Part shown: positions 1 to 59,749 of the stretch, one piece after another
How the letters are laid out: each line of letters opens with the position of its first letter
Position numbering within the stretch: the stretch's first letter is position 1
Assembly (NCBI GenBank): GCA_000165425.1
Contig: CT868035.1
Span: 186,001 to 245,749 of the forward strand
DNA: 59,749 bases
Direction of reading: 5' to 3'
From: Paramecium tetraurelia
Lineage: Eukaryota
The notes under the pieces: model-generated
What the model was told of the DNA's origin: nothing
Database searches by the model: none
The model's input: the letters and a program-made list of their open reading frames with translations, nothing else
Position numbers and translations under genes: made by a program

Positions 1-237
1 CTCATTAAAGACACCGAATATACATCTAGAGTCATATATTCACATATTGATTAAGGTTGAAGAGGAAATTCAATATTAAAATAAAAAACATGAATTGCTC
101 GTAATATATACGAATCGGTTTAAACAGTAAATTTTAGAAATAATATAAATTTACATGAATTATAAAATGCTTTATGCTTGATATAGAGATATGCAATTTA
201 AAATACAGATATAAAATGCTTTGATTTGGATACATAT

Positions 238-1710
238 TCATTCAGTTCTAAAAAACTCCGTGATTAATTTTTGGGATTGGTCGAAAATCTCTTTATTTGG
301 ATGATACTGCAAATCTTCGATAGCCTGAATGAGCTAATTTTACTATAGAATTGCTAGAATAGGATTTGGAACATTCTATTGGGATTACAACGACAAACCA
401 TAATTCATGAGCGAGGTTATACATTCCAATCCTTATAAGACGATGTAAGGTTCAGCTGATTCGACAGTAGATTTTAAGTGTATAGCAAGACCCAGATTGA
501 TGAGAACTGTGAAATCCAATTGGTTTCCATACTTTAGAATGTGTTGGATCGATCGTATCACAAGGGATTGATTTATAGGTTTGTCAGTGGTGAGGATATT
601 TATTAGTTTTTTGATTAACTCCTATTGTGAGAATATCTATTAAATGACATTGTGTCCTTATTTACATAGGTTTTGTAAAATGTACAAGACTGCTGTTCTG
701 ATCTTTTAGTATTTGTAATTGATTAGTTTGTTAATTATTTCCAAGATAGAAAATTGCTGGAAGATTGAATACAATTACTGAAAATCAGATAAGTATTTCA
801 TTTGGAGTAGGGCAGAATAGAAGGATTCAAAGTCATTCTCGTTGGTAAGATATTCGTTCAAATAATTAAAGAGTAATTGAAATATTTCAAAATAATTAAC
901 ATCTCTGTCATACTAATCACACTATTTGTTGATGATAAATAAGGTTTAGAGTATTTCTTAGCTTTTATTAATCTTCAAATGCTTCAAAATTACTATTAAT
1001 TAAGGTTTAAACTATTCAGGAATGTTTCTACACAGTGTTTAAATAAGATAACTAACATTATACAGCAAAGTGTCCTTCATCAATTAACACAGGATCTCAA
1101 CTGTGTTTTTGCTAAGTAAATAATGTTGGATTTGTGCTAATTTGCTTGAGACATTGCCCAAATACCCCAGTATCAAATTAGCCAAATCATCTATTTGTTT
1201 ATTTTCTATGAGCAACTCCAGGGATCTCTCTATTGACCACTGAATGTCTTCAAAAGGCAATTAAAAATATTCCTCATCTTAAGTCAATTACAGATAAATT
1301 GTGAATGTGTCAATGTAGTAGGATTCATCATTCAATAAATCCTTGAATTATAGGAAATTCCTTTATGTTAAATACAAACTATGTATGCGATTCCTGTCAT
1401 CTATGATATTGGCAATCAGATGCAGTTTTTATGAAATCTCATTCATCTCCTTCTTTGCGTAAACTATCTTAAATTCATTGAATAAGTTGTTAATCGAAAG
1501 ATTCATTTAAGAACCCTGCAATCTCTATTTTGGTATAAACCACATCCTCTTCTTCTCCAATTACTCCTCGATTCGCTCTTTCCTAATTTACAACCGAAAC
1601 TGCTCTCTCATCTCGTAAATACTCTTTGGCTGAATTTGCTTCTAGTTTTTTAATGTCTAAGGCTGATACTGTAATTCATTATCCGATTCAACAAGTTTTA
1701 TTTCATCCAT
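238..1710 (-). CDS. Importin-alpha-like protein (IBB-like N-terminus, helical ARM-like body), ~490 aa
   Basis: ATG at 1710 and TGA at 238-240 are in frame (1473 nt). N-terminus MREQFRLQIRKERIEEQLEKKR resembles the importin-beta-binding domain; remainder is Leu/Ile-rich and helical. Confidence 0.65.
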
Positions 1711-1749
1711 TATTTATAATAATAATAAAAACTATTGAATTAAACTTCA

Positions 1750-2460
1750 GTTCTCAACTATTTACTCTACCCAATTGGATTGGACCTCTATAATTCATTT
1801 CAGCACCAATTTACTGTATAGTTTTTAAGCTTTGAAGAACCTATGAAATTTCATTAGCATTTACATTGTATTTTTATATTCATATTTAACTTATGAAATG
1901 GATTACTATTATTTCGTATTGAATTGGATATAGAACTATATATGTCTCCCTCTGAGCTTCCTTGATTAACTTAAAATACACGATATCCATCAATTATTAT
2001 TTCACTATTCATACAATATAAAAGTTAGCAACTTAAAAAGTTATTTACAAAAGACACTAAAGATTAATCGAATGTCATACATATCATTGCTTATAGACAA
2101 TTCTGTAATGCAATCTGGAACAGTTGTAGATTTGCATTCACAAAATCAAATAAAGATGTCAACCATGTGGAGTTATTGCTAGATTTGAAAAGAAGCCATA
2201 TAAAAAGTGGCTATTCTAGAAGAAGAACTATATGCTGAGTAAATTAAATTGTCCCAATTTAAGCATGTACATTTATACTTGGTTCTCTTCTGGGTTTCTC
2301 TCACTTTCCGCTTTCGGGTGACCTGATATAAAACATATTATACTTCATGAAAATCAATAATTATGCATTGAACTCAATGATGTTTGATTTGGTTTAAGAT
2401 AATTAACTATAATGGAGTTTCGTTATCGATTATTTCCTTTACAAGTTATTTTGTTTAATC
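1750..2460 (-). other. Possible small or decaying gene (structure unresolved)
   Basis: Two canonical minus-strand intron-like elements (2057-2080, 2323-2343) and a Cys-containing segment (CECKSTTVPDC), but no complete stop-free model could be built. Confidence 0.3.
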
Positions 2461-2814
2461 TTCTTCAAGTAATTTCAGATTTTTAATTATTTTTATAATA
2501 ATATATTTAGTTGTTTGGAAGATACAGACAGGTATTAAATAGTATAATTATGTTGAATATAAAATAACTCTAAAAATGTAGAAATATACAATTATGAACT
2601 CAAGTAGCAACAATGATGATTTCAACAGTTAAATTCAAGAGATTTAGAATTAATAAAATTCTTTTCAATAATTTCTTCATTTGACCCACTTGTGGCTTCT
2701 TTAGTGAGATAAAATACTCATATTAATGTAGATAATATTTATATAAAGTCTAAAATACATCTTTATTAAATACAAAGACGATATAATTTTATTTATCAAA
2801 AATTTACAACAGAG

Positions 2815-3513
2815 TCAGTTCTTGATTAATTTGATTAAGGAATTGTTTCTGCTCTTGTAGGGTTTGATGGATTAATGATGTGAGGAACTTTGATCGACTC
2901 TGACCAATCTGCTTGTATTGCAATACTGTGAATTAGATTTTTCTGATTCAACAGTGCTGTTTTCAGTATAGGTTGTTGATTGGATAGTATCTCTCTTTTC
3001 GGATAGTTTATGTTACAACTCTTTCAATTGACTTTTGAGCTCAATGATCTATTTATCTTTGCGTAATTGCAGAGCACTTTGGGTGATAAATAGTTTTTGT
3101 TTAATTTCTTGGATTTCTCTTTTGATTTGGAAATTGGAATCCAGCATTTCAGCATTTTCATCTTCAAGCTATTTACGCTTTTGCAATTGTTCTTAATTTT
3201 CTTTGAGCAATTGATGATATTATTGGTTGAGTCTCTTGTTCAACTCGATTTGGGAGATGATTTATGCATATTGCTCTTTGGTTACTATAATATTGGCAGA
3301 ATCATTATTATTATCTGGAATTGAGCGATTAGAATTTATTTATTGTAATTCAGAGAAGCTGAATTCTTGTGTTTATTCGGGCGATGAATCGAGATTGTTT
3401 TTGGAGACAATTTTGGATTCATCTCCGAATTTAATCTCCTTCTGAGAATTGTTGAAGAGATCGACTAATTGATGAGCCGACAAATAGATAGGGTTTAGAA
3501 ATTAATCTTGCAT
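2815..3513 (-). CDS. Hypothetical coiled-coil protein, 232 aa
   Basis: ATG 3513 to TGA 2815 in frame (699 nt), MQDQFLNPIYLSAHQLVDLF..., with a central Q/E/K/L heptad-rich region. Confidence 0.75.
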
Positions 3514-3966
3514 AATATAATTTATATATAAATTGATATTCATACTATCAATTAATCAAATTTATAAGGTCTATGTAAATAAGCAAGTGATAAATAGACA
3601 GTATTATAAGTGATCCAATCTTTCATTAACTTTATTTTAAAGAAATTGCCATAACAGAGTATAGATGTTCATGTATCAAAAATTCAAGGAGATCTAATCA
3701 TATTATGTAAAAGTGAAAATTAGATTAGAGCAGTTCCCATTAGGATTTTCAGTTTTTGAATAGAAGATTGTCGAAAAATTCTATAGCACAAATCTCAATA
3801 CGCAGTAGGTCGTAAAGGAAGGGAATTCTACATTGTATATTGTTTCCTCATATAAATATTGTAAAAATATAAAATATACTAAATAGTTGGATTCCATTAT
3901 AAAACTCAGCAGTAATAAGATTATCATATTGAAAAATATTAATATCATATAATTTTATTTATAATC

Positions 3967-6900
3967 TCATTACTTTTTAAGACTTTCAATTTATTATTCT
4001 GTTAATAATTTCTCTTATTGATATTTTTCCATCTTTTCAAGATCTGTTTTTTTGACTTACTCTGGCACCTTGTCATTGTATTTGCTCATCTTGTCTTAGA
4101 GTGCGTTAATATACTTAATCAACTCATTCAATTTCTTGATTAATCTATCATTCTAAATAAGTTATTAATTATAATTTTACTTCTTTTGTAAGATCAATAT
4201 TATCTTTCAAATTAACAAAAATCTTAATTTTAGCATCTAGAGTATCAACTCCACATTATTTATGATGTTCAGTTTCTTATTCGATTGTGCTAATCTAGAA
4301 TTATTTTATATAATATATTACTGATTTTATTCTAGCTAATAAACAGATGATATCAGCTTGTTATTTAATTAAATCATCTAAGGATTTGTCTCCAATCAAA
4401 TTCAAAGTGTAGGCGTCAGGTCTTACATTTGGAGGCAATTAAAATTTACTAATAATTGATCTTAACTTCTTTGAGATATTCAAGACCAAATCGAATTAGA
4501 TTTCAACATCTTAATTGATCCATTAAGGATTGGGTTAAGGATACTTAGCGATGATGAGTGAATCTTCCTTATCGAATGGTAGCTTTTACCATAACTCTTC
4601 AGATAAGTATGGCATCATTGGATGAAGCAATCTCAATCCTTGATCCAAAACAGTTAATAAGGTCTATTGAGTTTCGAGTTTAGACTTCTGATCTTGGTTT
4701 TTATCACTCAAAATGTTTTTGATTCCTTCCAAATAAATATCACAAAATTCGTAGAGCCAGAATTGATGGAAGCTTTGAGTTGCTTGTCCGAATTCATAAT
4801 CATCAAATGCAGCATTAACTCCTGTGATGGCTTAATTGAGTTTCACTAAAATCCATTGATTGATCAATTGCAAATTATTCAATTCTAATTTCACATAGTT
4901 GACATCTTTGGTTAATTTGGGGAATGCAAATCTACAAGAGTTCCAGATTTTGTTACAGAATTGTCTATAACCAATGATGTGTTTGACATCCATATTGATA
5001 TTTGGTGTCTTTTGTAAATAACTTAAGAGACCAAATCTTAATGCATCTCCACCGCATTCTGGAATTCCATTAGGGAATTCTTCTTCCTTTTATTTAATGG
5101 CCCTTTCAACTTCATCTTTGGATAGATTTCCTTCATAAATCTTCGACTTTAAGTTTTCTAATGAAGTTCCATCGATAATCTCAAGTGGATCTATGACATT
5201 ACCAAGACTCTTAGACATCTTCTTTCCATCCTTGTCTCTAATTAAAGGATGAAGGAACACATATTTAAATGGAACCTTATCAAAGAATTCTAATGAGAAT
5301 TACACCATCTTAGCAACCCAGAAGAACAGAATATCCCAACCAGTCTCAAGAATAGTATTAGGGAAAAAGGCCTTAAAATCTGGATGATTAACATCAGGCC
5401 ATCCAAAGGTGGAAAATGGGAACAACCCAGAAGAGAACCAAGTATCCAACACATCCTCATCCTGAGACAATTTAATTTACTCTGCAGGCAATTTATATTT
5501 AGCAATTGCCTTTTATAAGGCTTCCTCTTCAGATCTAGCAACAATCCAATTGTCCTGGTTGCTGGTATCAGGTAAATTACCATTGATACTAACTAAATAG
5601 GCTGGACATCTGTGACCCCACCATATTTGTCTGCTGATACACCAATCTCTGAGACCATCCATCCATCTAAACCATTCGTTCTCATAATCAGAGGGAATCA
5701 GAACCAATTCTCCGTTTTTGACCACATCGATCATTCTTTATTTGATGTGTTGACAATTGACATACCATTAAGGTTTGATCATAGGTTCAATAACATCCTT
5801 GCTTCTGGAACACAATCCAAGTCTCATTTGATTTGGTGTCTTGTCTCTGTAAAGACCCAATTATTTCATGTCCTCCTCCATTTGACGACGACAATCAAAT
5901 CTCATCATACCAGCATACTTTCCACCATTTTAATTGATTTTACCATCTTCATCAAAAATCTAAATGAATTCCAACTTCTATCTTTATCCACACTCATAAT
6001 CATTAGGATCATGAGCTGGTGTGACTTTAACTGCACCTGTACCAAAAGTCATATCGACCAATTGATCATCAGCAATAACCTTAATCACTCTATTGCAGAA
6101 TGGGTGGATCAACTCCTTTCCAATCAAGTGAGCATATCTTTTATCCTTTGAATTCACTGCCACAGCTGTATCACCCAACATTGTCTCCAAACGAGTAGTG
6201 GCAACAACCAACTCCTCATTTGAGTCCTTGACTTTATATGCAAAGTGAGTCAACCAACCAAATTCAACTGGCTAAGCATGTCCTGGCACTTTCAACTTAG
6301 TTGGCTCCTTGATATCCTCGTAAGTCACTTCGATGTCGGAAATAGCTGTCTTCAATTAACAGGACCAATTGACCAATCGTGTTGCCCTATAGATCAACCC
6401 CTTCTCGTACAACAACACAAATGCTTCTGTGACTGCTCTACATTAATATATTTCTATGCTTTTTACTTCTTCAATTACTCATCCATTGTAAAGTGATACC
6501 TGTCCCAATCTAATGAACTACCCACTCTCCTCAATTACTCCAAGATCTAAGCTCCGTGTCTATGTAAATTATGATCACCATATCTTACTTCTCCTTCCAA
6601 TCCCAAACCTTCTCCAAGAACTTCTCTCTTCCCATCTCCCACTTATTCAATTATTGCTTTGCTAGAGCCTTCTCCACAACTGTCTATGTTGCTATTCCTG
6701 CGTGGTCTGTCCCTGGCAAATAGCATGTCGCGTATCCCCTCTGTCTGTGGATTCTTGTCAACGAGTCCTCTATTGCTGATGTCAATCCGTGACCCAAATG
6801 CAAATACCCTGTCACACTAACAACTTTATTCAAATCACTTACTTAGGAGGTGGCAACACCATCACATATCTCTTGTCGTTCTTTAATGCCTCCTCTGCAG

Positions 6901-7225
6901 TCACGTGGAAATACTTCTTGTCCTCCCAATATTTATACCAGAAGCTCTCCACAAAACTAGGCTAATATGATTCAGGCATTTTCGAAGCATCTCTCTTCAG
7001 GGCCAATATCTCTGCAGGACCTAAACACCCCTTCAATTTCAATATTTTACTTAATTTGCTCAAATCTGGCACATCCTTCCCCTTTTGAGGCTCTGCTATT
7101 TTCACAGGCTTCTACTCAGCCTTGGCAGCTATGTGCTTCATAAAATCCTTCTCCTTCTTCTTCTCAAATGCTTTTACTCCAAATCTTGAAATCAATCTTG
7201 TGAACATCTCGTCAGATTCGTGCAT
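3967..7225 (-). CDS. VARS: Valyl-tRNA synthetase (eukaryotic type)
   Basis: HIGH-type motif [13 protein letters not shown] (across intron 6817-6842), [61 protein letters not shown] (5200-5240). Introns near 7021-7050, 6817-6842, 6560-6588, 6438-6466, 4295-4321, 4153-4180. Confidence 0.97.
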
Positions 7226-8918
7226 TAAATTTAATTTAAAAAAAATTAATATGCATTTTATAAATTCTTTCATTTGTTTTCAATTGTTATTTATTCCAAA
7301 TACTGGAAAATTCTATTATCCCTTCAATAATACTCAAAAAAGGAACCATCTCAAGAATCGTCCCTTCAAAATCAACCATACCCCTTCAAGATTTAAAGTA
7401 AAATAACTTTATTTAAGGAGTTTATTATAATTAACTTAATTTCATTGATTTTGGCTCACTAAAAAAAGAATTCATACACATGATCAATATCACTTATTAT
7501 TAGTCCTCTTTTATTAGTGATTTTGATAATTTATATCACTATTTAGAAAATGATAGACAATAAAATAAGGGATACAAATATTAGTAGGATATCATTTTGA
7601 GGATGTTATACTATTAAGTAACTCATCAATTATTGTGTATTTAATAAGGCAAAAATTTTGTGTTTAATAAAGTTAAGCGACAATATATCGCAGTAGATTC
7701 AATTTAATGCAGATATGCTAATTAAATATCTCCTTTTGATAAAATGAAAAAGCCATTGAAGTTTAATAACAAATTAATGTTATAATTTAGATTAAGAATT
7801 TTTAAAGTTACGTATATTGGTGGAATTCAGCCATATTCATCGTCCATAATAATTGATGAAAAAAAGGTGGGAAAATTTTGAATAGGTCTGTTGAAAAAAC
7901 TTATGATTATTGAAGAATCTAAAAATTATATCAATCTTGATTTTATGAGAAGGAAAAGAAAAAGATATATTAGATTATTAAAGATAAATTAAATTAATAT
8001 TGTGTTGTAAGGTATTAAACATTTCTTGATATTGTATAATTAGATGAAGAGTAATATCAATTATTTTTAATTTTTCTTTTGAAATCATATGGTAATATTT
8101 AAAGATAATTTAAGATTCAAATTACAGTAAAATTCTGATAATGTGGCGATGTTTTTTCGAATTAAATATATTTTGTAAACTTAGGATAAAATATAATTAA
8201 TGTTTTTGGTTTGACTAATAATAAGGCTTTATAACTTTATAATAAAATAAATTATATTGACTAATGTAAATTTATGTTAACAATATTGGACTTATAGAGA
8301 ATTATTGTTTAATGATTAGTAATTAAAACTAGGATAAAATAATAAGACAAAACAGCAGTAGATTTTACTTTAAATTCACAGCATTTTCTTAATTTTTTAA
8401 TACCTAAAAACAGCATTATCCTACATATTTAATTAAATAAATTCCTATCATTTAAAGTTATTGGTTTCATAGGAATTCTCGAAATTAATTTTTCCTAATT
8501 TTTGCAATAATAACCAATTAAACTAAGATTTGAGAGTATCAGAACTCATCATTATCTATTTTGTTAATTAATTGAATATTAAATTAATATACTATATTGT
8601 GGGTATAAAAATTTGAATTTTTATTTGGTCTTACTTTATTATAAAATCAGAAATTAAGTTTAATTAAATTGGCTTTACATTGTTACAAGTGTTTGGCATA
8701 ATAGAAATACTTGTTTATATTGCAATCAATTGTGGTTTGGTCGGTTTTAGAATATTCTGAATTCTGGTTAAATCACAGGATATTTATATTAAAAAAGATA
8801 AAAGTTATGATCATCTAGGTTCAATATTAATTATTTGAGTTGATTATACATTTTGAGTTAACCATTATTTCAAGTGAGTAAATAGGTAATTTGAGAAAAA
8901 AATACCTGATTATTAAAA

Positions 8919-10597
8919 ATGATTAATCATTAATCAGAATCTGACCAAGGGAAGACGAAATCGATTTCAGATCATTCTTTAGTGAAATCTCATACGCAAT
9001 CCATTAAAGATATAGATTTATCGGTTTATAGATGGGCAATTTTACTTTTGTACTACCTAGTTGTATTGGTAAACGGCGTACCCTATGAAATTTGTGTGCC
9101 CATAAGTTCATTTACGGCTCATATATACAATGTAACGTTGGCCTTAGTTGCAACTGCCTCAACTGTATTTATGGTTATGCATCCAATATTGTCGTTTGTC
9201 GCTGCATAAAGTATACAAGAGTAATCTAGTTAGCTATATCAAATTATGGATGGGCATCTGCTACTAATTTAGGGGTTATACTTACAATTGCAGGATGTGC
9301 TATTAAACTTCTGATAAATCAAGCAGGGTAGATAATATAGATGTTATATCTAGATTTTTAGTTTTACTAATTGGTTAAGTACTGTGTGGAATAGGAAGAC
9401 CTTTTATTTTAAATTCTCAGGCATCTATGGCCATGAGTTGGTTTCATCCTAAGACTCGAATCATGATCATAACACTACTTAATGTGGTTAATACTTTATC
9501 ATTGGTCATTTCTGCTCAATTACCAGGAATCATTTTCAAGGGATATAATTTGTATGATGATCCAGACTATGAGGATGGGAGAAGCAGAATGCAAAGTTTG
9601 TGTTTACTTGAATTTTACATAAGTTTGGCCATCGTACCAAGTCTATTGATGTTGAGGAGCAGACCAAAGGAGGTTCCAGTGAAAATAAACAAAATCGAAA
9701 GAAAAGGAGGGATGCTAAAAATAATGCTGAGACTATTTAAGAATAGGAACTTTGTTTTACTGTTCATTCCATTTAGTCTATACTTTGGCATATTAAAGGC
9801 TTATTTGGTAATTATGGAACTGTTGATGGCTCCCTATAACTACAAGACCGATTAAGTTGCTGGTGTTGGTATAAGAGTAATTAATAAAAAGTTTCGTTTC
9901 CATTAATTGGTGGATTGATAGCTCAAGGGGCATTTCCATATTTTGTAAACAAGTATCAGATATAGAAACCATTTGTTCGTTTGTTCTTATTGTCCTCAAC
10001 TTTAGCTATGGGATCCTTATATTTTGCATTACAATCGAACAATGTGATCTACATTTACATAGTAATAACTCTATTGGCCATGTGTGTGATGCCCATACTG
10101 CCTGTGATTATGGATATGGGATGTGATTTGATCTCTCCAATCGAACCATCGTTTGCAGTTGGTGCCTTTTATATGGGGAGCATGTTGTTTTTTGTGGCCT
10201 TCACTTACATCTTGACATTCATAACTGGGAAGAACAAGGAGGATACGAGAGTGTTGTACACCAACATTTTCTCAACCATTGTGTTGATAATTGGATTGTT
10301 GTGCAGTCTATTTCTAAGAATTGATAACTAATACTATGCCTTGGATGTAGAACAAGACAAAAGCTCATTGGTGCACCCTCTAGAAAAGAATGAATCCATC
10401 CTCAAAGACAATTGTCCTTTTATTTATAGAGGGACTCAGTCGAAGATGAGTATCTAACATCAAAAGGGATCTATGTTCAGTGTACATTATCAATGTATCT
10501 TTAGTGTTCACATTACAATATTAGCATCGTGGGTGATGTGCCATTAATCCCAGGAGAGGAGGCAGAGGATCTTTTGGATTCAGAATAGCAATAATGA
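8919..10597 (+). CDS. MFS transporter, FLVCR/SLC49 (MFSD7)-like
   Basis: Starts MINHQSESD..., then YRWAILLLY, multiple TM helices, a GQ..CGIG.PF.LN...AMSWF..KTR motif and a LFKNRNFVLL loop. Several tiny introns; the last (10482-10504) restores the frame to TGA 10595-10597. Confidence 0.85.
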
Positions 10598-10677
10598 GTA
10601 AGATAGTTCTATATTATTGAATTGGATAATCATTTAATTCAATAATGAGAAATTGAAGTATTCATAAACACTTATAT

Positions 10678-11343
10678 TCATTTATTCAATTGTTTCTTCT
10701 TTAACTACTTTAAAAAGTTGAGGGCTTGAGCACTTAATTACTCATTCAACTCAGTCTTTTGTATCTATTTGCCAATCGATGATGTTTGCATTCTCTACGT
10801 AGATCGAAACAAAGATCTGGTTTGGGATTGCACTCTGCCAGACCTAAGTCGTTTGATCAGGTTGTTGAGTGCCTCTGGATTGTATACTAGTTTCTTTTGC
10901 TTGATCTCTGTATCAGAGTTGTGAGGTGAGATGAAATACACATTTCTTGGTTTTGGGGGTTGTAATATATCTAAAATTTAATCATATAGGTGAGACACAC
11001 GAATTAAATCCTAAGCATCTACTTTAGAGTTCTCCAAGAGATTACAACATTGCTTAGCTTTTTCCCACAATTCATTTGGAGGAACTTAAGTCTTTTCTTA
11101 GTCATCTATAGTCTTAGCATTTTCGTAGATTATCTCACTTTCCGCTATGTGTTTGCTGACGTTTGTCATATTTGTGATAGAGACTATTTCAAAAGGCATA
11201 GGTTTTATCTGAATCTTCCCCAAAAATGAATTTATCAATCTATTTTTCACTTTGTAATGTGCAGGATATATTCGCTTCTCTATTCTATGACATAAGAATT
11301 GATATGAGTAATCGGATGTAAAATACTAACATTAATCTAGCAT
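10678..11343 (-). CDS. Hypothetical protein, 221 aa
   Basis: Uninterrupted frame from ATG 11343 (MLDQCQYFTSDYSYQFLCH...) to TGA 10678 (...LKQLKKKQLNK*). Confidence 0.7.
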
Positions 11344-12317
11344 TAATTTTATATAATTTGATATTATTTATTAGACATTACAATAATTTATCATTATACT
11401 ATATTAACACTATGATTCGTATTGATCTACAATCTTTACTCCTTCTCCAATTTTATTAATATTTATAATAAATAGAGGCATTAAAAATAAGTGATTAAAT
11501 TTATTAAGTCTAAAATAGGTAGTTTTTCTTGATTGAAGCTTCTTGATTATCTCACCTGGTCTAGATATGTTAAAAATCTCCCTCATTATGTAAGTTATAA
11601 GTTCCCTAATTAATCAGAAGAATCATAAACATATTTAAGTATATTCAATGTATATCTGTAAAAGAAAGTATAATGATTTTCATTAATAAAAACAATTAAG
11701 TTAAGCTATTATTAAAAATTATCATAAATAATTAAGAGATTTTCAATTTTATGCTACAAATTGTTATCTTTTTCATGTAATTGATAAATTAATTATATAA
11801 TTTTAATTATATTAAGGTAGTCTATCCTTTTAACTTGATATTAAAATTTAAGTTTTTCAATTATATTTAGGGCCTTTAATAATATTTTTATTGTTCTTTA
11901 CATTCATATTATTTGCTAAGAATATCGTAAAATAAAATAGCATTAATTTACATTAATCCACAGGATTAAGATAAAAGTATTCCATCATATAGAACATCCC
12001 TTCTTAAATTAAATTTATTTTTAGCTTATCAATTTTTCTTAAGTCTCTCTTAGATTGAATCTTCTAATCATTCTGATTATAAATAATCTAATTCAAGGAA
12101 TTGATATCATAAGATCTAATAAAATGGCAATTCTGCTATAAAATCTCATCCATCAGATTTAAAGATCATGAATTTCTCCATTCTAATAGTACTGCAAATT
12201 CTGTAAAAGGTATAAGTTCAACCCTCAATCATTTATAACTAATCTCTATTTCTATAGGTGCTACCATTTGAAGAGATAAATACATGAATATAATAGTTAC
12301 AATATATTAATTATAAT

Positions 12318-13808
12318 TCACTTCTTGATTTAGCAAGATTTTACTTTTTCGGCAAATCTAAGACTAGCAAGAGTCTATTAGAAGTCTTCTGATCTTGATG
12401 AAATGTTAACCATCATTAATGTCTTAGAACTTCCTTCCATGTACTTGTACAATGAAAAAGTCAGCTTGCTATTTCTAAAAGGAACATGCTGCTATTTGGT
12501 ATAAAGAGCATTAAAGACATCACCCAAGGCACTTAGTGATTTGTTAATTGCTTTGGTTTCAGTAAATCTGTCTCCTTCAGTTTTTGCTACATTTGCTCTC
12601 TCAGAACCAGCCAAGTCTATCAAATTTAAAGTTGAATTGATTTGCTTATCCCCCAAATGTCCTTACAAATTTAACTAAAATATAAAATGACTCCTAGAGG
12701 ACACTTCATTACTGAGAGTTTCTGCAACTTGTCTATTCTTTTTAGCAGTATTAAAATGATCTGCAACTTCAATGATGTCCTTAACATCTAATAATTTGAC
12801 TTCATCACACTTTTAATTGGTTATTAGATCTCTACTCTACTCATTATAAATTTCTTGAAATCCAACTCTAATGGAAGTTTACCAACCTAATTCTAACATT
12901 CCCTATCTCTCCTGAAAGATTTGCTCTACTGCCCTTGGAATCACACCCTTGTTATAATCATCACCCTGCATAGTATATGTTTTGCCCGATCCAGTTTATC
13001 CGTAAGCGAAAATGCACACATTATGTCCGTCAACCACATTTTGAACTAAATCTGAGAGTTCATTATAAATTTCTTATTGATCTGCTTCTTAGTTAAAGAT
13101 GTGTTCGAAATTAAAACTACTCTCCTTTTAACAATTAGTTGACTTTAAGAACCTTTCTGGGACTCGCAGTACCAACGTACACTCTCCGTTTAATAGTAAC
13201 ATGTCCTCTTGCGAATTAGGTCTAATACGACAGTAGACACGGATGTTGCCTTTGGCTTCTTGAAGTAGATTGTTCCAATATCTCTTTTGATGTTCTGTGT
13301 CTTTGAGTTCTTATTGTAGTTGAATATATTGTTGCTAACTCAGTTTAAAATTGTTCATAAGTTGTTGCTTCAAGAATTTCTTCTGTTCAAGTTCTTCTTT
13401 GGTTTGTTACAATTCATTAAGCATTCTCTCCTTGGCCTTTTGCATTTCGGCTATTTGGAATCTCTATTTGGTTTGTTATTCGAACAATTCTTGGATCATT
13501 TGCATTTGGCTCTATTGTTGGTTGAGTCGATTGCCATGGTATTCCAATTGATCCTATTGCTGATGGAACTACTAGATTGCCTATCTATCAGCCTCATCCA
13601 ATTTGGACTAAAATTCTTAGAGGCATTCGCGGGTAGTTTTTTGAATTACTTGAGTGAGTGGTTTGAATTCATCAAAACTCTTTTTGAACTCTCCAATCTC
13701 CTCACTTTGAGCTGCAAGAATTCTATTTTTATGAGTGATGAGTTCAATCAGCTTGTCCTCAATAACCTTGAGATGGTAAGCCCTGATATCCTTGAGTTCT
13801 TTTTCCAT
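12318..13808 (-). CDS. Kinesin-14 family (C-terminal motor; Ncd/Kar3/KIFC1-like), 496 aa
   Basis: N-terminal coiled coil, then neck [63 protein letters not shown]. The motor runs to the C-terminus; frame is 1491 nt. Confidence 0.95.
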
Positions 13809-14125
13809 TTATAAAAATATTAAAACACTTAAACACAAATGTAGAATCAATTAGGGGAGGTTTGACAGAAAATTGCTTAAGATTGGGTGTCACTATGCAA
13901 TTATCTTATACATTCTTGATGGAGAGTAAATAAGGGTGCAATTTCTGATTTACATGTATCAAAAATGAATATCAATCTTTTTATCACCTAGAGTCTTTCC
14001 CTTCACATAGGTATCCCAAGTTGATGAAGAGAGGAAAAAGGAGTATAGTGAATATCTTTATTTGATGATGAGTGATTTATGCAATATTTATTAATAAATA
14101 TTTATTATAACAATTTGAAAAGACA

Positions 14126-15375
14126 ATGAACAACAATGGCAACAATAATAATAACACAAATACTAATGATGTTGATGAGATCGAAAAGATTTTACAAATG
14201 GAAATCAACAGCAGTGATAATGAATAATAAAATAACTAGTAAAATGATTAAAGCAAAAGAGAGCAAGTTGAAAAGTATTTTGATAGTATGACTGCATAAG
14301 ACAAAATGCGTTTGTTGAAGAAAAGAAAGATCTGTGGCTTGGTGGAAGGCTGTGATACAATCGAAGGATATCAAAAACTCAATCGTATTCACGAGGGCGT
14401 GTAATGAAATTATTATATTTAGTTATGGTGAAGTATTTAGAGCAAGAGATATGCTCACTGGAGAAATCGTGGCCATCAAAAAGATCAAATTTAGTCAACA
14501 CATCGATAAGGAAGGATTCCCAATCACATCCATTCGGGAATTCAATTTGTTACTCTCACTCAATCATCAAAACATTGTTAAGGTCAAGCGAATTGTTATG
14601 GGATCCGATAAAGTATTCATGGTTATGGAATACATGGAACATGAATTAAAGGATCTGATTGAAAGGTCGAAGTATCAATTCTCTACTGCAGAAATCAAAT
14701 GTCTGCTCAGATAGTTGCTCCTTGGAATATAACACTTTCATTAAAAATCGGTTATGCACAGAGATTTAAAAACCTCCAATTTGTTGTATAACAATAAAGG
14801 CTAACTAAAAGTATGTGATTTCGGATTAGGTAGACGCTGTCAAAGAAACAAACAATACACTCTCAAAGTGGTGACATTATGGTATAGAGCACCAGAGTTA
14901 CTACTCAGCATTCCAAAATACAATCACAAAATTGACATCTGGTCTGCTGGTTGTATTTTTGGAGAACTACTACTCAAAGACCAACTATTCAAAGGTCAGA
15001 AGGAAATGGAGCAATTAGAACATATATTCCGAATCTTAGGTACTCCAACTGAAGAAACCTGGCCTGGATTAAAAGTATAACTCATATTCATATCAGAATA
15101 TTACATTGGCCGGTCCTTTGAGAACCATCCCTAAATACCCAGGAGTCAAGTTACAAGACATCATTTCAAAAGAATTTCAACTCTCCGAATGGGGTTATGA
15201 CCTGCTCAAGAAAATGTTAACACTAGACCCTGAAAAAAGAATTGAAGCCTCAGATGCCTTAAAACACCCTTGGTTTTCAGAATAACCATTGCCCTTGAGT
15301 GAAGATCTTATGCCCACCTTCCCTCCCTTGAATGAAGTCAACAGAGACGACGTTAGAAAGAAGGTCAAAAAGTGA
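14126..15375 (+). CDS. CDK11: Cyclin-dependent kinase, CDK11/PITSLRE type
   Basis: [13 protein letters not shown] (intron 14401-14422), [41 protein letters not shown], and a C-terminal MPTFP motif typical of CDK10/11. Second intron 15075-15096. Confidence 0.9.
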
Positions 15376-15399
15376 TAATTAAACACATAAAATATTATG

Positions 15400-16481
15400 A
15401 ATAATTACAAAACCTGCACTCTTAATTAATCTCTTTCATTAACTAACTCTCTTGCTTGATGTTACTCTATCTTCAGTTGCATTACTTCAGATGATTTATA
15501 ATAAGTTAACTTAATGGCATTAATTGCATCTGAGGGTGAAAGAGTATCCCAACTATCAGAATTTTATGATAAGAATAAACTAATCAATTCAATTTTTAGT
15601 AAGAATTTATAGGTTATAAATTATTTTGAATAAACTAAACATTTGAGAAAAATTGTAGGAACGAAATAAATAAAATAGGCAACAAAAAGAAAGATGTCTT
15701 TAATTTAATGAAATAATATTCCAATTCTGGTGGTTGTACTCATTAAATAATCTGCATCCTCAGATTATATTGGAAATAACAATAAACTAATAGTTATTCA
15801 ATAGATGTATGTTAAAATACACCCAATACATTTCAGAGTTCCGATGAATACATTAGAACAAGAAATCAATGATGTGGACTAATAGCATTGTTTTTAATCT
15901 GCCATCTACATTTTCTCTTTACTGCAAAAATGTAAGAGAACTCAATAAAAGGAACTTATATTGAGAGTCGAATCTTATCTGTAATGATTGGAATAAGATT
16001 TCTTTTATCAAATTAAAGTGATTTCTTATAATAATTAAATTCCTTAAAAAAGAGGATGTGTAATTTGATGGAATGAAGTGGAATTTCAATCTAATTCAAA
16101 AGAATTTGATGGAATACAGAATAGCAATTGTTTATGATAACATACGAAGAATTAAATACGCATATAAGAGAGATATCATTATAAGGAAATAATATAGAAA
16201 ATTGTAATTCTACTTAAGATCAATTGCATTGGCCATAAGGAGACTAAAATATTGGTAGCTATCTGAAGAAGTAATAGTAGATTGTAGATATTTGAGAAAT
16301 ACTTAAGAGGAATTCTACAATGACGGAGATGGCACAAAATGGGAAGGATGATGAATGGGATAAAATGAATAGTTCTATGAGGATGTAAGGATGAATGTAA
16401 CAGGAGTGGGATCCTTTGATGGTGCACAGAAAGGGGAGAGTTGGTTTGATCAAAAGGTGTGAGTAACTATGATATATTCAT
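15400..16481 (-). other. Probable coding or degenerate gene, exon structure unresolved
   Basis: Long minus-strand frames joined by a 27-nt stop-containing intron candidate (~16091-16117); candidate ATG at 16481. No fully consistent model found on either strand. Confidence 0.3.
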
Positions 16482-16495
16482 ATATTTTAATATTA

Positions 16496-18494
16496 ATGAT
16501 TGAAGAAGAGGATTCCACCTTCAGGGTGATTGTGATATTGCTCAACTCATTGTCTTTCACCTTTACTATTTTTATGTTGTTGTTTATTTGCACAATAAAA
16601 CAGCTTCACGAGAGACAAGGTCACACGATTCAAATTGTACTCATTTTAGAATGCATGTACTCATTTTTCTTAATTCTGTCGCAATTTTATTTTGATGAAA
16701 CGGACGTGTACGAAACAACATTTTTGGTGAGCACAGATGGTGCAGGTTGCCTTACTATAGGGATACTGAATGTGTTCACATCCTTTGCTTATTTCACAAA
16801 TATCAACCTCTACTCTTTGGAATCGGTAGGGATTTTGAGCTCTAGATTCACAAAAAATTACAAAATAAGACATTTGGCTGTTGTGTCAGGTTCTACATTT
16901 TTTGCATTTTTGGCTCTGTTGTCGAAAGCCATAGGATTCAACAAAATCGGTATGTGTTCCCTGCTCCCTGGGAATTTATTTACAGTATTCTTGTTGATAC
17001 TTACATCTGTCACCTTCATCATAATAGTTTGGACTTGTACATAAATTCATCGATTACGAAAAGTGTTGGGCAAAGACTTGACTTCGCACATCCAGGAAAA
17101 AAAGTACAACGTGAATTTGATCTACATCATAACTTTCCTGATCATTAGAATACTACCGGTATCGTACTCCTGTCGATTATTATAGGTATTGGTCTTGACC
17201 ATCATATCCTTGGCAGACAGCGACACGCAAACGTACACCGCAGCGTTCTATGTATTGGCAATCCCGATGTCATTAGGAGGAGTGTGTCTGAGTTTGATCA
17301 GATCTCAAGAACCAACGATTCAAGATTATTTGAACAGGAGAATGCAAAGATAAAAATCCGGAATTGTGGAACTTTCGTTGCCCAAAGTGGAAGTCAGAGC
17401 CTTGAGCGATACCATTTCGAATTTGAGCACGGAATCGCAAATAATCAAAACTCACTATTTCTCGTACCTTCAGGGAACAACAAGGGACAACAGTGTGGCC
17501 TATCGGAAGACTTGTCTGGACAATGAAGAATTGTATAAATTAGAATTATAATTCAAGGGTTGCAAAGCTGACATCTCAGATGGAAAATAATCAGACAAAG
17601 TTGAAATTGAGTGAATTCTTGCTCGTATTCAAAATAATCCGAGAAATGAACGTCGATGTGGTCGTACCTTCAATCACCTCCATCCTCACTCATTATCACA
17701 TGAAGCACATGCGACAGAGGATCTTGTACTTCGATAGTGATGCTTCCCTCAATGCATCCGAGATCGTGTGCACCAGCTACTCGGAATCTGTTTTCTTATA
17801 AATATAATCAATCGATTCATTTATGACATCATTTGATGAACAATCAAATAAAGTTTTTGTAGAGTCATTACACAATTCAAGATTGAAATTATAAACAAAC
17901 ATCCTAACCACATACGATGGAGAAGTACTTATCTCCATTATTAATAATTAAGCCAAGAGATATTTAACAAGGCATCTGCTCTCAGCTATTTACAATCTGA
18001 GCACCTAAGCCTCAAGATCCTTCATCCCTCCCATGATAGGACTCTACTCTATTGTAAACGAGAGTAATCAATACTCAATCCTCATCCAGAGAAATCTGCT
18101 CAACGCCATCATGCTAGAACAACAGGGCTTCAAAATCTAAGGCTTCTTCACCTATCAGCTCGGCCAAGTCGATGAGGAAATCAAAGGAGGCAACGACATC
18201 TACGCCAAAATCAAGATGAACCCCAAAGTCAAACAGGAATTCCTCAACACTCTCAACCAAGACCTCGCAATCCTCAGAGACCAGTTCCTCTGGGGCTACT
18301 CCTTCAACGTCATCTACTTGGAAGGCGAAGAGAAAACCAACATTCTCCCAAACATGTACAAGACTCGCAACGGCTACGCAATCGCCAGTTTGGGAGGAGT
18401 CCTGGATCAGTTCTGGATCTCCCACAATGAGTCCTCTGCCCATCCAGAACTCTACGCATCTTAATTAGCTTAACAAATTGATTTATTATTATGA
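16496..18494 (+). CDS. 7TM (GPCR-like) receptor fused to a degenerate PIP-kinase-like domain
   Basis: Seven hydrophobic segments with Cys before TM3 (GAGCLTIG) and in ECL2 (IGMCSL). After introns 17159-17185 and 17533-17557 the C-terminal domain follows PIPK order: TSYSESVF, TTYDGEVLISII, MIGLYSI, ILIQRNLL, LNQDLAILRDQFLWGYSF, SSAHPELYASQL. TGA 18492-18494. Confidence 0.8.
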
Positions 18495-18533
18495 TAGCCT
18501 CTTGCTTGTTAATTGTTTATAATCATTAATTCA

Positions 18534-19690
18534 TCATGTCTAGTAGTAATTCATCATACTGTCTGATTCAAACTCTTGTCCTAATTCAACAACAACCTTT
18601 CGTACTGACTCTCAGTAAATTGCATCGAATCATACTCCCACATTAACTATTACTTGTAACCATTTCAATAACACTTACTGATTATATTTTTAATGATTTA
18701 CTAGTTTTAATCAGAAAAATACTACCAAGAATGGCTTCTTCTAAATGACTACATCCTCCACTTGATTCAGACCTTTAACAATTAAGAATGTAGTTTGCTT
18801 TGGCTACTTGACATTATCCTCCTCCCAAATGATCTCAGCTTGCAATCAAACTTATTCAATTACAAAATCATCCAAGGTATCCTTCCCTATTTTCTCTTTT
18901 GGTTTCATATCATAAACGAGTATATTGAATTTTTGTCATACCCAGCATGTCTTAGCTGTGAAATAATCTTATTCGCCTAAGTTATACTTCACATTATGGA
19001 TCTTCAAATTAACATTCATAATCTTACTGCCACTTCTATTAAATATTCATCAAATTTATTTCCTCCAATACGTAGTTATTTAGCGATCAGAATGATTCCC
19101 ATCACGTTTATTGAAACTGCAACCTAATCTCCCGACTTTACCTGTAAGTTGTAGCGTCTCAATAGGATGTCATCATCATGATGTTTTTCTTCTCTCCTGT
19201 CATCTTGTTCCAATAACTCAGCATACTCTTGCGCTTCGAATTCAGGCAACAAAGGCAACTGGAATTTCATTATTTCTTTAGGTTGATCTATAAAATTATC
19301 ATCATCCTATTTCACTTCTTATTCCTCCACATTTTGACAATACATCCTTATCGAATATTCAGGGAGCACAGCCTCCTAAGAACCATCTTCGAAGACAGCC
19401 ACTTTGGAACTTTGGATATTGAATTTATTATAAGTGTTCCAGATAACATCATTGATCTTCCTTATGTCCTCATCCAAATAGAACCCCTTTATATTAATCA
19501 ACTTTCTATAGGTATGACGCATAAAGTTAGTATAACTAGAGTAATTCGCTTTCTCGTTCCATGCAAACAGTTCCTGGAGATCGTAAATGCAAGTAGGTTT
19601 AAGCATTATGTGTTTCTCATGGGAATTATTTGTTTATGACCACTGAATTCTGTTAAGATTAGAGTCTCTATATAATTTAGTATTCGATCA
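18534..19690 (-). other. Probable gene with an actin/Hsp70/MreB-like motif; boundaries uncertain
   Basis: Stop-free frame ~19687-19025 including VAVSINVMGIILIAKQLRIGGNKFDEYLIE. Several intron-like elements downstream, but 5' and 3' exons could not be fixed. Confidence 0.4.
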
Positions 19691-19888
19691 TAGAAATAGA
19701 CTCTCTTCAACATCCCCTTTTTGGCTCTACCCCAAAACTTGTTTTTAATTCTTCTTATTTTTAATTTCTCAGAGTTAATTAATGCATATCAAAATACATA
19801 AATGGCAAATAAATTTCATTAAATGATTGGAATTTGGGAATGCCTCTCCACTCTTAGGCTTTTGAATATAACTTATAAAATTAAATGT

Positions 19889-19902
19889 CACACACACACA
19901 CA
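19889..19902. repeat. (CA)7 microsatellite
   Basis: Sequence ...gtCACACACACACACAtaa, just past the 3' end of the 19915-24024 gene. Confidence 0.85.
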
Positions 19903-19914
19903 TAAATTATTCAA

Positions 19915-22900
19915 TCACATGGTTCTTAATTGCTAATCTTACATAGGGTAATAGTTTTGATATGACAAACGAATTGACCTTCTTCGCATAACATAAAATA
20001 GCATAACGACTGCCAGCAAACTTGCTATCACGATAACGGCTATAATCCATCCAACACTACAAACTTAATTAAAGAAATTACCTAGCAGAACTCTTGACTG
20101 GTTCATAGAGTGATTTCAAAGTAACTTATTTAGAAGCATTACTGAAATCATTCAACAAAGTGATAGTTAATTCTTACTTCAGATCCAATTCGACAGTGTT
20201 GGAAACTGCAAGTATTGGCTAATCCTTGAGAGCATAGAGATTCAAGCATATTTTCTCCTTGTATCGTACCAGATTAGTCAAGACATAATAGGATACATTG
20301 TCAGTATGAAGTACATACACAACTGGAGGCGTATCCGAAGGCAAGACATCGTCTCTGATGCCAGAAAGAGAAGTCAATGTTATAGGTGAAGTTACTTTTT
20401 ATGTGATAGTGGGAATAATGTAAAATAACATGACTGTCTTTATTCCATTGGAATATGGAATGCACAATTTATTGGATTTAATGGACCCTGCTGGCAGAGT
20501 TTTCCAACCACCATATTGATTGACAATGAAGAGGATGTCACTGGAATGATACTCGTAATTGAAGTCAAAGGAAAATTGCATTCCATAGGAGGCAACGTTA
20601 TTAGTGATCACAATCATCTTGAACAAGATCTATTGGGTTACAGTTTTCTCAATCTCAGAGTATGACAATAATTGGATGAACTTTGTATCTGATTGTGCAT
20701 ACTAATTGTGATTTGTGATTTCATTCTATAAGTTGCGAACTTGAGAGTTGATTAAACTCATAGATCCATTCTTTATTTTATAAAACAGGAACAAAATCTA
20801 ATTGGTTGAATCTAAGAGTGTGATTCCATACTCTGGTTTATTGTCGGTGTATATTTTGGAGACAAAAAAGTAGTTGACTCCTTTGCAAGGGGAATAGGAT
20901 GCAATGCTGGTTGTGGACTTCAACTCCAGAGTCCATGAAGTTTGAGTGTAGGTGATGTGATAGATCATTATTTCTTAGGGAGTGCTTAGTATCAGGAATT
21001 CATCCTGGATCAAGTACATTTGACCAACAGAAGGTGCTTGAATTGTCTTAGTCTATAGTTGAGAACAAGAGTACGAACTCTTGCAAGTGACCATTAATAA
21101 ATTAGTAGTCTTTTCGTTTTTGCCTGCCAAAATGATGTAATGTTATTGTGGATGAACAGCGACGCTATAATATTCTTGGGGCAAATGTAAGTCCAGAGTT
21201 GATTTCAGATTGACATCTATAATTACGAGTGAATTTTTATTCAGGATAAGATGATGGTCGTCATCAAATTTGGTTATGATTCTTGCATTGCCAAGAAAGT
21301 TGTAGGTAATAGGAAATACTGGTTCATTGAGTACTATTTCCTTTGGACATTATTTACACTGCACATTAATATCCACCACTTGACCGTTGTACCAATCATT
21401 ACCCAGGGACAAAAAATTGGTCTAGTTTTATTCTCCCAACAGAACCTCTTTGAAACCTGTATCCGTGATGGTTACATATTCCATTCTATTGATTACAGTA
21501 ATTTCAGTTGTAAAATCCAACTAATTGAAGGAATTGGAAACTGAAAATGCTTCATTGACTGATTGGCAATAATCTGTAAACTTATCAGGAGACCTCAACA
21601 AGGCTGCTGCTTAGGTTTTCTACAAAATTGAAAAGAAATGATTTTATTTCAGATATTGGAAGAATAAGGAGGATGTTTAGAATCCATCAACTGATATAAT
21701 AATATTATTGAAATCTCCAGCAATGGATGTACTGATCACTTAAAGCAATGAGTCGTGAGCTTATGACTCTGGTTGATACACGAGGAAACTTATCTTACCA
21801 TTGGTTGATTCACAGGGAATGAATAATAATCCATTGTGTTTAGATTGGACTGCATAAACTGGATTAACTATCTTATATCCATATAATGGTAATGATTTAA
21901 TGGCCTTATTTTGCTATGAAGTCATAAAGTATTCTTATATCGTTTTTGAATTCACCACAGTGAAGGAGTTATCATAAATGGAAACATAGATGTCTTAGTC
22001 ATAGTTCATGAAGTATTCTATTTCCTAAGACAAAAAGTTGAATCTGTATACAATTAAAGTGGACTTTGTTTTCACGATCAAAATTTAACTGCTATGATAG
22101 GGATTATTGAATATCTGCAATCCAGGTTCAGGAGGAGTGATCTTTTCGACTAATTAACCGAGTTCATAGACATCGATTTCTCCATTGGATAAAAGGACAA
22201 ACACATTCTTTTGAGAACCCAAAACTTGAACCACTGTCAGTCCTTTATTCTTGATTGTTTGAATGTGATGGATCTTCTCCAGGGATATTTCCCAGATCTC
22301 GATTTCATTAGGCGCACTAGAAAATGCGAAATAGATATCATCATCATAGACCCATCCTGAAAAGGTGTTTCTGGTCAACGAAACATCGTTTTCTATTGAT
22401 ATCTATAATGGCACGCATTCACACTTTGGCAGATATAGATTGCATCCCCATAATTCCATAATCAAGGTCTTCTTTTAAAATACCATAATCGATAGATGTT
22501 GATCAATGGAAATGGTCTCCTAGAACACAATTTCTGTTGGGAGTGCTAGATGTACTTGTTCAATTTGTCTATAGAAATTCAAAACGATATCAGTTTATGG
22601 TGACTCCTATTTATACATCTGATTTGGCCCTGACAAGAATGGATCAAGATATTCAAAATAAAGATCATATTATATGGCATTCTTGAACAAAGTGGGAGTA
22701 CTAATTTCATATAGGTTTTGATCTGAACTGTCCAAAAATTCATATGTTATTTTAGATACTTCTAATTGTTATAAATTTTAGGCATCTATGTAAGTTGCTT
22801 TCAATGTGATTTGTGATTAACCAATTTTTGAAGACTTGGATGATCCCTGCAAATACCCGTTGCTCAAGATATATTTATTGATGAATGTTTTCTAGACTTC

Positions 22901-24024
22901 GAGCAAAGTGGAATAGACACCAGACACCAAGAATTGATTGCCATTCCAAGGTTTCGATTTCACAATTTGCTTATCATTTAAATTAATCTGCAATAGAGCC
23001 TAGTCTTATTGCACAAGTATGTATTGGTTTGATATTCGCACACTCTAACCTACTACATTCATTTCTATGGGTTGATTCACAAAATCGTTGTAGTAATACA
23101 ATTTCCCATTTTGAGTGAGGATAACCAATTCAAATTTCTCGTTCCCATTCAAATCTGACACAACGTTCACATCAAATGCCACTCCTTTGCTGGACAATAG
23201 AATTTAGAGATTCAATTTCCACTCCTCCTTGTATGAGAGGATCGAGAGTCGGGTCTCTTCAAGTACATAGACGAGTCCAAATTTTGATATGAAATCAACC
23301 AACTTGAATTGATATGACTTGTCTTTAATTTGGGCCAATTTGATCATCACAGTTGTATTTAATGTATTTTTGGAGATTTTCAGAGAGTTCAAATCGTAAA
23401 CATCGATTATTGAGTACTCATCACTTGATTACCCGAGGAGCACAATATCATCATCTAGAACATTCATTTTCCTAAATGTTATTTGGGATTGGGCTATGCT
23501 GTTTTTATCAAGCAGTTTGCTTTGTTTAGTGTCTGAACCTACTTACACAAAATAAAACAAATTGAATTATTTCGAATCCAAACAATCTATGATCAGAGTG
23601 GTGTCATCGATGAAGTCAAGAGAATAACAATTCTCATTCAATTTCTACATACCCTAGAATTATGGAGTATCCACTGGTAATGTCCTAATTATTGATAATA
23701 TGAATACTATTTTGTCCAATACACAGTATTCTATTAATCTATGACTGCAAATTACGTAAATCTGCTATTGCTCACTACACTCTTCGGTTAATCGTTCATT
23801 GTGTGATTCGACGCACCTAATTAAAGACATAATCACTCCCTTTTACCTATCAACTGTATGCTCTCTACGATGGTGAATGGAGAAACTACGGGTGTCAATT
23901 CATAACTTGGGTTGTCAATGCTTCCGAAAATATCTTTGAGGTCATAAATGAACAACTCATTCACCAATGGGAATATGGTGAGATCTCTTGCAAAGACTAT
24001 CGTAATCAATAGTGGAATAAACAT
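19915..24024 (-). CDS. Large type-I membrane/surface protein (~1350 aa)
   Basis: Signal peptide MFIPLLITIVFA, long beta-rich ectodomain, TM VGWIIAVIVIASLLAVVMLFYVM followed by RRR and a short tail ending at TGA 19915. Introns 23817-23836 and 20057-20081. Confidence 0.85.
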
Positions 24025-24165
24025 ATTTTAAAATTTTAATATATTACTCTAATTATATACCAAATTAGATAAATTTCAGAATAATCTCAAAATCGATTTT
24101 AATAATTACATTAAATTTGCTCATATCAATATTATATAAATATTTGATTATATAAAAATAATCAA

Positions 24166-25614
24166 TCAGTCACTATACAATTGATAAATTATGAATTTGT
24201 TCTTGCCTCCTTAAATCAAGTAGTTGCCCTCATCTGTCATTTCAATTGAAAAATGATCATCCTTCAAATCTATCGATTATAACACATTCAATGAACTAGT
24301 GGGCTTATAAATCAAAGTAACTTTATTTAGTTATTTCTAAACCAAGATGTTTCTTGTTTTATTGTAAATCAATGGACTAAATTACCCATCAGATCCATTG
24401 TCCTCCAAATTCATCTCTGTTAACTTGTTTAATTGCTTCTGACCGATCTCAAACACTTGAATTGAATTCGCGTTATGAGGCACCCAAACAAATTTACAAT
24501 TGTATACAAAACACACCTTCTTTCCATAAACACTTTAAGCGAGCTAGTATTTTTAATACCATTATTGGTTCTCCTTAATCTCCCAAACGATCACCGTATT
24601 ATCTCGACTAGTCGACACTAACAGTGTGTTCTAATCATTCAATGAAATCTAGTACACTGGGCCCTTGTGATTTCTCATCACTTACCCACATCTCCATTCT
24701 GATCTCACATAATTCCAAACTCTTATGGATCCGTCATCACTGCTTGACATCATGGCTTCTTCACTCTTCCCCAACACCAAACAATTAATTCTTCCTTTAT
24801 GCTCATTCAACTTACTTACTGCCTTCCAAAGATACCAAACCACAATCTGAGCATCTGTGCTTCCAGAAAAAAAAAAGTTTTATTTCCTACTAACGCACAA
24901 ACTAACAACATCTCCATTATGTTCTCTAAGAACCCTTTGTTGATTCAGCACTCCCTTCTAGAATTCCCAAACGAATATGTCATTCTTAGAAGTTGTTATC
25001 ATTATGTTTCCATTTTGATTAAAGGCTATGGCTTCACAGGGATCTTCTATATTGACTTCATTTATCTTCTTGTAATATGTATCCATAGTATTTCCCTCCT
25101 CTTGAGTCGAATTCCCCTTGGTTAGTGAAAGTTATTTCTCCAATAACTCCTTCTAAGGATTCTGATTAAAAAACCTATCTAAAATTTCATATAACTATGG
25201 TTTTAAGTTTAGCATCAATTTTTGTAAGAACTTCTCCTAAAAACTCGTCAATGAGCTGAGTCGTTCCCCTAAAATTTAGAGTTGTGACAATCCAACTATA
25301 CTAAAGTTGTCTTGCAAAGGACTTACCCTTTAATTAATTTCAATTTAAATTGATGCTATGGCTGAATTAATCTCTTAGACCAAAGTCTTCCTTAAAGTTT
25401 CTAGTTGTACGATAAGAACATAAGGCAAAGCCTCCTTGTTGTTTTATTATTCTTAATAGAAAGCATTCAATCTCTCAAAACTTTATTTTAAACTAACAGG
25501 CTTTTTGCCCTAACATTCCACACATAATGTTCTCCTTCCCAAATCAATATTCTCCTCTATGTCCAGTTAAATGATCTATTCGTTGTGCTCAGGACACAAG
25601 ACCTCAATATTCAT
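24166..25614 (-). CDS. WD40-repeat protein with N-terminal Cys/His box, 482 aa
   Basis: MNIEVLCPEHNEQ...LCVEC at the N-terminus. WD repeats: HKGRINCLV...SSSDDGSIRVW and HKGPV...STSRDNTVIVW. ATG 25614 to TGA 24166 in frame. Confidence 0.85.
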
Positions 25615-25732
25615 AGTGAAAATAATAATATAAACAAATAAAATATAATTGATCAGAATGTTTGGAGAAGATGTAAAAAACAAAGGGATTGTAAATTGAT
25701 TTAATACCTCAATGACAAGTGCAAAATGAATT

Positions 25733-26241
25733 TCATTTTGGAATAATTCTATTTATTTTATCAAAATATCGTATAATTAAGTATATGGACAGCATGCTCA
25801 CCATAACAAGTAGTATCTTAGAACATTTCGATGTTTTAATGCTGGGTTTCTTATTTTCATTCTATATGTAGCGTCTCTTATAATTTTTGACGACTATTCC
25901 GATTTGTTGATAACCATACTCTGGCGTGGTGTGTAAGTAACGTTCGTACGACGACGGCATAACCATAGTGATCATTTGCATATTTTCATCCAATTCATCC
26001 AAATTAATTTTAGGAAAAAGAGTGACAAAGACTAGATGTTTTGTTTGGGTCCCACGATTCCGGCCCATGGACTGACCAAATAGTAATGGTTAGCTGGTAG
26101 TTTGAACTAAAATTCTAATCGATGATACATTGAATGCTATTGGAGTAGTGGTATCATTGTAGAGGAAATTCTGGTTTCCATATTCCTTTCGTAATTATAA
26201 ATGAATTCAACATTGTTAGAACTTGGTCGAAGATGTTACAT
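25733..26241 (-). CDS. Hypothetical small protein with C-terminal TM segment (start uncertain)
   Basis: Frame containing ORF 25862-26068 continues through TAG to ILLVMVSMLSIYLII and TGA at 25733. The 5' exon is unresolved (ATG candidates 26068 and 26241). Confidence 0.45.
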
Positions 26242-26435
26242 TTAAATTAATTAATGATAAATTTTACAAAATAAAATTTTTTGCAAATTATGAGAAAATA
26301 AATCAGAACTTATTTGTTTAGTTAGGATTGAATTGAAATCAATTAGTCTAAAATTTTAATAAAATAATTGAATAGGGTCATGTATTTCTGGAATTGAGAT
26401 ATTTACCCAATAATAAAGTCAATATAAATTAAAAT

Positions 26436-27242
26436 ATGTTAATATAAATAATTTTGTTAAGTGTGGGTTATGCACAATTAGAGTATGTAAAGGAAGTGAT
26501 GAATTTATTAGCAGACCAAGAATGCAATTTTAAAAACAGAATTGTTTATGGACAATAAAAACTTCATCACTTATCAGGAATTTACTTTTGTGATTCTTAT
26601 GCCAAAAGAACATGTTGCAGCTAACAAAATCTAGAAGAACTCAAATTTAAGTACTCTTAATAAAAGTATGTCTTAGATGGTACAGAGAATAGCAATAAGC
26701 AGTCGAACTCACACAATAATGTTAGGAAATATTTATCAAGACCATTTGTTCAGATTGCGATGGAGATATTGGACAACAAATAAGGGTTGGGTTCTGTCCT
26801 AAATATTGCAGTCAAATGTATCATGCTTGTTAGAACGACTTATTCTAATATGATGAAAAAACTTAGAAATTAAGGCTATGCTATTAAGTAAGATCATGTA
26901 TGATTGTAGAATGACGTGTTTTGTTCCGAACTGAGAAATATTGTAAATAGCGGAGATCAATTCTGTACTTCATTAGGATATAAAGTGAATTCTTATTCAA
27001 ATATAGATGAGTGGTTGGAAAATAAGTATTTGAATTTATCTACAAATCCTTTGTGTTGGGATGGCACTCCTTCGCATAGAATATGGGGAGCTGATAAGAA
27101 GTTGCCAGAAACGAAAGTAAATACTAAGAGCAAGAAGTAACATACAAAAGAGGAATAACAATCCAACTTGGGACTTTGGATATTTACTGTGATTGTCATA
27201 ATTGTGGTAGCATATCTTGCAAAAATATTGTCAAAAAAATGA
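26436..27242 (+). CDS. Folate-receptor-family (FRB/PF03024-like) Cys-rich membrane protein
   Basis: Signal peptide; Cys pattern FCDSYAKRTCC ... C..IFIKTICSDCDGDIG ... FCPKYCSQMYHAC ... FC..LGY ... CWDG; C-terminal TM LWIFTVIVIIVVAYL. Three tiny introns; TGA 27240-27242. Confidence 0.75.
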
Positions 27243-27559
27243 TTAATGTATGTATGTATTTTAATTATGTCACAACCTCACCTACGGAATTAGTATTTTA
27301 ATCAAAATTTATAATTTAATATAAATGAATGTTTTGTTCTGATTTCTAAACTAATTAACTTTCGTTATGTTACTATTTGATAAGTACATGTATAAGAATT
27401 TAAGAATGTCGATAAAATACAACCATGTAATGAAATATTTTAACTCATCCATCCTTATGAAGGTGTCCTGTTATTTTTATCATATTCATCTATAAATTAA
27501 GGATTCATTTTTCATATTATGATGAGAATAGTTCAGTAGTACTAATTATAATTATGATC

Positions 27560-28008
27560 AGATGATAATGATACATTTTTTAACAAGAATTTTCAGTTTG
27601 AATTAATATATTTGAATATGATAAATCAATAGGATGAGTAAAAAATAAAATTCTATTTCACTAGTTATTGTCTGGTTGAGTCTATTTTTAGAGAATATGA
27701 TCAATATTTTTGAAATCAAATTTGGTTTAGATTAGTTGTTTATTATCCTTGTTTGAAGGTTCTGATGGATATTGATTTAGTTTTCTTATGAGTAATTAGG
27801 TTAAGAGAATCTTCTCTCTCTAATGTGGAATTGCCTTTGGTTGATGATCGACTAAGTGTGGAAACACAGATCTGGTTGGCAGTAGAACTTATGTTTTGGT
27901 TCATATTTTTTGTGCCAATCAGTGAACTTGGTTGGAGTATAAGTTGTGGAGTGTTCTTGAAGCTAGTTTTAATGCTTGGAAGTAGGATCTAATTGGATAT
28001 TATTACAT
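27560..28008 (-). other. Possible small gene (unresolved)
   Basis: Two long stop-free minus frames and an intron-like GTATGTAATAATATCCAATTAG near 27989-28012; no confident start. Confidence 0.25.
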
Positions 28009-28036
28009 ACGAATAAATATAATTAAATTATTAGAT

Positions 28037-28750
28037 ATGGTAAAGTTGCTATCCAAATCACCAGTGGCATTAAATAGTCCAACTTTGTAACAATGGGACA
28101 ACAGTTTCAGAGAGAATTATGAGATGTATTAAACAGAGATTGACAAGAATACTTATGCATTGTAGAGAAGCATAAGGGGGTTCTGGATATTTGGAAAGGC
28201 ATTCTACCCTGCTTTGACTCAACATTACAGCTAGAAATTGGAGCTATATCAATTGAAATAGCAATTAGGAAAGGTATGATGTGGTATTATTTACATTTCA
28301 GATCGAATAATCAGAGGTGAATTTGTATAAGACAGTTGATCCAAGCATCAGCACCGTATTGAATAAGACATTCAGTACTCAATGGCTTTGGTGGAATCTC
28401 CAAGACATATCCATTACAGCTGGGCTACAAGTGTATGCTCAATTGTTTAATTTTGGATACTCATGGCGATTCGGATTCTTGGTTCTACCATATTGTGCTA
28501 GAGTAAGAAATCCCGTAACTCCTAGGTCTTCTATGACTATGCAACTTCATATTAAAATAAATCGAGGGCGGTCGAATTTCTCAACTGGGCAATTCAATAC
28601 AGAAAGGCAAAGAGCCAGATCGAAAGAGGTAGCTTGGATCCACAAGTGGTGGAGAGATATTAAGCTCTCTTTGGAAGTGTGAAGAAGGGACCACTCTAAG
28701 TGTATGCAGACGTTGTTGAATTGGCTACTCAGCAAAACCCCAATTTGTGA
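28037..28750 (+). CDS. Hypothetical membrane protein (~220 aa)
   Basis: MVKLLSKSPVALNSPTLQQW...; introns 28274-28301 and 28503-28525 give a clean frame to TGA 28748-28750. Aromatic-rich central hydrophobic segments. Confidence 0.8.
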
Positions 28751-28781
28751 TGGATAATATAAATGATATAATGAATATTGA

Positions 28782-29830
28782 TCATTAGAATAATATTTAC
28801 TTCACAGTCTCTGACAGCAAGGCTCCAGCCAACTCCACTGAGAACTTTTGAGCCTCCTTGATTTACTGCTTCTCATTGGTCTATTGTCCACTCCCTTGGT
28901 AGGGCTGATCATACTTGATGAAGCATTTGTCCTTCAAATCACATAGACACTATCTAAAATACAACTATAATTCTATAAACACAAAAAATCTACCTGGTTA
29001 TCCTCTAGAATGGACTATGACAATCTGACACCCCAATATCGTTCCCATAATCCCTAAACAATCTTGCTATCGATAGAATTGCTAAATATTTCAATATCCA
29101 ATGAATAATATTTGTCATGATAAGCTCCAAAATCTTTGATCTTTTGAGTGGGAATTCCGATATTGTCATCCTAATTCTCTATTATGGAATTATTGATTAC
29201 ATTTTAATGGTCGATATCCATCAGGGTACACTCTAAATGCACCAATATCTACCTTTTAATTGGTCATGGTTCTGATTGGATCAATCACAACAGCAACAAA
29301 AGCTCCGTATCCCATTTATTACAATCTCTAATTCTAGACATCAGTGCCACTTAGCCAACATCCATAACTTGGATGAGAGTGGTACCATCCTACTGTAGGA
29401 TGCACTCTTCCCACAGTTTCCAACATTTCAATCATTTACACGTATTCCCCCATGGCTTCAGGTGCTAATCATTTGTATACAGAATATGTACTTAAGGTAA
29501 CATTCACTTCACTTGCCTCTGCATTTAAATAGATTACATCGTAAATGATGAAGGTTTCCTTGTCACATCTTCCTTACATCAGACCCATCACCTCATTGTT
29601 CTCTATTTGTAAATTAACAATCAAATACTTCCAAGACATGCATGAATCAGCATTTTGATCACAGCTGCAATTGAAATTTTGCATTTCTTGAAATAGTTAG
29701 GTGAACTATCCCATGGCTTCTTGTCGATGAAATCGTTCTGCTCATCCTAATTAAAGTGATAAATAGATTCATCTGGCAATATGTTATTTCTCTCGACAAA
29801 TTATTGATAATCGACTTACTCTACTTACAT
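28782..29830 (-). CDS. CSN5: COP9 signalosome subunit 5 (JAB1, MPN+/JAMM metalloprotease)
   Basis: [86 protein letters not shown]-terminus ...ETVKQILFQ*. Confidence 0.95.
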
Positions 29831-29882
29831 TATTATTTTATTAGAATATATATATAATAATAATATTTATTCGATAGATCAA

Positions 29883-31332
29883 TCAATTCTTTTCAGTAAT
29901 GTACTTAGAGTCTAATCCAATTCATGCAAAGAATGCAAATAACTATAATGATTCAACCTTCATACTTTGAACTCAATTCATGAATTTCCTTTTTTGACAT
30001 CTGACTCAAACCATTACTGATCTTAATCAAATCAGAAACACTCACGTATCCCTCATTTTTAATCTTGCTAAAAGAGTTCTAATTTTCCTTCCACCAATTT
30101 GCATCAAATTGAACAAATGACTAAGATGTAGATCTTTAGATATAAGATTGTTCATAGCTGGTTTTCATGATTTGATTACTCTTGATAGGCTCATACTTCT
30201 ACACGCTCTGTCTTAGTTGAGTACTCTTCAAAATGAACGATAATTATTTCGCCGAATTCTTTCTGCAAGGAGACTTTTCTTGATTGTTATTTATTTTTGC
30301 CGACGTCATCTATCTTACGTAATTCCTAAAGTCGATCAGTTCTTGCCTCTGAGATTATTCGTACATTCAAGTAACCGTTAATAAAAATATTAATAAATCT
30401 CAATTTTTATCAGGACTACCCATACGCCTTCTTCACTATTGCTGTCCTAGAGATCTTATGTTCAAAAACTAATTTCTGTAATGTTTCCTTCGATATCACT
30501 CAAGGTCTACCATAATTATTTATTAGCTATCTACTTTTAAATCTGACTCACTATATCATAAGTATTTGATCATTTAACACATGCATGTTCCCCTCTATTC
30601 TCCATTTCAACAACTTCAACAATCCCTGATTTTTGTATTTCAATATCATTAGAACCCAAAAAGAAATCATAAGTGAATTTAGTATATTCCCCCTCCTGAA
30701 ACACCATCAATCTATAAGAATGCTTAAATCCAAGAACATTAGCAGTTCTTCCTTGCAAAATGCCTAGCCACTCTCTCGAAAATCTCATCACCTTTATGAA
30801 TCAAATCTCAAAAGACTTAACAAATGTCAAAAATGTCTCTTTGTGGATTGAAATATTCACCTAGGAACACTCAATCATACCTGATTTGATTATCCAAATT
30901 CAATTGGCTATGATGAATTACTTTTTCTTTAATTCTTAGCACTAACTACTGAGATTTCTAGGAATTTTACATTTATTGAATCAAACTTCAGCCCACCTTC
31001 TTTAAATGGCAATCCTATCTACTATAATGATGAAATTGTTTCAAATTATTATATCCTAACTTCTGGTTTCTTAAACTAACCATATTACACCAATCTCATA
31101 TAATTTATGATTATGCCTTATCATGGTCTAAGTATGATCTACCAAATACTCTTAAATTTTCATTAATAAATTACGTTTTACACTTTGAAATCAATTCTTG
31201 AGATGCACTTAAATCAACCTCCTTTGATGATTTATATAATCTGGGCAGAGAGTAGAAGGGTGATTTCAATGATTCCCAGATTTGGTGATGTTGGTTTATA
31301 TTTGAATTCTTTTTGCTTGGGCAATTATTCAT
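29883..31332 (-). CDS. Hypothetical protein (internal exon structure uncertain)
   Basis: ATG 31332 opens a ~150-codon stop-free frame (MNNCPSKKNSNINQHHQIWESLKSPFYSLPRLY...); further coding-like frames and intron-like elements continue to ~29883. Confidence 0.5.
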
Positions 31333-31538
31333 ATATAATATAGCGTAAAGTCATATAATTATTAATAATAATTACTAAATCTATATTACCTTCAATAATT
31401 AAACTATTCCTTATTAATTTGATAAGTCAGTATAAACTAAATTGATTTAGATAAATTAATTTACTTTAATTATAGGAAAGTAAAAAATCAAAATTTAATT
31501 ATTTTTTGATATATTTATACCCTATATATTTAGCATAA

Positions 31539-34064
31539 TCAGAGAGGTTAAAAAATATCAATGTTTTAAGGTCTTCTTCTGCCATAGACAGATTGCATCC
31601 CTAGAATTAGCAGTTCGCCAGCAGAGGATATGCTGATAAAGGAACTTGAAGAAAATTTATAGCTCTCATCTAAAGATAAAGTATCATCTTAGTCTGCATC
31701 ACTATCTGAATCAGAGGAGGAGTCATCATCATCATCATAATCTTCCTAATCGTCCTCATTTAGAAATTTATCAATTAGACAGGTTTCCCTTAAGTCTCCG
31801 TTTTGATAAATTGAAGTGAAGTTGAATTTATTTTCAAATCTCAATGTCATACTATTTGAAATAGGCAATACAAAACCAATTTGACTTTTCAATTTTGTAA
31901 TAAATTACATAGATTATTCGATTCTTTTATCAACTCTATATGCTACTATAACATGCTCATTTGATGTTGTTAATAGCCCTTTAATATACAGAATATTTTT
32001 GTCATAATCAACTTGTAGATTGTTAAAATCGATCATTTTAAAAAAGAACAATGGTAATTTTCTTTACAGAAAGATATTTAATTCATTTTGGTAATTATAA
32101 ACATTGCAAATAGTTTGTTCCTTTGAATCAGTTGTAAAAATTAGAAAATACTCCTCAAAGATGACAAACTCAAGTATTTAAGTTACATTTAGAGAAAAAC
32201 TGCTGATCAAATCTTAGAAGGGGAACGATATGCTATATAGGCATAAAGAACCATTTTGAGTTTAGACAAATAAAAAATCCTTCTTTTTTGGAGATGCAAA
32301 AATATTCACGACATCTGTTGCGTCCAAATCATCTGATTGAGTTGTCTCTTGTTCAGTTATGTTGTAAATCAATACTTTTTGGGGTAGTAATAAATAGAAG
32401 TGATTGTTATCAGACACAACCTTATGCACTTGACCATTTTCAATCTTTTTCACCTTTTTTTAATCATAGGTATTCATTACATCCAGATAGAAGTAGCAGG
32501 AAATGTATGTACAATGAATATAATTAATCTTATTATCTTGGATTTAAAATGCTGAATTTAATTTAGTGATGACCTCATCTTATACTGAATATCGTTTAAA
32601 TACTTTCAAATTACCCTTATCGATCTATCCCAAAAAGATATAGGAACTTGAAAAAGCAAATATAATTTTAAAACTATCTAAATCGAATATTCTTAGTTGA
32701 TAAGTAAAAAGAATTGACAACTTATTGTATTGATTAAATTATTAGGCTCCCATGAGAATTTTATCATATTGACATTTCTGAAATTTAAGTAGACGACTTT
32801 GATATATCGTTGAGACATCTATAGTCTTACTGATATTGAGAGTTTTAACATGGATGTCGTAATCTGATTAAGTTAGTATTACTATATTCTTTAGAGCATC
32901 TGCGGCTTGAATTTCAAATATCAAGTTGACATCGTTTTGTTATTTTGTATTAATTTCAAAGAAAGGGGTTTCATAAAGCAAATACTTGAAAATATAATTT
33001 TTATCAGCCATAATAAATTGATCTTACAATTGATTAGCAATGATTTAAAAGTTTCTCTTGAAATCTGTAGTACTAATGAGTCGAAGCTTTTTTGTGAAGA
33101 TAGTAACCTCTGTTCCAGATCCTAAAAGGATAAAACTTTTTGTCAAGAATACTTGTGCCTTTTTAACCCTAAGATTTAACCCATATGTTTCACCATCATA
33201 TGTTATTTAATTAGCATGGACTATTACGAACTTCTTTGTTTTTAAATCGTAATCATAAGCGAGAATAATTTCCTGAAAAGATAAGCATTCACTATTCTTT
33301 GAGACTAAATCAATTACGAATAATGTTCTCTCACTGCTGAATGTTAGTGTTTAATCTTGATAAGTCTGCAATATTAAAACTTCCTGATATCTTCCAAATT
33401 ATTGATTTTCACACTTATAATCGAGTTTTAAAAAAGGGCACATATTCTTTTGCCAATTATTATTGGCATTTATCTAGTTATGGCCATTGCTAAAAATGGT
33501 TTCGTTTAATTAGTCTACTAAAGAAGTTAAGGCACATGCGATTGGTATTTCAGTCCTATCGATCATTTTTGGATAAACCTTTATTAAGATTTTCCTCCAA
33601 TTTTAAATTACTATAAGCACAGTATCCATCACTACAAAATTGTAGATTTAATCTTGCAAAGTAAAGACAATTTAAATTTCAGGATCCTTATCCTAATAAA
33701 ACTTCGCCTGTTAAATTATTTACAATTAACCTATGATCAATTAAGATTACCGAGGCATTCTATTTTTTGTGGTTTTATATTGTTTTAAAAACAGAACATC
33801 ATATTCCCATTGATTTTGATGTTGAACATACTAAATTAGTTTCATGCTTACAACTACATTAACATTGTCAATTTTATTATTAGAACAAATGTTGAATGAA
33901 GTAGAAGAATAATCAAGTTCATTAAAATAAAGGTAAACTACTTCTTCATCTGACAAAGATATTGAAAACTGTTATTATTCAGCGTCATCCTACTCTATGC
34001 AATCTTAAGATCTTATGATTTGGAACAAAATAACCGTAAGACTTCCTAAAAGCATTAAATTCAT
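31539..34064 (-). CDS. Secreted/surface protein, 841 aa, acidic C-terminal tract
   Basis: Signal peptide MNLMLLGSLTVILFQIIRS; ATG and TGA in frame (2526 nt); tail EDDQEDYDDDDDSSSDSDSDADQDD. Confidence 0.8.
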
Positions 34065-34490
34065 AAAATTAATTATATTGTTTAAATTGAAACAAGTAAA
34101 AACAAAAACTGCGGATCTATACAAATTATTCTAATAACATATGATTCCAGAATATTTTAGGATCTAAATAATTACAAGTACTCTACCCAATTCTACAACT
34201 AAAATCTTACTTCACCAATTTCCTATTCAAATTATTGGATTATCTCCACTATATTATACGGATATGGATTTGAGGTAACCATCATCTTCAGAATTGAACC
34301 TCAAATCCACTTTGAATACAGAGTTTCTTGTATGATTACAACTTAAGTAGATAAATGATCATCATTAGAATTCAAGTTCATAATGGCAATCTATTAAATA
34401 GTTTATGGCTATTGAAGACATTGCAATAGGAATTTATTTTTTATAAGTTGATTTGTTTAACAATATATTTTTTTATATTAATTTGGAAAG

Positions 34491-35242
34491 ATGAAGGGAC
34501 CTAAATATGTGGAAAGCAACTTCTAGTTGTTGTTAGCAAGACGGGTAGAATACAATAAACATATCAATTAAATTAAGAATGCAAAATGTAATCCAATGTT
34601 GGAGAAAAGAGTAAGTTATATTTTTAATTTAGTCTTTATCATAGTAATAGTCCTTTTTTAGATAGCTGGAGTAAAATTGGAAATAGGCGAATTTAAAAAG
34701 AGAACAAATGAAATATGAGGAGATAGTCAAGTTAAATACGAAGATGTTGATGAAGGTGGCAAATGCAAAGGAAGATCAATTTTTATCACAAAGTAATAAA
34801 AAAATCTATTGAAGATCCTTAAAAAGGTCGGATTGACTCTGCCAGATCAAGCAAATCTCTACATAGTGTGATAAAGAAAACAAAGGAGCGAGAGTTATTT
34901 CAAGAGAACAAAAGATTAAAGGATAAAATCGAGAATGTGCAATCTTCAATCGCATACAATAAAATAATTGAGAATTTCAACAAGTAAGGCATTTTCAAGA
35001 ACATTAGACACCAGGGTGAGAGGGATCGATTGACAAGAAACTCCTATCAAAAATAGAAAAAGATAAAGGAGATGTTGGATAGCCTGACATCTTAGTCCAA
35101 AACGTCTCTCCACTCTAAAAATAACAATTCCAATTAAGTGCCCAAATTGAGGTTGCCAAGAATCAATCAGTAGGGATAGAGTGTGAAATCGATACAATAA
35201 TTAAACAAATTGAGAGTTGATGGTTTCTACACTGCCAGATGA
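34491..35242 (+). CDS. CFAP97/Hemingway (KIAA1430)-like domain protein
   Basis: EEIVKLNTKMLMKV and SLHSVIKKTKERELFQENKRLKDKIENVQS match the duplicated I..EN..L..RI motif of this ciliary family. Introns 34611-34632 and 34793-34814; TGA 35240-35242. Confidence 0.6.
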
Positions 35243-35368
35243 ATATGTTGTTTTGATATATAAACTTTGTTTTATTTGTAATATTGCAATAATGCGCTGA
35301 ATCAATTAGTTATGACCCTAAGGATGAATACTTATTATATTATGAATATGCATTTGATTATATGTAAA

Positions 35369-35859
35369 TCATGCTAATGGGGCAGCATTGTTTTCCACTT
35401 TATATTACTCAACCTACTTAATGTAATTGACATAATGTCTGACTTTATTCAAGACAGGCAATGTTTCAGCTGAAATCACATAACCCAAATCCTCTTCAAT
35501 CTATTATACGTATGTAAGTTTAGATTACTTGCATTGATAATTCAATGGAATCCAAACTATCTAACCCGTGTTGTTCCAATTCAGAATCCAAAGTGAGAGC
35601 AGACTGCCAAGATATATATAACAAGTATTACTTTATTGGTTGTTCTATAATAATTTTTGACCAAGGTGAGAACATATCCCTCAATATCCTATGACTTCTT
35701 CAATTGCAAATAATTCTTAGTGATCAATTGTCCATCCTTATAAACTTGGATGGGTTTAGCTTGTTGTTGTTTGCCCTGAGTTGTTGCTGGAGTCTTATCT
35801 GCAGCAAAAGTATAGAGGGGTCTCATAGTCAACATTCTGAATCCTCTGATCATATTCAT
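35369..35859 (-). CDS. Mitochondrial acyl carrier protein (NDUFAB1-like), copy 1
   Basis: Presequence-like MNMIRGFRMLTMRPLYTF; phosphopantetheine motif HGLDSLDSIELSMQIEEDLG. Two 28-nt introns; TGA 35369-35371. Confidence 0.9.
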
Positions 35860-36353
35860 TAATTTAAATATTATCTTTGAAATAAAATATATTATTGATT
35901 TCTATTCCATCCATTTTTTTGTTCACATAACTCACGATCCTCACTTGTAGACTTTTACCTCCTCATCAATGGCAAAAGTTTCCTCATCTTAGGCATGTTA
36001 ACATCACTAATGTATCTGGTGCGTCTCATTCTTCTTAAAATAGCTTTAGAACAATTCCTGTTCAAATGTCTTGATCCTGGAGGTTTGAACTTCAGTCTCC
36101 TAGGTCCAACAATCTTCACCCTCTTCATTACACCTTTATTATCGCCAATTTTATATAACTAATTCGGTGTTCTGATCCTCTTCTTCCAACTTGAAGACGC
36201 ACATTTAGATTTTGTTCTTGCTTAACTTGCAATTCTGGCTTATCGTAATAATCTCACTAATCCAAAATCTTAAACAGGTTTCAAATTCATAGCCACTGTT
36301 TGCAAAACAGGTATCAATATTAATTTTACTGTCTAGGTTGCTAATTTTAGCAT
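35856..36353 (-). CDS. MRPL35: Mitochondrial ribosomal protein bL35m (3' end uncertain)
   Basis: Presequence-like N-terminus, then YKIGDNKGVMKRVKIVGPRRLKFKPPGSRHLNRNCSKAILRRMRRTRYISDVNMPKMRKLLP, matching the bL35 pattern. First in-frame TGA at 35856-35858. Confidence 0.8.
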
Positions 36354-36911
36354 AATTTGTTAAAACTAATATTGATTAAAATTAATCTTTAATATTATAC
36401 TATTTTACTATAGTTTACTAGAGACATCCTTTATTTGATAGATGACAGATCAAATTAATGTCTAAAACTAACTTAAATAAAATAAGTAAAAAGTGATAAG
36501 GAGTGTATATAACATTATATAGATTTATACAATTATAAAATAAATATAATTCGAATGGGAGTTTAGAAGGTATAATAATTGAATTAAGAGTCTAAAAGAT
36601 GGCATTAAAAGAATAGAAAAATAATGTGACTAATTTATATTCAAGATTGAATTTGAGAGGAGTTAGCAATTTAATCTATTAAGGTGATATTATTAACATA
36701 ATGTTTGATTAAAAGTTAAGAATTGAATTTAGTGATAAATATCAGTTAATATAACTATTTTCATATTGAAGATATGCTTCACTAAGCTATAGAATCTCTT
36801 ATGTAGCTCTGTTATTGAAATAAGACGTTTTAGGGTTAGTAATCAATTCTGAACATCAAGGTTTGTATTTTGATAAGGTTTTGAAATAGTTTAATATATT
36901 ATTTATAATTT

Positions 36912-39900
36912 ATGTCTCAACCATTAAGGTATGGTTAAATTATATCACTTAAACCTTCAGAAATGGATCATATGTTCGTTATCAGTGATGGTCACATTAA
37001 AACGAAAGCTTAGATCTTTGAAATCAAAGCCAAGAAGGTTGCATCTGGAACACTTTTCTTTTAAAGTCTGTTTCAAATTTACCCTCAATTCCAAACTTCG
37101 AAGATCGACTAGGCATTAAAATTGGAGCGCGAATTGCAAAAAGAGAAATACTAAAAAGACAACATGAAATCAAATAAAATAAAGGAAATGGAAGAAAAGG
37201 TATTTCAAGAATACAAACAAAATATTGAGACAGCAGAGAAAAACAAAGACTAGATCTTTACAATGGCTTAGCCTATTTAGTTCTTGCATTTATCCAGCAA
37301 CAAATTCTTGGCGTGTAATTATTTCGAAGCAGACGAAGAAAAAGAAAATTTCAAATTAGAATTGAATGAATATCCCTCAGATAATACTTGCTTCAGACTT
37401 GTGCCTGCCTACTTTCACCAAACCAGAGCTGATGGATTGATTGCAGACGAACCCTTATACATAATCATGGATAAAATCTATCTCGGCATGAAACCCTACC
37501 TACACATGAGTGATTCCACCAAGCGCTACAATAATCATCTGATATTGGCTTCAAGGACTATGTTCAACTTCCCGAATGCTAAGGCTCTCCAAAGGAAAAT
37601 AATCTCCGGACAAACCAAAAGCAAGTAATCCAGAGTTGATCTCAATGACTTACAAGAACCAAATACTCAAATCATGTTGATGGCTCTTGATTACAAAAAA
37701 AAGTAAGATTTAGAATTAGCACATCAATTGGCATCAGCAGAATCAATATAGAAGAAGGAAATAAATGTTTCCTTAGAAAAAAGATCTCCCTTCCTTATTT
37801 CAGTCTTCTCCAATACAGAAGAGGACGAAAACAAAATATATTTTGGAGATGTGATTTGGTTGCATCACATAGAACTGAATGCAATTTTAGTGACTGTTAA
37901 AAATATGTCGGATGAAATTATTGTTTCACTCTAATAGACTAAAAATGATTAATTGGGTGAGTTTATTGGTAATACGAATGGAATGTGGTACATAGAGAGT
38001 TTGAATATGAAAGGAGGTCCAGTAGAGTGGGGTTAGATTTTTAGGTTAAGACACTTTTCATTGGGGAAATATTTGGCTGTTTAGAAGGAATAAGATAGAG
38101 ATACTGATACTTATTCATGCTTTTATTTGGAAGACAAACAAAGCGAGAACTCTTTATTGTAATTTTCAGCTCTTCCAAGTTCAATCAATGAAAATGAAAA
38201 GTTTGTAACTAAGGATGGCTTTTTCAAACTGAAAAATAACAAAAAATGGATCTAATTCATTGATAAGCATCCTGATTCTGATTCATCAATAGTTATGTTG
38301 AGGTTAAGTGACAATTGTAAGGATGATGATGTCCTCAAGTGTTACAAGGCTAATTTAAATGAGATTCAAGAGACATCCTTTTTGGTTTCTTGTTTTCCAA
38401 TCATGAGGAAGACTTTGTCTATTTTGACTGATTTGGCAACCAAGGATTACAAGAAGATCTATCAAGATAAAAACATCAAGTTCCCAAAGAAGATTGCCTA
38501 ATTAAAGAAAGTGCTCTAGGATTTAACCAGATTTTGTTCAAATTAATTTCTCATTAGCAGTTAAAACAGATAGAAGGTGTTAAAGGAGCAATACTTTATC
38601 GATATCTTATTAGAAATATTGTGTAATATCAGCAACGAGGGTGAGATCAAGGAATATTTGGAATTGACAAGGAAAAAAAAAGGCCACGGATTTTCTGATA
38701 CTATTTAGAGATCAGCAGCTTAAAAACTACATTCTGCAGCATTTTAAGTCAGAGATGCCTTGCTCTAAGATTTTGGTTAGGTGGCTTCGAGAGTATAGTA
38801 AGAGAATGACAAGAAATAATTAAGGTAATATATTGGAGAGAAATTTGAAGTAATCAAAATGATTTATCAATTATTGATTTGTATATGCAAGGACAACAAT
38901 TAAAACGAAGCATATGTCTATGATAGAGTAGAAAAATTCTAGTATTAGGCTAAATTTTTTAAGGAAACTACCGATTTCATTATTTCTTTACTTAAAAACA
39001 ATGAATAGTTATTATAAAATCTAACTGAAAAGATTCGTTTATCTGAATAGAAATAAAGAAGAATAAGACATGAATCTATTAAATCATATCCTTAATTTAG
39101 GCTTGATAGTAGTTTGCTTTAAAGAGATCCAAATAATATTGTACTATTCTATAAGAAATTGGTAGAGGAATCTCAGAATTCAAAGGATTACATTGAGTTT
39201 TTTAGAACAATATGTAAATACAATAATAAGGGATTATCTGTCAATTAGGAAACTATTTTTAAGAAATGCTAAGAAAATCCAAAATTCAATAATGCACTAT
39301 TTTGGACTATTACGTGTACAGACAATTAGATGCTGATTGAAAAGGATATTGACAAAAAGACTATGTTTTAATTAAACAAAGAGGAATTGGAATCATTTGT
39401 TGCTCAATTGAGATTATACTCAGACTTGGCTCTTTCAAGAAACTTTTAGTGGAAAGGAATACTTGAGAAGAAATTCCCAAAGTAATTTACATTTGAATAA
39501 ATCTTTAATAACGAATTAGATCCTGATGTTAGATCAGCTCTCTGTAATTTGGCATTAACTGTCTATATTGATCATGAGCCTTTGCATCTATAAATTGTTC
39601 CAAATTTGTGCAGATTAGTCAACCAATAGGCAATTAAACAATAATAGGAATTTCATGACCATGAAATATTTAAGTAGTTAATTCCTAAAGTAATGACACA
39701 GATCCATGATTATAAGAAGAATTTGATTGACGATTTAACAAAAGGGTCATAAGCAAGCAAGAAAAAAAAGTCAGAAGCGCAGCTACAATTAGATATTATT
39801 AAACTTGCTAAGACTCTGATTCAATTTGATGTTGTCAATTTGATTAATAGGAAGGATATCTATAGCGAAATATTGCAACCTCTAATCACATTTTTAGAAT

Positions 39901-42900
39901 ATGATAAAAATAATTATGTGTTGTCATATTTGATGAATCTATAGAGGGAAGAAACTCTAAAAAGAGCCAAGAATTCAAATAAAATAATCTCAACAATGAA
40001 AGGCATGGTGACTGGAGCCATTGATGTTGGTAGAGCATTAGTAAATGTGGTTGTAAGAAAGAAGCAAGATCTTGAAGAGGAATTTGCAGAATAGACTTTG
40101 TTTTCTAAGCATCCCATTACTGCTAGTTTACTGACAATCACTTCAAAAATACAGAGTCTAAATACTGAGAAAGGGGAAGAAACCTATTAGATTGACATTG
40201 AATAAAAAATGGAAGTTTGTGAGTTGTTGATATTCTTTTAGGAAATGAGATTGGATTTCTTGATCACTAACTTTTTGGCGTTTTATGCTGCCAAATAGAA
40301 GAAGAAATCTAATAAATTAAAATATGAATTGGAATTTGATTTATTATAAGTATTGCCACCTACATTGAGAACTGGAATTGAGGAGCCAACCAAATAAGGA
40401 GCCAAAAATATCATATAATGGTTAGGAGATATTATTTCGAGAATGGGTAGATTCTTGAATAAGAAATTTAATAATTTTACCAAAGAATAAGAAATGCCAG
40501 ATTTGGATACACTCATGAGTGGGGCAAATAAGGATTTGGTCAAGGAGGCTGTTTTGCCATCCCTTTTAATTGTGTTTCACGTTTCAAGTGATTGCTTGCT
40601 TTTGGATAAGGTAGTGGAAGTTATTAGGAGGTGCTTCTCATAGAAGTTGGAATTATTCGAAAAGATGAGAGACCTTGAGATCCTGTTTGACTAAACTGAA
40701 ATCAATTGCTATTAGAAAATGGTTTAATTGCTGAGTAGATTGAGAACATTAACTGAGTCATCTGAAGTTTGGATTAACACTTTTCACCATAAGTCAACAG
40801 AAAAGGAAGCATCTAATGAACCCAAAGAGTTGCATCAAGTTTAGCATATCACTAAAGATCTTGATTCTTTATTGTACAAACACACCACTGTGACTCCAAA
40901 TTTAGAAATCATTACTTAGGATGACTTCTTATAGATATCTACAAGCAGACAAAAAGTGTTCAATTTTCTTAATGGACACACACCTTTAATTAATTTTTTG
41001 AGAGATTCATAAAATTAATTATGTGATTTCCTAAAGGGTGGATATAAAGCAGATTATCAATAGACAGTTTCAGAATTGCTAAAAACAATTTATTAGTGTT
41101 TAACTAATTTTTGCAAGGGAAACAGGCCAAATTAGAATTTATTAGCATAACACTTTGAACTCTTTGTGGATGAAATCGAAATAGATTTTGGGTAAACTAT
41201 GTTGTTATGTGCAATTTATGAGGATAATAAATTTTTGTGTGAGAATATTCCAGATTCTAGAATCAAATAGTTTCTAGGTTATATCAGGGATTTTGGGAGA
41301 CAAAGTAGATTTTTAGAATTGTTAAAAACAATTCAAATTTGTAAAGGGCAGAGTCTTGTTGAGAATCAATTGAAAATACTCTCATTTTTATTACCTCATC
41401 AAAAGGAGGAAAATAAGAAGGCTCATGAATATTTGCTATGGGGACAATTTACAAAAGATTCAAAGGGAATTGAATTTAATTTCTTTAATGATGGGCAAGA
41501 TAAGGAATAGAAACATCAACCATATAAGTATCACTGTAAATTAATCGACTTGCTATTGTAGACTACGTAAGGGGAGGAGAGTTACAAATTAAATACTCCA
41601 AAATTAAAACAAATATTTTCTTTGGGGTATTTGGTTAATTTGGTGGCTGAAGAAAATGATGAATTCATTGAAGGCTACTTTCCAAATGGAACTAAGGATG
41701 CAAACTAACTGAAGGTGAAGGTTATACTCTTCATCAATTGGATTTATATCTAAAATAGTTTGACCTAATAGGAGGTGATGATTAAGGAGCAAGCTAACTT
41801 TAATAAGTTATTCAACAAAGAGAAGGAAAGATTGTTAAAGTTAAGTTCATATCCAAATAGAGATGAATATCTGAAATACTTTTTTGATCATTTGGTTCCT
41901 CTGTTTGAAAACTTTGTGAATAAAATTTATGCTCAAGAGAAAGCATAAAGAGATGACAATTATGAGTATTAATCATTTTTATTAATTTAGTGTGCTAAAG
42001 GAAATATTGGAAACAATTGCCATGATGTCAGATGGAATTTTATGTCAATATCTTACAAAAAACCAATATAATGCATTGTATAGATTGTATAAGCCATTTG
42101 AAGAGAACACAAATAGACTATAAATGAATTTCTCATCAGCCATCAAAGATTAGAATGATGGCTTATCGAGCAACAAAAAATCTGTGTACGAACCTCCTCC
42201 TCCTGAGTTTATGAAGTCTTCTTTGAAGAAGAATTAAGTCATGACAATCTTTAATAAAAAGGAGAAGTCCTTTTTAACTGAACAATTTAAGACACCTAAT
42301 TCTAATGATAAGTCTAAAATGTCAAGAAATAAATTCTCGTAAACCTCATAGTAATTATGGGTCAATAGACCCAATTGGTTCTAATTTTTGGATATGTGTG
42401 AGTAGAGTTAAGTGTTGTAGGATAAGATTAAAGAAGAACTCCACACTTTGGCCAGTGCAATATTCCACATAGACAAACTTGTTTCTGATAAGATGAATAC
42501 GAGTTAAAGCAATTCCGTGAATCTTGATTTTAAGGGGTTTTTAAAGAAATACATAAGATTCGTGGAATAAGGGATCATCAATAAAGCAGGGAAAAAGAAT
42601 CTCATCTATTCATTATAGCTATTGGAGGAATTGCTGACTATTAACGATTTGGAAGAGATGCAAAATCTGTTTGATCAATAGAATGCAACGAGAATGATAT
42701 TGAATATAATAGCAGACTATAAAATCTATCCCTTTGATGACGATTTCTTCAACTAACTATTAAGTTTTGGGTGTAAGCTGCTTGAAGGGGGTAATCCAAA
42801 AGTGCAAAAGACAATTTTCAACTATTTTTCAACCTATAGTAGATCTGAGAACATTTTTAGCAAATTGAACTTGGTTATCAATGATCATATAGAAGAATTG

Positions 42901-45648
42901 AATATTAAGTACAAGATACAGAATGAGATGCAGAAGGAAGAAAAATAACAGCAAATATTGCAATTAGATACTGAACCCCAAGTGCCCTAGGATTAAGTCA
43001 ATGATCACACCTAAGAAATGCAGTTTAAACAAAAGCTCCGAGAGTCCTTGTTGATTAATGTGCTGAGATTTGTATAATTATTTTGTGAAGGTCACAATTT
43101 GGATTTATAGAATTATATAAGATAGTAATTTAATTCAAGAAACAATTACAACTTAGTTTCTAGTATAATTGAATTGCTTTACATGTATCATTTAGAATTG
43201 ACAAATGAAAATTATGAGAACATCTTGAGGTGCCTGGACACTTTGACAGAGTTTGTTTAAGGGCCTTGCTGCTAAAATTAGTAGACAATAATTGATAGCA
43301 AATTCCTTGAGGTTGCCAATTCCTTATTGGCCACCCAAGCATCAAAATCCAAGTCCAAAGAGCACAGTTCAAAATCATTCTTTAGTTAAGACGAATAGAG
43401 CAATTAAAAGAATAGTTCTTCAAATTTGTCAGTTGGTAAAATTAAGTCTGGCAAATCATTTAAGAACAATCGAATCAATATAAAAAAGTATATGTTAGAG
43501 AGGATTAAGTACAAGGTGATGGTGTTGGTCACAAGTTTATTGGAATTAAATTCTGATAGTTTGGCAATCAAGAGAATTATGAGATCTTTACCGATTGAAA
43601 TCCTAAAGAAGAATCTAACCCAAATTTATAAGAAGCACAAAAAACTTTATGGACCAACGTATACTCAAGATGCATTGAAACATGTATGTATATTGTATTA
43701 ATTAAGATTGATGAAGATCCAGAAGGTAACACTGAAAAGCCTGAATTTCATGAAGCCATCCTAGAAACAGGGTTTTATATATATTTCTTAATTTTATATT
43801 ATTACGAATTAGATACTCAAGAGATTGATTAGGAGACATCTACAGAATTGCAGAAAGCCAAAAACAGTTTGTTCAACAAAAACCTATTTATGGATTCATT
43901 GATTGGGCAGTTGTTTACCTTTGCCTTTGCCATCATTGGAGGTGTGTTAACAACAATAAGTCAAGCCAAAAATTACTTATAGAAGGCTGTTGAGCGAATT
44001 GGCCAAAAAATAGATTCAACTGAAATTGATAAGAAAAACTAGAAGCAAAAAGAGATCAATCAAGAGATATTCAGAGAAACTATCTAATTCTTCGCATATA
44101 ATTCTGCTCATGTTGAAGTGGTCAGAAACAATTAAATAGAAAGAATCCAATTCTACAAACCTCCTTATTGCAAATATCTTCCCAAAGAACGAAAGAAGGA
44201 GTTCCATGAGACAGTGAACAGAGATTCAACTAATTCCAAAATATCTGATTTGATAGAATAAACGGATAGCATTATTGAAGTTTGCAAACATGAAGAAAAG
44301 TTAGCTGTCTTCTTTAGTAAGAACAAATTTATAGCAATATTTGCTAATTACGTTATTTTATGGAAGGATTTGGCATTTATCCTAACATTACTATTAAATT
44401 TATTCATCATTTTATCGTATGCTGACAATGAGAAAACGGGATAGCAAACAGGAGATGAAGTTGAAAGCATTTAAACAATTAGAAAGAATAGAATTAGCAA
44501 CCCGATATTGCTGAATTCTAATCTTAGTGTGGAAGAAACAGAATCATTGTTTTTCATCTGTGGTATAATAATGATTGTATGCTCGACTTTTGTGGTGCTG
44601 TTCTTTTTATTGAAGAAGGCTCCACTCTACATTAAAGAATCATATAAGAAATAAGATTTAAGTGAATATGGAGTTCTGATCAATTCTTTGTTTTAGATTT
44701 TTAATTTTAGTTATAGCATTGCGAGAGTGCTTCTGAACATCGAGATCCTTTATTACTTATCATATGGAACCCTAGCATTTTTAGCCACATTTTATCATCC
44801 ATTTTTCTTTGCCTTCCACCTTACGGAAATAGTCATACGATTCCCCTAATTACGTAATATCATTAAAAGCTTTTGGGAACCAAAATTGTCATTATTACTC
44901 ACATTTATTCTAATCATCTTATTTAATTACTTTTTCACTTTATTTGCTTACATATTCTTCTATGATGATTATTCAGGAAAGTGTGAGAGCTTGTTATATT
45001 GCTTTTTGGAAACTTTTGACAAAGCATTCAAGAATAATGGAGGTATTGGTGGATGGCTGGATTCTAATTAACCACAGGATCCTGGAAATTACAATTACGG
45101 TAGATTCTTTTTTGATAATCTCTACAATATAGTGATTGTGATCATCATGATCCAGATATTCTCAGGAATCATTATTGATACCTTCTCATCTTTGAGAGAG
45201 AAGTAGATGCAAAGAGATTAAGACATTTAAGAAACCTGCTTTATTTGTGGATTCAGCAGGTAAATTAATACTTATTATTTTTAATAGAGAGTTGTTTGAT
45301 AGAAAATCTGAAGCTGGTTTTAAATTGCACACACAGTATGAACATTATATGTGGAATTACGTATTCTATATCTCGTATTTGAAAGAGAAAGAACCCACAG
45401 AGTACACAGGAATTGAATCTTATATTGCGAAGAAACTGAAAAATTACGATAATTCGTGGATACCTATAAACAAAGCGATGGTATTGAAGAATATGGTTTT
45501 GGAATCTCAGCATTATGAAACAGAGAAATTGTAAGATATCTAAAGAGAAATGGACTATATCAAGAAAACGTCTTTTGAGATTTATAAAGAAATGGAAGAA
45601 TTAAACATTCAATTTTTAAATAAGTAATTACTAAATCAAGAAAAATGA
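36912..45648 (+). CDS. IP3-receptor/ryanodine-receptor-type Ca2+-release channel (~2890 aa)
   Basis: N-terminal LRYGQIISL..FVISDG; MIR region FRLRHFSLGKYL; NRQKVLKEQ; RIH-associated QLFCEGHNLDLQNYIRQQ and LDTLTEFVQGPC; pore NNGGIG; IFSGIIIDTFSSLRE, CFICG, HYMWNY, EYTGIESY. Introns ~41966-41990, 43684-43706, 45260-45287. Confidence 0.96.
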
Positions 45649-45760
45649 TCAGATTGATGTTTAATTCTTCATAATTTATATCATATATATATTTTATATT
45701 TTATAAACAATTAGATCATAAACATCTGAATCCTTTATTCGTGAGTTCTTGGATGTTCAA

Positions 45761-47177
45761 ATGAGACCTAAAGCTGCCAAATCGATGACTTCAACATAAT
45801 TAAGGAACCTAAAAATAAAAACATCGAACCATCAAGCCATAAGTTGAAGTTTATAATTAGAAGTTCATTCTGAGGAATTTGGGATTGCTTTGCGATAAGT
45901 ATAATGTGCAATCCTATAATATAAAGGCTATCATGAAAGCAATAAATAAATACAACTGTAAAAGTTTGGAAGGTCATAACATTATGTACAACTGAAAAGC
46001 CCAAGACTGCTCAAATCAGTCAATAATAACAATACACAAAGAAACCATAAGTATACAAATTAATTGAAGTTGACTCAAGATATAGATAGGATCCAGAAAC
46101 CATCACTGAGAGGGAAAAAGAATTGAAATACAAGAGACAACTATTATAGATCATAAAATGACAATGCATAGCCTCTTGGAGATACACATAAAACATTCAA
46201 TAAAGGCAATCATGTGATTATTGTTAAATTAATGTAAATCATCCTTGTATTCATAGACCAATGATCCTCAGAAAGAGAAATATTAAGAAAGAACACCACC
46301 CTTTAATCTTAATTTGGAATCAAATTAAGAAATTGCTATTGGTGAAGGATTTTCAAATTATCTTATAGAAAGTATATCTTGTAGTCTAATTAGATAGCGC
46401 CTATCAGAACAAAAAGATCTCATTGAATGTCTATTCCATAAGTGGATCTGAATTTATTGATGAAATCCAAAAACAATGATATCGAATTTGTATTTGAATA
46501 AAGGAGATTTACTTGCATTATGCCCATAATGATTGTCTATTGTGATGACATTAACAAAAATGCAACCATTCCACTGACAAATTCTAAAATGTCTCAATTG
46601 CTACAATCAAACTTCTAAGAGATCGATAATTATGAATTCAATATATTAATCTAGATGTCTGAAATTGATGAGCTTTCTAATTTTGTAATCCCACAAAAAA
46701 AGTTTCCAGTTTCAATGCAACCTTGCAAATAAGCAAAAAAAGAAAAATCATTAAGAAAATCGTTTATCATGAAGAATCCTTATATTAAATAGCATTCATA
46801 CCACCATATTATCAAACAATGTTTATATAAATTGGCTAATATCATTCCTCTAATGCTGATTTTTAGCGTTTAGCTTGCTTTTGTTTCAAAAATTCATTCA
46901 AAACTTCATAAAAAACTATATTTAAATCATCACCCTATCTCCTACTAGGGCATCTGTTAAAGTCAACATTCCTGAACAGTATGAGGTTCAATAAGGGTTA
47001 GTATGTTCAGAGAATGGTTTTCTATTGAATCAAAATATCGAAGCAGAGTTTAAGATTGTTTATACACCTACTTCGTTAGAATTCTACAATCCAACAACTT
47101 TAGAAAAAGAAATAAGAATAATTGAAGATAAGGAGTTGTAGTAAATTATTGATTTAAACTTTAATTTTTAATTATGA
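45761..47177 (+). CDS. Hypothetical protein(s), exon structure unresolved
   Basis: Series of coding-like plus-strand frames with intron-like elements; final exon ...VCSENGFLLNQNIEAEFKIVYTP...FQL* ends at TGA 47175-47177. Confidence 0.4.
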
Positions 47178-47872
47178 ATTATAAATTTTGTATCAGATTT
47201 CTTAAAATTATCATGATCCTCACTACAGACTTTTCTATTATACCATATTGTTAGAATCTTCTTCTCAAAATAATTTGTCATTCATAAATTCATAGAAAAT
47301 CTAAACCTGTTCAAATTTTTAATATACTTTCCAAAACTGCACTAATAGATGGTTCTCTTCTCAAAGTTGATTTTTCATATTATTGTAAAGAATCATCTAA
47401 GTTCAAATACGTTTTTATATGAACATTATACAAAAACTACATTAGTTTTATAATATTGAAATTTTAATATATTGTATTTATTTTGACTAATAATTTTTAT
47501 GGATTTATTATAATTATAATAGAATATAATATAACTCTAAGACAATTTACAAAATCTACTTCACAATCCTTTATTAATTTCAATTAGCAACAGAGAAGCT
47601 TAATTATATGCTATCAAAAATAATCTGAAGAAATTACATTGAAAAATTATTGATTCAAAACTTGTTATTAAAATTATACTTGTAATTTGAGTTGATTTTT
47701 TTTTATTTATTATAACATTTATCTCAATGATGCGTATTATACACTTTTCTAAATTATAAATATTCCTTATAATATCTTATTTACATAGTTTTGAAGCTTA
47801 AGGGCTGGAATTTTTAAAGATTTTTAGCAATATTAAATTACATTCATTTTCAAAACCATACTAACATCATAT

Positions 47873-49452
47873 ATGTAGCTGATCAATCGTTTCTTCTATC
47901 AATTTAGCAAAGTTAATCTTCCAAAAACGATAGGAGTATTGGGATATGGAGCAATCGGAAAAGCCTTCACAGAAGTATTGTTAAAGTAGCATCCAGGTAT
48001 AGTTCCTCATATTATTTACTAGAGGCTAATGTAGTGGCACTTGATAAATACGATGCATTTTTTCCAAATGAGAAAAGGTTTAAGACTATAATTTAAAAAC
48101 GAACTAGAGAAAACATAACACAAACTTTGGATGTTATGGGGTATTTCTATATTCTTAACCTTAAAAATAGCTTAAGGGAAGGAGATACACTAGTTGACTT
48201 GTCAACAAATATTGAATTTTCAGAAATTTGGGCACTGTGTGCCAAAAAAGGTGTTCGCTATCTGAATACTGCCTTGGAAGTATGGGAAGACAGTGAAGAT
48301 GCTAATTCATGTCCTGAAAATGCAGAAGAAGCATATAAATTGACATTAGGATATATCAAAGACAATGCCAAGAAATCTCCATTTTGGTCAAATGTAAGAT
48401 GTTATTCTAAACTTAGGGACCTACTGCTTTATTAGAAACGGGATTTAATCCAGGAGTTGTATCTCACTGTGTTAAAAGAGGTTTGGAGGATTGCGCAAAG
48501 CATTATCTTGAGAATCCTCAAAAAAAATATGATTTAGGAAATTTAAGAAAATATTTGAAAGAAAAAAATCATTCGAAATTAGCACAAGTACTTGGAGTAC
48601 ATACAATTCATTGCTCTGAAACTGACAATTAATTAATGGCTGAAATACCAAAGGATTTAAAAACAAAATTCTATAATACATGGTCATGCAGAGGATTCCT
48701 TACTGAAGGACTTGTCCCTATTCAAGTAGCAAGAGGTTCACACGAAGATATGCAAATACCTAATTGCTATACAATTAGAGATGGCAAGACAATCGTCTCA
48801 AGAAAACCATCTGTTTAAACTTGGGCTAGGAGTTGGGTGCCTAATGAAGATATTAAAGGTAAATTTACTCTATTTATAATTAGGTGTTTTGATTCCTCAT
48901 GGTGAAGCTTATTCCATATAAGACTATTTAAGTGATCCAGAGACAGGATACTCGCCATCTTAATATTATGTTTATGATTATAATCCTTTGGCCAAAGAGT
49001 TCATCAGGAACTTACCTCCTAATGCTACTATAGATAATACTCATCCTTAGACGGAAGTTATTCACCCAATGAACCACACCTCATTGAAAGGTTGGGATAA
49101 AGTCGGAGCACTCTTGATTATGAAAGATAATAGAGCTTGGTGGACAGGGAGTATTATGGATGAAATTGATTGCTCTAATATGTATAAGGGAATGTTTGGC
49201 CCAACTGTCTTATAAGTTGTGGCTGGAGTTTATGGAGGATTCTTGTGGACTTGTTAACATCCTAATAATGGAGCCCACTTCTCTGAAGATGTTGAAACTG
49301 ATGATCTTATTCGAATTGTAAAAAATCTATTAATTTATTATTTCTAGGGTGAACATCTAATGGGTAGATTCATTTCCATCCCAGTGGATTTGACCAAAAC
49401 TAAGATTAAGGATTGTTATAAATTGCAAAGCTTTCTATGCCAATAAATTTGA
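47873..49452 (+). CDS. hss: Homospermidine synthase (bacterial type, EC 2.5.1.44)
   Basis: Rossmann IGVLGYGAIG; LVDLS...GVRYLNTALEVW; GFNPGVVSHCVKRGL; TIHCSETDNQ; FYNTWSCRGFLTEG; RSWVP; IPHGEAYSI; YYVY; GWDKVGALL; WWTGS; GPTVLQVVAG. Five tiny introns; TGA 49450-49452. Confidence 0.93.
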
Positions 49453-49494
49453 TATTACAAATATATATATAATTATTTAATTAAATATCCAAAA

Positions 49495-50070
49495 ATGAGT
49501 TTGAGCTGGCTAGTATCACCATAACTTCATAAAACTACAAATGGCTATTACATCAATCACGATAACATCATGCTTGGTAAATTTATCCATTTATTTTAGC
49601 TGGACCACAAGATAGAAGAAGACTCATTTTTTACTTTATTGCAAGTCAAACCCCTGAAAAAATCACTTAAGAGGATCACAAGAAATTTGTCAAAGAATAA
49701 ACAATCGATGTCGACATGAGATCAGGCATATTTTCTTTTGGTGGTATCTTCTTGGCTTTAGCAACATTAAGAGAACAATAAATGATTACATCCAGAATTA
49801 CAAACAGACCCATTTTAAATGGTATGTTTATCTTAGGAGTTGGTAATACCATCTAAAATACTCATAGGTTTGGTTTCAGCTGCATTTTCTTACAATTTGT
49901 CCAAAGTGCTATTCGAACCACTTTTTGTACAAAAAAATCAAGTGTTGTTAGAATTGGCTGAAAAGTATAATTTCTCAGTTTTTGATTTTGCCCTCGCCAA
50001 GAAAGAAGCAAGATTAAAATAATTAAGAGCAGAACTCACAAGCGATAGTAGTAACGCTGCTCATTTCTGA
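49495..50070 (+). CDS. Hypothetical two-TM protein (~175 aa)
   Basis: MSLSWLVSPQLHKT...; introns 49577-49599 and 49843-49867 give a clean frame to TGA 50068-50070. Two hydrophobic segments. Confidence 0.8.
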
Positions 50071-50110
50071 AAAATTATATTGCAATATCAATAAAAATAT
50101 AATTATTATA

Positions 50111-50582
50111 ATGATTAGAAAATTATTTTCGAAAACCCTCCCATTTATTAGACCCTAATTTTACATTAATCATATGTATTATTACTCCACCTATTGACAA
50201 GCTTTGATACTCAAGATTAGTTTAAGAAGTTTAACAGGTCAAGTATCGAGAGTATTAAATCCTCCGTGAATCCCTTGCCCTCTCCAAGTGAAGAGGCCCG
50301 ACTTTATATGGAAGAAAATGAAGTAAGAAAATGTTCTACAACACCTAGGTAGATGTAAGATTTTTGAAAGTCCTGAAATCCTTTGACAAAATAGATGTCA
50401 AATAAATCAATTGGGAAGGAGATTTAAACAAAGATTTAGGTTTAGATAGTCTTGAAAGAATTGCTTTGATCACTTCAATTGAGCATGAGTTTACAGCAAT
50501 CTTTGAGGATAGAGTTTTTGATAATTTAAAATCATTGCAAGACATTAAAAACCAGATCTTAAAGGACGATTCAGCATTTTGA
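50111..50582 (+). CDS. Mitochondrial acyl carrier protein (NDUFAB1-like), copy 2
   Basis: Presequence-like MIRKLFSKTLPFIRPQF; RFLKVLKSFDKID...DLGLDSLERIALITSIEHEF. Two 26-nt introns; TGA 50580-50582. Confidence 0.9.
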
Positions 50583-50917
50583 ATAATATTTTATGAAAAA
50601 GAATTTAAAAACATCCATATAACTATTTTCAAATTTATCCAGTCCTTGAAATTGAGGAAAGTCAAATCTGCAATTTGTTTGCCATAAAATATCCAGAAAG
50701 ACTAAATTATTTAGTTGTATGTTAAAAAATAAACATATTCTAATAAATTTAATTTATAAAGATGATTTTTAGCAATACTATTCAACTTTTTTTCTTTTAT
50801 CCTTTTATAAGAATATTATGATTAATAAAATATTGATAGATTATAAGAGGAAATAATAAAATTGAATAATTGAAAAAACAATATATACGATTCCAATAAT
50901 TTGTAAACACATAGAAT

Positions 50918-52998
50918 TCAATTTAATAATTCGAAAAATGCATCCTGATTATCTAAAATACACTATTTAATCTCTGACATTCCTTTTATAGTATTATAAT
51001 TCAAATAACCATGAGATAAGTTTTCATATATAGTTATTTTTACATCTCTCTGCACAACTCTAGGTCATAAATTAAATATATACTGTAGTCTTTAAGCCAA
51101 TCGAAAAACTTAATCATACAAAGGATCTTAATCACCACAAAACAATCTTGTTGGGGGGAACTATTTTAAAATATCATATGATAATAATAAAGGACTCATA
51201 AATGGATCAATCCCCAATTAAGAATCTGGATGTGCTGAATAAGATTCAATACAAATTCCTAAAATAGTATGACTAAGTATTTTATCATTGATTGACTTCA
51301 AGTAACTAGGAGTGTACTAGAATCTTATATCAACAGCAGGATAATTCAATATCAACCCATTTGGGATTTGTAATTTATATTTAATAGTTAAGCCAACCAA
51401 AGCCGTTGCCAAATTACCACCAGCACTATCGCCTGTAACAATGATTTTATTGGGAACTATTCCAAATGTTTTTTCAGAATAATTTAATATCCAATTATAG
51501 GCTTGCCAACAATCATCCAAAGGTATTGGATAAGGGTATTTAGGAGCTAAACTATAATCGATCGAAAAGATGGGAACATTTAAATTGATTGCCCACTCTC
51601 TGGTATAGCATTAATGACTTGATGAGGATTGGGAGATAAAACCTCCTCCATGAATATGTATGATAATCTTATCTTCAATAGTGTTGTTTTATTTTATGAA
51701 AAATGATTTCAAGAAACTAAATATATTATCCTATTCCACTACATGTTGGTTGTACAATAGCCTGATTCGAATTCTGCCTTTATTTTTGATAAATAAGAAT
51801 TTGTCATCTCTGTGTATTTCCTAATTCACATATTCAATTGGCTGATTGGAAATTTGATCATAGATTCCTTATCTAATTTAACTATTTGCTTCTTAAATTG
51901 TGAGTGGCAGAACGACTGGCAAAATATAGAACTTTATGTTTGTAGAAATTTTGGGCAATCCCAAATTAATTAAATGCTTGACTCCTGGTAATTCAATAAA
52001 ATTCATAGCCTAATATGCAGTGTCAGCTTTTAATTAACTCATATGATCTTTCATTCCTTTTTCTGCTGCTGATCTTGATAAGAAATAGTACATTGAATTT
52101 AAACTTACTGAAAATATTTTACCCCATTTGCTGGTAGTCTTCTTGCAATCATTTACTAGGGCATGACCAACCATAACAGATTATACAAATTTATCAAATG
52201 ATTATCTGATTTATTCTGGATCACCTAAAGACTTTTATACTATTTATATAAATTATACTTTTCTGGTAGTGATGCATTCTAATTTCTTCCAAACTGGATG
52301 AGTGCTACTTAAAGACATAATGTCATTTTTGTCTGTATCTATTGCAGAAGGCATAATTAAATTAAGCATTAGAATTTCTGTCCCAAAAACCTTGATTTCA
52401 TCAGTTAAGCTTTGAGAAGCAAAAGTATGTTATTCATACAATTTCAATTGTTATTGCATCTTAGGCAAGAACTCTGTCTATAAGTAATGATAGGGAACCT
52501 GCAACATTCTTATATTGACATCATCTGCCTTTAGTGCTTTAATTGATCTCTCCTATACATAATCTAGGTGAAAGGAAACAATACTTTATTTTAATTCTAA
52601 GAGTATCTTGCTTTCTTGTTCTTTACAGTTTGACAAGAGTTCATCTACAATCTATAATCCTTTCAAGAGAATAAAAAAATGTCTGTTCGCATTGTTGAAG
52701 ATCCTATTTTTTGTTTCAGATTCACACTTTACAGTTTTGAGTATCTTAATGATGTGGTTCAATTAATCGAGTACTAACGAATAGGTTTAGTATTAATACT
52801 ATCTCGAGTAGCTTAAAGGCATTATTCTTGAGATTAACATTGATCTGAGTTTCTGATTTGAATTTAAATCTCAGTAGGAACTTATGCCTGAGAAGACTTG
52901 TAGCAAACATTGTTAAAAAGTGTGTAATCATCTATTTCACTTGTTCTGTCATAATCGGATGAGATAAAATCATTAAGATGAGTTTTAGGAAATTGCAT
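50918..52998 (-). CDS. Hormone-sensitive lipase family (GDXG alpha/beta hydrolase)
   Basis: IIHIHGGGFISQSSSSH, SIDYSLAPKYPYP, GDSAGGNLA, CGDQDPLYD, HGYLN; long N-terminal extension. Confidence 0.92.
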
Positions 52999-54470
52999 AA
53001 TTAATATTTTAATTTTTTAGGATCTGTATTTAAGTGTTATTATTAATCTGTTATTCTATGTTATGGATTAATTAAGAAGAAAATTTGGAGATTCTTAGAA
53101 GAGAATAGATAGAAAATAATGTGAAAAATAATTTTCTATTATATAAGTTGTTAATGCTAAAACATCAAAAAATCTAAATTATTAACAATTGCTTGATAGA
53201 TGAATTATTGAAGACTCTCCAAAATGTATTAGCATCATAATGATAATTTTAACTGCTGACTTTTGAATTGAAGTCGGAAGAATTTTCTGTTAATGTATTC
53301 CTATCTTTAATTTTGATTTAATAATGAATTGATGAAATTATATTGCTTAAGAAAGGGTTTTATAAACAATGTAAATTATATTGTAACCTAAAATCTAAAG
53401 TTCGGAAATCACTATTAGAAACTAAATTGAATTAACTTAAAGATAATTTTCTTGACTTGGTTTATTGATATATAAAAAGATAACACTTTTAATAAAGTCT
53501 GCAAGACTTAATAACAGGAATTCGGGAAAAGAAAAATCTGAAATAAATATAACAGTAAATATCTTAAAGTTTAAAAGTGCATTAATTTTAATCGTTAGCA
53601 ATGTAATTCCCTCTATACTACTTCAAATATCAGATATTATTGTATTTTAACTTTCACTTAATTTAATACCTTATTTGATTTCAAGAATCAAAATTACTTA
53701 AGATTAGATTTCTAGCGTTGCGTTTATTATATTAGAAGAGAATGAAAGTTTCCTACCTTACATTGATATAAACTCAAAAAACAGCTTATAATAATAAATA
53801 AGTTCTATTATCATTTTAAAAAGAACAATGCAATCTAAAAGGTTATTTAACTTAAAAATATTTTGAAAAAAATATTTAAATTAAGAAAAAAGATTAAAAA
53901 TAACAATTAAACGATAATTTTAAAGACTATCTAAATTTAATTGTATGCACTAAAAATTAACATAATAGAAAAAAAGTAAAAGGGTATTGATATACTCCTA
54001 AAGTATGATAGTGCTTAATAGATGCATTTAAGATTTCTTTGAAATTTTATGGAATAGAAATTTGTCTCTTTTTCTTATTATATACATTTATTCTTACTTA
54101 GCCTAGCTAAATCAGTCATTTAATAAATAAAAAATTAAATATTCACAATATATATATTATGTTAATATTTGATATTACTTCACTGCATCCTTCCAGGTTT
54201 AAGTATTTGTTAATCTAAAATATTCTCTGTATTGAAAATACATTAATTATTGAGAAATAGGGAACTTACTATTTACCAATAATAACATGAGTTAAAGAAG
54301 AAAAATTAAAATCTTAATTGAATCTTGTCCTTTGAGAAAGAGAATCTCAGATCTCCTAAACCATTATTATGAAAAACTTTGAAATATAAACTATATTATC
54401 TAATAATTTATTAAAGTATTAAATAACTTAGACTGATTAAATTATTATTTATTAAGAAAAGAATGGGATT

Positions 54471-57400
54471 TCATCTCACAGAAAATTCTCTAGAATCATC
54501 AGTTTTTCTCCCATGTATATATGTCGAATAATATGCACATTTATTGCTAAAATTATAAATTGATTTACAAGAAAAAGCTTTTATCTAAGTCAATACAAAG
54601 ACCATCTTTTAAATTATTATCATCATAATTGCAAGAACCACTAAATTAAAATATAGACTTACATCAGTTAAGTTTCATCATAAACTTGCAATTTCAATAC
54701 CCACTCACCCTTTCTCTTACCTACTGAATATTCTCCTTCAGATAAAGTGAAGCTAGATAACAGGCAATTCCAACTTAAATCGCTCCATTTTTTATCTTTA
54801 TTTCCAAAATTATCATATGTACCACTAGCGCTTAACTATTTGATTAAAATAATACATAATATCTCCTTGTTCAAATTACATATCCTTCGAAGTTTGCCAC
54901 AACCCTTGCTTAACTCCTGATTTGTACTGTCCAAACTAATATAATTAAAAGAATCTGCCATTTTTAATTTCTATTTTACTCCCAAAAGTTTTAATGAGGT
55001 TCCAGCCATCCTCCATTTTTATTCCCGCAAGTATCATATAATCCCTCTCCGCTATGAAATCAGCAAACTTAATACATAACTGAGAATTCATTTGTTTTAT
55101 GAGCTCTAAATAAAATTTCGGATTTTCCAACCCTACACCCAAAATGATAATTTAATTTCTATATTATTTAGCGAGATCTGACATAATTCTTATAGTTACC
55201 TACAAAATTTTTGATCAATGTCTATCCACTATCCATTTTTAATCCCTTTCTCATAACAACCACCTCCACTATGGTTATTATTGAACTTTACATTTTAATG
55301 AATTCTTGATCAGTGAATTCGCGAAAATTAATGGCCCAATCACCCTATTTTATTCCATTTTAGTATTGCCCTTTTTTTGTAACTTGACAAAAACTTATGT
55401 TATAATGAAGAATACTCTCTAAATTTCTCGTGTAACTCATTCCAATTACCATCTTTTCTTCCTTATGAATTATAATAACCTTCCCCTCTAATGGCAATAA
55501 TAAATATTAATAACATTTAAATAAACTAAGAACCATGAATTTTCCGATATTCAAAAACAGATCTTCCAACTTTTTTCCCGTTTTAAAATTACACTATTTC
55601 TCTAACTTAACAGGAACTTTTAAATAAAATCTAATGTTACTCTGAAAAACTTTCATATAATTCTTTCCATATTCCAGATTTTTAACCATTTTACTCATAA
55701 TCTCCACCTCCTCTAATTTATATAAACAGCCAATTTTACATGATTTCAAAGCCCTTACTTTCACTGTATCTATATTTGGCAATCCATTTTCCGGTTTTTT
55801 TCATATTTTTATAACTACCTTCAAGGATAATTTGAGAATCTCTCAAATTTAATGTAATTATACTCTGCGAAATTTTCAGATAGCTCCTTCCAATCTTCAA
55901 TTTTATCTCCATTATTATCATAGTTTCCTCCTCCACTAATATTCTACTGAACTATACATTTCTTCAATTTTATCCTCTTTATTTAGTCGAAGAATTAATT
56001 TTTTTTTAAATATAATTTTCCAAACTCCAATTTTCTTTCCCTTTTCGTAATTTCCGCTCTAAAAAATATCACAATTCCTTTGATAAATACAAATCAAAAC
56101 TATTGATAATTTTTGCATGGTTCATTCCATTAACCAATTTTTCGCCCTTTTTGATCGTATTAGCCTGATCCTCTAACCTTTGTTCTCGTTTATGAAATGT
56201 GACAAAATTTAGGGAAATCTTTTGAACTTTAAATTACCCATTCATCTATCCTTATTCCATCTTTATATGCCCCTTTATATATCAATTAATTCTATCTAAA
56301 GGTAACTTAATAATTGTTACTCACAGAAATCCTCAATTAAATCTTACCACATCCCCTATTTAATTCCCATGTTATCATAATTACCGCTCCCACTACATTA
56401 ATTCAAAAAAATACATAATTTTATTATTTTTTGTTAAAATTTCCACCCATTTAACAATCCATAATCCTGTTTTTATACCGTTTTAATATTCCCCAATTTC
56501 CAATATCAAAACACCTCTGTTATGGCAGAAAAATAATTTACCCTTATAAAATATCCTTTAGTTGTGTCCATTTGCCATTTTTCAATCCGTTGGTATCGTA
56601 TGATCCTCCTCCTCTAAATGGATTGTTTATTATAAAATACAGCACAGAGTTTTATGAGATTATTTTCCACTCCCCTGTTCTTTTTCCCATATCATAATAA
56701 CCAGAAAACAATATTTATTATTTCCTTTGTTATTCATAATATTTACAAAAAAATGAGTTCTAGCTTCTGATTTATCCATTTATTTTCTGAAAATTAATAG
56801 TCATCATATATATTGTTATTGCTAATTAAATTATATTTTTTGTTACATCTGCTTAAAATATCCATTAGATTCCAAAAAGTAAATATCCAAATCCTAAACT
56901 TATTTACAGTTTTTATATATTATATTCCACTGGAATTCAGAAAAACTGTTTTTATAATCAATAACAATTGTTTGTACCTTAGCTAATCATATTGCTCAAC
57001 CCAAGCGCCTTCCTACCTTCCTTATTAATCATATGATCCACCACCACTAAATTAGATTATATCTAAAATCCCTACATTTTTTTCCACATTTAACTGGACG
57101 ATTTTCTAATCTTTATATCAAATTAGTGGCATTTAATTCCGTTATTATATTCTCCCTCAAAAATAACCTAGTTTGATCTATCAATGTTTAGAGAATTTAT
57201 AAAACCTGCAAAATGTCTTTAATGTTTATATCCATTTTCCATGTTTTTATCCATCATTGTTATAAAGTCCACCTCCACTAAGTCATTTATGGGAATCTAT
57301 ACATTGTTTAAAAGTCTGAGCCAGAGTCATCTCTAAATTTGACAAAGAACTCCCCTTATTTTTTTCCTAGGTAATATTACCCAAAACAAACAACTTAACT

Positions 57401-57960
57401 TCCACTTTAATCAAATATAAATAATTTTTACTCATGGTTTTTTCTAAGTTGTTTAAAATATGGAAATTGATGAGGAAGCATGCTATAATACTAAACTTAT
57501 TTACTTTGGAAAATAAAAGTCATTTAAACTTAAATTGTAGTATAAAACTAAATAGTTATTAAATTCTTCACTATTTAATATAACGCTTAGGAGAATTTCA
57601 ATATATATAATACCATTTAAACACTCTCTCTTTAAATTTCGTAAAAGCAATATTTTCAAGTTCTCCTTAGCTTACTTGTGAGTCTTTTGTTTCAAATAAT
57701 TATTTTCTTAAATGTTTTATCAAATTAATTGAAATTTATGTGATTTATCCTTGCACTATCATTTTAGCTTCTCCATTTTGTTTGAATTTGAGAAAAATTG
57801 TTTAGACTAAACATTTATTATTACAGTATTTGTCAACTTAAATCCTCCAAATTCCAATCGGTTTGCTGCCATTAATTTGTCCTGCCTTAATAATTTTTAT
57901 TTTTTCTACATAGCACAATTGATCTCCATATTGAATGTAAGAGTTTTTATTCTAATTCAT
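54471..57960 (-). CDS. Tandem ~58-aa repeat protein (GGG.YD..G.K.G.W / G.Y..G.K.G.W; MORN/YwqK-like), ~25 introns
   Basis: About 13 units spliced in one frame through phase-2 introns, ending at TGA 54471-54473. Candidate ATG 57960; exons 5' of 57431 are less certain. Confidence 0.8.
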
Positions 57961-58203
57961 TTCTATTTATAAATTTTATGAATAGATTGAATAATTTAAT
58001 ATAGTCTATTCATTTTATATACTTTCTTAGTTTTAGATTGAAACATATGAATACGACTGCCAAATACAATTTTATATAAGCTTATTAATGATCTCTGATT
58101 TCTTTTAGTTTTATTACATTCCTTCATAAAAACTCAAATTGAGATTCATTTGATTAATTAATATAAAAATTATACTAAGCTTTATTTAGATAATTCTATT
58201 ATT

Positions 58204-59326
58204 ATGAAGCTACATATCCATAATATAAATGAAAATTAGAATAACGCAATGAAAGAAGATGATAATCCTGAGATGATAGAAAATAACTTCAGTGAACTAT
58301 CTATAGATGAGAATGCAAAATAACTCAATAAATTCATAAGCAATTATTAATCATTAATTTCCTATAACATAACATAGGAGAAATACATCTGCCATCTCAG
58401 CTAGAAAAAAAGTCTTGTTATTTCATAATATGTTTAGTTGAGCATTCTAAAGATAATAAATTACTCAGCTTCTGTAAAGAAGTTTTTGCAAAAATGAAAG
58501 ATATTAATGAAAAGTTTGATCAATTGAATATTAGCGTAAATCTATTCTAAGAAACTAATGTAGTAATATTTAATATAAATAATTAGTTGGATAAAATTAA
58601 GAATAAAAATGACAGTCTACTTAAATTATTTAGTTAAGCAAAAGATTCATACTCAAAAGAGAAAAAAACAGAGGCTTTCTAAAAATTTACAGAAGTTTTA
58701 ACAATGAATCCAAATTTTATAGATGCTAGAATTTATAGAGGTATTATCAAAATAATGATTTAAAAAGGGTATTTGAGTTTGGATGTTAACAACACATGTT
58801 ATGCATAATTTGACTTTGAAGAAGTATTAAAATAAGACAAATACAATTTAAAAGCTTTAAAAGGAATAAGTAATTGTTCTAGCTAAGCATAGCTAAAGCA
58901 TTTAAGATGTAATGTAACTACGAATTAGGGTTGAAGTATGCATTGAAAGTGATCAAATATGAGCCTAAATCACCAATAGGTAATTTTAATGCAGGTATTT
59001 GAATTGAAATAAAAGCCGACTGTTTGAAATTTTTGGGATAATATAATGAAAATACTCTACTATATATAAATTAAGCCATAGACTAAGAGAAAAGAAGATT
59101 CGAATAAAAATTACAAGTTTATTTTAGAAATAAGGGTAATATGACATGTTATATAGGGGAAATATTATTTGGATTAAACAGAGAGAGTGAGGCAAGGGAA
59201 TTTGTATTGAAAGCACTTGAGTTAAATTAAAATTATGAATTGGCTATAAAAACATTAAGTAAAGAATTTATAAGCCTTTATATAGAGAGATTTGATGAGA
59301 TTTCAAAAAGGAGATTCAACTAATGA
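58204..59326 (+). CDS. TPR-repeat protein
   Basis: TPR-like helices (EAFQKFTEVLTMNPNFIDARIYRG; EAREFVLKALELNQNYELA). Phase-1 introns flank 102-nt exons 58768-58869 and 58893-58994; TGA 59324-59326. Confidence 0.8.
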
Positions 59327-59749
59327 TTTTTAAAATAAAAATAGAAACCTTTTTAAATCATTTGATATCCTATTATATTATTTTTCTTAAAATAATAATT
59401 AAATAAAGACAGTATATATGTAGTAATAATTTCCAAATCTCTCATGTTTAAATAATCATTATTAACCAATTACTAAAGTTAGATTGGAAAAGTAGGTACT
59501 TTAAAAAGATAGATTCCTTTGTGATTTATGCAATGAGCAAATATAAAATGAATAAATTTTGGAAATTTCATCAGTTTAATAAATGATCAATGATTTTCAG
59601 AAAAAATAAAAGGATTCATCCGAACACTTTCTACTGTTTATATTATTAAAATTTATAAAATTGATAATTATATATTCAACATAGATATCCTCTCTCATTT
59701 TACAATAAATACACTTACAACAATACTATTGACAGTTGTAAAGATTCAT

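Follow-up and report, generated by a model that had tools for sequence, protein, structure and literature searches.

The window, that is, the whole stretch of 59,749 nucleotides that was analysed, is macronuclear DNA of Paramecium tetraurelia. The model rebuilt from coordinates comprises a single gene on the minus strand at 54471..58149, which runs from an ATG at 58149 to a TGA at 54471 through 27 exons and 26 introns and has a CDS of 3039 nt, translated with the ciliate code (table 6) to 1012 aa. The predicted introns are GT..AG introns of 22-32 nt, all of them (26/26) in phase 2 and placed at two recurring positions. An N-terminal region of ~200 aa is followed by ~12 units in tandem, which are roughly 52-64 aa long and are each encoded by an A exon and a B exon. 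Eight exons are 72 nt and six are 102 nt long, and the two types alternate with exceptions.

All features described here lie on the minus strand. Exon 1 (57614..58149, 536 nt) encodes the N-terminal region from the start codon at 58149 and was located by tblastn of the P. sonneborni ortholog P0003; it had no Pfam match, and as a query it found no homologues among longer proteins. Exon 2 (57505..57585, 81 nt) shares 12 of 27 residues with P0003 without gaps, and the 3′ part of exon 3 (57303..57482, 180 nt) contains the first B-type hairpin. The A-type exons of 72 nt are exons 4 (57206..57277), 10 (56542..56613), 12 (56321..56392), 15 (55864..55935), 17 (55641..55712), 19 (55416..55487), 23 (54980..55051) and 26 (54569..54640), joined by two of 69 nt, exons 6 (56978..57046) and 21 (55200..55268), and by the degenerate exon 8 (56747..56821, 75 nt). 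The B-type exons of 102 nt are exons 5 (57076..57177), 11 (56415..56516), 16 (55740..55841), 18 (55515..55616), 20 (55292..55393) and 22 (55076..55177). Other B-type lengths are found in exon 24 (54856..54954, 99 nt), in the degenerate exon 7 (56847..56945, 99 nt; P0003 shares 25 of its 33 residues), in the short exon 9 (56641..56724, 84 nt) and in the long exon 14 (55958..56077, 120 nt). A 52-aa unit, comparable to the one with the short exon 9, is also common among paralogs. The last exon, exon 27 (54471..54546, 76 nt), contains the TGA stop (54473-54471).

Two exons are fusions. Exon 25 (54663..54830, 168 nt) joins an A part of 72 nt to a B part of 96 nt with no intron at the A-to-B junction; the orthologs align to it without gaps, and its acceptor was placed by their sequence 'IIAGG'. 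Exon 13 (56101..56295, 195 nt) consists of a B part of 99 nt, a read-through segment of 24 nt and an A part of 72 nt. This segment (56173..56196) lies at the canonical B-to-A junction, begins with TT rather than GT, ends with TTAG, is free of stops and is read as 8 codons; the P. pentaurelia protein has these 8 residues, and the P. sonneborni protein lacks them. We infer that it is a fossil intron.

The original prediction had described phase-2 exons of strictly alternating 72 and 102 nt, two per unit, in a gene at 54471..57431. Its phase-2, two-exon architecture holds for all 26 introns, and the listed exons were recovered exactly in 8/8 cases for those of 72 nt and 6/7 for those of 102 nt; the one listed as 57303-57404 was wrong, as there is no intron at 57405 and the frame continues to 57482, giving an exon of 180 nt. 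The alternation was also recovered, but it is not strict, given the 69-, 75-, 84-, 99- and 120-nt variants and the two fusions. The gene does not start near 57431: its start codon, at 58149, lies 718 bases upstream, adding the exons of 536 and 81 nt. A previous model with an ATG at 57481 and a 31-nt intron 22 was replaced after comparison with the orthologs.

Support for the predicted splice junctions

The predicted junctions of the gene are supported by sequence comparison. The spliced protein aligned without gaps to the P. pentaurelia ortholog P0002 in 19 of 19 comparable exons and to P0003 in 22 of 27 exons, and splicing restored the repeat motif at every junction. Retention of most introns would shift the frame, since 21 of 26 have lengths that are not multiples of 3; four introns (56640-56614, 55739-55713, 55640-55617 and 55514-55488) are of 3n length and free of stops. 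None of the sequencing runs listed for the locus is recorded as RNA. Four of the 24 listed runs were also matched to the locus: two raw RNA-seq runs gave no reads, and the contigs of the two others gave only pieces of 19-82 nt, one of which misfits the spliced distances. The share of sampled words was 0.38-0.51 in thirteen runs guessed to be RNA and 0.99-1.00 in six others; our own arithmetic from the exon lengths gives ~0.54 if only words within exons survive, a calculation built on that guess and of no evidential weight.

Intron phases are described as roughly even in ciliates of Paramecium's group in the available part of PMC13685798. With even phases, our own arithmetic puts the probability that 26 independent introns all fall in phase 2 at ~4e-13, a value that applies to independent introns, whereas these share descent. 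The P. tetraurelia genome averages 2.3 introns per gene, according to an excerpt of PMC5663052.

The repeat unit and its relation to MORN_2

Each unit carries one motif A, 'IGGGxYDxxGxKxGxW', and one motif B, 'GxYxNGxKxGxW', and by analogy would form two beta-hairpin-type motifs. The consensus of 185 units of 58 aa, 'IGGG.YDe.G.K.GkWiEl...F....Qviy.GeY.nGkK.G.W.i..R......f..', divides into unlike halves of 24 and 34 aa, with GxW where MORN has GxG.

A profile built on 64 family members (A1) was compared by hhalign with a profile of six bacterial MORN_2 proteins (A2), all of which (6/6) pass Pfam MORN_2. The two matched at 94.6% (E 6.5e-8, 377 columns), the E value being pairwise and open to inflation by repeats; a single MORN_2 protein matched A1 at 81.6% (E 1.1e-5), and two unrelated negative controls gave 0.1%. 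A tblastn search over 72,556 plasmid records returned a MORN_2 protein as its sole match. A motif of the type Y-x-N-G-x-K-x-G-x-W is one that, by our reading of the alignment, is common to the Paramecium repeat and bacterial MORN_2.

Searches at the level of single proteins and domains gave little. None of the 64 A1 members reached the Pfam gathering cut-off for MORN (PF02493, 22.5 bits; that for MORN_2, PF07661, is 29.6 bits); sub-threshold MORN matches occurred in 5 of 64 (best E 0.042), and paralog P0037 scored 18.3 bits. MORN_2 was absent from the 25 families listed of the 76 Pfam families matching the 64 members at E up to 10. Orthologs P0002 and P0003 had no Pfam MORN match, and Pfam searches with single exons gave nothing meaningful. 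Against the PDB, P0037 matched only MORN4 (E 0.55) and A1 had 0 matches at E up to 1, while tblastn of P0037 against phages had no match. A search of metagenomes with A1 for related loci likewise yielded no sufficiently conserved stretch. Neighbours of the Atlas model of P0003 from MORN and MORN_2 all fell below the bar, at TM 0.29-0.47. At the profile level the repeat is distantly related to bacterial MORN_2 (YwqK-type) repeats without passing any Pfam threshold, and the label 'MORN/YwqK-like' given to it from the letters of the locus is upheld in this sense. MORN repeats serve as protein-protein and dimerisation modules (PMC7725318, available part), and by analogy the protein may form a long scaffold of beta-hairpins that serves in self-assembly or in contacts between proteins.

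The paralog family

The family is large: 1677 cluster representatives were recovered at E up to 1e-3, and all members identified are from Paramecium. In 227 family proteins the unit spacings were 58 (185 times), 60 (131), 59 (95), 52 (76), 57 (71) and 54 (66), among others; exon lengths across the family do not settle on fixed values, in contrast to the Tetrahymena arrays. Close pairs, taken as those with at least 55% identity across 300 aa or more, numbered 53, and 42 of them had no indel of at least 15 aa; the 13 such indels that were found include three of 23-25 aa, about one A exon. Paralogs P0022, P0035 and P0140 contain internal blocks that are 88-93% identical, with the orthologous pair P0022/P0035 at 70% identity. 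A few paralogs have undergone younger internal block duplication or gene conversion, and the family is not static everywhere.

Annotated family proteins also bear on the introns. Anchors of the form '[S/R]GGG' occurred 49 times in 42 of 227 proteins, with a median B-to-A spacing of 34 as against 27 at 869 normal anchors. Many of the listed [S/R]GGG anchors read 'M[Q/Y]...[S/R]GGG', as expected if an intron GTA...AG between AT and N is read through; the same regex signature stands beside normal anchors 68 times, which makes this an enrichment and not proof. Read-through introns of 3n length in annotated proteins suggest that paralogs have in common the same phase-2 intron before 'GGG', and roughly a fifth of the examined family proteins seem to contain unspliced in-frame introns.

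It is possible, if on balance doubtful, that the pattern is family-wide, with hundreds of Paramecium genes derived from one two-exon MORN_2-like cassette; between them they would carry thousands of tiny introns, all in phase 2 and confined to two positions. If this is true, stop-free 3n introns would be tolerated between hairpins, where, whether read through or fixed as in exon 13, they would add 8-11 loop residues; retention or exonisation of tiny introns would be a recurrent source of length variation in repeat proteins, and the family would offer a natural setting in which to test whether selection otherwise acts against such introns.

Origin of the exon array and comparison with known systems

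The array is collinear exon for exon in P. tetraurelia, P. pentaurelia (P0002) and P. sonneborni (P0003), and in a tree all 11 of 11 positional units were monophyletic by position. Amino-acid identity within the gene was 0.38 between A exons (55 pairs) and 0.25 between B exons (45 pairs), and between positional orthologs it was 0.67 for A exons (19 comparisons) and 0.68 for B exons (18). The 72-nt exons were 56% identical as DNA and 43% identical at third codon positions, versus 31% expected from composition; third-position identity between exon copies was 0.39-0.43. Tandem Repeats Finder, run on the DNA, detected no array at the cassette period; its output consisted of two short rows rich in AT, with periods of 8 and 11.

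The periodic pattern is probably explained by amplification of an ancestral cassette followed by vertical inheritance. The cassette would have consisted of an A exon, an intron, a B exon and an intron, both introns in phase 2, and would have been multiplied into a tandem array, for which unequal crossing-over is the most likely mechanism; every unit would have its introns in one phase and at the two shared positions because these were inherited with the copied cassette. The amplification would predate the divergence of the three species and is probably also older than the spread of the family, since paralogs appear to share the intron before 'GGG'. Thereafter the array would have been inherited vertically while the unit sequences diverged strongly, and selection on the fold would have held the unit lengths, keeping the exon sizes of 72 and 102 nt. 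Later events may have been a clean intron loss in exon 25, loss of the donor of the exon-13 intron, which is now read through, and short indels leading to exons of 69, 75, 84, 99 and 120 nt.

The original prediction envisaged an active modular system instead, with ongoing duplication, loss, exchange or skipping of phase-2 exons in a diversifying recognition/binding family. Uniform phase 2 would indeed keep any exon-level change in frame, and the size of the family, the paralog blocks that are more alike than the orthologs P0022 and P0035 are to each other, and the 13 larger indels all point in this direction. These indels are absent from 42 of the 53 close pairs, and in annotated proteins they may be errors of the gene models, because skipping phase-2 exons costs a gene predictor nothing. 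Against it stand the collinearity of the 54471..58149 array in three species, an outcome among orthologs that the original prediction had itself named as refuting it, the grouping of 11/11 units by position and the age of the units, as seen in their identity, their third positions and the Tandem Repeats Finder result. Exon skipping has not been observed in P. tetraurelia according to the available part of PMC5663052, whose authors hold that its tiny-intron spliceosome precludes it. Neither exon exchange, nor skipping, nor a diversifying family is borne out at this locus, and an active system is very unlikely; the exon layout appears to be a relic of ancient tandem duplication, now frozen, and not a device that still generates diversity.

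Two other accounts concern the introns. Uninterrupted coding repeats might have come first, with introns gained later and independently at the same context in each unit, and the recurring junction context ('AT' at the exon end just before the intron in 12 of 26 exons; N-GGA/GGT at the start of A exons) could be a preferred site of insertion or intronisation. This would take ~24 parallel gains in one gene of a genome averaging 2.3 introns per gene (PMC5663052, in excerpt), and the same position appears in paralogs that are only ~30-35% identical, whereas inheritance with a duplicated cassette covers position and phase in one step; repeated gain is highly unlikely. The introns could also be an artefact of the gene model, the locus being read in some other way, such as the one represented by P0001 and P0010, two shorter proteins in the database, and the public P. 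tetraurelia proteins of the locus, of 174 and 440 aa, do read through several predicted introns. They do so only at introns that are multiples of 3 and break off at frame shifts, while in 21 of 26 introns the length is no multiple of 3 and the spliced model restores the motif at each junction and matches independently annotated orthologs without gaps, so that an artefact is extremely improbable. Cassette amplification followed by vertical inheritance is the reading retained here.

The public proteins of the locus are fragments. Together with the apparent unspliced in-frame introns, such fragments matter for annotation and for structural and evolutionary studies that use family proteins. With 1677 representatives and no Pfam threshold passed, the family would merit a model of its own. 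A literature search covering titles, the beginnings of abstracts and terms in PMC13685798 found no description of the Paramecium exon pattern there.

The repeat shares features with several known systems. MORN_2 (PF07661, 'MORN repeat variant') is a uniform 22-aa repeat, whereas the Paramecium unit has 58 aa in unlike hairpins of 24 and 34 aa; in contrast to bacterial MORN_2, the Paramecium family is eukaryotic, intron-rich and so far found only in Paramecium. Canonical MORN proteins (PF02493) include TbMORN1, junctophilins, MORN4 and radial spoke proteins, and the glycine/aromatic hairpin motif of the Paramecium repeat resembles the original 14-aa MORN consensus YEGEWxNGKxHGYG (PMC7725318, available part). 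The 23-residue period and the GxG, G10 and YEGEW motifs that characterise canonical MORN in the same text are not those of the Paramecium unit, in which GxG is replaced by GxW in both hairpins and the period is 24 + 34 aa. As in genes in which exons match repeats, exon borders follow repeat borders; most repeats in such genes are conserved and not fast-changing (PMC3995336, in excerpt, citing Street 2006 and Bjorklund 2010), and the Paramecium gene departs from this general pattern in its 26 tiny introns of 22-32 nt against a genome average of 2.3 per gene.

The closest counterpart is the arrays of 90-bp exons in Tetrahymena LRR genes, to which the locus had been likened from the outset, and the likeness holds in form. 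In each case ciliate genes for repeat proteins carry arrays of exons of fixed length, separated by introns in phase 2, neighbouring exons share the junction codon, and the account given is that a unit of exon and intron was amplified clonally (for Tetrahymena, PMC6564038, available part). The tandem arrangement of equal-length exons with phase-2 introns is found here as well. The Tetrahymena cassette is one exon and its repeat an LRR, whereas the Paramecium gene uses two exons of 72 + 102 nt and a MORN_2-like repeat; the Tetrahymena expansions are young and species-specific, whereas the Paramecium array is old and collinear and DNA similarity between its units is gone; and one exact exon length characterises the Tetrahymena arrays, whereas Paramecium paralogs vary (PMC6564038, as far as the available text goes). 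The Paramecium locus has neither a young, species-specific expansion with nucleotide similarity and variable exon number nor, across 227 family proteins, a single exact exon length. The Tetrahymena arrays are further associated with LINE-like elements and with pericentromeric and subtelomeric germline regions (PMC6564038, in excerpt). The Paramecium array is an old and frozen counterpart to them, which allows a comparison of the two systems as separate stages of a single process.

Gene model and support for its introns

A gene model was built by three-frame reading and a coordinate-based script in the AT-rich, ciliate-like sequence of the window. Translation of one 64-aa exon with table 6 gave matches to the P. 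tetraurelia macronuclear protein P0001 at 100% and to P0002, the P. pentaurelia ortholog (614 aa), at 63%. The repeat gene lies on the minus strand from an ATG at 58149 to a TGA at 54473-54471, and its 27 exons form a CDS of 3039 nt encoding 1012 aa. Exons 1-14 measure, 5′ to 3′, 536, 81, 180, 72, 102, 69, 99, 75, 84, 72, 102, 72, 195 and 120 nt, and exons 15-27 measure 72, 102, 72, 102, 72, 102, 69, 102, 72, 99, 168, 72 and 76 nt. All 26 predicted introns are 22-32 nt long with GT..AG ends (GTA start in 23) and lie in phase 2. The intron density is 8.6 per kb of CDS; P. tetraurelia genes have a mean of 2.3 introns, according to the part of the source consulted (PMC5663052). The two-exon repeat pattern is real, and with 26 introns it is unusual for Paramecium.

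The support for the 26 predicted introns is comparative. The length of 21 introns is not a multiple of three, so that their retention would shift the frame, and removal of the introns re-forms the repeat motif across every junction. The spliced protein aligns without gaps to P0002 in 19/19 comparable exons, and to P0003, the P. sonneborni ortholog, in 22/27 exons (gaps in exons 1, 3, 8, 13 and 24). The public P. tetraurelia proteins of the locus, P0001 (174 aa) and P0010 (440 aa), are fragments whose sequence continues through introns of 3n length. A homology search among longer proteins gave no database protein that covers the N-terminal exon.

The original prediction located all eight of its 72-nt exons exactly, and six of its seven 102-nt exons; the remaining one, 57303-57404, forms the 3′ portion of an exon of 180 nt, with no intron at 57405. 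Its gene span (54471..57431) was too short, as the start at 58149 falls outside it and tblastn placed the N-terminal region of P0003 (963 aa) at 58143 downward. Nor is the alternation strict, as had been proposed: exon lengths vary, and two exons are fused. An adjacent 591-aa open frame (51065-52840, minus strand) carries HGGG and GDSAGG motifs and may encode a hormone-sensitive-lipase-type alpha/beta-hydrolase.

Repeat identity and the Paramecium family

Neither the orthologs nor 64 family members gave an above-threshold Pfam match; MORN was found below threshold in 5 of the 64, and MORN_2 was absent from the 25 families listed among the 76 that these members matched. A PDB search with the family profile gave no match at E ≤1. 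The sole PDB match of the paralog P0037 was MORN4 (E 0.55), and the sole tblastn match of P0002 was a Shewanella plasmid protein (E 0.7) that scores 60.5 bits against Pfam MORN_2, so that all weak outside matches point to MORN/MORN_2. Profile comparison of the family scored 81.6% (E 1.1e-5) against the Shewanella MORN_2 protein and 94.6% (E 6.5e-8, 377 columns) against six MORN_2 proteins; unrelated controls scored 0.1%. The predicted label "MORN/YwqK-like" was therefore accepted as "MORN_2-like", denoting a remote relationship and not family membership. As described in the portion of PMC7725318 consulted, MORN repeats form beta-hairpin modules through which proteins contact one another and dimerise, and by analogy the repeat protein may function likewise. 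The N-terminal region may also contain degenerate hairpins. In an Atlas model of P0003 residues 1-200, MORN and MORN_2 proteins were among the nearest structures, with TM scores of 0.29-0.47, under the bar.

A search with P0002 returned 236 proteins at E ≤1e-3 among 7999 candidates scored, the best 120 of which all come from P. tetraurelia, P. pentaurelia, P. sonneborni, P. octaurelia and P. primaurelia. The 64-member profile matched 1677 cluster representatives at E ≤1e-3, of which 383 reached E ≤1e-30; 10 of the 150 listed were checked for organism, and all 10 were Paramecium. One member, P0209 (P. sonneborni), carries a protein kinase domain (Pfam Pkinase, E 2.4e-35) N-terminal to its repeats. 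Family members differ in unit length (58 aa, 185 times; 60 aa, 131; 59 aa, 95; 52 aa, 76; and others), so the 72/102 exon sizes are a feature of the studied gene and not a family-wide quantum.

Intron positions in paralogs and later changes

Paralog intron positions were inferred from 227 family protein sequences. The 869 "GGG" anchors that follow a hydrophobic residue lie a median of 27 residues from the previous B motif (B being the second, typically 102-nt, exon of a unit and A the first, typically 72-nt), whereas 49 anchors following S or R, in 42 of the 227 proteins (P0006-P0222), lie at a median of 34 and carry 7-10 extra residues. Many listed S/R anchors read M[Q/Y]...[S/R]GGG, as expected if translation continues through a phase-2 intron 24-33 nt long (AT|GTA...AG|N). 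Normal anchors are also accompanied by the bare pattern in 68 instances, making the signal an enrichment and not proof. It suggests that paralogs only ~30-35% identical share one position and phase for this intron, and that many annotated family proteins in several Paramecium species contain unspliced in-frame introns.

Within the studied gene, five of the 26 introns are 3n in length. Four of them (56614-56640, 55713-55739, 55617-55640 and 55488-55514, minus strand; 24 or 27 nt) are stop-free, and retention of each would add 8-9 residues with the frame intact; the fifth (55052-55075, minus strand) contains an in-frame stop. Exon 13 (195 nt, minus strand) consists of B (99 nt), 24 nt and A (72 nt). 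The 24-nt stretch (56196-56173, minus strand) lies at the canonical intron junction, starts with TT rather than GT, ends in TTAG and is translated, stop-free, as 8 codons. The P. pentaurelia protein has these 8 residues and that of P. sonneborni lacks them. The stretch resembles an intron whose donor was lost and which became part of the coding sequence. Exon 25 (168 nt, minus strand) joins A and B without an intron and aligns gap-free in all three species.

Age and origin of the exon pattern

The original prediction read the gene as a modular system, possibly a diversifying recognition or binding family, in which any exon can be duplicated, lost or skipped without a frameshift. Within the gene, A exons share a mean identity of 38% (55 pairs) and B exons 25% (45 pairs), whereas positional orthologs are 67% (A, 19 comparisons) and 68% (B, 18) identical. 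In a unit tree of the three species, positional units were monophyletic in 11/11 cases, one with a support of only 0.12. DNA identity among the 72-nt exons is 56%, with third positions at 43% against 31% expected from composition, and Tandem Repeats Finder found no array of the cassette's period in the DNA. Together, the identities, the tree and the lack of a tandem array argue that the array was complete before P. tetraurelia, P. pentaurelia and P. sonneborni split, with no turnover since, the very outcome named beforehand as contradicting diversification.

Elsewhere in the family, 42 of 53 close pairs have no indel of at least 15 aa. In P0022, P0035 and P0140, blocks within the protein that lie 112-237 residues apart share 88-93% identity, exceeding the 70% identity of the orthologous pair P0022/P0035, which suggests gene conversion between these blocks; there is thus some recent duplication or gene conversion in other members. 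The phase symmetry does not realistically serve exon skipping here; none was observed in P. tetraurelia in the sections consulted of PMC5663052.

The best explanation of the exon pattern is an old cassette duplication whose product has stayed frozen: the copying of one exon-intron cassette in tandem would account in a single step for the shared intron positions and the shared phase. No description of the Paramecium pattern was found among the titles and abstract openings surveyed, or by term search in the available text of PMC13685798. Exons often correspond to repeat units and rapid repeat turnover is rare, as stated in the consulted part of PMC3995336, and the 90-bp LRR arrays of Tetrahymena are likewise explained, in the excerpt consulted of PMC6564038, by tandem duplication of an exon-intron unit.
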